In this document: positions 1 through 64,000 of the stretch, piece after piece
Position numbering within the stretch: the first letter of the stretch is position 1
How the letters are laid out: each line of letters begins with the position of its first letter
Assembly: GCF_048403405.1 (NCBI RefSeq)
Contig: NZ_CP183129.1
DNA from: Escherichia coli
Lineage (GTDB): Bacteria; Pseudomonadota; Gammaproteobacteria; Enterobacterales; Enterobacteriaceae
DNA: 64,000 nt
Strand: one strand, 5' to 3'
Program-made: the position numbers and the translations under genes
Notes under the pieces: generated by a model
What the model was told of the DNA's origin: nothing
Database searches by the model: none
The model's input: the letters and a program-made list of their open reading frames with translations, nothing else

Positions 1-223
1 TGTTGCCATCGGCGGCGGTAAAGAAGGTCTGGTACACATCTCTCAGATCGCTGACAAACGCGTTGAGAAAGTGACCGATTACCTGCAGATGGGTCAGGAA
101 GTACCGGTGAAAGTTCTGGAAGTTGATCGCCAGGGCCGTATCCGTCTGAGCATTAAAGAAGCGACTGAGCAGTCTCAACCTGCTGCAGCACCGGAAGCTC
201 CGGCTGCTGAACAGGGCGAGTAA
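1..223 (+). CDS. pnp: polynucleotide phosphorylase, 3' end only (partial)
   Basis: Frame ending at TAA 221-223 translates to ...[51 protein letters not shown]..., recognised as the PNPase C-terminal S1 region; nlpI follows as in E. coli. Confidence 0.85.
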
Positions 224-331
224 GGTTGCCATTTGCCCTCCGCTGCGGCGGGGGGCTTTTAACCGGGCAGGACGCCTTGTTAGCAACCGGGAACAGGACG
301 TTCATTCAACCGTGGTCTTCGGGAGTGGGAA

Positions 332-1216
332 ATGAAGCCTTTTTTGCGCTGGTGTTTCGTTGCGACAGCACTTACGCTTGCAGGATGCAGTAATACTTCC
401 TGGCGTAAAAGTGAAGTCCTCGCGGTACCATTGCAACCGACTTTACAGCAGGAAGTGATTCTGGCACGTATGGAACAAATCCTTGCCAGTCGGGCTTTAA
501 CCGATGACGAACGCGCACAGCTTTTATATGAGCGCGGAGTGTTGTATGATAGTCTCGGTCTGAGGGCATTAGCGCGTAACGATTTTTCGCAAGCGCTGGC
601 AATCCGACCGGATATGCCTGAAGTATTCAATTACTTAGGCATATATTTAACGCAGGCAGGCAATTTTGATGCTGCCTATGAAGCGTTTGATTCTGTACTT
701 GAGCTTGATCCAACTTACAACTACGCGCACTTGAATCGCGGGATCGCATTATATTACGGCGGTCGTGACAAGTTAGCGCAAGATGATCTGCTGGCGTTTT
801 ATCAAGACGATCCCAATGATCCTTTCCGTAGTCTGTGGCTTTATCTCGCCGAGCAGAAGCTCGATGAGAAGCAGGCTAAAGAAGTGTTGAAACAGCACTT
901 CGAAAAATCGGATAAGGAACAGTGGGGATGGAACATTGTCGAGTTCTACCTGGGCAACATTAGCGAACAAACGTTAATGGAAAGGCTCAAGGCGGACGCA
1001 ACGGATAACACCTCGCTCGCTGAGCATCTCAGTGAAACCAACTTCTATTTAGGTAAGTACTACCTAAGTCTGGGGGATTTGGACAGCGCCACGGCACTGT
1101 TCAAACTGGCGGTTGCCAACAACGTTCATAACTTTGTTGAGCACCGATACGCATTGTTGGAATTATCGCTCCTGGGCCAGGACCAAGATGACCTGGCAGA
1201 ATCGGACCAGCAATAG
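332..1216 (+). CDS. nlpI: TPR-repeat outer-membrane lipoprotein NlpI
   Basis: ORF track 294 aa; lipobox LTLAGC near N-terminus; sequence recognised as NlpI; synteny pnp-nlpI-deaD. Confidence 0.95.
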
Positions 1217-1322
1217 CTGACGTACACATCAGCCCGTAATCTTTTTTGATTGCCATCACCTTAACGGGTGAGGGCGTTGTTGTTCGTTAATACACCTACT
1301 TTGAGCCGGTTCACACTTTTCA

Positions 1323-1403
1323 ATGAAAATTGCTGATCAATTTCATGATGAGTTATGTAGACTGGCCGCCATTAATTTTGAGGCACACGTACTACATGGC
1401 TGA
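1323..1403 (+). CDS. yrbN: small protein YrbN (26 aa), overlapping the deaD start
   Basis: Hand translation ATG..TGA gives [26 protein letters not shown]; matches my recollection of the K-12 small protein yrbN upstream of deaD; below the ORF-track size cutoff. Confidence 0.5.
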
Positions 1404-3285
1404 ATTCGAAACCACTTTTGCAGATCTGGGCCTGAAGGCTCCTATCCTTGAAGCCCTTAACGATCTGGGTTACGAAAAACCATCTCCAATTCAGGCAGAG
1501 TGTATTCCACATCTGCTGAATGGCCGCGACGTCCTGGGTATGGCCCAGACGGGGAGCGGAAAAACTGCAGCATTCTCTTTACCTCTGCTGCAGAATCTTG
1601 ATCCTGAGCTGAAAGCACCACAGATTCTGGTGCTGGCACCGACCCGCGAACTGGCGGTACAGGTTGCTGAAGCAATGACGGATTTCTCTAAACACATGCG
1701 CGGCGTAAACGTGGTTGCCCTGTACGGCGGCCAACGTTATGACGTGCAATTACGCGCCCTGCGTCAGGGGCCGCAGATCGTTGTCGGTACTCCGGGCCGT
1801 CTGCTGGACCACCTGAAACGTGGCACTCTGGACCTCTCTAAACTGAGCGGTCTGGTTCTGGATGAAGCTGACGAAATGCTGCGCATGGGCTTCATCGAAG
1901 ACGTTGAAACTATTATGGCGCAGATCCCGGAAGGTCATCAGACCGCTCTGTTCTCTGCAACCATGCCGGAAGCGATTCGTCGCATTACCCGCCGCTTTAT
2001 GAAAGAGCCGCAGGAAGTGCGCATTCAGTCCAGCGTGACTACCCGTCCTGACATCAGCCAGAGCTACTGGACTGTCTGGGGTATGCGTAAAAACGAAGCA
2101 CTGGTACGTTTCCTGGAAGCGGAAGATTTTGATGCGGCGATTATCTTCGTTCGTACCAAAAACGCGACTCTGGAAGTGGCAGAAGCCCTTGAGCGTAACG
2201 GCTACAACAGTGCCGCGCTGAACGGTGACATGAACCAGGCGCTGCGTGAGCAGACACTGGAACGACTGAAAGATGGTCGTCTGGACATCCTGATTGCGAC
2301 CGACGTTGCGGCCCGTGGCCTGGACGTTGAGCGTATCAGCCTGGTAGTTAACTACGATATCCCGATGGATTCTGAGTCTTACGTTCACCGTATCGGTCGT
2401 ACTGGTCGTGCGGGCCGTGCTGGCCGTGCGCTGCTGTTCGTTGAGAACCGTGAGCGTCGTCTGCTGCGTAACATTGAACGCACCATGAAGCTGACCATTC
2501 CGGAAGTTGAACTGCCGAACGCAGAACTGCTGGGCAAACGTCGTCTGGAAAAATTCGCCGCTAAAGTACAGCAGCAGCTGGAAAGCAGCGATCTGGATCA
2601 ATACCGTGCACTGCTGAGCAAAATTCAGCCGACTGCAGAAGGTGAAGAGCTGGATCTCGAAACTCTGGCCGCCGCACTGCTGAAAATGGCACAGGGTGAA
2701 CGTACTCTGATTGTTCCGCCAGATGCGCCGATGCGTCCGAAACGTGAATTCCGTGACCGTGATGACCGTGGTCCGCGCGATCGTAACGACCGTGGCCCGC
2801 GTGGTTACCGTGAAGATCGTCCGCGTCGTGAACGTCGTGATGTTGGCGATATGCAGCTGTACCGCATTGAAGTGGGCCGCGATGATGGTGTTGAAGTTCG
2901 TCATATCGTTGGCGCGATTGCTAACGAAGGTGACATCAGCAGCCGTTACATTGGTAACATCAAGCTGTTTGCTTCTCACTCCACCATCGAACTGCCGAAA
3001 GGTATGCCGGGTGAAGTGCTGCAACACTTTACGCGTACTCGCATTCTCAACAAGCCGATGAACATGCAGTTACTGGGCGATGCACAGCCGCATACTGGCG
3101 GTGAGCGTCGTGGCGGTGGTCGTGGTTTCGGTGGCGAACGTCGTGAAGGCGGTCGTAACTTCAGCGGTGAACGCCGTGAAGGTGGTCGTGGTGATGGTCG
3201 TCGTTTTAGCGGCGAACGTCGTGAAGGCCGCGCACCGCGTCGTGATGACTCTACCGGTCGTCGTCGTTTCGGTGGTGATGCGTAA
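1396..3285 (+). CDS. deaD: cold-shock DEAD-box ATP-dependent RNA helicase DeaD/CsdA
   Basis: ORF track 1330..3285; start moved to ATG 1396 ([13 protein letters not shown]...) for a 629-aa product; DEAD-box motifs ([22 protein letters not shown]); RG/RD-rich C-terminal tail. Confidence 0.95.
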
Positions 3286-3310
3286 TCATCGCTAAACAGC
3301 GAACACAATC

Positions 3311-3390
3311 TGTAAAATAATATATACAGCCCCGATTTTTACCATCGGGGCTTTTTTTCTGTCTTTTGTACTCGTGTACTGGTACAGTGC
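3311..3390 (+). promoter_or_regulatory. mtr control region: TyrR-box-like TGTAAA-N6-TATACA (about 3311-3328) and TrpR-operator-like GTACTCGTGTACTGGTACAG (about 3368-3390)
   Basis: Motifs read directly from the sequence; mtr is known to be controlled by TyrR and TrpR; the assignment of these exact sites is inference. Confidence 0.4.
3329..3358 (+). terminator. rho-independent terminator downstream of deaD
   Basis: GC-rich hairpin CCCCGAT...ATCGGGG followed by a T-run. Confidence 0.6.
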
Positions 3391-3438
3391 AATACATAAC
3401 AACGCAGTCGCACTATTTTTCACTGGAGAGAAGCCCTC

Positions 3439-4683
3439 ATGGCAACACTAACCACCACCCAAACGTCACCGTCGCTGCTTGGCGGCGTGGTGATTATCGG
3501 CGGCACCATTATTGGCGCAGGGATGTTTTCTCTGCCTGTGGTCATGTCCGGGGCGTGGTTCTTCTGGTCAATGGCGGCGCTGATCTTTACCTGGTTCTGT
3601 ATGCTGCATTCCGGCTTGATGATTCTGGAAGCTAACCTGAATTACCGAATCGGTTCTAGCTTTGACACCATCACCAAAGATTTGCTGGGCAAAGGCTGGA
3701 ATGTAGTCAATGGCATTTCCATTGCCTTTGTGCTCTATATCCTGACTTACGCCTATATTTCTGCCAGCGGTTCGATTCTGCATCACACCTTCGCGGAGAT
3801 GTCGCTGAACGTCCCTGCACGGGCAGCGGGTTTTGGTTTTGCACTACTGGTGGCGTTTGTGGTGTGGTTGAGCACCAAAGCGGTCAGCCGGATGACGGCG
3901 ATTGTGCTGGGGGCGAAAGTTATTACCTTCTTCCTCACTTTCGGTAGCCTGCTGGGACATGTGCAGCCTGCGACATTGTTCAACGTCGCCGAAAGCAATG
4001 CGTCTTATGCACCGTATCTGTTGATGACCCTGCCGTTCTGTCTGGCGTCGTTTGGTTATCACGGTAACGTGCCAAGCCTGATGAAGTATTACGGCAAAGA
4101 TCCGAAAACCATCGTGAAATGCCTGGTGTACGGTACGCTGATGGCACTGGCGCTGTATACCATCTGGTTGCTGGCGACGATGGGCAACATCCCTCGTCCT
4201 GAGTTTATTGGCATTGCCGAGAAGGGTGGTAACATTGATGTGCTGGTACAGGCATTAAGCGGCGTGCTGAACAGCCGTAGCCTGGATCTTCTGCTGGTCG
4301 TGTTCTCAAACTTTGCGGTAGCGAGTTCGTTCCTTGGCGTAACGCTGGGTTTGTTTGACTATCTGGCAGATCTGTTTGGTTTCGACGACTCGGCTATGGG
4401 CCGTTTGAAAACAGCGTTGCTGACCTTTGCCCCGCCTGTTGTGGGTGGCCTGCTGTTTCCTAACGGATTCCTGTACGCCATTGGTTATGCTGGCTTAGCG
4501 GCTACCATCTGGACGGCAATTGTTCCGGCGCTGTTGGCCCGCGCATCGCGTAAACGCTTTGGTAGCCCGAAATTCCGCGTCTGGGGCGGCAAGCCGATGA
4601 TTGCGCTGATTCTGGTGTTTGGCGTTGGCAACGCACTGGTGCATATTTTATCGAGCTTTAATTTGCTGCCGGTGTATCAGTAA
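3439..4683 (+). CDS. mtr: tryptophan-specific permease Mtr
   Basis: ORF track 414 aa; polytopic membrane protein recognised as Mtr; synteny after deaD. Confidence 0.93.
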
Positions 4684-4723
4684 TCAGCGGTGCCTTATCC
4701 GCCATTTCTGCTGCCTACACAAT

Positions 4724-4752
4724 GCCTGATGCGCTTCGCTTATCAGGCCTAT
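4724..4752. repeat. REP (repetitive extragenic palindromic) element
   Basis: GCCTGATGCG...CTTATCAGGCCTA matches the REP consensus pattern. Confidence 0.5.
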
Positions 4753-4799
4753 ATAGGACAGCGTTGCCAGCCCGATAAGGCTTCCCGCGTTAAGACACA

Positions 4800-5807
4800 C
4801 TATCCCAACAACTCTTCCTTAACATCCATCGCCAGTTCAAACGAATGCAGGCGCGCCTGGTGATCGAAAATCTGCCCGTTAACCATAATCTCATCGGCGT
4901 CGGTTTCGCGCAGGATCGACTGCAAGCCGTGACGCACTTTCGCTTTATCACCCACCAGCGACATACTCAGCGCCTGCTGCACGCCATACTGCTCGGACGG
5001 TGACCAGAACTGATCCATATTTTGAATCGGCGGCGGCAGTTGCCCGGTTTCGCCACGGCGCAGCTTCACAAAGGCTTGCTGCATTGAGGTAAACAGAAAT
5101 TCAGCGTCGCGGTTGCTGTCGGCGGCGATAATATTGATGCACACCATCGCATACGGTTTTTCCAGCCGTGCCGACGGTTTGAAGTTGCTGCGATAAAGAT
5201 GCAGCGCCTGGAACAACATATCCGGCGCGAAGTGTGAGGCAAACGCAAACGGCAGACCAAGCTGCGCCGCCAATTGCGCGCTGTAAAGGCTGGAGCCTAA
5301 CAACCACACGGGGATTTTCTCGCCATAGCCTGGTACCGGGCGCACATGCGGATTGGGATCGCGGGCGTCAAACCAGTCCACCAGCTCCGCGACATCGCGG
5401 GGAAAATTATCAATATCGCCGCTCATATGACGACGTAGAGCCATCATGGTTCGCTGGTCACTACCCGGAGCACGACCCAGCCCCAAATCGATTCGCCCCG
5501 GATAGAGCGTATTAAGCGTGCCGAACTGTTCGGCGATCACCAATGGTGAGTGATTAGGCAACATCACGCCGCCAGACCCCAGATGCAGCGTAGTGGTATT
5601 CGCCGCCAGATAGCCAATCAAAACTGATGTTGCAGCACTGGCAATGCCGGTCATATTGTGGTGTTCCGCCAGCCAGTAGCGATGATAGCCGCGCTTTTCA
5701 GCCAGACGGGCGAGGTCGAGAGAGTGGGAGAACGCTTCTCGCGCTGAAGAACCTTCGGGAATGGGGGCCAGATCGAGTAGCGAAAACGCAATGGTTTTAT
5801 CAGTCAT
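4800..5807 (-). CDS. yhbW: luciferase-like monooxygenase family protein YhbW
   Basis: ORF track 335 aa; recognised as YhbW; conserved position. Confidence 0.9.
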
Positions 5808-5887
5808 AACAGCTCACTTTGTTACCGATTAATCTTTAATACTGCATTAAAGAGTAGTTAAAGTTGTTAACAAAGTGAGCTATTTAC

Positions 5888-6766
5888 TTACGCTTGCAGC
5901 TCCAGCCCGGCCAGCCGACGCCAGTAGCCGTTACAATCGCTGTTTGCCGTCAACGGCAGTGGCGCAGCGCCATTTTCATTGGCGCGGAAGGCGTCGAGTA
6001 TCGCGAAAGTGTCAGTACCCTGCGGTGACAGGCGGACCACATCAACCAGCCCCTGCATGGATGCCAGCTCGTTACCGAGGTTGTAAACGTAGCCGCTCAT
6101 GGTCTGAATGCCGTTGAGTACAAACACTTGTTGGTTTTCCTGCGACAGCACGTTGCGCCCGTTCGGATACTTAATGCAGCAGGTTTCGCACTCATCTTTC
6201 GGGCGGTCTTCCGAACGCGCGGTAAAGCAGCGGGCGGAGTAGGCCAGCGGCAGATGACCGTAGCTCAGGACTTCCACTTCAAACTGGTTGCGAATGCCCA
6301 GCTCATCGCACTGATTAAGCAGATTCACCAGCCAGTCGCGGGAAAGCTCCACCGGCATACACCAGCGCATCATGCCCTGTTTGAGCAATATTTTCAGTGT
6401 CACCGCGTTGTAGCAGTTCAGCGCGTGCCCGGCGACGAACGGCAGTTTGCGTTCAGCGCACATATTCACCACGCCGAGATCGCTGGCTTCAATCAGAAAC
6501 TCACCGTTCTCAACATAGCGTTTCAGTTCGCCCAGTTCAGAGGATGCCTGCACCAGCGCCAGCGTGGAGAGCACAATCTGCTTACCACTTCCGGCGAGTG
6601 ATTTTGCCATCTCCAGCCAGTCGCCAACTTTGGTTGCCCGGCGCTTGCTGCATACCGCTTCACCAAGATAAATCACGTCGGCGCTGCTGGCGGCGGCCTG
6701 CTGATAAAATTCTTCCAGCGTCTCTTTTGGCCAGTACCACAGCACTGGCCCTAAGGAATATTTCAT
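5888..6766 (-). CDS. ubiV: peptidase U32-family protein UbiV (YhbV), O2-independent ubiquinone biosynthesis
   Basis: ORF track 5888..6784; start moved to the ATG giving MKYSLGPVLWYW... (292 aa); Cys cluster for Fe-S binding; adjacent to ubiU. Confidence 0.88.
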   Translation of the reverse strand: MKYSLGPVLWYWPKETLEEFYQQAAASSADVIYLGEAVCSKRRATKVGDWLEMAKSLAGSGKQIVLSTLALVQASSELGELKRYVENGEFLIEASDLGVVNMCAERKLPFVAGHALNCYNAVTLKILLKQGMMRWCMPVELSRDWLVNLLNQCDELGIRNQFEVEVLSYGHLPLAYSARCFTARSEDRPKDECETCCIKYPNGRNVLSQENQQVFVLNGIQTMSGYVYNLGNELASMQGLVDVVRLSPQGTDTFAILDAFRANENGAAPLPLTANSDCNGYWRRLAGLELQA

Positions 6767-6774
6767 TGCTTTTC

Positions 6775-7770
6775 TCACTGCCATTTACGGTGATACGCGC
6801 CAAGGGTGGTCTGCGTGCCTTCGGACATCGACCCGAGCGTCTCCATCCACGCGCTTTGCGGTACGAAGTTTTGCGGATCGGCCTTACAACGGTCGATAGC
6901 CTGACGCCAGACTTTCGCCACCTGGCTGACATACGCCGGGCTACGCTGGCGGCCTTCAATTTTCACCGAAGCAATATTCGCCGCCATTAACTCCGGCAGC
7001 AGTTCCAGGGTATTGAGACTGGTGGGTTCTTCCAGCGCGTGATAGCGCTCGCCGTCCACCAGATAACGCCCTTTACACAGCGTCGGATAACCTGCGTTTT
7101 CGCCATCCTGATAACGGTCGATCAGCACTTCGTTCAGGCGGGATTCCAGCCCCTGCGGCGTTTGTTGCCAGCGCACGAAACGGGCCGGAGAACACGCACC
7201 CACAGTGTTGGGCGACTCACCCGTCAGATACGACGACAGATAGCAACGCCCTTCCGACATAATGCACAGGCTGCCGAAAGCAAACACTTCCAGCGGGACA
7301 GGTGTGACCCGAGCCAGTTGTTTCACCTGATGAATCGACAACACGCGCGGCAGCACCACGCGTGCAACGTCAAAATGGCGATGATAAAAGTTAATCGCCT
7401 CTTCATTGGTCGCCGAAGCCTGCACCGATACGTGACGTTCAATATGCGGGTAACGCTCGGCGGCGTACTCCAGCATGGCGAGGTCGGCGAGGATCAGCGC
7501 GTCGGCACCCAGCTGCGCCGCCATATCCACGGCGCGCTGCCAGCGGGCGTAACCGTCCGGATGCGCAAAAGTGTTAATCGCGATGTGAAGTTTGCGGCGA
7601 TGTTGATGGACAAAACTCACCGCTTCCTGCAATTTTTTCTCGGTAAAGTTAAGGCCGGCGAAGTGACGGGCATTGGTATCATCTTTTAGCCCGATATAAA
7701 CAGCATCTGCGCCGTTTTCGATGGCCGCCTTAAGCGCCGGGAGATTTCCGGCAGGGCAGAGCAGCTCCAT
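6775..7770 (-). CDS. ubiU: peptidase U32-family protein UbiU (YhbU)
   Basis: ORF track 6775..7797 begins at a TTG; ATG giving MELLCPAGN... yields 331 aa; recognised as UbiU. Confidence 0.88.
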   Translation of the reverse strand: MELLCPAGNLPALKAAIENGADAVYIGLKDDTNARHFAGLNFTEKKLQEAVSFVHQHRRKLHIAINTFAHPDGYARWQRAVDMAAQLGADALILADLAMLEYAAERYPHIERHVSVQASATNEEAINFYHRHFDVARVVLPRVLSIHQVKQLARVTPVPLEVFAFGSLCIMSEGRCYLSSYLTGESPNTVGACSPARFVRWQQTPQGLESRLNEVLIDRYQDGENAGYPTLCKGRYLVDGERYHALEEPTSLNTLELLPELMAANIASVKIEGRQRSPAYVSQVAKVWRQAIDRCKADPQNFVPQSAWMETLGSMSEGTQTTLGAYHRKWQ

Positions 7771-7978
7771 AATTTTTCCTGAAGGTTGCGCTATCAAAGC
7801 GCAAAAATGTTAACGAACTGGGATTTTAGTTAACCTTGCTGCGACAATTTTTGATTTAAGGCAGTTAAAGTTGTATTGGTGGTAGCAGCAATTTCATATG
7901 GAATTGTTGATTTATACCGCTATGTTATTTTTCTGATATGGCAAAATAGGATGATTGTTGAAACAGGGAGTAAAACTC

Positions 7979-8503
7979 GTGTTGGATAAACTGCGTTCCC
8001 GTATTGTGCATTTGGGGCCATCTCTGTTGAGTGTACCGGTAAAACTGACGCCATTTGCGCTAAAACGCCAGGTTCTTGAGCAGGTCTTAAGCTGGCAATT
8101 CCGTCAGGCGCTGGATGATGGCGAGCTGGAGTTTCTTGAAGGCCGCTGGTTAAGTATTCATGTGCGTGATATTGACCTGCAATGGTTTACCTCGGTGGTG
8201 AATGGCAAACTGGTCGTTAGCCAGAACGCGCAAGCTGATGTGAGTTTTAGTGCCGACGCCAGCGATCTGCTGATGATTGCGGCGCGTAAACAAGATCCGG
8301 ATACGCTCTTCTTCCAGCGTCGGCTGGCGATTGAAGGCGATACGGAGCTGGGGCTGTATGTGAAAAACCTGATGGACGCCATTGAACTGGAGCAAATGCC
8401 GAAAGCCTTACGCATGATGCTGCTGCAACTGGCGGATTTTGTTGAGGCGGGTATGAAAACCGCGCCTGAAACCAAACAGACATCGGTAGGTGAACCATGC
8501 TAA
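7979..8503 (+). CDS. ubiT: SCP2-domain protein UbiT (YhbT)
   Basis: ORF track 7955..8503; GTG at 7979 preceded by GGAG gives a 174-aa product; divergent from ubiU. Confidence 0.85.
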   Translation: MLDKLRSRIVHLGPSLLSVPVKLTPFALKRQVLEQVLSWQFRQALDDGELEFLEGRWLSIHVRDIDLQWFTSVVNGKLVVSQNAQADVSFSADASDLLMIAARKQDPDTLFFQRRLAIEGDTELGLYVKNLMDAIELEQMPKALRMMLLQLADFVEAGMKTAPETKQTSVGEPC

Positions 8504-9000
8504 TTCGAGTAGAAATTCCCATTGATGCGCCGGGTATTGATGCCCTGCTGCGTCGTTCATTCGAAAGTGATGCGGAAGCGAAGCTGGTTCACGATCTGCG
8601 TGAAGATGGCTTTCTGACGTTGGGGCTGGTGGCGACAGATGACGAAGGTCAGGTCATTGGCTATGTGGCATTTAGTCCGGTTGATGTGCAGGGCGAAGAC
8701 CTGCAATGGGTCGGCATGGCACCGCTGGCGGTAGATGAAAAATACCGTGGACAGGGGCTGGCACGCCAACTGGTCTATGAAGGACTCGATTCGCTCAATG
8801 AGTTCGGCTATGCCGCAGTGGTGACGCTGGGCGATCCGGCGCTGTACAGTCGTTTCGGCTTTGAGCTGGCGGCGCATCACGATCTGCGTTGCCGCTGGCC
8901 GGGCACTGAAAGCGCCTTCCAGGTACATCGTTTAGCGGATGACGCGCTGAACGGCGTAACCGGTCTGGTTGAGTATCACGAGCACTTCAATCGCTTTTAA
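8497..9000 (+). CDS. yhbS: GNAT-family N-acetyltransferase YhbS
   Basis: ORF track 167 aa; start overlaps the ubiT stop by 7 nt; recognised as YhbS. Confidence 0.9.
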
Positions 9001-9289
9001 TCTTTGGGGTTTGCAGGCTGCTCAACAGTTCTGCAAACCCTGCACCTTCCGCTACCAGACGTTCTTTTTGCCGTTTGGTCAGTTGCTTAACGCGATATTC
9101 TGCCCGTAACGCCAGCGAACGATCGCCCACTGGCGCGGAAAACGCCAGCGTTAGTTCTCCTTTCCCGCGCAGTGCTTTCGCCCCTTTGCCGCTCTGGTGC
9201 TCCTTATAGCGGCGTTCGACATCCGTGGTGATCCCGGTATAAAGCTTATTATCGGCGGTACGGATCAAGTAAAGAAACCAGGGTGTCAT
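8987..9289 (-). CDS. yhbQ: GIY-YIG domain protein YhbQ (UPF0213)
   Basis: ORF track 100 aa; GIY-YIG signature [15 protein letters not shown]...; 3' end overlaps yhbS convergently. Confidence 0.9.
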
Positions 9290-9339
9290 CGTCTGCGTCG
9301 CATGTTAAGGTCAGGCCCACAGTATAAAAGAGAACAGCA

Positions 9340-9762
9340 ATGGAAACACTCACCGCCATCAGCCGTTGGCTGGCAAAACAACATGTTGTCACCTGGTGTG
9401 TGCAGCAGGAAGGGGAACTCTGGTGCGCTAATGCCTTTTATCTTTTTGATGCGCAGAAAGTCGCCTTCTACATTTTGACGGAAGAAAAAACGCGCCACGC
9501 GCAGATGAGTGGGCCGCAGGCGGCAGTTGCCGGAACTGTAAACGGTCAGCCGAAAACGGTAGCGTTAATTCGCGGCGTGCAATTTAAAGGCGAGATCCGC
9601 AGACTGGAAGGTGAGGAAAGCGACCTCGCACGCCAGGCGTACAATCGTCGCTTTCCGGTTGCCCGAATGCTGTCGGCCCCGGTGTGGGAAATCCGGCTCG
9701 ATGAAATCAAATTCACCGACAACACGCTGGGCTTTGGTAAAAAAATGATCTGGCTACGTAAC

Positions 9763-9783
<21 letters not shown>
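9340..9783 (+). CDS. yhbP: UPF0306 protein YhbP
   Basis: ORF track 147 aa; recognised as YhbP. Confidence 0.88.
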
Positions 9784-10319
<536 letters not shown>

Positions 10320-10398
10320 TCACGATCGGGGATAATTACCTCGTAGACTATTAAGCCTGGTGCATGAGCCGGGGAGCGCAAGGCAGACAATTCTGTAA

Positions 10399-11044
<646 letters not shown>

Positions 11045-11116
11045 TTATTCCCAAGAAATGATAGTGAGCGTAATATTCACGCGCTCAATTATCATAACTT
11101 ATTCCTGGGGAATGCT

Positions 11117-12157
11117 ATGACTGGTCAGTCTTCATCTCAGGCGGCAACGCCCATTCAGTGGTGGAAACCCGCGCTTTTCTTTCTCGTTGTCATTGCTGGT
11201 CTCTGGTATGTGAAATGGCAACCATACTACGGCAAAGCGTTTACTGCTGCCGAAACCCACAGTATCGGTAAATCTATCCTTGCGCAGGCGGATGCTAATC
11301 CGTGGCAGGCGGCGTTGGATTACGCGATGATCTATTTCCTCGCGGTATGGAAAGCGGCGGTGCTGGGGGTGATCCTCGGTTCGTTGATTCAGGTGCTGAT
11401 CCCGCGTGACTGGTTGCTGCGTACGCTTGGGCAATCGCGCTTTCGCGGCACGCTGCTGGGAACGCTGTTTTCGCTGCCGGGTATGATGTGTACCTGCTGT
11501 GCGGCTCCGGTCGCGGCGGGAATGCGTCGCCAACAGGTATCGATGGGCGGGGCGCTGGCATTCTGGATGGGGAATCCGTTGTTAAACCCGGCGACGCTGG
11601 TGTTTATGGGGTTTGTCCTCGGCTGGGGCTTTGCCGCGATTCGTCTGGTGGCGGGGCTGGTGATGGCGTTGCTGATTGCGACGCTGGTGCAAAAATGGGT
11701 ACGTGAAACACCGCTAACGCAGGCACCGGTCGAAATTGACATACCGGAAGCGCAGGGCGGATTTTTTAGCCGCTGGGGCAGGGCGCTATGGACGCTTTTC
11801 TGGAGTACGATCCCGGTTTACATCCTTGCAGTACTGGTGTTGGGTGCCGCTCGCGTGTGGTTATTCCCCCATGCTGATGGTGCTGTCGATAACAGCCTGA
11901 TGTGGGTGGTGGCGATGGCGGTGGCAGGATGCTTGTTTGTCATTCCCACGGCAGCAGAAATTCCGATTGTACAAACGATGATGCTGGCAGGCATGGGAAC
12001 CGCTCCGGCGCTGGCATTGTTGATGACGCTCCCGGCGGTGAGTTTACCGTCACTGATTATGCTGCGCAAAGCGTTCCCGGCGAAAGCCTTATGGCTGACA
12101 GGGGCGATGGTGGCAGTGTCTGGTGTGATTGTCGGCGGGTTGGCGCTGTTGGCCTAA
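11117..12157 (+). CDS. yraQ: inner-membrane permease-family protein YraQ
   Basis: ORF track 346 aa; polytopic membrane protein recognised as YraQ. Confidence 0.88.
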   Translation: MTGQSSSQAATPIQWWKPALFFLVVIAGLWYVKWQPYYGKAFTAAETHSIGKSILAQADANPWQAALDYAMIYFLAVWKAAVLGVILGSLIQVLIPRDWLLRTLGQSRFRGTLLGTLFSLPGMMCTCCAAPVAAGMRRQQVSMGGALAFWMGNPLLNPATLVFMGFVLGWGFAAIRLVAGLVMALLIATLVQKWVRETPLTQAPVEIDIPEAQGGFFSRWGRALWTLFWSTIPVYILAVLVLGAARVWLFPHADGAVDNSLMWVVAMAVAGCLFVIPTAAEIPIVQTMMLAGMGTAPALALLMTLPAVSLPSLIMLRKAFPAKALWLTGAMVAVSGVIVGGLALLA

Positions 12158-12192
12158 GATGTTGGATGCTCCTGAATACAGCACTGGACGGT

Positions 12193-12216
12193 CCCCTCTC
12201 CCCTTTGGGGAGAGGG
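12193..12216. terminator. stem-loop CCCCTCTCCCC/GGGGAGAGGG between the convergent genes yraQ and dolP
   Basis: Perfect GC-rich inverted repeat seen in the sequence; no clear T-run, so terminator function is inferred. Confidence 0.35.
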
Positions 12217-12278
12217 TTAGGGTGAGGGGAACAGGTCGGCTAAGATGTGAATATTTACTTCAACGACCGATCAATGGC

Positions 12279-12854
12279 TTATTTAATAAACGTAAACGCC
12301 GTAGTTACCCGCTTCACGCCGCTCACCCGGCTGGCAATATCTGCCGCCGCTTTCGCTTCACGTTCAGTCACCAGCCCCATCAGGAACACTTCACCGTTTT
12401 CGGTGGTCACTTTCACGTTGGACGATTTCACCAGGTCGCTGGTTAAGAGCTGCGAACGTACTTTGGTGGTGATCCATGTATCGTTAGACGCTTCGCCCAG
12501 ACCAATCGGCTGGCCCTGACGAATCTCGTTATACACTTCGTTGGCACCGTCTACGCCCATAGCAATCTGTTTGGCGCGAGCCGAAAGTTCAGCGTTTGGT
12601 GACTGCCCAACCAGCAGCACTTTGCCCTGATACGCCGTGACATTAATACGGGTTTCTTTCTTAATCTGTTCGTCTTTCGACAATGCGCTGTTTACGCGCA
12701 CTTCCAGGGTACCATCGTCCACCTGGGTGCCGACACTGCGTGGGTCAGTTGCGGCTTTGGTACCTACAGCAGCGGTACCCACTACGGCAGCGGCAACACA
12801 ACCTTGCAACAGCAGCGCGGAAAGAAGGACTGCGATTGGCGATAATGCCTTCAT
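12279..12854 (-). CDS. dolP: outer-membrane BON-domain lipoprotein DolP (YraP)
   Basis: ORF track 191 aa; lipobox LLQGC; recognised as YraP/DolP. Confidence 0.92.
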   Translation of the reverse strand: MKALSPIAVLLSALLLQGCVAAAVVGTAAVGTKAATDPRSVGTQVDDGTLEVRVNSALSKDEQIKKETRINVTAYQGKVLLVGQSPNAELSARAKQIAMGVDGANEVYNEIRQGQPIGLGEASNDTWITTKVRSQLLTSDLVKSSNVKVTTENGEVFLMGLVTEREAKAAADIASRVSGVKRVTTAFTFIK

Positions 12855-12863
12855 GTATTCTCC

Positions 12864-13454
12864 TTAAACATCCTGGTGAGGGAAAAGCGTGTTATCGATC
12901 AGATCGCACAGGCAATTTACCGTCAGCATATGCATCTCCTGAATGCGAGCACTACGATGCGAAGGAATGCGGATCTCCACATCCTGTGGCCCTAACAAAC
13001 CTGCAAGTTCACCGCCGTCATAGCCGGTTAATGCCACAATGGTCATATCACGCGTAACGGCAGCTTCTACCGCTTTTACAATATCGCGGCTGTTGCCACG
13101 GGTGGAAATGGCTAACAATACATCTCCCGCATGACCCAGCGCCCGCACCTGTTTTGCATACACTTCATCATGTAAGCGATCGTTGGCAATCGCCGTTAAG
13201 ACAACATTATCAGTATTTAGTGCAATGGCAGGTAAGCTGGGCCGCTCCGTTTCGAAACGGTTGATCATGCTGGCAGCAAAATGCTGTGCATTGGCAGCGG
13301 AAGTTCCATTACCACAACAGAGGATTTTGTTGCCATTGAGCAGAGACTGAACCAGCGTCATGGCTGCACGGGAGATGGCATCCGGAAGCGCCTCTGCCGC
13401 CGCAATTTGAGTTTGAATGCTTTCAGTGAAGCAAGCTTTAATTCTTTCTTGCAC
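12864..13454 (-). CDS. diaA: DnaA initiator-associating protein DiaA (SIS domain)
   Basis: ORF track 196 aa; recognised as DiaA. Confidence 0.92.
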
Positions 13455-13473
13455 GCTAATCCTTAAACCTTAA

Positions 13474-13869
13474 TTATGAGTGGTCATTAAAGGCATCCTT
13501 AATCCACTCAACCTCATTCCCGGTGAAGGCTACCACATCGAACCGGCAATCCACAGTATCAAAACTCCCATTATGACGCGCGAGCCACAAGCGGGCAGTC
13601 TGTAATAATTTGTGTTGTTTGCTGCGGGTCACACTGGCTGCCGCGCCGCCATAAAGCGCAGAGCGGCGGTAACGCACCTCGACAAAAACGGTGATCCGGC
13701 CTTCACGCATTATCAGATCGATCTCGCCGCCACGCTCGTTCACGTTAGCGGCGATAAACCGCAGTCCTTTGCCTTCCAGCCAGCGACGCGCTTGTGCTTC
13801 CCACGCATCGCCGGTCTGTTTGGTGGTTAACTGGCGGGGACTACCTGACCTTGTTGGTACTGTAGCCAT
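13474..13869 (-). CDS. yraN: UPF0102 protein YraN
   Basis: ORF track 131 aa; recognised as YraN. Confidence 0.88.
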
Positions 13870-15854
13870 GATAACTTCCTGTTAATCACGCAATCCGGGT
13901 TAGCCGTCAGACTTCCGGTATTACCGTTGATTTCAAAACCCTGAACCTGGCGCATTTGTGAGAAATGATTTGCCAACGACCAGGCATCGACGCCCATCGC
14001 ATACATGCGAGCCAGCGAATAATCGTTGTTCACCGCGCTGAGCGCCTGCTGCATTAACGGCAGATTACCGCCTGCCAGCATCGGGATTTCGCTGTACTGC
14101 AAGCCTTCCATCTCCAGACGGAAATCCGGGCCTGCGGTGCCTTGTGCGCTGCGGGAACTGGCGTACAGCGTTGCACCGCTCTGGCTACCGTTACGCATGG
14201 CGATCATCGGTTTGATAAAAGCGATTTCACCCGGCGTTGCCACAATGTAGACCGCATCGACACGACCGCCATTATTGGTGAACTGGTCATCGGTTGGCGT
14301 GGTTTGCAGCGTTGGATTGTTGGTCGTCATGCCGGAGTCGGTTGTCGCTCTGGGAGTAATCGGGCTACCCGTTAAAGCAATACCAGAACCGCCGTTAACA
14401 CCCGCGCGTAATTCGCTGGTGGAACCAAATTTTTGTTGCAGAACGGTGCCGCCACCCAGTTTCTGCCACTCTTGCGCAAACGCATTGGCTACGCGATCGC
14501 CCAATGAACTACGTGGGATCAGCACCAGCGGCGCTTGTTTACCCTGGTCACGAATATGACGCGCTGCATCGCGCGCTTCGTCTTCTGGTGAAAGCGCGAA
14601 GTAACAAATATTGACGCGGTTTTCGATATTCTCCGGCTGGTTCAGTGCCAGCACGTTCAGCGGGGTGTTGCTCTTCAGCAACTCTTCAACGTTATTTTTC
14701 AGCAACGGGCCGACCACAATACTCGCGCCATCCTGTTGAACCTGGTTGAGGATCTGGCTAAGTGGTTGTGATGATGTATCGTAGATTTTCAGCTCTGCGG
14801 ATGGATTCGCAGGTGCGCTTACCGCTGCGGTGGTTGCCGCCGGGGCGCTTACAGGCACCGGCTGGGCCGCAGGTTGTTCACCGGTCAGATCGCTAACCGA
14901 GGCTTGTGCCGGGCTGGCAACGCCATCCACGGTTTGCGGCTGAGGTTGTTCTGCTACGTCTGCGGCAGCTACCTGAGCCGCCACTGGCTGAGTGCCGATA
15001 TTTTTCGCCGCTTCAAAGCCTTGCTGAATAGTGCGACCAAATACCGCTGCCTGGCCATTCAGTGGCAACAGCAGGGCGATTTTGTTGGTCGATGCGGGTT
15101 TAAACGCTTTTACGTTAACCAACTGCGTTGGCAGCATTTTCGCGCCCGGGTTGTTCGGATAACGTTTCTGCCAGTCGGCGATCCCGGCTTTCATCATGTC
15201 GGGATCGTTACGGTTATCAAACCAGATGCGCTGCAGATCCAGCCAGCCTTGCAGAATATTTTCGTCGGCATTGATCACCAGCGTATTCGCCTGTTCCTGA
15301 GTCATGGAGGAGAGCGCCTGCCAGGTGGCGTCAATATTCTGCTGCTTTTCTTTCGCGCCGAGCAGCGGTTCCTGAGCAATTAACGCGCGCAGTAAATCAA
15401 TGGAAGGACGCCCCTGGCTGGCATCGATTTTTGCCTGCCAGTAACGCGCTTGCTGGTTTTGTTCTAAATCTGCAGGTGTGATTTTCGCCAGCAAGTTTTG
15501 CGCGCCAGCAAAATCTTTCTGCGCCAGTTTAATCTCTGCCGCCAGCAGTGTTTTCTCGCGACGCTGAGAATCGTTCAGTTCTTGCGGTAGTTGGTTAAAC
15601 AACTCCACCGCCTGTCCGGTTTTACCTTCTTTCACCAGTGCACGAATGGCGAGTAATTGCCAGTTGATCCTGGTATCATCAGAACTTTGCTGCATCTGTT
15701 GCAGGTAAAAGGCAGAATCAGCCTGCGCCGTGCCCTGCATATAGGCAGTGGACTGATCGGGAGTATGGGTGCCACAACCGGCGAAAATCAGGGCTGCCAG
15801 AACAACAGGCAGACAACGCGCGGCTTTCAAACGAGAAAATGTTGAGGGTACCAT
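13827..15854 (-). CDS. lpoA: outer-membrane lipoprotein LpoA (activator of PBP1A)
   Basis: ORF track 13827..15884; internal ATG gives [27 protein letters not shown]... with lipobox; 3' end overlaps the yraN start. Confidence 0.92.
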
Positions 15855-15918
15855 AATGTATCCAGTGATATTTTTTTTACGCAATGCTCAATATTAAATC
15901 GGCAATACGGACGACACA

Positions 15919-16782
15919 ATGAAACAACACCAATCGGCGGATAATTCTCAGGGCCAGCTTTACATTGTACCGACGCCAATCGGCAATCTGGCGGATATCA
16001 CCCAGCGTGCGTTGGAGGTATTACAGGCCGTTGATCTGATTGCCGCCGAGGATACGCGTCACACCGGTTTATTGCTGCAACATTTTGGGATTAATGCTCG
16101 GTTGTTTGCGCTGCACGACCATAACGAACAACAAAAAGCCGAAACGCTGCTGGCGAAGCTGCAAGAGGGGCAAAACATTGCGCTGGTTTCCGATGCCGGA
16201 ACGCCGCTAATTAACGATCCTGGCTACCATCTGGTGCGTACCTGCCGTGAAGCGGGGATTCGCGTGGTGCCGCTACCCGGGCCGTGTGCTGCTATCACTG
16301 CGTTAAGCGCCGCGGGTTTACCATCCGATCGTTTTTGTTATGAAGGCTTTTTACCTGCCAAATCAAAAGGCCGCCGTGATGCGCTAAAAGCCATTGAAGC
16401 GGAGCCGCGCACGCTGATTTTTTATGAATCTACCCACCGTCTGTTAGATAGCCTGGAAGATATCGTTGCGGTATTAGGCGAATCCCGCTACGTCGTTCTG
16501 GCGCGTGAGCTGACCAAAACCTGGGAAACCATTCACGGCGCGCCCGTTGGCGAGCTGCTGGCGTGGGTCAAAGAAGATGAAAACCGTCGCAAAGGCGAAA
16601 TGGTGCTGATTGTCGAAGGCCATAAAGCGCAGGAAGATGACCTGCCTGCTGATGCCCTGCGCACGCTGGCGCTGCTACAGGCAGAACTGCCGCTGAAAAA
16701 AGCGGCGGCGCTGGCAGCAGAAATTCACGGCGTGAAGAAAAATGCGCTGTATAAGTATGCACTGGAGCAGCAGGGAGAGTGA
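15919..16782 (+). CDS. rsmI: 16S rRNA (C1402) 2'-O-methyltransferase RsmI
   Basis: ORF track 287 aa; recognised as RsmI (YraL); divergent from lpoA. Confidence 0.92.
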
Positions 16783-16831
16783 TTACAGGCGTCGCAGCAG
16801 GAATAGCGTTGCAACGCCTGTAGCAGGCGAG

Positions 16832-17599
16832 TTAACGACGACACATCTCATCAATCATGCATGTGAAATAGTTATGCAGCCATAAAAATGAAGCCGGGAT
16901 AGCGGTAGAGACTTTAGCCGTGAGAAAACGTTCTGTCGCATCCTGCTTTCCTTCGCCAGTCACCAGTAACAAAACTTCGCGGGCATTGAGAATATCCTTC
17001 AGGCCTAAGGTGATCCCACGAGTCACGGGACGGCCCGCGGTTTTTAACATCTCATGTTGCTGTGTTCTGGCATCAAGTTGACTGATATGGCAGGCCGGTT
17101 GCAGGCTTTCTCCCGGTTCGTTCAGCCCAAGATGACCGTTTTTCCCCAACCCGAGAACGCATAAATCCAGACCGCCTTTGCGCGCAATCAGGTGCGTTAC
17201 CCGTTCGCACTCTGTCTCATTTATCTCTTCGGAGCGAAAGCTGATGAGCTGGTCTTCACGCAGCCCCAGCGGCTGCACGATATGCTGTTGCAGGAAAGTT
17301 TCGCAGGTACCAGGCATAGTTAATGGCAGATCCACCCATTCGTCGAGCTTCACGAAGGTGAGCTGGCTGACATCAACCTGCTGCTGGTGGATTTTTTCTA
17401 CCAGATAATGATACGTCAGTAATGGCGTGGCTCCGGTCGCCAGGCAAATCACTGCATCCGGTTTGCTACGGATCATGGCCAATAAATATTCGCTGGCACG
17501 TTCACTTAACGCCATATAGTTTTCAACTTGCTGAAGGGTTTGCACAGGATGAAATTCCTTAAGTAAAGAGGCACCACCAGACGCAGTGCCTCGTTCCAT
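16832..17599 (-). CDS. agaI: putative galactosamine-6-phosphate deaminase/isomerase AgaI
   Basis: ORF track 255 aa; NagB-family sequence recognised as AgaI; last gene of the aga operon. Confidence 0.88.
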   Translation of the reverse strand: MERGTASGGASLLKEFHPVQTLQQVENYMALSERASEYLLAMIRSKPDAVICLATGATPLLTYHYLVEKIHQQQVDVSQLTFVKLDEWVDLPLTMPGTCETFLQQHIVQPLGLREDQLISFRSEEINETECERVTHLIARKGGLDLCVLGLGKNGHLGLNEPGESLQPACHISQLDARTQQHEMLKTAGRPVTRGITLGLKDILNAREVLLLVTGEGKQDATERFLTAKVSTAIPASFLWLHNYFTCMIDEMCRR

Positions 17600-18391
17600 T
17601 TACAAAATGCCGAATGCGGAACAAACAATAGAGAGCACAAAAGTCACGCCGATTAACAGCACCGGATGCGCTTTTTTCACCCGCAGGAAGTAATACATCA
17701 GCAGGGTGTAGGCCATCGGTAAAATATTCGGGAAGACTTTATCGAAGAAATCCTGCTGCAGCGCGACGCTGTGGGTACTGTCGATGGCAAACGATGTCAC
17801 CACGTTAATATGCACATACGAAGCGATCAGCCCGCCGATTACCGTGATCCCGAGGATGGTTGCCGAGCGAGCAATCATCTGCGAGTTCTCTCGCACTTTA
17901 TCGATCGCCTTCACGCCGACTGAATAACCGACGTGGGTCCAGCCGACGCGCAGGAAAAAGATAAGCAGGTAAACGGCGAAAAATAGAATCGGCCCCAGCA
18001 AGTTTCCCTGGCTGGCAAATGATGAGCAAATTCCCGCCATAATCGGCAATAAGGTAAACCAGAAAATCGCATCGCCAATCCCGGCGATTGGGCCAAACAG
18101 TGCTACTTTGAGGCCTTTAATGGTGTCGCGGTTTTCTCCTTTTTCTTCCATCGAAATTAATAACCCCATCAGGAATCCGACCAGATTCGGGTGGGTATTA
18201 ATAAATTCGAGGTTATCTTTCATCGCCGCGCTTAGGCCCGGTTTGTCGTCCTTATAAATCTTTTTCAGGATCGGCAACATCGCCCAGGTAAAACCGCCCG
18301 CCTGCATCCTTTCGTAATTAAAGCTCGCTTGCAGCAGTGACGAACGAAAGCCCAGACGGGTGATATCTTTTTTACTGATTTCAGATCCCAT
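17600..18391 (-). CDS. agaD: PTS galactosamine-specific IID component AgaD
   Basis: ORF track 17600..18538 begins at a TTG; internal ATG gives MGSEISKKDITRLGF... (263 aa). Confidence 0.88.
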   Translation of the reverse strand: MGSEISKKDITRLGFRSSLLQASFNYERMQAGGFTWAMLPILKKIYKDDKPGLSAAMKDNLEFINTHPNLVGFLMGLLISMEEKGENRDTIKGLKVALFGPIAGIGDAIFWFTLLPIMAGICSSFASQGNLLGPILFFAVYLLIFFLRVGWTHVGYSVGVKAIDKVRENSQMIARSATILGITVIGGLIASYVHINVVTSFAIDSTHSVALQQDFFDKVFPNILPMAYTLLMYYFLRVKKAHPVLLIGVTFVLSIVCSAFGIL

Positions 18392-19184
18392 TGCTGTAGT
18401 CCTCTTCTTCATTTCTACTGGCAACGGGCTGCGGTTGCGCTTGCTGCCGGGATTTCGCATTGAAAAACTCATACACCGCAAAGCCTGCGCCCAGTACGGC
18501 AACCGGCAACAGGTTGCTGACCTGGATGTAGCAAACAAACAGGAAACCGGCGATCAGGTAAGGGATATATTGCGCTTTGAACATCACGCGCAGCAGCAAG
18601 CCAAAACCAACGGCAGGCAGAATACCGCCAGCCACTTCAAAGCCGTGGGTCAGCCAGGCAGGCATCGCTTTCACCAGCGCCTGCATCGCCCCCTGTGCCA
18701 GGTAAGTACAGAGGAAAGCAATCACCGCATACGCTGAAGCGACGATGAGCATCGTTGTCCAGTTAAGTCGGGAAAACGCTGCCGTATCCGCCTCTTTTGC
18801 GCATTTATCGGCTTTGGTCATAAATAATGAGAAAGCGGAATAGAAGAACAGAATGACGTACTGCATTAACAAACTAAACGGCAGGCCAAGACCAATTGCC
18901 GTTTTGGCATCAACGCCCGTAGACCATGCAATGACAGTGGTCATCAGACCCGCCATAATCGGGTTGGGCGGCTGAACACCACCTGCAGGGGTTAATCCGG
19001 CGAAAGCCAACTCTGTCAGACCACCGGTAATTAAGCCAGTCTGAATATCACCGAGAATAGCGCCAGTTAGGGTACAAACGATTATCGGGCGGAATAAAAA
19101 TAAGGCTTCCAGCCAAAAATCAATCCCCAGAACGAAAACTAACGCCGCCAGGGATAATCCCTGAAGTAGGGTTATTTCATGCAT
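18381..19184 (-). CDS. agaC: PTS galactosamine-specific IIC component AgaC
   Basis: ORF track 267 aa; recognised as AgaC. Confidence 0.9.
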   Translation of the reverse strand: MHEITLLQGLSLAALVFVLGIDFWLEALFLFRPIIVCTLTGAILGDIQTGLITGGLTELAFAGLTPAGGVQPPNPIMAGLMTTVIAWSTGVDAKTAIGLGLPFSLLMQYVILFFYSAFSLFMTKADKCAKEADTAAFSRLNWTTMLIVASAYAVIAFLCTYLAQGAMQALVKAMPAWLTHGFEVAGGILPAVGFGLLLRVMFKAQYIPYLIAGFLFVCYIQVSNLLPVAVLGAGFAVYEFFNAKSRQQAQPQPVASRNEEEDYSNGI

Positions 19185-19222
19185 TTTTATTACCTCAAAC
19201 CAATATTAAGGCGATTTTAGAT

Positions 19223-19699
19223 TTAGTCAGGGATTTGTTCTTTTTGATCGCCAGGGACGTCCTGAATGAAAACATTCACGCCACGTTGTTTAATAAAACG
19301 TAAGTCCGTGAGATCCTGGTCATCGACATAAACTTTACTGCTGATTTGCTTTTTCCCTTCCGAGAAATGCATATTGCCGACGTTGACATCTTTCAGGTCA
19401 ATGCCACCTTCTACCAATTTACGTACCGTTTGTGGCGTGCGGCAAATCAGGAAGATCTTTTGATGCGGTGCAGCTTTGCCGATGACATTAATGGTTTTTT
19501 CGATAGTAAAGAAACGAATGCCAAAGCCGTAGGTTTCCGCGGTAATACCCATTAATTTCTGTTGAATATCATCGTTAGCGACAACATCATCCACGACTAC
19601 CAGCAGATTTGCACCGATGGTAGATGTCCAGGTCACGCCAACCTGACCGTGAACCAGACGGTTATCAATACGGGTTAAGAGAATATTTGGACTGCTCAT
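19223..19699 (-). CDS. agaB: PTS galactosamine-specific IIB component AgaB
   Basis: ORF track 158 aa; recognised as AgaB. Confidence 0.9.
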   Translation of the reverse strand: MSSPNILLTRIDNRLVHGQVGVTWTSTIGANLLVVVDDVVANDDIQQKLMGITAETYGFGIRFFTIEKTINVIGKAAPHQKIFLICRTPQTVRKLVEGGIDLKDVNVGNMHFSEGKKQISSKVYVDDQDLTDLRFIKQRGVNVFIQDVPGDQKEQIPD

Positions 19700-19865
19700 T
19701 GTGTAATCCTCACCATAAAGTTGAATAATATAATTTTTTTAAATATATTATTGTTGCGATATTGTACTGATGTATTTATTAAGGTTTAGTCATCTCCTTT
19801 TCCATTAAGGCACTCCCCGATATTAATCGGGAAGTACATTGGGATAAATCATAAAAAACTAATGA

Positions 19866-20738
<873 letters not shown>

Positions 20739-21893
20739 TTATGCCTGCCACGGATGAATGATTACGCCTTGCACCACGCGGTTAACGGTGCCGCTGGCTG
20801 ATGGGGTATCCGGCGTATTGCCCATGTGCAGCGATTGCATCAGTGCAAACGTCTGGGCGTACATCAGGAAGCAAAATGCCTGCTCAACGTCGATAAAGTG
20901 ACGGGACGGCGGCAGGATGATATGTGGACCGGCGGTAATAACGTCGTTGCTTTCCGCGGCGATGGCGATTACGCGCATTGCCTGGTTATCGCGGCGGAGT
21001 TCTGCCAGCAGATCAAGATCATACTGACGGGTGTAAGGGTGGCTGGAGACAAAAAACACCACCAGCGTTTCGTCATCGACCAGCGATTTTGGTCCATGAC
21101 GGAATCCGGTCGGGGAATCATAAAAGGCCGCCAGTTTACCCGCCGTCAGTTCCAGCACTTTCAGCGCCGACTCGCGTGCTGCGCCCTGTAAGCCACCGCT
21201 GCCGAGATAAACGATCCGTTTCCACGGTGCGTAACCAAACACACCCTCGCTGAAATCGCCCAGTGAGGTCAGGATCGCCTGGCAACGATCCGCCACGTCG
21301 CGGAAGCTCTGGCTATTGATCGTCTCAGGTGCGAAAACCGCGAGGCAGCTGGCCATCATGGTGGTAATGCTGCTGGTCATCGCAAAGCCGCGATCGTGCG
21401 TTTCTGCGGGCATCAGCAGGGCAAACGCGTTGTCGCTGTTGATCGCGTTTTGGTAAAGAGCGCCCGCTTCGTTGCAGGTGATCGGCAGGTGATAGCATTC
21501 TGGTACAAATTGATTTGCCAGTTCCACGGCGGCGACGCTTTCCGGGCTGTTGCCGGATCGACCGAAGGAGATCAACAGTAGCGGATGAGCTGGATTCAGG
21601 TAGTCCATCGGATTAGTGACCAGATCGGTGGTCGGTACGGCGCTGAAGTTTTTACCGGTATGGCTGGCGAGCCACGGCGCGATGATGTCACCGATAAATG
21701 CCGAGGTTCCGGCTCCGGTCAGGATTACCCGCAGATTCTCTTTGAGCAGTAACGGTTCAAGGAAGTTATTGAGCGCGGAACGTAGCGCGTCGATGTTGGT
21801 GAGTGAACGGATCCATGCGCGAGGCTGATGGCGGATCTCTTCTTCAGTCCATGTACCGGTTGCGGCAGCAGCAGGGGTGTAATTTTCTGGCAT
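20739..21893 (-). CDS. agaS: SIS-domain galactosamine-6-phosphate deaminase AgaS
   Basis: ORF track 384 aa; recognised as AgaS. Confidence 0.92.
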   Translation of the reverse strand: MPENYTPAAAATGTWTEEEIRHQPRAWIRSLTNIDALRSALNNFLEPLLLKENLRVILTGAGTSAFIGDIIAPWLASHTGKNFSAVPTTDLVTNPMDYLNPAHPLLLISFGRSGNSPESVAAVELANQFVPECYHLPITCNEAGALYQNAINSDNAFALLMPAETHDRGFAMTSSITTMMASCLAVFAPETINSQSFRDVADRCQAILTSLGDFSEGVFGYAPWKRIVYLGSGGLQGAARESALKVLELTAGKLAAFYDSPTGFRHGPKSLVDDETLVVFFVSSHPYTRQYDLDLLAELRRDNQAMRVIAIAAESNDVITAGPHIILPPSRHFIDVEQAFCFLMYAQTFALMQSLHMGNTPDTPSASGTVNRVVQGVIIHPWQA

Positions 21894-21899
21894 AACTCA

Positions 21900-22240
21900 A
21901 TCCTTAGTCTGATGAACTTGACGTCGGGCGTTGTCGCTTTCGCTTACCTTTCGTTTCATTTCACTTGGTGATGTCTTTCGTTGATTAAAATCTATAGAAA
22001 AGAAACTGAAAGTTCAATGGAGAAAAAAGAAATAAAACGAAATTTGTGATCATTGAAAGAAAAGACAAGGGAAGATTAAAGGATTGCGTAATGACGTCGC
22101 TATGTTCACCGATTGCCGGATGCGGCGTACCGTAGGTCGGATCAGACGCGTTAGCGTCGCATCCGACACCGCTGCACAGATCAAAAAGAAAGAAAAAGAA
22201 AGGCCTTACGGGGGAAGTGAAGGCCCAATAATGGAGCAAA
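21900..22240. promoter_or_regulatory. agaS promoter region with repeated CTTTCGTTT-type AgaR boxes, plus a REP-like element (about 22110-22172) distal to agaA
   Basis: Multiple copies of CTTTCG/CGAAAG half-sites read directly; assignment to AgaR is from the known operator consensus. Confidence 0.45.
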
Positions 22241-22243
22241 CCA

Positions 22244-23377
22244 TCAAATCGAAGCTAATTGACCCTGAATCCAGATTTGTTGCACATGCAGCCCGCTATC
22301 CAGCGCAACGACGCTGGCGCGTTTGCCCGGTTTAAGCGATCCCAGAACACCATCAACACCCAGCATTCGCGCCGGATGCAGCGACGCCATATGGATGGCT
22401 TCCGCAGGCGTTACGCCCGTTAACTCGACCATGTTGCGCACTGCTGCATCGACAGATAGCGTACTGCCCGCCAGCCCACCGGACGCGGTACGGACAACGC
22501 CACCGTGCATCTGCACTTCTTCGCCACATAACGTATAGCGACCATCCGGCATCCCAGCTGCCTGCATCGCGTCGGTGATCAGTACGATTCTCTCTTTCGC
22601 ACAGCAACAACACAGCGACATCGCCGCCGGATGCACATGATGACCATCGGCTATCAGTTCCAGCCAGGCGCGCTTGTCCGTTAATCCCGCGCCAACCATT
22701 CCCGGTTCGCGGTGATGTAAACCTGTCATCCCGTTATAGCAATGCACCAGGCCGTCGGCACCAGCATCAAATGCGGCGCGGGTTTGTTGCCAGGTCGCCG
22801 CGCTATGCCCCAGCATCACCCTTACGTTTTGCTGTTTAAGATGGCGGATGGCCTGCAATGCCCCTTCTTTTTCCGGTGCCAGCGCTACCACGCGCAAGGT
22901 GTGCTGAGAAACGGCAATCAATTGATCCAGCTCGGCAATTTCCAGCTCGCGAAACAGCTCCGGCGGATGCGCGCCTTTATTCTGCGGCGTGAAGTATGGT
23001 CCTTCGAGATAACTCCCCAGCACTTGCGCACCAGGTCCGTCGCGTTGGCAACGTTGAGCAATACGTTTCAGCGCCGCATGAATGGTATTAAGCGGCGCGG
23101 TTACGGTGGTCGGTAACCAACTGCCGACACCTTCGCGTGCTTTGTGCATTGCCAGCTTGTCGAGCACATCCGGCGCGTCATCCATTACATCAACGCCCGC
23201 ACCACCGTGTACATGGGTGTCGATGTAAGCGGGGCAGAGCAGTTCCGCATCGCGTTCAGTCACGCCCACTGGAATCGGTTCGATTGCTGCGATTACACCG
23301 TCAGCAATACGCAACTGATGGTCATCGAGCCATCCCTCTTCAGTCAGCAGCCTTCTGGCGCGCAAAACGGGTGTCAT
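22244..23377 (-). CDS. agaA: N-acetylgalactosamine-6-phosphate deacetylase AgaA, full length
   Basis: ORF track 22244..23398 (384 aa); ATG giving MTPVLRARRLL... yields 377 aa and overlaps the agaF stop as ATGA; NagA-like amidohydrolase; K-12 carries only a truncated agaA. Confidence 0.88.
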   Translation of the reverse strand: MTPVLRARRLLTEEGWLDDHQLRIADGVIAAIEPIPVGVTERDAELLCPAYIDTHVHGGAGVDVMDDAPDVLDKLAMHKAREGVGSWLPTTVTAPLNTIHAALKRIAQRCQRDGPGAQVLGSYLEGPYFTPQNKGAHPPELFRELEIAELDQLIAVSQHTLRVVALAPEKEGALQAIRHLKQQNVRVMLGHSAATWQQTRAAFDAGADGLVHCYNGMTGLHHREPGMVGAGLTDKRAWLELIADGHHVHPAAMSLCCCCAKERIVLITDAMQAAGMPDGRYTLCGEEVQMHGGVVRTASGGLAGSTLSVDAAVRNMVELTGVTPAEAIHMASLHPARMLGVDGVLGSLKPGKRASVVALDSGLHVQQIWIQGQLASI

Positions 23378-23808
23378 ATTCCTTCCTCGACCGGACATTC
23401 TTCATGGCAGCGGCCTAACTCGTCCACCAAACTGGTCAGCCCACGGTGTCCACACTCCAGCGCCTGCACACGGAACTCTTCACCGCTTAACCCTTCGCGC
23501 TCCAGCACCATCTCCAGTAGCAGTTGCAAATTGGTGCCGGTGATCACTTCACAGCCCGGTTTTTGCATCGCCAGCGTTGAAGCTACGCGAAACGGCGTGC
23601 CGCCCAGCAAATCTGTCAGAAAAACAATGCCGTCTTCACAATCCAGTTGGGCGAAGGCCTCTTCAAGCTGCGATGTAAGCAGCGCGGTGCTTGAGGTTTC
23701 CGGAAAATCGATGGCGATAAACTGCGATTGCTCGCCGAGGATTTGCTTCATTGCTTTTTCCATGCCGCTGGCAAATCCGCCATGCCCTGTCAAAATAATA
23801 CTTAACAT
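23374..23808 (-). CDS. agaF: PTS N-acetylgalactosamine-specific IIA component AgaF
   Basis: ORF track 144 aa; mannose-family IIA recognised as AgaF; absent from K-12. Confidence 0.88.
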   Translation of the reverse strand: MLSIILTGHGGFASGMEKAMKQILGEQSQFIAIDFPETSSTALLTSQLEEAFAQLDCEDGIVFLTDLLGGTPFRVASTLAMQKPGCEVITGTNLQLLLEMVLEREGLSGEEFRVQALECGHRGLTSLVDELGRCHEECPVEEGI

Positions 23809-23825
23809 CTAATACCTCATTGTAT

Positions 23826-24710
23826 TTAAAGGAAATGACAGAATTTACCGACGATACCGAGAACCACGGTAACTGCAATCAGGCGCAGCGGACTCCAGCC
23901 GCGGCGTACCAGCCAGAACATGGTCAGGGTGTAGACCAGCGGTAAGAAGGCAGGCATCAGTTTGTCGATAACATCAGCCTGTAACTTAACCACTGCATCG
24001 CCAGCGGTGATTTCCAGCGTGGTGCTTAAACGAACATAGGTTGCTACCAGCGCGCCGATTACCGTCATCCCAACGATTGACGCAGCATGGCCGACTTTTT
24101 TGGTATTCGCTTTAATGAGTGGAATCGCCGCCACGCCCATGCGGTAAGCATAATGCGCCAGACCAAAACGCAGCCCCAGGTGTACCACGTTAAACAGCAC
24201 AATAAAGACGACTGCGCCAAGAATGGAGCCTTGCAATGCCAGACTGGCTCCAATCCCGCCACAAATCGGCAGTAGCGTTAGCCAGAACATTGCATCGCCA
24301 ATCCCGCCAAGCGGCGCACCGACGGCAATTTTGGTGCTCTGAATACTGTTAACGTCCTGCTTAGAACGCTCCATCGCAAGGATAATGCCGATAACAAACG
24401 TCACCAGAAACGGATGGGTATTGAAGAAACCCATATGCCCTTTCATGGCGCGCGCCAGGTCGCGTTTATTAGTGTGGATCTTTTTCAGAGCAGGCAGCAG
24501 ACCGTACAACCAGCCAGAAGCCTGCATACGTTCGTAGTTAAAAGACGCTTGTAACAGCATGGAACGCCAGGCGACGCGGTTGATATCTTTTTTTGTCAGC
24601 TCCGCGCCAATACTCTGATCTTCATACACGTTTTCATTGACGCCTGTCAGCAGTGTTTCTTCGTTTTCACTGACGTTCGGCAGGGTGGTTTGATTAGATG
24701 CCATCTTCAA
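23826..24710 (-). CDS. agaE: PTS N-acetylgalactosamine-specific IID component AgaE
   Basis: ORF track 294 aa; paralogue of AgaD; absent from K-12. Confidence 0.88.
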   Translation of the reverse strand: MKMASNQTTLPNVSENEETLLTGVNENVYEDQSIGAELTKKDINRVAWRSMLLQASFNYERMQASGWLYGLLPALKKIHTNKRDLARAMKGHMGFFNTHPFLVTFVIGIILAMERSKQDVNSIQSTKIAVGAPLGGIGDAMFWLTLLPICGGIGASLALQGSILGAVVFIVLFNVVHLGLRFGLAHYAYRMGVAAIPLIKANTKKVGHAASIVGMTVIGALVATYVRLSTTLEITAGDAVVKLQADVIDKLMPAFLPLVYTLTMFWLVRRGWSPLRLIAVTVVLGIVGKFCHFL

Positions 24711-25473
24711 ATTCCTCTTTCTGTGCCGCAGGTTGAGTCGGTTCAGGAGATTTACGCAGCAGGTCGATCAGCGCCATCGCCAGCGCGGCGGCAGCAATAG
24801 CCAGCACCGGTAACTTGAGCCAGGCTGCGGCAACAAAGCCCAGGATGAAGTAGGGGATGTAGACGTTTTTCATCATGATTTTCAGCAGCACGGCAAAACC
24901 GATTGCTGGCATGATGCCGCCCGCGACGCCGAGGCCGTCGATTAATCGTTGCGGCAGGACATCAATGATGGTTTTGGCATGTTCTGCGCCGAAGTAGATA
25001 GGCAGGAAAGCGCAGAGAAAATAGAAAGTGCCGAGTGCCAGCAGTGCCAGATAGTTCACGCGTTCAATGCCGCGAGTATCGGCGTTCTCTGCCATCCGGT
25101 CACAGCGGGACATTACGCCAGACATCACCGAGAACAGGAAGGTAATCCCCATCTGTACTGCGACAGCGAAAGGTACGGCGACACCGACCGCGACATCGGG
25201 TTTCACGCCGGTAGTAATGGCAAACGCCGTGCCGACGATAGTACCGATAATCACGTTAGGCGGCTGTGCACCCGCCAGCGGGGCCAGCCCCATCCACACC
25301 AGTTCCAGCGTACCGCCGGTTAAAATACCGGTATGCAGATCGCCAAGTACCAGCCCGACCAACGGGCCGAGGACCACCGGGCGGTGCATATGGGTTAGGC
25401 CGTTAAACATATCCAGGCCAGCGATAAAGGCGATAATGCCCAACGCGAATGCCTGCAACAGACTGATTTCCAT
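24694..25473 (-). CDS. agaW: PTS N-acetylgalactosamine-specific IIC component AgaW, full length
   Basis: ORF track 259 aa; paralogue of AgaC; truncated in K-12. Confidence 0.88.
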   Translation of the reverse strand: MEISLLQAFALGIIAFIAGLDMFNGLTHMHRPVVLGPLVGLVLGDLHTGILTGGTLELVWMGLAPLAGAQPPNVIIGTIVGTAFAITTGVKPDVAVGVAVPFAVAVQMGITFLFSVMSGVMSRCDRMAENADTRGIERVNYLALLALGTFYFLCAFLPIYFGAEHAKTIIDVLPQRLIDGLGVAGGIMPAIGFAVLLKIMMKNVYIPYFILGFVAAAWLKLPVLAIAAAALAMALIDLLRKSPEPTQPAAQKEEFEDGI

Positions 25474-25483
25474 GATGAATCCC

Positions 25484-25957
25484 TCAAAGTAATTTAAAGA
25501 GGTCCACAGCAGGCTCTGTCGGGACGCCCTGAACGAAGCATTCCACCCCAGCGGCTTTCAGGTCGTTAAATGCTGCGATATCGCCCGCATCTACAGAAAC
25601 CGTTTTGGCGATTTGTTGCTTGCCATTGGCGTAGTGCATATTGCCAACGTTAATGCGATTCACCGGAACGCCACCTTTCACCAGCGTCAGGAAATCGGCA
25701 GGTGTTTTACAAACCAGCAGGATTTTCTGTCGATCGGCGGCGCGATGAATGTTGTCGATGACTTTTTGCAGCGTCCAGAAACGTACGGCGATCCCTTCTG
25801 CCAGTACCATTTCCATCAGGTTTTGTTGTACCGGATCTTCGGCAACCTCATCGTTGGCTACCAGCACCAGATTTGCCCCCGCAAATCCGACCCACTGAAC
25901 GCCGACCTGACCGTGAATCAAGCGTTCATCAATCCGGCTTAAAACAATATTTGGCAT
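25484..25957 (-). CDS. agaV: PTS N-acetylgalactosamine-specific IIB component AgaV
   Basis: ORF track 25484..25993; internal ATG gives MPNIVLSRIDE... (157 aa). Confidence 0.88.
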   Translation of the reverse strand: MPNIVLSRIDERLIHGQVGVQWVGFAGANLVLVANDEVAEDPVQQNLMEMVLAEGIAVRFWTLQKVIDNIHRAADRQKILLVCKTPADFLTLVKGGVPVNRINVGNMHYANGKQQIAKTVSVDAGDIAAFNDLKAAGVECFVQGVPTEPAVDLFKLL

Positions 25958-25979
25958 AGCGTGTTCCTCTTTGTTTTGC

Positions 25980-27260
25980 TTATTGGCCTTCACAGGCTGT
26001 GTGGTACTGCGCCAGGATGTCCTGAATATGGTTGATAATGAGTTCCCGTGGCGTTGGCTGCAGCTCGCCGGAGCGAACTTTCACGTATTGCAGCGGCAAA
26101 TACTGGCTGATGAGCGGTAGCGGAATTGGTGAATCCGCCAGATTACGAACCAGATGAGCGAAAGCGTCATCAATCTGGCTGTCCGGCCAGTAATAGCGCA
26201 CGCGATCCGAGTAGCTATAACCACGTGCCAGACGACGCGCGTTGCCGTCACCGTGGTAGTGGCTTTGCCAGTATTCCGGGCGGTCGAGCATCACGTTTTC
26301 CAGTACCTGACGCAGACCGGAACAGGCTTTCGCTGGCACCAGTTCTTCTTCAATCGCCGCCAGAGAGAACAGAGCTTCACGCAGGGCGAAGGTCAGCGCC
26401 GGGCCAACTTTCAGAATGGCAAAGTGGTCAATCACCAGCTGGCGCAGCGATTGCGGCGTTTGATAATCGGTAGAGTGCGCTTCGAAAATCAGCGTTTCGT
26501 AGTTTTCGACCATCTGGCTTAAGGCGGTCGCTTTAGCTGGCTGATAATCAATAACGTTGGTGTGATCGAATTCGACGCCGGGTTGTACCACCAGAGCAAT
26601 GATGCGTGGCCAGATGGCACTCAGACCTTGCTTTTCAAAGGCGTGACGATGGGCTTCCAGCGTGGCGCGGGCGGCATCTGGCGTGGTGACCGCCAGCTCG
26701 CTTAAGGTTTCATGCGCGCCGCCAGGTACCGGCACTTCGGTACCAATGACATACTCCAAATCGGCTTCGCCAAAGTGTTCACGACAGGTTTCTTCCGCCA
26801 CTTTCGCCAGACGTGCGGCGCGTTCAGCCACGATGTCATCAGTTAAGGGAATTGGATCGTCCTGACAGGACATGCTGCAATCAAGGTGAATTTTTTTGAA
26901 TCCTGCCGCCACGTAGCTTTTAATCAAATCATCGGCATTGGCCATTGCCTGAGCGGCTGGCAGGTTTTGCCAGCGGTTTGGCCCCAGATGGTCGCCTCCC
27001 AAAATCAACGCATCCTGTGGGAAATTCAACGAGTCGGCGAGCTGACAAACAAAGCCGCGAAAATCGGCGGGCGTCATTCCGGTATAACCGCCGAACTGGT
27101 CCACCTGATTGGAGGTTGCTTCAATCAGTAACGGCGTTTGGTTTGCACTGGCGTAGCGGATTGCAGCTTCCAGCACCAGCGGATGTGCGGAACAAACGGC
27201 ATAAATCCCATTTGTTTTACCCTCTTTGTGCTGTCTCACCATTTCTGTCAGATGTTTCAC
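25980..27260 (-). CDS. kbaZ: tagatose-bisphosphate aldolase non-catalytic subunit KbaZ
   Basis: ORF track 426 aa; recognised as KbaZ (AgaZ). Confidence 0.92.
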
Positions 27261-27508
27261 TTTCCTCTCCAGTTCAGATTACTGCGATATTAATCTTTCG
27301 TTTTGTTTCAGTTGATACTGCGCCATGGTGAGATAAAAATAAAACGAAAGATAATGGTTTTCTGATCTGATTCACAAAAGAAACATAATGAAAGCCACTG
27401 AAACGAGAGTAGCTTGCGCCAATGGGTAAGGTGGGCTTGCATTTGCTTAATAGAAAGGCGTTAATAGGCAAAACGAAATGAAACGAAAGTTTTACGAAAG
27501 GACTTACT
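27261..27508. promoter_or_regulatory. divergent kbaZ/agaR promoter region with several CTTTCGTTT-type AgaR boxes
   Basis: Motifs ctttcgttttgtttc, aaacgaaagataa, aaacgaaatgaaacgaaagttttacgaaagg read directly from the sequence. Confidence 0.5.
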
Positions 27509-28318
27509 ATGAGTAATACCGACGCTTCAGGTGAGAAGCGAATGACAGGCACCAGCGAGCGACGAGAACAGATCATTCAGCGTCTGCGACAGCAAGGGAG
27601 TGTGCAGGTTAACGATCTGTCGGCATTGTATGGCGTATCTACTGTGACGATCCGCAACGATCTGGCGTTTCTGGAAAAGCAGGGGATCGCTGTGCGTGCC
27701 TATGGCGGCGCGTTGATCTGCGATAGCACGACGCCGTCAGTCGAGCCATCAGTGGAAGATAAAAGCGCGCTGAACACCGCAATGAAACGCAGCGTTGCGA
27801 AAGCTGCCGTTGAGTTGATTCAGCCAGGTCATCGGGTAATCCTCGATTCCGGGACCACCACTTTTGAGATTGCTCGTCTGATGCGCAAGCACACTGACGT
27901 AATTGCGATGACCAACGGTATGAACGTGGCTAATGCGTTGCTGGAAGCGGAAGGCGTTGAGCTGCTGATGACCGGCGGGCATTTGCGCCGTCAGTCGCAA
28001 TCTTTTTACGGCGATCAGGCTGAGCAATCGCTGCAAAATTACCACTTCGATATGCTGTTTCTTGGTGTAGATGCGATCGATCTGGAGCGCGGCGTCAGCA
28101 CACATAATGAAGATGAAGCTCGTTTAAACCGCCGGATGTGCGAAGTTGCGGAACGGATCATCGTGGTCACCGATTCCAGTAAGTTCAATCGTTCCAGTTT
28201 ACATAAGATCATTGATACTCAACGTATCGACATGATCATTGTTGATGAAGGCATTCCTGCGGATAGTCTGGAAGGGCTGCGAAAGGCTGGGGTTGAAGTG
28301 ATTCTGGTCGGGGAGTGA
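27509..28318 (+). CDS. agaR: DeoR-family repressor of the aga operons AgaR
   Basis: ORF track 269 aa; N-terminal HTH and DeoR C-terminal domain; recognised as AgaR. Confidence 0.93.
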
Positions 28319-28372
28319 GAAAGGGTGCCCGCTGGTCAACACGAATGCGTTCGGCGGGCATTGTGAACACCA

Positions 28373-28837
28373 TCAATGGGTTTCTTCTGTCTCTCGGGTG
28401 AGGGTTTCCCAGTCGGCAGGAGGATGTCCTCTTTTTAACATTTTGCTGAATACGGTATAGGCATCTGTTTTTTTACCGTAGGTGCGCAGAGTGTTTTCAT
28501 CGTTCATCCATCCCAGAATGATGACTTTCTCTTTTTCACTATAACGAAAGAAGAGACGATAACGACCAGCACCAAATTTTACCCGTGACCAGTCTTTATT
28601 TTTCCCAGAGCCTAACGACTTGCCATGACGGAATGCCGGTGATGATGGATTGACCGTGATATGCTCCTCAATCACTTTATGGACTACCGCCAATAACTTT
28701 GTGGCGGCTTTTCTCTGATAATTTTCAGGATCTTTTCCCTTTAATGTCTCGACTTCGGCAACTAAAGCGTCGTAGGTTTCCTGAAAACAGGGATGAGCAT
28801 ATAGCGCCCAACCATTAACCCTTTGTGGAAAATCCAT
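28373..28837 (-). CDS. yhaV: type II toxin YhaV (ribosome-dependent mRNA endoribonuclease)
   Basis: ORF track 154 aa; recognised as YhaV; its start overlaps the prlF stop. Confidence 0.92.
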   Translation of the reverse strand: MDFPQRVNGWALYAHPCFQETYDALVAEVETLKGKDPENYQRKAATKLLAVVHKVIEEHITVNPSSPAFRHGKSLGSGKNKDWSRVKFGAGRYRLFFRYSEKEKVIILGWMNDENTLRTYGKKTDAYTVFSKMLKRGHPPADWETLTRETEETH

Positions 28838-29172
28838 TATTCGTCGTCGCCAATCTCATCATCAATGTTGACGTCCATGCCAGCGACAAGTTTCTTTCCT
28901 TGTTGAATGTTGAATGGACGAGTTTTTTGCGGGGTGTTCTGGATATCTGCATCCAGAAAACGCAAAAATGCATTCATAGTATGATCCTCCTGTTCATCTC
29001 CCAGTCGGCACATAAATACTTGCCCACCAGGCAGAATTTCGTAATGAATGCTGTCCTGGCCTGGCTTCAGTTTTAAGGCCTCACGCACTGGCGCGGGGAT
29101 AGTTGTTTGTCCGCGTATCGTGACCTTTGATTCAGTGGTCAGTACAGCGTGAGAGCGAGCATTAGCGGGCAT
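28837..29172 (-). CDS. prlF: antitoxin PrlF (SohA), AbrB/SpoVT-type
   Basis: ORF track 111 aa; acidic C-terminus; recognised as PrlF; paired with yhaV. Confidence 0.92.
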   Translation of the reverse strand: MPANARSHAVLTTESKVTIRGQTTIPAPVREALKLKPGQDSIHYEILPGGQVFMCRLGDEQEDHTMNAFLRFLDADIQNTPQKTRPFNIQQGKKLVAGMDVNIDDEIGDDE

Positions 29173-29228
29173 GATTCACTGTCCTTTTACAGCCTGTTTT
29201 CTGCTCAAATTATAAGCTTGAACTAAGG

Positions 29229-29244
29229 TAATGCAAATGCATTA
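29229..29244. promoter_or_regulatory. palindrome TAATGCA-aa-TGCATTA upstream of prlF, candidate PrlF-YhaV operator
   Basis: Perfect 7-bp inverted repeat with 2-bp spacer about 60 bp upstream of the prlF start; operator role inferred from autoregulation of TA modules. Confidence 0.4.
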
Positions 29245-29269
29245 TTAATGTACGTGGGGGCTTTAAACA

Positions 29270-29297
29270 ATAAAAACATGGCACTAAGGCCATGTTT
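29270..29297 (-). terminator. rho-independent terminator of garD
   Basis: Hairpin AAAACATGGC...GCCATGTTTT followed on the minus strand by a U-run. Confidence 0.55.
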
Positions 29298-29320
29298 TGC
29301 GAGGGACGTTCCAAAAGAAA

Positions 29321-30892
29321 TCAGGTCACCGGTGCCGGGTTAAACACCGCCAGCTGGTTATGCAGTCCCCATTGATCTGAGAAGGTTTTCTTCTTCCCGC
29401 TGGCGACGTCGAGAATAAAGTGGAACAACTTCCAGCCCACCTCTTCAATAGTTTCTTCGCCGGTAGCGATGGTGCCCGCATTAATATCCATTAAATCAAA
29501 CCAGCGGTTCGCCAGCTCGGTGCGGGTCGCCATTTTAATGACGGGTACCGCCATCAGGCCGTACGGCGTACCGCGACCGGTCGTAAACACTTGCACGGTA
29601 ATCCCTGAAGCCACCTGTTGTGTGCCACAGACAAAATCACTGGCTGGCGTCGCGGCGTAAATTAATCCGCGTTTAGTCGGGCGTTGACCGGGCGACAGCA
29701 CTTCAACAATTGCACTTTTACCCGATTTAGCAATGGAGCCGAGCGCTTTCTCCACCACGTTTGCCAGACCGCCTTTCTTGTTGCCCGGCGAAGGGTTGGC
29801 GCTGCGGTCGGTTTTTCCCATATTGAGATAGTTATCGTACCACTCCATCTCCTCCAGCAGCCGTTTGCCGACCTCTTCGTTCACTGCGCGTGGTGTCAGC
29901 AGATGGATCGCGTCACGCACTTCCGTGACTTCTGAAAACATCACCGTTGCGCCGCAGCGCACCAGTAGATCAGACGCATACCCAACCGCCGGGTTTGCCG
30001 TTACGCCAGAAAACGCATCGCTACCGCCGCACTGCATGCCGACAACCAGTTCTGAAGCCGGACAGGTTTCTCGCTGCCGTTGATTCAGTTTGTGCAAATG
30101 GCGTTCGGCGACCTGCAAAATATCCTCGACCATGGACTGAAAACCGACATGCTTTTCATCCTGCAAACTGACAATGCTGGCGCTTTCTACTGGAATAGCT
30201 TGCACATCATCCGTTCCAGTCAGCAGGCGTTCAGGCTGCAACTTTTCACAACCCAGACCAATCACCATTACTTCGCCGCCAAAGTTAGGGTTCAGCGAAA
30301 TATTGTGAATGGTACGAATAGGCACAACTGCCGCCGGTGCGTTAATCGCCACGCCACAACCGTACAAATGATTCAGCCCCACCACGCCATCGACGTTCGG
30401 GTATTTCGGTAGCAGATCGCGTTCAATGATTTTTACTACATAGTCCACCACGCCTGCCACACAGTGGACGCTGGTGGTGATGCCGAGCAGGTTTTTAGTG
30501 CCCACGCTGCCATCGGCATTGCGATAGCCCTCAAAGGTGTATCCTTCCAGTGGCGGTAAGGGTGCCGGGACTTTGGTTGCCAGTGGCAGCGTGTGTAACG
30601 GTGGCGCTTCCGGTAGCACAACCATTGATTCGTCGATCCAGCTTCCGCGTGGGATTGCGCGCACGGCGTAACCAATCACTTCGCCATAACGAATAATTTC
30701 ACCATTAGCCGGAATGTCCAGCAATGCGACTTTATGCCCCTGGGGAATATGTTCAATTAATTCCAGCCCATCCGGAAAACGCGTTCCTGCTTTCAGGCCA
30801 TTATCATTAACAATAATTGCCACATTATCTGTGTCGTGAACTTTTATATAAAACGCAGTTGGCGTTTCTTGTCTGATTTCGATGTTGGCCAT
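29321..30892 (-). CDS. garD: galactarate dehydratase GarD
   Basis: ORF track 523 aa; recognised as GarD. Confidence 0.95.
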
Positions 30893-31266
30893 TGTGCAAT
30901 ATTCTCCAGCCAGGGGTTATTAAAATGAGGACCTGGTCTCATTTAAAAATAAATGACTTCATTGGGTGAAATAAGAATGTCAGGAGTTTAAAGGCAGAAA
31001 TGTGATCAATGTCAATCATTTCAGGGATTGCAGTGCCGCGCAGTAAGGTAAAGCGCAAATCTGTGCTTTAGCGCGCAACCTTATGTGCATATGCTCAAAA
31101 TAATATTTAAATAGTATTAATTAAATTAGCATTTGCACAATGATTATTATTCTCGCGCTGCTTATACTAATTCCCGAGTTCATTGCCGTAACGGCATAAA
31201 TAAAACTCATAAATAACACCTTCCCCATAATAATAAAAATCAGCATAAGTACCCGAGGTAAATAAA

Positions 31267-32601
31267 ATGATTCTGGACACCGTTGACGTAAAAAAGAAAG
31301 GCGTGCATACCCGCTATTTAATATTACTGATTATTTTTATTGTTACCGCCGTTAACTACGCCGATCGTGCAACGCTGTCTATTGCTGGTACCGAAGTGGC
31401 AAAAGAGTTGCAGTTAAGTGCGGTTTCGATGGGTTACATCTTCTCGGCTTTTGGCTGGGCCTACTTGCTGATGCAAATCCCCGGCGGCTGGTTGCTTGAT
31501 AAGTTTGGCTCGAAAAAAGTTTACACCTATAGCCTCTTTTTCTGGTCGCTGTTCACCTTCCTGCAAGGCTTTGTTGATATGTTCCCGCTGGCCTGGGCAG
31601 GGATCTCCATGTTCTTTATGCGCTTTATGCTGGGGTTCTCGGAAGCGCCATCATTCCCGGCGAACGCCCGTATTGTCGCCGCCTGGTTCCCGACGAAAGA
31701 ACGTGGTACTGCCTCCGCCATCTTTAACTCGGCGCAATATTTCTCGCTGGCGCTCTTTTCGCCGCTGCTTGGCTGGCTGACTTTCGCCTGGGGCTGGGAG
31801 CACGTCTTTACCGTTATGGGGGTAATTGGTTTTGTGCTGACGGCGCTGTGGATCAAGTTGATTCATAACCCGACAGATCACCCACGTATGTCTGCGGAAG
31901 AGCTGAAGTTTATCTCAGAAAATGGCGCGGTGGTCGATATGGACCACAAAAAGCCGGGCAGTGTGGCAGCAAGCGGTCCCAAACTGCATTACATCAAGCA
32001 ATTGCTCTCTAACCGCATGATGCTGGGCGTATTTTTCGGACAATATTTTATCAACACCATCACCTGGTTCTTCCTCACCTGGTTCCCAATTTATCTGGTG
32101 CAGGAAAAAGGCATGTCGATTCTGAAAGTGGGTCTGGTCGCCTCGATTCCGGCACTGTGTGGCTTTGCGGGCGGCGTGCTGGGAGGTGTCTTCTCGGATT
32201 ATCTGATCAAACGCGGTTTGTCCCTGACCCTGGCACGTAAGCTACCGATTGTGCTGGGAATGTTGCTGGCTTCCACCATCATCTTATGTAACTACACCAA
32301 CAACACCACGCTGGTGGTCATGCTGATGGCGCTGGCTTTCTTTGGCAAAGGATTTGGTGCGCTGGGCTGGCCGGTAATTTCTGACACCGCGCCGAAAGAG
32401 ATTGTTGGCCTCTGCGGCGGCGTCTTTAACGTCTTTGGCAATGTTGCCTCCATTGTCACTCCACTGGTGATTGGCTATCTGGTAAGTGAACTGCACTCCT
32501 TCAATGCAGCACTGGTTTTCGTGGGATGTTCAGCGCTGATGGCGATGGTCTGCTACCTCTTTGTAGTTGGCGACATTAAACGTATGGAATTGCAGAAATA
32601 A
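31267..32601 (+). CDS. garP: galactarate/glucarate MFS transporter GarP
   Basis: ORF track 444 aa; recognised as GarP. Confidence 0.93.
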   Translation: MILDTVDVKKKGVHTRYLILLIIFIVTAVNYADRATLSIAGTEVAKELQLSAVSMGYIFSAFGWAYLLMQIPGGWLLDKFGSKKVYTYSLFFWSLFTFLQGFVDMFPLAWAGISMFFMRFMLGFSEAPSFPANARIVAAWFPTKERGTASAIFNSAQYFSLALFSPLLGWLTFAWGWEHVFTVMGVIGFVLTALWIKLIHNPTDHPRMSAEELKFISENGAVVDMDHKKPGSVAASGPKLHYIKQLLSNRMMLGVFFGQYFINTITWFFLTWFPIYLVQEKGMSILKVGLVASIPALCGFAGGVLGGVFSDYLIKRGLSLTLARKLPIVLGMLLASTIILCNYTNNTTLVVMLMALAFFGKGFGALGWPVISDTAPKEIVGLCGGVFNVFGNVASIVTPLVIGYLVSELHSFNAALVFVGCSALMAMVCYLFVVGDIKRMELQK

Positions 32602-32616
32602 GCAAAGGTATAAGCG

Positions 32617-33387
32617 ATGAATAACGATGTTTTCCCGAATAAATTCAAAGCCGCACTGGCTGCGAAACAGGTACAAATTGGTTGCTGGTCAGCACTCTCT
32701 AACCCGATTAGCACTGAAGTTCTTGGTTTGGCTGGGTTTGACTGGCTGGTGCTGGATGGCGAACATGCGCCAAACGATATCTCCACGTTTATTCCGCAGT
32801 TAATGGCCCTGAAAGGCAGCGCCAGCGCGCCAGTAGTGCGAGTGCCGACCAACGAGCCGGTAATTATTAAGCGTCTTCTGGATATCGGTTTCTATAACTT
32901 CCTGATTCCTTTTGTAGAAACAAAAGAGGAAGCAGAGCAGGCGGTGGCATCAACCCGTTACCCACCGGAAGGCATTCGCGGCGTCTCCGTTTCTCACCGC
33001 GCCAATATGTTTGGCACCGTGGCGGATTATTTCGCTCAGTCGAACAAGAACATCACCATTCTGGTCCAGATAGAAAGTCAGCAGGGCGTAGATAACGTCG
33101 ATGCCATTGCCGCTACCGAAGGTGTAGACGGTATCTTCGTCGGCCCCAGCGATCTGGCTGCGGCATTAGGCCATCTCGGCAATGCCTCGCACCCGGATGT
33201 ACAAAAAGCAATTCAGCATATTTTTAACCGTGCCAGTGCGCACGGCAAACCCAGCGGTATCCTCGCACCGGTCGAAGCCGATGCGCGTCGTTATCTGGAA
33301 TGGGGTGCGACGTTTGTGGCTGTCGGCAGCGATCTCGGCGTCTTCCGCTCTGCCACTCAGAAACTGGCTGATACCTTTAAAAAATAA
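32617..33387 (+). CDS. garL: 5-keto-4-deoxy-D-glucarate aldolase GarL
   Basis: ORF track 256 aa; recognised as GarL. Confidence 0.95.
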
Positions 33388-33407
33388 CCACCACCGCAAC
33401 AAGAGAG

Positions 33408-34307
33408 ATGATTGATATGACTATGAAAGTTGGTTTTATTGGCCTGGGGATTATGGGTAAACCAATGAGTAAAAACCTTCTGAAAGCAGGTTACTCGCTG
33501 GTGGTTGCTGACCGTAACCCAGAAGCTATTGCTGACGTGATTGCTGCAGGTGCAGAAACAGCCTCTACGGCTAAAGCGATCGCTGAACAGTGCGGCGTCA
33601 TCATAACCATGCTACCAAACTCCCCTCATGTGAAAGAGGTGGCGCTGGGTGAGAATGGCATTATTGAAGGCGCGAAGCCTGGTACGGTATTGATCGATAT
33701 GAGTTCTATCGCACCGCTGGCAAGCCGTGAAATCAGCGAAGCGCTGAAAGCGAAAGGCATTGATATGCTGGATGCTCCGGTGAGCGGCGGTGAACCGAAA
33801 GCTATCGACGGTACGCTGTCAGTGATGGTGGGCGGCGACAAGGCTATTTTCGACAAATACTATGATTTGATGAAAGCAATGGCGGGTTCCGTGGTGCATA
33901 CCGGGGAAATTGGTGCAGGTAACGTTACCAAACTGGCGAATCAGGTCATTGTGGCGCTGAATATTGCCGCGATGTCAGAAGCGTTAACGCTGGCAACCAA
34001 AGCGGGCGTTAACCCGGATTTGGTGTATCAGGCAATTCGCGGTGGACTGGCGGGCAGTACCGTGCTGGATGCCAAAGCGCCGATGGTGATGGACCGCAAC
34101 TTCAAGCCGGGCTTCCGTATTGATCTGCATATTAAGGATCTGGCAAATGCGCTGGATACTTCCCACGGCGTCGGCGCGCAACTGCCGCTCACAGCTGCGG
34201 TTATGGAGATGATGCAGGCACTGCGAGCAGATGGTTTAGGAACGGCAGATCATAGCGCCCTGGCGTGCTACTACGAAAAACTGGCGAAAGTCGAAGTTAC
34301 TCGTTAA
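33408..34307 (+). CDS. garR: tartronate semialdehyde reductase GarR
   Basis: ORF track 299 aa; NAD-binding GFIGLGIMG motif; the true start may be one of the internal ATGs 9-15 nt downstream. Confidence 0.93.
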   Translation: MIDMTMKVGFIGLGIMGKPMSKNLLKAGYSLVVADRNPEAIADVIAAGAETASTAKAIAEQCGVIITMLPNSPHVKEVALGENGIIEGAKPGTVLIDMSSIAPLASREISEALKAKGIDMLDAPVSGGEPKAIDGTLSVMVGGDKAIFDKYYDLMKAMAGSVVHTGEIGAGNVTKLANQVIVALNIAAMSEALTLATKAGVNPDLVYQAIRGGLAGSTVLDAKAPMVMDRNFKPGFRIDLHIKDLANALDTSHGVGAQLPLTAAVMEMMQALRADGLGTADHSALACYYEKLAKVEVTR

Positions 34308-34403
34308 TGACGTCGTGCCCGGATGGCGTATTGCAATCCGGGCCTGGAATCCAGGCCGAATAAGAGAAACGCCCTCCGGCGTCATGTGGTAACAGGCATA
34401 GGT

Positions 34404-47777: not shown

Positions 47778-49109
47778 ATGGAAATTGCATCGAATAAAGG
47801 CGTCATTGCAGACGCTTCGACCCCGGCGGGTCGTGCTGGAATGAGTGAGAGCGAGTGGCGAGAAGCGATCAAATTCGACAGTACTGACACCGGCTGGGTG
47901 ATTATGAGTATCGGGATGGCGATTGGCGCGGGGATTGTTTTTCTCCCGGTGCAGGTCGGTTTGATGGGATTGTGGGTATTTTTGCTCTCATCGGTGATTG
48001 GTTACCCGGCAATGTATCTGTTTCAGCGATTGTTTATTAATACGCTGGCAGAATCACCAGAATGTAAAGATTACCCGAGTGTCATTAGCGGTTATTTAGG
48101 TAAAAACTGGGGCATCCTGTTAGGTGCGCTCTATTTCGTAATGCTGGTGATTTGGATGTTCGTCTATTCCACCGCCATCACCAACGATAGTGCTTCCTAC
48201 CTGCATACCTTCGGCGTGACGGAAGGGTTGCTGTCAGACAGTCCCTTTTATGGTCTGGTACTGATTTGCATTCTGGTGGCGATCTCCTCACGCGGCGAGA
48301 AATTGTTATTCAAAATTTCGACGGGGATGGTGCTGACCAAGCTGCTGGTGGTCGCGGCGCTGGGCGTGTCGATGGTGGGAATGTGGCATCTGTATAACGT
48401 CGGTTCGCTACCGCCGCTGGGGCTGCTGGTGAAAAACGCCATTATTACGCTGCCGTTTACCCTGACGTCGATTCTGTTTATCCAGACGTTAAGCCCGATG
48501 GTGATCTCTTATCGCTCGCGGGAAAAATCGATTGAAGTAGCGCGGCATAAAGCATTGCGGGCAATGAATATCGCGTTTGGCATTTTGTTTGTCACCGTCT
48601 TTTTCTACGCCGTGTCGTTCACGCTGGCGATGGGACATGACGAAGCGGTAAAAGCCTATGAGCAGAATATTTCCGCGCTGGCGATTGCCGCACAGTTTAT
48701 TAGCGGTGACGGCGCAGCGTGGGTGAAAGTGGTCAGCGTCATTCTCAATATCTTTGCTGTCATGACTGCATTCTTTGGCGTCTATTTAGGCTTTCGCGAA
48801 GCAACGCAAGGGATCGTAATGAACATCCTGCGTCGCAAGATGCCTGCCGAGAAGATTAACGAAAATCTTGTTCAGCGCGGCATCATGATTTTCGCCATTT
48901 TGCTGGCCTGGAGCGCTATCGTACTGAACGCACCGGTGTTGAGCTTCACCTCTATCTGTAGCCCGATTTTCGGCATGGTAGGGTGCCTGATCCCGGCGTG
49001 GCTGGTTTACAAAGTACCGGCATTGCACAAATACAAAGGGATGTCTCTGTACCTGATTATCGTCACTGGTTTGTTGCTTTGTGTTTCTCCGTTCCTGGCA
49101 TTTTCTTGA
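47778..49109 (+). CDS. cyuP: HAAAP-family cysteine / serine transporter CyuP (YhaO, also called DlsT)
   Basis: ORF track 443 aa; recognised as YhaO. Confidence 0.9.
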   Translation: MEIASNKGVIADASTPAGRAGMSESEWREAIKFDSTDTGWVIMSIGMAIGAGIVFLPVQVGLMGLWVFLLSSVIGYPAMYLFQRLFINTLAESPECKDYPSVISGYLGKNWGILLGALYFVMLVIWMFVYSTAITNDSASYLHTFGVTEGLLSDSPFYGLVLICILVAISSRGEKLLFKISTGMVLTKLLVVAALGVSMVGMWHLYNVGSLPPLGLLVKNAIITLPFTLTSILFIQTLSPMVISYRSREKSIEVARHKALRAMNIAFGILFVTVFFYAVSFTLAMGHDEAVKAYEQNISALAIAAQFISGDGAAWVKVVSVILNIFAVMTAFFGVYLGFREATQGIVMNILRRKMPAEKINENLVQRGIMIFAILLAWSAIVLNAPVLSFTSICSPIFGMVGCLIPAWLVYKVPALHKYKGMSLYLIIVTGLLLCVSPFLAFS

Positions 49110-49136
49110 TTTACCTGAAATTTTAAGGTTTTTAAT

Positions 49137-50447
49137 ATGTTTGATTCGACTTTAAATCCGTTATGGCAGCGTTACATCCTCGCCGTTCAGGAGGAAGTAA
49201 AACCGGCGCTGGGATGTACTGAACCGATTTCACTGGCGCTGGCGGCGGCGGTTGCTGCGGCAGAACTGGAAGGTCCGGTTGAACGTGTAGAAGCCTGGGT
49301 TTCGCCAAATCTGATGAAGAACGGTCTGGGCGTCACCGTTCCCGGCACGGGAATGGTGGGGCTGCCAATTGCGGCGGCGCTGGGAGCGTTAGGTGGAAAT
49401 GCTAACGCCGGGCTGGAAGTGCTGAAAGACGCAACTGCGCAGGCAATTTCCGATGCCAAAGCACTGCTGGCGGCGGGGAAAGTCTCAGTTAAGATCCAGG
49501 AACCTTGCGATGAAATCCTCTTCTCACGCGCCAAAGTCTGGAACGGTGAGAAGTGGGCGTGTGTCACCATCGTCGGCGGGCATACCAACATTGTGCATAT
49601 TGAGACGCACAATGGTGTGGTGTTTACCCAGCAGGCGTGTGTGACAGAGGGCGAGCAAGAGTCGCCGCTGACGGTGCTTTCCAGAACGACGCTGGCTGAG
49701 ATCCTGAAGTTCGTCAATGAAGTCCCGTTTGCGGCGATCCGCTTTATTCTCGATTCTGCGAAGTTAAATTGTGCGTTATCGCAGGAAGGTTTGAGCGGTA
49801 ACTGGGGGCTGCATATTGGTGCGACGCTGGAAAAACAGTGCGCGCGCGGTTTGCTGGCGAAAGATCTCTCTTCATCCATTGTGATTCGTACCAGCGCGGC
49901 ATCCGATGCGCGTATGGGCGGCGCTACGCTTCCGGCAATGAGTAACTCCGGCTCGGGTAACCAGGGGATCACCGCAACAATGCCTGTGGTGGTGGTAGCA
50001 GAACACTTCGGAGCGGATGATGAACGGCTGGCGCGTGCGCTGATGCTTTCGCATTTGAGCGCGATTTACATCCATAACCAGTTACCGCGTTTGTCTGCGC
50101 TTTGTGCCGCAACGACCGCAGCAATGGGGGCCGCCGCCGGGATGGCATGGCTGGTGGATGGGCGTTATGAAACCATTTCGATGGCGATCAGCAGTATGAT
50201 CGGCGATGTCAGCGGCATGATTTGCGATGGTGCGTCGAACAGCTGCGCGATGAAGGTTTCGACCAGTGCTTCGGCTGCGTGGAAAGCGGTGTTAATGGCG
50301 CTGGATGATACCGCAGTGACCGGCAATGAAGGGATTGTGGCGCATGATGTTGAGCAGTCGATTGCCAACCTGTGTGCGTTAGCAAGCCATTCGATGCAGC
50401 AAACGGATCGGCAGATTATCGAGATTATGGCGAGCAAGGCCAGATAA
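49137..50447 (+). CDS. cyuA: L-cysteine desulfidase CyuA (YhaM)
   Basis: ORF track 436 aa; recognised as YhaM. Confidence 0.9.
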
Positions 50448-50467
50448 TCGCCAGGTTTTGGGTATCG

Positions 50468-50575
<108 letters not shown>

Positions 50576-50579
50576 GTCT

Positions 50580-50744
50580 TTACGCGGTAGCTTCATCCTC
50601 GGCTAAACGCGTTTCAGCATCCGCGACGATGGCTTCCAGCTCGCTCAACATCTCTTCATAGCCAAAATTATTGGCGGTGCGAGCAGGTTCTTTCGCCACC
50701 ACGGGCTTCACTGGCTGACGCTTTTTGGCCGATTTTTTACTCAT
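50580..50744 (-). CDS. yhaL: small protein YhaL (54 aa)
   Basis: Hand translation of the minus strand gives MSKKSAKKRQPVKPVVAKEPARTANNFGYEEMLSELEAIVADAETRLAEDEATA; below the track size cutoff; one or two extra in-frame ATGs lie just upstream. Confidence 0.6.
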   Translation of the reverse strand: MSKKSAKKRQPVKPVVAKEPARTANNFGYEEMLSELEAIVADAETRLAEDEATA

Positions 50745-50766
50745 CATCATCTCCCTGTTAAAACAA

Positions 50767-51468
50767 CTAGACAGGCAAATCTATCAGCAAAGCGCGCAGT
50801 GGGGAATCGGCAACCAGCGTAATGTTAGCCTCGTCACGAATAAACGCCCCATCACCGCAGGTCAGCGCCGCTTTCTCTTCATGATGCGTAAGTGCATGAA
50901 ATTTCCCGTGAATCGATTGCAAATACGCGCGTGGCCCATGCAACTGGAAATTCGCACTTTCGCCTTTGTCGAGCACAATATGATGCAGCCACACTTGCTG
51001 GCGCAATTGCAGGCTTCCCATCGCACCCTCTGGCGAGGCGATTAATTGCTGCTTGTCCATATTAAGCGCCAGCTTTTGAATCAGTGGATTCTCTCGCTGC
51101 GGGCAGGCATCCAGCCAAAGCTGCATTCGCGTTAACGGTTTGTCTTTGCTGAGATTGTGTTCGCTATAGCTGACACCCGGCTGGGTAGAGAGCAGCAACA
51201 CCTCACCAGCGCTGGCCTGAACATGATTGCCTTCGCTGTCGCGATACTCTGCTTCTCCATCCAGAATCACATTTAAAATATCGACTTTGGGATAGGTTCG
51301 CGGCTGAAAGGCGGCACCTGGGGCCAGCACTTCCTGGTTAAGCACGCGCAGGGAGGCATAGCCTAACAATTTCGGGTCGAAGTAGTGTCCAAAGGAAAAA
51401 GTATACCGGGCCTGCAACCATCCGTAGTCTGCTTGTCCACACTGCCTGACAGTTCGGGTAGTAATCAT
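50767..51468 (-). CDS. yhaK: pirin-like bicupin protein YhaK
   Basis: ORF track 233 aa; recognised as YhaK. Confidence 0.9.
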   Translation of the reverse strand: MITTRTVRQCGQADYGWLQARYTFSFGHYFDPKLLGYASLRVLNQEVLAPGAAFQPRTYPKVDILNVILDGEAEYRDSEGNHVQASAGEVLLLSTQPGVSYSEHNLSKDKPLTRMQLWLDACPQRENPLIQKLALNMDKQQLIASPEGAMGSLQLRQQVWLHHIVLDKGESANFQLHGPRAYLQSIHGKFHALTHHEEKAALTCGDGAFIRDEANITLVADSPLRALLIDLPV

Positions 51469-51572
51469 AATTCTTGACCTCTCTTTACTTCCTTTTATGG
51501 TAAGGGGCTGGACGCTACATTGTTAGCCAGATATTCTGCCCGGTATGTTCAAATTTCCTGAATGAGAACGAA

Positions 51573-52469
51573 ATGGCCAAAGAAAGGGCATTAACGCTGG
51601 AAGCACTACGGGTTATGGATGCGATCGATCGCCGGGGCAGTTTTGCGGCGGCGGCGGATGAGCTGGGACGCGTGCCTTCCGCACTTAGCTACACCATGCA
51701 AAAACTGGAAGAAGAGCTGGATGTGGTGCTGTTTGACCGCTCGGGCCATCGCACCAAATTCACCAATGTCGGGAGGATGTTGCTGGAGCGAGGACGCGTT
51801 TTGCTGGAAGCCGCAGATAAACTGACTACCGATGCGGAAGCCCTCGCGCGCGGTTGGGAAACGCATCTCACCATTGTGACCGAGGCGCTGGTACCGACAC
51901 CTGCCTTTTTCCCGTTAATCGACAAACTGGCGGCAAAAGCCAATACCCAACTGGCAATCATCACCGAAGTGCTGGCGGGGGCATGGGAACGGCTGGAGCA
52001 GGGGCGGGCGGATATTGTTATCGCGCCGGATATGCATTTTCGTTCCTCGTCGGAGATCAACTCGCGCAAGCTCTATACGTTAATGAACGTCTACGTTGCC
52101 GCGCCTGATCACCCGATTCATCAGGAGCCGGAACCGTTATCTGAAGTGACGCGTGTGAAATATCGTGGAATTGCGGTGGCGGATACCGCTCGTGAGCGCC
52201 CGGTGTTGACCGTACAGCTGCTGGACAAACAGCCGCGCTTAACGGTGAGCACGATTGAAGATAAACGTCAGGCATTACTGGCGGGGCTTGGCGTGGCGAC
52301 GATGCCGTATCCGATGGTCGAAAAAGATATCGCGGAAGGGCGGTTGCGTGTCGTCAGCCCGGAATCGACCAGCGAGATCGATATTATTATGGCCTGGCGT
52401 CGTGACAGTATGGGGGAAGCGAAATCCTGGTGTCTGCGGGAAATTCCCAAACTTTTTAGCGGAAAATAA
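51573..52469 (+). CDS. yhaJ: LysR-family transcriptional regulator YhaJ
   Basis: ORF track 298 aa; N-terminal HTH; divergent from yhaK. Confidence 0.9.
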   Translation: MAKERALTLEALRVMDAIDRRGSFAAAADELGRVPSALSYTMQKLEEELDVVLFDRSGHRTKFTNVGRMLLERGRVLLEAADKLTTDAEALARGWETHLTIVTEALVPTPAFFPLIDKLAAKANTQLAIITEVLAGAWERLEQGRADIVIAPDMHFRSSSEINSRKLYTLMNVYVAAPDHPIHQEPEPLSEVTRVKYRGIAVADTARERPVLTVQLLDKQPRLTVSTIEDKRQALLAGLGVATMPYPMVEKDIAEGRLRVVSPESTSEIDIIMAWRRDSMGEAKSWCLREIPKLFSGK

Positions 52470-52546
52470 TGTTTGTTATTTTTAATAACAAGGGGCGAAA
52501 TATCGCCCCAATTCTAAGATTAATTTGAACCAAACTTCGGATCGTT

Positions 52547-52876
52547 TCAGTAACGATTGCTGCCAGAATTGCCCTCTAAACAGGCAAATACAAACAGAAC
52601 TAACCAGCCAATGATCGGTACCAGATAGAGAAGCGCCCACGCACCTGAACGGTCAGTATCATGCAGACGACGAACGCACAGAGCAATGACCGGAATGATT
52701 GTTGCTGCCAGGTAAATGAGAGAAAGGAACGGAAACTCTAAACCTAAAATCAATTGAATGACATTGATAATAGCGCCGACGATGGCGTTAATCAGAGTAA
52801 ACATCCAGTACTCTTTACGACGTGCGCGACCAGAGAAACCAACATAATTTTTTAATACGGATAAATACCACTGCAT
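52547..52876 (-). CDS. yhaI: DUF805 inner-membrane protein YhaI
   Basis: ORF track 109 aa; paralogue of YhaH (shared RRLHDTDRS motif). Confidence 0.85.
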   Translation of the reverse strand: MQWYLSVLKNYVGFSGRARRKEYWMFTLINAIVGAIINVIQLILGLEFPFLSLIYLAATIIPVIALCVRRLHDTDRSGAWALLYLVPIIGWLVLFVFACLEGNSGSNRY

Positions 52877-53117
52877 AAAAACATCCCTTTAATTAAAAGT
52901 GACGAAAGTTTATTCCGGGTATTGTGTAAATGCTATTCGTATCTTTCTTTTTCGGATGTTATAAAGGTTTTGATATTTAAGATAAATACATGGTTATTTT
53001 TTATATGTAATTTATATAACGACATTGAAATATTTTAAATAAACATTAGTAAATTATTCATTCATCAACATAATGATAAAAGCCGGATGAGTCAGACATC
53101 CGGCGAGTAGATTTGTT

Positions 53118-53483
53118 TTAAGGTTCCAGTTTTGGATCAGGTCCAAAGCGGTTTTCGCCTGGCGTACCCGCCTGGCAGTTAAAGACGATGATAATAAGCC
53201 AGCCGATAAACGGGATTAAGAACAGCAGTGCCCACCACGCCGAGCGGTCGGTGTCGTGCAGGCGGCGGAACTGAACTGCCCACCATGGTAAAAACACCAG
53301 AATACCGTAGATTGTCGTCAGGATGCCTTCGCCACCGGCACGTTGCCAGCCTAACATTTTATCCAGCAGCCCCAGCACGAACGTAAAGATGATGTTGACC
53401 AGAATAAACATCCAGTACTCTTTGCGCCGCGCACGACCCCGGAAACCGACATAATTTTTTAGTACTTTCAGATACCAGTCCAT
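53118..53483 (-). CDS. yhaH: DUF805 inner-membrane protein YhaH
   Basis: ORF track 53118..53504; internal ATG gives MDWYLKVLKNYVGF... (121 aa). Confidence 0.85.
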   Translation of the reverse strand: MDWYLKVLKNYVGFRGRARRKEYWMFILVNIIFTFVLGLLDKMLGWQRAGGEGILTTIYGILVFLPWWAVQFRRLHDTDRSAWWALLFLIPFIGWLIIIVFNCQAGTPGENRFGPDPKLEP

Positions 53484-53609
53484 TTTTGCCTCAATTTTGC
53501 TCAATCACTTGTTTTTAAAGCAGCAAATTAAGAATAGACGTGAATGAAATGGCAGTAAATATTATCGCGATGAATTAATAAGGCACTGTGAAGGATAAGG
53601 GCAAGCGCA

Positions 53610-53715
53610 AAATTGCCAGATGCGCTACGCTTATCTGGCCTACGCGGTCATTGTAACATATTGAATATAAACGTTTTGTGGGTTTGATAAGGCGTTCACG
53701 CCGCATCCGACATGA
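53610..53715. repeat. REP elements (two copies)
   Basis: GCCAGATGCGCTACGCTTATCTGGCCTACG and GATAAGGCGTTCACGCCGCATCCGACA read directly. Confidence 0.5.
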
Positions 53716-53765
53716 ACAACATGCACTTAGCTAATTATCAGAGGCACCTCGTAAGGTGCCTTTTT

Positions 53766-54752
53766 TTAACCGAAGCGAACATCTCGTCCATGCGGTTCAT
53801 CGAGATCCTGCCACGGACCAATTGAAATAATCCCCGTAGGGTTGATGGTCTTATGGCTGCGGAAGTAGTGATTACGGATGTGATCGAAATTGACAGTTTC
53901 GGCAATCCCCGGCATCTGGTAGATATCGCGCAGGAAACCATACAGATTCAGGTAATCGCTGATGCGGTGCTTATCACACTTGAAGTGGGTGACATACACC
54001 GGATCAAAACGCACCAGCGTGGTCCACAGGCGAATATCGGCTTCGGTTAGCTGGTTGCCGGTCAGGTAACGATGCTGACCTAAAATCTGTTCCAGTCGCG
54101 CCAGCGATTCAAACACTTTCGCCACCGCCTCGTCGTAGGCTTGCTGGCTGGTGGCAAAACCAGCTTTATACACGCCGTTGTTAACGGTGTCATAAATCCA
54201 GCCGTTAAGTTCGTCAATTTTCGTTTGCAGGGCTGGTGGGTAGTAATCACCCGCTTTCGCGCCCAGCGCATCAAACGCGGTATTGAACATGCGGATGATT
54301 TCCGCTGATTCGTTGCTGACGATGGTGTGGTTCTTTTTGTCCCAGAGTACGGGAACAGTCACTCGTCCGCTGTAGTCTGGATCGGCGTGGAGATAAAGCT
54401 GATACAAAAATTCATGTTGATAGAGTGTATCGCCGGTTGCACCCGGAAAACTGTCATCAAAGGTCCAGCCGTTTTCCAGCATCAGCGGGTTCACTACGGA
54501 AACGGAAATAAACGGTTCCAGTCCTTTGAGTTTACGCATGATCAGCGTGCGGTGCGCCCACGGGCAGGCGAGTGAAACATAGAGATGATAACGATCTTTC
54601 TCTGCGATAAAACCGCCTGTGCCAGTGGGGCCTGGCGCGCCATCGGCAGTGAGCCAGTTACGAAATGCGGAAGCTGAACGTTGAAATTTACCGCCGGTAG
54701 ATTTGGTATCGTACCAGATGTCATGCCAGACGCCGTCAATCAGTTGACCCAT
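53766..54752 (-). CDS. yqjG: glutathionyl-hydroquinone reductase YqjG (Xi-class GST)
   Basis: ORF track 53766..54773; internal ATG gives MGQLIDGVWHD... (328 aa); CPWAHR active-site motif. Confidence 0.92.
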   Translation of the reverse strand: MGQLIDGVWHDIWYDTKSTGGKFQRSASAFRNWLTADGAPGPTGTGGFIAEKDRYHLYVSLACPWAHRTLIMRKLKGLEPFISVSVVNPLMLENGWTFDDSFPGATGDTLYQHEFLYQLYLHADPDYSGRVTVPVLWDKKNHTIVSNESAEIIRMFNTAFDALGAKAGDYYPPALQTKIDELNGWIYDTVNNGVYKAGFATSQQAYDEAVAKVFESLARLEQILGQHRYLTGNQLTEADIRLWTTLVRFDPVYVTHFKCDKHRISDYLNLYGFLRDIYQMPGIAETVNFDHIRNHYFRSHKTINPTGIISIGPWQDLDEPHGRDVRFG

Positions 54753-54770
54753 ATTTCTCTCCTCCAATAG

Positions 54771-54800
54771 CAAAAACGAGGAGTTTCCTCCTCGTTTTTT
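54771..54800 (-). terminator. rho-independent terminator of yqjF
   Basis: Hairpin ACGAGGAG-tttc-CTCCTCGT flanked by A- and T-runs. Confidence 0.55.
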
Positions 54801-54821
54801 ATCGTTAAGTATAGCGCGTGC

Positions 54822-55214
54822 TTACCACTTTTTATTCAGCAGGCGGTCGATGCTATACGCGCCCGGACCGGTAATTGCCAGCAGCAGGAATCCGCCAGAA
54901 ATTGTCAGGTTTTTCATGAACATCAGCGAGTTGACGCCTTCAGCAAAGTTGCTGTGAAATAAAAATGCCGTCAGCAGCGTAAAGCCCGCAGTAAACAGGG
55001 CTGTGGTGCGAGTCAGGAAACCGAACAGGATTGCCAGACCACCACCAAACTCAAGCAGAATCACCAGCGGCAGCATAAAGCCTGGGACACCCATCGCTTC
55101 CATATATTGTTGGGTACCCGCGTAGCCAGTAATTTTTCCCCAGCCTGCGGTAATAAACAGAATCGGCATTAAAATGCGCGCTACCAGTACACCAACATCT
55201 TCTAATTTTTTCAT
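54822..55214 (-). CDS. yqjF: DoxX-family inner-membrane protein YqjF
   Basis: ORF track 54822..55304; internal ATG gives MKKLEDVGVLVARIL... (130 aa). Confidence 0.88.
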   Translation of the reverse strand: MKKLEDVGVLVARILMPILFITAGWGKITGYAGTQQYMEAMGVPGFMLPLVILLEFGGGLAILFGFLTRTTALFTAGFTLLTAFLFHSNFAEGVNSLMFMKNLTISGGFLLLAITGPGAYSIDRLLNKKW

Positions 55215-55400
55215 CATACTCTCCACTGCGCCACTCAGGCTGCTGATTGTTTTTTTGTGCAAGGGCGCGGTATTAGCGTCGTTGCTGTCGATGGAGAGAA
55301 TCATAAACGTGGTGAATGATGATTGTTAGCAAGGAAAACTGTCAAAAATCTTCAAAAAATTTGAGGGATAAGGCCGGAATGGCTCCGGCCAGAGAGGTTA

Positions 55401-55700
55401 TTAACCGCGAAGCTGTTGCTGCTTGAGGGTCGTTTTAACCAGACGCCAGGCGCTCCATATGCCAAAACCGCGTCTGGCCCAGCGGACCAGCATATTGGGA
55501 TGGCGAATCGTCCAGATCGCCATCACGCTACTGCCAACCAGCGCCCAGGAGCGCAGACTTAGCAGCATATTCCAGCGACGATCGTAAGCGCCTGTTGCCT
55601 CCAGCCATTCACGACGACTGGCAGAAAGAGCCAGCCGTTGTTGCTGGATCTGGCTAAGCAGTTGCGCCTTACGTCGTTCACGTTCGACTTTACTGCTCAC
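55401..55700 (-). CDS. yqjK: small membrane-associated protein YqjK
   Basis: ORF track 55401..55802; probable GTG start giving (M)SSKVERERRKAQLL... (99 aa); start overlaps the yqjE 3' end. Confidence 0.7.
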   Translation of the reverse strand: MSSKVERERRKAQLLSQIQQQRLALSASRREWLEATGAYDRRWNMLLSLRSWALVGSSVMAIWTIRHPNMLVRWARRGFGIWSAWRLVKTTLKQQQLRG

Positions 55701-56094
55701 GGGACTCCTCCTCGAGCAGCTGCCGATCGTTTGCCAGCTCATGGCGTGTATGGCGCAGCAAGGTGGATTTACGCGATTTACGTAACGTCCAGATACCGCC
55801 AATCAGTGCCAGTAGCAGCAACACCACGGTGGTGGCAATCATCGCATTCAGGCGATATTGCGGATCAACCGCCCAAATAATCAGCACCATCAGGCTCATA
55901 AGACCAAATGCAGCGAAAAGCATCGTCAGGCCCAGCATCAGTAAAAGTTGAAAGAGATTCGCTTTTTCCTCTTCCAGCTCCACCACCGCCAGCCGCAGAC
56001 GTGTTTCCACCATTTCAACCATGATGGAAACAATTCGCTGCCCGATGCCCAGAACGCTTTTACCGGGCCCTTGCGCGTGATGAGTGTCCGCCAT
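55690..56094 (-). CDS. yqjE: DUF1469 inner-membrane protein YqjE
   Basis: ORF track 55690..56163; internal ATG gives MADTHHAQGPGKSV... (134 aa). Confidence 0.85.
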   Translation of the reverse strand: MADTHHAQGPGKSVLGIGQRIVSIMVEMVETRLRLAVVELEEEKANLFQLLLMLGLTMLFAAFGLMSLMVLIIWAVDPQYRLNAMIATTVVLLLLALIGGIWTLRKSRKSTLLRHTRHELANDRQLLEEESREQ

Positions 56095-56096
56095 AA

Positions 56097-56402
56097 TTAA
56101 CGACGCGACAGCAGAACGCCGAGCACTACACCGATTGCAGCGCCAATGCCCACGCCAGTCCACGGATTTTCACGCACATACTCATCGGCACGCGCCGCCG
56201 CGACACGGGTTTGTTTGGCGATGGCATCACCGGTTTCACCCAGGCGATAACGGCTCTGTTTCAGTGCCTGCTCCGCTTTGCTACGAATCTTACTCAACTC
56301 TTCTTTCGACTTCTCGCCAGATGAGCTAAGCACCTCTTCCAGCGTATCGGAAAGGGATTTCAACTCAGCACGCAGATGTTCCGTAGTGTGTTCTTTCGAC
56401 AT
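56097..56402 (-). CDS. yqjD: ElaB-family ribosome- and membrane-associated protein YqjD
   Basis: ORF track 101 aa; C-terminal transmembrane anchor; recognised as YqjD. Confidence 0.9.
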   Translation of the reverse strand: MSKEHTTEHLRAELKSLSDTLEEVLSSSGEKSKEELSKIRSKAEQALKQSRYRLGETGDAIAKQTRVAAARADEYVRENPWTGVGIGAAIGVVLGVLLSRR

Positions 56403-56439
56403 AGTTTTCTCCAGGTGAGTAAGTAGTGACTATTGTGAG

Positions 56440-56808
56440 TTAGTAGTCGCGCGCTTCCAGCTTTTTCAGCTCTTCCTGCGCTTCTGCCAGTTTCCGTTCG
56501 CGTTTGGCAATCTTATCGGCATCGCCTTTTTGCTTCGCCTCGGCTAAATCTTGCTGGCGTTCCGCCACCTCATCTTTCTGCTTTGCGATTTTCTTCTGAT
56601 GATCGGCACGCAGCTGGCTATCTGAACAGTTGGCCCGGACTTCACTCAGGGCTTTATTCAGACCGTCAATACGATTCTGGTTTTGGTGTTTTTCGGCATA
56701 GCTGATCTCCTTAAGGATATTTTGCTCCTTTTCCTGACACAGGGTAGTGGCATAACTACCGGCACTAAGAGCAAAAAGAGAAACAGCTAAAGCGATGCGG
56801 TATTTCAT
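56440..56808 (-). CDS. yqjC: DUF1090 periplasmic protein YqjC
   Basis: ORF track 56440..56823; ATG giving MKYRIALAVSLFALSAGSYA... (signal peptide; 122 aa). Confidence 0.85.
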   Translation of the reverse strand: MKYRIALAVSLFALSAGSYATTLCQEKEQNILKEISYAEKHQNQNRIDGLNKALSEVRANCSDSQLRADHQKKIAKQKDEVAERQQDLAEAKQKGDADKIAKRERKLAEAQEELKKLEARDY

Positions 56809-56954
56809 TCTTGAACCTTCCATTGTGATTCGGACCTATTACAAAGGAACGATTGTCCAGACAACGAAGCGGTAGTGTTAACCACCGCCTCATTAATCAT
56901 AGACAGTTACGGTGAAATCACCAAAGTCAGTGATATGTTTCGGATAACAGGAAG

Positions 56955-57338
56955 TTATCCGAAGCGATGAGAGTTATCCCGCAACCGGGTCAGCCACTGC
57001 ATAGCCTGACTATTATTGTCCTGCTGTGCAATGATGTAGCCATGGGGCAATGTTCTGTCGAGGACCGCTTTTGCGGCGGCACTCTGGTCGCTGGAATCAA
57101 AGGTAATTAACAGAGTGTCATTTTTGGGGGTGATACTTTTGAAAGGAATGCCGTGAGCGTCAAGGTGATGCCAGATTGAAAAACCGTCTGGCATCGTTGT
57201 CCCTTGATGAACGGCACGAATCGCCAGCGTAGACTCTTGCTGGCGAACCGCGGACCAGGCCAGCAACAGTGTGCCGACCAGAAGTAAAACAGCGCCGGAC
57301 CAGGCTAGCTGGCGAAGCGACATGCGAGGTATTTGCAT
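56955..57338 (-). CDS. mzrA: modulator of EnvZ/OmpR MzrA (YqjB)
   Basis: ORF track 127 aa; N-terminal membrane anchor; recognised as MzrA. Confidence 0.9.
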
Positions 57339-57341
57339 CCC

Positions 57342-58004
57342 TTACCCCCGATTTCCATATTTCTTTTTCCATAACACGACCAGAGAACCTGCCAGGCCAA
57401 ACACCAGCAGCACCACCGGGAGCAGCATCAGGCATGACATCAGCTGGTCCTCGTACTTTAAAAATACCGGCGTTTTGCCGAGCATGTAACCCAGAGTTGT
57501 CAGGATCAATACCCACAGCAGACCGCTCATCCAGTTGAAGAACTGAAAGCGCGCGTTATTCAGCCCTGATAATCCGGCAATCGTCGGCAGCAGTGTTCTG
57601 ACAAATGCAATAAAGCGACCAATTAACAGCGCCGATAAACCGTGTTTATGAAAAAGATGGTGTGCGCGTTGATGATAATGCGCGGGTAAATGAGATAGCC
57701 AGTTTTGTACTGTGCGGGTATTGCCCAGCCATCGCCCCTGAATATAGCTGACCCAGCAACCGAGGCTGGCGGCAACGGTCAGCAGCAGAATCGTTTGCGG
57801 ATAGCCCATCGCGCCTTTCGCAATCAATACGCCGACCAACACCAGTAAACTGTCGCCCGGTAAAAAGGCCGCCGGAAGCAAGCCGTTTTCAAGGAACAAA
57901 ATTACAAACAAGACAAAATACAACATGCCAATCATCGACGGATTGGCCAGGGTTTCAAAATCCTGCGCCCACAGGGCTTGCAGCAATTGGGTCAAAAGTT
58001 CCAT
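57342..58004 (-). CDS. yqjA: DedA-family inner-membrane protein YqjA
   Basis: ORF track 220 aa; recognised as YqjA. Confidence 0.92.
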
Positions 58005-58348
58005 TCATTATTCCTGGTGAATCGGTTAACGCCACGCTGGTTTTAAAAGATGCACTACCGCAATGTTATTGCTGTTTTGGTATGTTTTGCGGGTTTGATA
58101 CATCAACACAGCCTGAACTATTCCCTGTTAAATCGTGAGATAAGAAAGCATTCAAAAGCATAAATTCAAATTGAATCTAATTGTAACAAAGGTCAACGTT
58201 GTTCGTTATCAAAATTACATGTCCGTAGAGTCTGATTTTGCTGATTGCAGGGGAGGGTGGCGAGAGGATTTACACAGGCTGACACTTTATACTTTTCGCT
58301 TACCGACGAAGCAAACAGGCGCATTGCAGCGCCTGTCGGATGGAAATT

Positions 58349-64000: not shown

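Follow-up and report, generated by a model that had tools for sequence, protein, structure and literature searches.

Introduction

Proteins of the bacterial inner membrane can act as host factors for phage infection after adsorption, as is the case with ManYZ for lambda and PtsG for HK97. The Escherichia coli protein YhaH may be likened to these factors, since it too resides in the inner membrane and its loss prevents infection, in this instance by phages ΦWec188 and ΦWec190. ManYZ and PtsG act after adsorption, and the likeness is meant as an analogy rather than a claim of membership; it also concerns YhaH and not the paralogous protein YhaI. Specifically, a yhaH frameshift/stop mutant of E. 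coli TK001 resists both phages, complementation restores sensitivity, and YhaH has been described by the authors as an inner-membrane protein that ΦWec188 and ΦWec190 require (bioRxiv 10.1101/2024.11.29.626071; PMC12695924). This recently reported resistance is the only phenotype for either gene.

In E. coli K-12, YhaI (b3104, 118 aa) and YhaH (b3103, 121 aa) are annotated as 'DUF805 family inner membrane proteins', and both genes are listed among the uncharacterised 'y-ome' genes of the species (PMC11551758). Because the genes described below are these catalogued DUF805 members, the pair itself was already known. DUF805 (Pfam PF05656; COG3152) is a widespread bacterial family of proteins with three transmembrane (TM) segments. 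Our search of the literature on DUF805, PF05656 and COG3152 did not find a functional study of the family.

At AT-rich DNA, the regulator Ler is well known to counteract silencing by H-NS. With an upstream region of 27% GC and a 36-fold activation by Ler in EHEC, the largest effect of Ler outside the LEE island (PMC3891560), yhaI appears to resemble the AT-rich promoters that are silenced by H-NS and activated by Ler. The yhaI spacer differs from such promoters in that its locus lies outside any recognised island or mobile element (PMC3891560), and the likeness is drawn from AT-richness and Ler only.

Here we examine the yhaH-yhaI locus in a 64,000-nucleotide stretch of an E. coli genome (the window). 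We consider it likely that the locus is a separately transcribed DUF805 pair consisting of a core gene, yhaH, and an old, patchily distributed gene, yhaI, whose upstream region is silenced and which exists as two allele classes, with a nonsense mutation in the window strain. A search of the literature yielded no description of a trimorphic locus, of a mosaic with saturated synonymous divergence or of the truncation in this strain. The trimorphism, the mosaic and the truncation are modest population-genetic observations.

Results and discussion

Organisation of the yhaH-yhaI locus

On the minus strand the order is yqjF, yqjG, yhaH, a 241-bp spacer and yhaI, and yhaJ is convergent on the plus strand (Table 1). 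The order yqjF-yqjG-yhaH-yhaI-yhaJ-yhaK of K-12 is the same as in the window. A 1,301-bp region around the pair is 100% identical to E. coli strain 4621, a human blood isolate, whose RefSeq annotation of the identical DNA agrees with our open reading frame (ORF) calls. The same region was matched in 5,421 of 5,426 complete E. coli genomes. Because GAGG occurs 7 nt upstream of the ATG at 53483, we favour this start, which gives the 121-aa YhaH, over an alternative TTG at 53504. The RefSeq protein YhaH WP_000384145.1 is identical in all seven of the two-gene E. coli strains fetched.

Relative to K-12, the window YhaH is 100% identical, the spacer has three mismatches and YhaI residues 1-45 are identical. 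The window YhaI is 84% identical to K-12 YhaI overall; it carries 17 substitutions (57 base changes) within residues 46-103, and the last nine residues are gone.

Table 1. Features of the yhaH-yhaI locus, in positions of the window.
Feature	Position	Strand	Description and basis
yhaH CDS	53118..53483	-	121 aa from ATG; conserved core DUF805 copy, ends ...DPKLEP; ORF list and Pfam E 4.5e-35
yhaH intrinsic terminator	53072..53104	-	8-bp stem with 6 G-C pairs, 7-nt loop, then UUUUAUCAUU; consensus scan and RNA fold
AT-rich spacer	52877..53117	-	241 bp, 26.6% GC; yhaH terminator, then the predicted yhaI regulatory/promoter region
CpxR-box-like sequence ATAAACATTAGTAAA, a lead only	53039..53053	+	one mismatch to GTAAA-N5-GTAAA; pattern search
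Candidate regulatory block CCTTTATAACATCCGAAAA upstream of yhaI	52949..52967	-	alignment of yhaI upstream regions
yhaI CDS, window-type ('W') allele	52547..52876	-	109 aa; ORF list and Pfam DUF805 E 3.4e-30
96-nt direct repeat	52781..52876 with 53388..53483	-	78% identity; codons 1-32 of both genes; repeat search
Hyper-divergent mosaic segment of yhaI	52569..52741	-	codons 46-103, i.e. TM2, RRLHD loop and TM3; mismatch map against K-12
Former last 8 codons and stop of yhaI (NDPKFGSN*)	52520..52546	-	untranslated here; same as K-12
G+C-rich hairpin GGGGCGATATTTCGCCCC	52492..52509	.	probable shared terminator of convergent yhaI and yhaJ; consensus scan

YhaH and YhaI are DUF805 proteins with three predicted TM helices

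An initial annotation of this DNA had described tandem DUF805 genes whose products share the motifs RARRKEYWMF and RRLHDTDRS. Both motifs are indeed found in YhaH and in YhaI, and the two proteins match PF05656 end to end and far above its gathering threshold of 25.7 bits, with 120.9 bits for YhaH (profile positions 1-111 of 111) and 105.2 bits for YhaI (positions 1-109 of 111). The pairwise alignment that had been proposed as a check on their paralogy revealed no identity so low as to be incompatible with it (BLASTP, 52% identity, E 6e-41).

The architecture of the pair is that by which the family is recognised, namely three TM helices together with the motifs G-R-x-x-R-x-E-Y/F-W and R-R-L/M-H-D. 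Among 55 diverse DUF805 members, residues R17, R19, R20, E22, W24, R69, R70, H72 and D73 are invariant, and further residues conserved family-wide are N107, G110 (invariant), P113 and K114 (both in at least 90% of the sequences). The C-terminal tail of the family, G-x-N-x-Y/F-G-x-(D/N)-P-K, is present in YhaH and missing from the window YhaI, which ends in ...GSNRY. This loss marks the window YhaI as a truncated DUF805 member, not as a non-member.

The initial annotation had counted two TM segments, and this number needs to be revised. Hydropathy analysis reveals three hydrophobic segments, which form separate peaks in YhaH, while in YhaI the first two are fused into a 48-residue stretch. Likewise, an AlphaFold2 model based on 55 diverse family members (pLDDT 89.5) has helices of TM length at residues 20-44, 50-73 and 78-99, the last of which is kinked at Pro87, and an N-terminal amphipathic helix at residues 2-13. 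Each protein would therefore be predicted to place this amphipathic helix and three TM helices at the inner membrane. Lysine and arginine residues number 8-10 on the side of the N-terminus and loop 2 versus 2-4 on the side of loop 1 and the tail, and because of this distribution the positive-inside rule predicts an N-in, C-out topology. Judging from the charges, the GRARRKEYW and RRLHDTDRS motifs probably face the cytoplasm, and the G-x-N-x-Y/F-G-x-D/N-P-K tail probably faces the periplasm.

Searches of other model collections did not assign the proteins to additional groups. No NCBIfam model matched either form of YhaI, and the NCBIfam hits for YhaH were below threshold (VP0952 family, 22.6 bits with a cut-off of 80; ABZJ_00895 family, 18.9 bits with a cut-off of 33). 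The PADLOC defence-protein models gave zero matches to the pair at E values up to 1, and structure and profile searches with the pair did not find homology to enzymes or transporters. An old label of YhaI as a 'putative cytochrome' is rejected, since no profile search supports it.

The spacer contains a yhaH terminator and a candidate yhaI control region

The AT-rich spacer of the initial annotation, and the hairpin with a T-run that it had placed after yhaH, are both borne out. GC content is 26.6% in the spacer, the lowest value in the neighbourhood, as compared with 43% in yhaI, 52% in yhaH, 56% in yhaJ and 43-56% in the neighbouring genes overall. The hairpin has the sequence GCCGGATG-N7-CATCCGGC followed by TTTTATCATT. 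Its stem starts 14 nt past the yhaH stop codon and leads directly into the U-run tail, and its predicted folding energy of -15 kcal/mol (z -4.47) was equalled by none of 200 shuffled sequences. These characteristics are those of a rho-independent terminator.

Published expression data indicate that the two genes respond differently. Overproduction of CpxR increases yhaI expression 3.2-fold on arrays and 40-fold by qRT-PCR, versus 1.9-fold for yhaH (PMC2731931), and to this can be added the activation of yhaI by Ler (PMC3891560). In Salmonella, yhaH is repressed by the sRNA SdsR, and YhaH protein increases toward stationary phase (PMC5137417). Independent transcription of the two genes, as had been proposed at the outset, is therefore supported both by the terminator and by the differing expression responses.

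A scan of the spacer for consensus sigma-70 promoters found none, against 3.5 expected by chance. The Rfam collection, searched over 52300-53900, revealed no RNA family in the spacer and gave two sub-threshold hits in REP-rich DNA upstream of yhaH. Small ORFs of 21-38 aa are present in the spacer, and nothing supports them. The yhaI-proximal upstream DNA is AT-rich also in four homologous regions of other genera, which have a CTTTATA..TCC.AAAA block in common, and CCTTTATAACATCCGAAAA is alignable among E. coli, Superficieibacter and, more weakly, C. amalonaticus. The CpxR-box pattern occurs nine times in the window versus 3.3 times expected, and the site in the spacer is not conserved in other genera.

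From the terminator, the expression data, the anti-H-NS role of Ler and the absence of a consensus promoter, we infer that the spacer is a silenced, activator-dependent promoter region for yhaI. The AT-rich upstream region would keep yhaI silent, probably via H-NS, and the gene would be switched on by regulators that relieve silencing or respond to envelope stress, Ler and CpxR being examples. A conserved and tightly controlled promoter region of this kind would explain why the effects of Ler and CpxR in published arrays are so large.

The gene pair is probably ancient

The similarity of the two genes had initially been read as a local duplication. The paralogy stands, but a simple local event does not agree with the age of the copies, with the many loci that carry yhaH only or with the presence of the pair in other genera. 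At the DNA level yhaH and yhaI are only 48-66% identical, which indicates that the duplication is ancient, and the 96-nt repeat is its only DNA-level trace.

We surveyed 17 enterobacterial species loci, fetched from among the matches listed, and in 15 of them yhaH stands alone between yqjG and yhaJ, which is the common arrangement among Enterobacteriaceae. These yhaH-alone loci include Citrobacter werkmanii, C. youngae, C. braakii, Klebsiella, Raoultella, Enterobacter, Pluralibacter, Cedecea, Shimwellia, Siccibacter, E. albertii and the GTDB representative of E. coli. A yhaH-yhaI tandem occupies the same site in the same orientation in C. amalonaticus and two Superficieibacter species, and in Intestinirhabdus alba a YhaI-type gene is the sole copy at the locus. 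The C. amalonaticus and Superficieibacter pairs share with E. coli the position between yqjG and yhaJ, the orientation, the upstream block and a similar Shine-Dalgarno context, and the C. amalonaticus spacer has 29.5% GC. They differ in that their YhaI-like proteins share no more than 61-64% identity with the E. coli protein, and Superficieibacter additionally has REP-like inserts in its spacers and a third, distant DUF805 copy at the locus.

Within E. coli, yhaI is accessory, being present in ~80% and missing from ~19% of the 5,426 complete genomes. E. coli Nissle and NRG 857C carry yhaH without yhaI, as does about one-fifth of the genomes, in which half of the query was matched. The yhaH-alone haplotypes of E. 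coli resemble E. albertii: YhaH ends in LEQD or LEQE instead of LEP, and the terminator hairpin is different and sometimes split by a REP element. Because these haplotypes differ in the 3' end of yhaH and in the terminator, the ~655-bp yhaI block looks like a replacement and not like the partner of a clean deletion.

These data bear on where yhaI came from. If yhaI had arisen from the resident yhaH by a recent tandem duplication within E. coli, with the spacer as a remnant of the junction, then the adjacency of the genes, their common strand and motifs and the 78% repeat at their 5' ends would be accounted for. We consider this very unlikely, given the 52% protein and 48-66% DNA identity and the YhaI-type genes that lie at the same site in other genera downstream of a homologous upstream block. 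Moreover, YhaI is equally close (46-58%) to DUF805 proteins from Firmicutes and Actinobacteria among the matches listed, and it lacks a 4-residue loop insertion common to all enterobacterial YhaH proteins. Another route would be horizontal acquisition, in which yhaI and its AT-rich upstream DNA entered between yhaH and yhaJ as a foreign cassette and later spread through recombination in the flanks. The patchy distribution, the replacement-like block, the lower GC content of yhaI and the spacer relative to yhaH and yhaJ, and the occurrence of DUF805 genes on phages and plasmids all fit such an origin. In a neighbour-joining tree the YhaH clade has 99% and the YhaI clade 63-72% bootstrap support, and the two are neighbours at only 40%, which leaves room for a foreign source. 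The topology of this tree nevertheless sets the YhaI clade beside the enterobacterial YhaH clade, the flanks contain no integrase, repeats or other mobile-element scars, and one old in-place duplication followed by losses is the simplest explanation for a gene that lies at one site and in one orientation in three genera or more. On balance we regard acquisition of a foreign cassette as rather unlikely, and it can in part be reconciled with the preferred explanation if an old duplicate was later re-introduced into Escherichia.

We therefore favour an ancient duplication that probably occurred at this very site in an enterobacterial ancestor and was followed by many losses, and yhaI may have re-entered Escherichia through recombination in the flanks. 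According to this preferred explanation, yhaH would be the conserved core copy with its own terminator, and yhaI would be an old tandem duplicate that survives patchily in E. coli, C. amalonaticus, Superficieibacter and Intestinirhabdus alba.

Two divergent allele classes of yhaI

A mismatch map against K-12 (strain MC1061) revealed that 57 of the 173 bases (33%) in the mosaic segment differ, versus ~1% elsewhere in the pair. For codons 46-103, synonymous divergence is saturated (pS 0.74) and dN is 0.21 (dN/dS ~0.07), while dS is 0.035 in codons 1-45 and 0 in codons 104-118. All 17 amino-acid changes exchange non-charged residues, mostly hydrophobic for hydrophobic, in or beside TM2 and TM3.

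We used the mosaic segment for a sensitive blastn census of the 5,426 complete E. coli genomes, which detects copies that are 75% identical. The outcome was bimodal, with 2,288 genomes at 95% identity or above (window type), 2,079 at ~75% (K-12 type; K-12, BL21 and O157:H7 among them), two intermediate and 1,057 (~19%) without a match, although these frequencies are not population estimates because the genome collections are clonally biased. Five further haplotypes exhibit ordinary flank divergence that is not sorted by allele class, and the only variable patch besides the segment lies in the REP-rich DNA upstream of yhaH. A rare K/W/K recombinant was also found (P0006). In RefSeq, K-12-type copies are named 'yhaI' and window-type copies are unnamed among the matches listed.

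Both 90% clusters of the allele classes hold only E. coli and Shigella proteins, and the next-closest proteins are 61-67% identical. No donor for either class was found among the 5.8 billion proteins searched. The distance between the window and K-12 types (67% nt) is about what is found when yhaI of one Superficieibacter species is compared with that of another (66%). These patterns suggest that purifying selection acts on two allele classes of the TM2-TM3 half of yhaI, both of them ancient. Most likely a short patch of yhaI was replaced through recombination with an unsampled, diverged yhaI lineage.

A donor nearer at hand would be yhaH or another DUF805 paralogue in the same genome, from which gene conversion could have created the mosaic 3' half. 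Paralogues 600 bp apart are natural partners for such an exchange, and yhaH is matched slightly better by the K-12 allele (55% nt) than by the window allele (48%). Both alleles are, however, only 48-55% identical to yhaH in the segment, compared with 67% to each other, and blastn located a single site in each genome (4,373 sites in 4,369 genomes), which indicates that E. coli genomes hold no donor copy. With identity this low and a second copy absent, we reject gene conversion and grant it virtually no likelihood. A different question is whether balancing selection holds the two classes, exerted perhaps by phages or by something else that touches TM2-TM3, or whether they are the neutral relic of one recombinational import. 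The intermediate frequencies with almost no intermediates between the classes, the narrow peak of saturated synonymous change within flanks ~1% different, flank distances that do not track allele class, and the need of two phages for the paralogue YhaH (bioRxiv 10.1101/2024.11.29.626071) are all in line with such selection. The low dN/dS and the swaps among non-charged, mostly hydrophobic residues instead resemble purifying selection on two functionally equivalent forms. In addition, yhaI is dispensable in ~19% of genomes and truncated in the window, no phenotype is tied to it, and the clonal bias of the collections affects the frequencies themselves. We thus judge maintenance by balancing selection to be improbable, and favour two old classes under purifying selection.

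A rare nonsense mutation in the window yhaI

In addition to its non-K-12 class, the window yhaI carries a rare and probably recent nonsense mutation. The GGA codon for Gly110 of K-12 is TGA at 52547-52549, and because of this nonsense codon the window YhaI has 109 aa instead of the canonical 118. A 69-mer that includes the stop has an exact match in only eight of the 5,426 complete E. coli genomes, and the 109-aa protein occurs on 40 contigs, while each 118-aa form occurs on 1,000 or more. The truncation removes G110, P113 and K114, and the loss of this conserved C-terminal motif suggests an impaired product; it probably weakens or abolishes YhaI function.

Possible functions and significance

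The initial annotation was essentially right in assigning no function to the pair, although two phages are now reported to depend on YhaH as a host factor (bioRxiv 10.1101/2024.11.29.626071; PMC12695924). With low confidence, we suggest that YhaH and YhaI may be small non-enzymatic envelope proteins that act through membrane-embedded contacts, a guess that is consistent with the requirement of certain phages for YhaH. A bolder proposal is that YhaI is an accessory and normally silenced paralogue, inducible by stress or Ler, that alters the interaction between the DUF805 proteins of the cell and phages that need YhaH, and that its alleles, its presence or absence and its recurrent knock-outs are kept by phage-driven balancing selection. 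We give this proposal very little weight. If it were true, YhaI could mix with or replace YhaH at the inner membrane, and the DUF805 morons encoded by Stx phages would represent the counterpart of this interaction on the side of the phage.

For the biology of E. coli, our findings mean that the species is trimorphic at yhaI: among complete genomes, ~42% have the divergent TM2-TM3 allele, 38% have the K-12 allele and 19% have no yhaI. The K-12 YhaI is consequently not representative of 'the' E. coli protein, and individual strains, the window strain among them, carry truncations. The dependence of phages on YhaH provides a concrete assay both for the role of DUF805 proteins and for differences between the YhaI alleles.

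Sequence variation around yhaH and yhaI

The intergenic region between yqjG and yhaH is hypervariable among E. coli strains: with indels counted, it carries 12-24 differences per 100 bp, whereas most flanking windows carry 0-5 and none more than 9. A REP-like sequence is present within this region, and sub-threshold Rfam matches to naRNA4 and isrD lie at or just beyond its edge. In the yhaH-only haplotypes of E. coli SCPM-O-B-8794 and of E. albertii, a REP/BIME-like element interrupts the terminator hairpin between yhaH and yhaJ. In Nissle, which is also yhaH-only, this hairpin is uninterrupted and 33 bp separate the two genes.

The divergent intergenic region between yhaK and yhaJ contains two overlapping candidate CpxR boxes, each matching GTAAA-N5-GTAAA with one mismatch. 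Overproduction of CpxR has been reported to increase yhaJ expression twofold (PMC2731931).

Coordinates of features in the window and in comparison loci (L numbers; coordinates internal to each locus)
Feature	Source	Coordinates
Candidate CpxR boxes	Window	51474-51498
Hypervariable region	Window	53500-53690
naRNA4 match	Window	53681-53717
isrD match	Window	53722-53766
IS1 element	E. coli TBU0218_10-1CC	L004:5120-5817
Third DUF805 copy	Superficieibacter	L005:2697-3053
Third DUF805 copy	Superficieibacter	L006:4460-4804
Interrupted terminator	E. albertii	L030:4360-4573
Interrupted terminator	E. coli SCPM-O-B-8794	L040:4360-4580
YhaI-type copy	Intestinirhabdus alba	L090:3001-3360
DUF805 ORF	Shigella phage 75/02 Stx	L094:3471-3860

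DUF805 gene content

Older annotations name YhaI (protein P0033) a 'cytochrome' or 'putative cytochrome' (PMC3891560), an assignment that no profile search supported. An intact, unannotated DUF805 ORF of approximately 129 aa, with 40% identity to YhaI, is carried by Shigella phage 75/02 Stx and is also found in POCJ13. Both are Stx-converting lambdoid phages, and the ORF lies within their nin region in the reverse orientation to the neighbouring genes, a moron-like placement. PHROG 12855 likewise classes DUF805 proteins as 'moron/host takeover'.

The yhaH-yhaI locus of Superficieibacter includes a third DUF805 gene, only distantly similar (approximately 32-35% identity) and placed differently in the two species. 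Intestinirhabdus alba has only a YhaI-type copy at this locus, with yhaH absent. In E. coli TBU0218_10-1CC, an IS1 element between yhaJ and yqjG occupies the place expected for yhaH and yhaI, so at least one natural isolate can do without both DUF805 genes.

Follow-up and report, generated by a model that had tools for sequence, protein, structure and literature searches.

Organization of the yqjD-yqjE-yqjK locus

The region analysed here resides on the minus strand of a 64,000-nucleotide stretch of E. coli DNA, referred to as the window, and contains the three short genes yqjD, yqjE and yqjK, which follow each other in close succession downstream of yqjC. The genes and the features at their boundaries are the following:

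56440..56808, minus strand: yqjC (DUF1090), the cistron 5' of yqjD, assigned by PGAP and Pfam
56409..56412, minus strand: Shine-Dalgarno (SD) sequence GGAG of yqjD, duplex ΔG of -6.4 kcal/mol
56097..56402, minus strand: yqjD coding sequence, 101 amino acids, ATG at 56402-56400, TAA at 56099-56097
56092..56099, minus strand: yqjD/yqjE junction TAA-TT-ATG, with a 2-nt spacer at 56096-56095 and without an upstream SD
55690..56094, minus strand: yqjE coding sequence, 134 amino acids, ATG at 56094-56092, TAA at 55692-55690
55690..55700, minus strand: yqjE/yqjK overlap GTGAGCAGTAA, 11 nt, from the GTG of yqjK to the TAA of yqjE
55401..55700, minus strand: yqjK coding sequence, 99 amino acids, GTG at 55700-55698, stop at 55403-55401
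55372..55390, minus strand: GC-rich stem-loop GGCCGGA-GCCAU-UCCGGCC predicted by folding, 11 nt past the yqjK stop

The identities of the three genes, the assignment of YqjD to the ElaB/YgaM/YqjD family, a gap of 2 nt between yqjD and yqjE and an overlap of about 11 nt between yqjE and yqjK had been proposed in an initial annotation of this DNA, and all are borne out by our analysis. Gene and family assignments agree with Pfam, PGAP and the annotation of E. coli K-12, the gap is evident in the window sequence and is the same in the annotations of strain TUM14771 and of K-12, and the overlap amounts to exactly 11 nt (55690-55700). In TUM14771, which is 100% identical to the window, the PGAP annotation assigns identical coordinates to yqjD, yqjE and yqjK, and the strain encodes a YqjD of identical sequence. 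The same layout is found in the RefSeq entry of K-12 MG1655 (b3098, 3249375-3249680; b3099, 3249683-3250087; b3100, 3250077-3250376). Spacing as tight as this is ordinary for operons. Of 5426 complete E. coli genomes, 5422 contain the 1.7-kb segment, with most other E. coli genomes showing 95-99% identity to it. Neighbours of yqjE include yqjA, mzrA, yqjC, yqjD, yqjK, yqjF and yqjG, and among the flanking genes the product of yqjC matches DUF1090 and that of yqjF matches DoxX in Pfam.

In the literature, the operon is usually described as yqjCDEK or yqjDEK, with promoters located upstream of and inside yqjC (PMC10746276). The yqjC gene carries an internal sigma-S promoter and CsrA sites for yqjD, whose expression depends on sigma-S and is repressed by CsrA during exponential growth, and a weak CsrA site termed BS4 overlaps the SD of yqjD (PMC10746276). 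Global mapping of transcription start sites has suggested additional starts 5' of yqjE and yqjK (PMC10746276). At the distal end, the 71-nt segment encompassing the stem-loop downstream of yqjK folds with a z-score of -2.06 and contains a 7-bp GC stem without an adjacent U-tract. A terminator scan called no intrinsic terminator after yqjK, and the structure may act as a weak terminator or as a stabilizer of the 3' end. Searches of both strands between 54500 and 57500 returned no Rfam family.

Properties of the encoded proteins

YqjD matches the Pfam profiles DUF883 (PF05957; 49.5 bits, cut-off 25.4, E = 4e-13) and DUF883_C (PF19029; 57 bits, cut-off 27, E = 1.4e-15). Its C-terminal tail (residues 80-101, PWTGVGIGAAIGVVLGVLLSRR) has a KD value of 1.92 and the features of a glycine-zipper transmembrane segment, and the proline at position 80, which precedes the tail, is invariant in the alignment. 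[quoted passage not shown] Its N-terminus is documented by the peptides MSKEHTTEHLR and SKEHTTEHLR, with support from Ribo-RET and INRI (TRAINSPOTTER Table S1).

YqjE matches nearly the entire profile Phage_holin_3_6 (PF07332; 75.8 bits, cut-off 28.4, E = 3.5e-21, positions 5-115 of the 116 in the profile) and contains two hydrophobic segments (residues 44-79 and 79-107) with KD values of 2.4-2.5, as expected for an inner-membrane protein with two transmembrane spans, which are modelled by AlphaFold with a pLDDT of 78-89. The N-terminal peptides MADTHHAQGPGKSVLGIGQR and ADTHH... have been detected, without a Ribo-RET or INRI flag (TRAINSPOTTER Table S1).

YqjK matches its own family profile (PF13997; 87 bits, cut-off 28.1, E = 1.1e-24, residues 14-86) and is very basic, with 19 Lys and Arg compared to 5 Asp and Glu residues, resulting in a net charge of about +14. 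The most hydrophobic 19-residue window (residues 45-63) has a KD value of 1.35 and includes an arginine; the hydrophobic stretch, which is short and located centrally, reaches about 1.35-1.45, and values in homologues extend from 0.6 to 1.9. In the AlphaFold model, the protein consists of two long helices that are broken at the near-invariant Pro68. The description of all three products as membrane-anchored proteins thus holds for YqjD, with its C-terminal anchor, and for YqjE, with its two hydrophobic segments, whereas YqjK is marginal, and its membrane anchoring appears less secure than that of the other two.

The ratio dN/dS is 0.09 for yqjD, about 0.075 for yqjE and about 0.11 for yqjK (the latter in comparison with 11 species), and the yqjK reading frame carries ribosome footprints in published profiling data (density 17.57). 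All three are real genes under purifying selection. No relatives of YqjD, YqjE or YqjK were found in the PDB.

The start codon of yqjK

The assignment of the yqjK start concerns three further features of the locus:

55705..55713, minus strand: SD sequence GAGGAGGAG of yqjK, 4 nt 5' of the GTG, formed by Glu-Glu-Glu codons of yqjE
55692..55720, minus strand: hairpin at the yqjK start predicted by folding, pairing the GUG and part of the SD
55740..55742, minus strand: in-frame ATG 14 codons 5' of the yqjK GTG, giving the 113-residue form of some gene callers, rejected here

At the GTG, the predicted duplex with the 3' end of the 16S rRNA has a ΔG of -11.8 kcal/mol, compared to +1.9 at the ATG 14 codons upstream and -1.5 at a TTG 34 codons upstream, both in frame; the anti-SD value listed by Burkhardt for yqjK is -11.08. 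The window was examined alongside 79 loci of other Enterobacteriaceae species. Each of the resulting 80 sequences contains a start codon at the homologous position, which is GTG in 41, ATG in 36 and TTG in 3 cases, and the preceding CTGGAGGAxGA motif is conserved as SD, with a median ΔG of -9.3 kcal/mol across the 80 species. Any other upstream in-frame start is absent in 66 of the 80, and 49 have an in-frame stop one or two codons before the conserved start. A deep search of 1.84 billion cluster representatives for YqjK yielded 127 clusters at 50% identity, and the N-termini of 27 diverse homologues (27-60% identity, 91-104 residues) fall within about four residues of the methionine encoded by the GTG. 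The match to PF13997 begins at residue 14 of the 99-residue protein.

The strong SD, the start codon conserved in position in 80 of 80 sequences and the N-termini of distant homologues together make the GTG at 55700 the well-supported candidate for the true yqjK start. On the same grounds, the initial annotation was right to select this codon as the probable start, and its statement that the start is uncertain applies to a much lesser degree than claimed. Initiation at the upstream ATG (55742), which would extend the protein by 14 codons to 113 residues, could be advocated since ATG surpasses GTG in strength as a start codon, the frame upstream of the GTG is open in E. coli and some database entries use the longer form (e.g. 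P0001). This ATG, however, lacks an SD, recurs at the corresponding position in merely 5 of the 80 sequences, and would be at odds with the upstream stops and the scarcity of upstream starts described above as well as with homologues that align with the GTG start at a length of 91-104 residues and with the position of the Pfam domain. We thus assign a negligible probability to the longer form.

Among published datasets, the N-terminome in TRAINSPOTTER Table S1 lists YqjD and YqjE but has no entry for YqjK (b3100), and the INRI-seq supplements contain no yqj entries. Arg-C digestion of YqjK would be expected to release MSSKVER as the N-terminal peptide, with just 7 residues.

Conservation of the junctions and translational coupling

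Of the 80 sequences, 71 have a gap of 2 nt between yqjD and yqjE and the other 9 a gap of 1 nt, and an SD in front of yqjE is absent throughout (ΔG of +1.1 in the window, median +0.7; Burkhardt anti-SD value -0.18). The yqjE/yqjK junction is more variable, with a 4-nt overlap of the ATGA/GTGA type in 45 sequences, an overlap of 1 nt in 14, of 8 nt in 11 and of 11 nt in 5, and a gap of 1-2 nt in the remaining 5. The 11-nt overlap is confined to the five Escherichia sequences in this set and is derived within the genus. Compared to Salmonella (GAG GAC GAT CAG TCG TGA), the distance from SD to GTG is shorter by one base in E. coli, which places the GTGA stop out of frame, so that yqjE extends to the TAA 7 nt later.

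We also inspected 11 distant loci with YqjK homologues of 31-45% identity, 10 of which display the order DUF883, holin_3_6, YqjK. At the first junction, the spacing varies between an overlap of 1 nt and a gap of 6 nt, and the second junction shows 1 to 20 nt of overlap in the 11 loci. A YqjK gene is located directly downstream of a YqjE-like gene in all 80 Enterobacteriaceae sequences and in all 11 distant loci. In at least one lineage, the pair is followed instead by a tail-anchored CsbD-like protein. The tight junctions are conserved and not accidental.

Both junctions combine adjacent or overlapping stop and start codons on one strand, as in coupled operons, whereas a downstream cistron devoid of its own ribosome binding site is found in yqjE but not in yqjK with its strong SD. 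An ATG without SD positioned one or two bases past an upstream stop is the classic layout for termination-reinitiation. Because an SD-less ATG is held 1-2 nt past the yqjD stop, yqjE is most likely translated by reinitiation of ribosomes that terminate at yqjD. Our literature search found no published polarity or stop-codon experiment on this operon.

The folding of the yqjK start region was also analysed. A 100-nt segment with this region has a minimum free energy of -42 kcal/mol and a z-score of -3.76, and none of 200 shuffled sequences folds as well. In vivo DMS probing yielded a Gini coefficient between positions -20 and +40 of 0.53 for yqjK compared to 0.373 for yqjD (PMC5318159), the higher value being in agreement with structure around the start. 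Across the 80 species, such pairing at the start is no general feature, and the predicted hairpin is seen in Escherichia. Occlusion by a hairpin was thus rejected as a general mechanism, since this pairing does not generally extend outside Escherichia.

It could be argued that the packing reflects mere compaction of the genome, with each cistron initiating independently by binding of the 30S subunit and no functional coupling between them. The strong and conserved SD of yqjK, the restricted occurrence of start-region pairing and the abundance of short gaps and overlaps in operons, where about 15% of ORF pairs overlap, are all compatible with this view. It has difficulty with yqjE, which lacks an SD in all 80 species and is yet translated, as its detected N-terminus attests, and whose start is kept 1-2 nt from the yqjD stop in 80 of 80 sequences, the spacing expected for termination-reinitiation. 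We thus regard the absence of coupling as unlikely and favour reinitiation at yqjE.

Graded synthesis from a common transcript

The relative output of the three genes can be gauged from published ribosome profiling of MG1655 in exponential growth in MOPS rich medium with glucose at an OD420 of 0.4 (Burkhardt 2017, eLife; PMC5318159, Supplementary file 1). In these data, mRNA level, ribosome density and TE are 239.7, 474.6 and 1.98 for yqjD, 211.2, 34.75 and 0.165 for yqjE and 153.7, 17.57 and 0.114 for yqjK (PMC5318159). The ribosome densities on similar mRNA thus relate as about 27:2:1, a ratio that was obtained in a single condition, exponential growth in rich medium, and applies to a state of weak operon expression and of yqjD repression by CsrA. 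YqjE and YqjK, at about 2:1, are the only pair that differs by no more than twofold. Supplements of two proteome studies (Mori 2021 and PLoS Comput Biol 2022) contained no matches for the abundance of YqjD, YqjE or YqjK.

The stoichiometric co-expression suggested in the initial annotation is contradicted by these values for exponential growth, where the genes are co-transcribed but their products are not made in equimolar amounts. The strictest version of this idea, that tight packing enforces 1:1:1 production of the three proteins as subunits of a single membrane complex, could draw on the very tight and conserved junctions and on a synteny of the three genes that is kept in distant taxa. 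Apart from the unequal ribosome densities (474.6, 34.75 and 17.57), it conflicts with start regions of unequal strength, which combine an SD of -6.4 kcal/mol with ATG in yqjD, of +1.1 with ATG in yqjE and of -11.8 with GTG within a hairpin in yqjK. Also, the AlphaFold prediction of a YqjD-YqjE-YqjK fusion connected by GS linkers, based on a shallow paired alignment of 43 loci and evaluated by its scores, reached a pTM of 0.28 at a mean pLDDT of 64 and did not yield a confident assembly that would support a defined complex. An equimolar complex is thus very unlikely.

Instead, with a probability of about 0.8, we interpret the region as the 3' portion of a stress operon already known as yqjCDEK/yqjDEK and controlled by sigma-S and CsrA, whose co-transcribed reading frames are linked by tight junctions that lead to a graded, non-equimolar output. 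In such a mechanism, yqjD has its own moderate SD and an ATG and is translated efficiently. Ribosomes that end at yqjD would re-initiate 2 nt further on at yqjE with about 7% of the yqjD rate, a process that would also transmit the repression of yqjD by CsrA to yqjE. Translation of yqjK would initiate at the GTG within the last 11 nt of yqjE, behind the strong SD provided by the yqjE Glu codons. In Escherichia, the hairpin covering the GUG and part of the SD would, together with the weaker GTG codon, reduce its output to about half of that of yqjE, and ribosomes completing yqjE would be expected to open this hairpin. The low ribosome density of yqjE fits a reinitiation of limited efficiency, and the low output of yqjK despite its strong SD fits the weaker GTG codon and the predicted stable hairpin. 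The outcome would be an abundant YqjD accompanied by YqjE and YqjK at low copy number.

Relationship to known systems

The closest counterpart of the locus is the yqjCDEK/yqjDEK operon of E. coli K-12 (b3097-b3100), which matches the window in its genes, their order and strand relationship, the start codons and the junctions, with differences restricted to the strain level. In P. aeruginosa, PA3040-PA3042 equally comprise a DUF883 gene followed by a YqjE-like gene and a third, small one, the reading frames being separated by less than 15 bp, and their expression is induced on entry into stationary phase and under envelope stress (PMC11302039). Overexpression of PA3040 and PA3041 is non-toxic, and phenotypes in biofilm formation and tobramycin response map to PA3042 (PMC11302039). 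The E. coli paralogues ElaB and YgaM share with YqjD the N-terminal DUF883 domain, the glycine-zipper C-tail anchor, control by sigma-S and the binding or inactivation of ribosomes. YqjD was proposed as the archetype that has retained yqjE and yqjK as neighbours, with ElaB and YgaM originating from later duplications (Njenga et al., bioRxiv 10.1101/2024.08.16.608256).

In trpB-trpA, trpE-trpD, galT-galK and ribosomal protein operons, stop and start codons likewise adjoin or overlap. In classical coupled pairs, the downstream cistron has a weak or absent SD and relies on translation of the upstream gene. Compared to the equimolar trp pairs, the output of the yqj genes is strongly graded (27:2:1 in exponential growth), and their coupling is putative.

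The family assignment of YqjE invites a different view, where it would be a holin-like membrane toxin and YqjK its partner or antidote, the two forming a module that is merely linked to yqjD. Besides the match to Phage_holin_3_6, this view could explain why overproduction of YqjE leads to growth arrest and raised persistence (PMC4738310), and it would accommodate both the synthesis of YqjE and YqjK within twofold and the one distant locus where the pair occurs without an upstream DUF883 gene. The genomic context speaks against it: we found no endolysin, spanin or phage lysis module in the vicinity and no prophage, but a chromosomal module that is present in nearly all E. coli, and the distant loci show the same non-phage context. 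There, the pair is linked to a DUF883 gene in 10 of 11 cases, and in the exception a gene for a tail-anchored CsbD-like protein follows closely downstream. Membrane proteins are often toxic when overexpressed, and the P. aeruginosa homologues are non-toxic (PMC11302039). A toxin module is thus improbable to a high degree, and YqjE and YqjK probably constitute a membrane-associated accessory pair to the tail-anchored YqjD. A more elaborate version, which we consider doubtful, would assign to both proteins a general role as low-copy core pair (about 2:1) that controls the abundant glycine-zipper protein YqjD, for example in its insertion, its clustering or its release from ribosomes, with the SD-less restart tying the pair to the translation of YqjD and, by that, to CsrA.

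Implications

Previous publications already cover the operon and its annotation, its regulation by sigma-S and CsrA, the contribution of YqjD to ribosome hibernation and the conservation of gene order, including the recurrence of yqjE/yqjK synteny with DUF883 genes and the function of YqjD (Njenga et al. 2024, bioRxiv 10.1101/2024.08.16.608256). Our analysis adds comparative support for the GTG start of yqjK, the absence of an SD from yqjE across species, the derived nature of the 11-nt overlap within Escherichia, and the observation that an inference of stoichiometric expression conflicts with existing profiling data. The comparison justifies confidence in the GTG of yqjK and removal of the 113-residue annotation. 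Close packing of genes should not be taken to indicate equimolar expression, as illustrated by the ratio of about 27:2:1 in exponentially growing cells. The low synthesis of YqjE and YqjK, at roughly similar rates, suggests that they have an accessory or regulatory function beside a ribosome-hibernation factor.

Conserved neighbourhood of the yqjDEK genes

The conserved context of the yqjDEK core is seen in the region at about 54822-58004 of the window and in loci from other genomes (L082, L086 and L092-L095). In most of the distant loci, whose YqjK homologues are 31-45% identical, the three-gene core is preceded by a gene encoding a DedA/VTT-domain protein resembling yqjA and followed by a DoxX gene resembling yqjF, and some of these loci additionally contain DUF1090, GST-like yqjG and DUF805 genes. 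Since these neighbours recur around the core, the conserved neighbourhood exceeds yqjDEK. Further features in and beside this region of the window are listed below.

55300-55345, minus strand: two sigma-70-like promoter matches (TTGACA-18-CATCAT and CTAACA-18-TATGAT)
54822-55304: longest yqjF ORF, 160 aa with ATG at 55304; annotated as 130 aa with start at 55214
56440-56823: longest yqjC ORF, 127 aa from 56823; annotated as 122 aa with start at 56808
about 58026-58109, minus strand: yqiM, a very small gene of 84 nt

Both promoter matches fall in the yqjK-yqjF intergenic region, beyond the GC-rich stem-loop (55372-55390) in the downstream direction, and fit a promoter of its own for yqjF. The annotated yqjF and yqjC genes are both shorter than their longest ORFs. 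yqiM, placed directly upstream of yqjA, is taken from the PGAP annotation of the identical strain TUM14771.

Database records of YqjK homologues

The record L021 (CACSKA010000008.1) is titled 'Chryseobacterium sp. 18061', yet its yqjDEK locus is typical of Enterobacteriaceae. Its YqjK is 74% identical to the E. coli protein, and Citrobacter sp. 18056 (L018), sequenced in the same project, shows a matching junction pattern. A wrong label or contamination of the record is probable. Two further YqjK homologues (P0053 and P0065) are entered as 'Cell division protein FtsH', which looks like a propagated misannotation because both are 98-aa PF13997 proteins.

A yqjE-yqjK pair in a different arrangement

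In the distant locus L091 (2113-3079), YqjE-like and YqjK-like genes overlap by 8 nt, and the upstream DUF883 gene is absent, with a phage-type integrase gene in its place. In the collection, 216 blocks list the YqjK protein of L091. Directly 3' of the pair, an 82-aa protein is encoded, whose N-terminus resembles CsbD (E = 4e-8, a match that does not reach the gathering score) and which ends in a DUF883_C-like glycine-zipper tail (E = 0.005). L091 looks like a permuted order, in which the E-K pair would be followed by a putative 'tail-anchored partner'.
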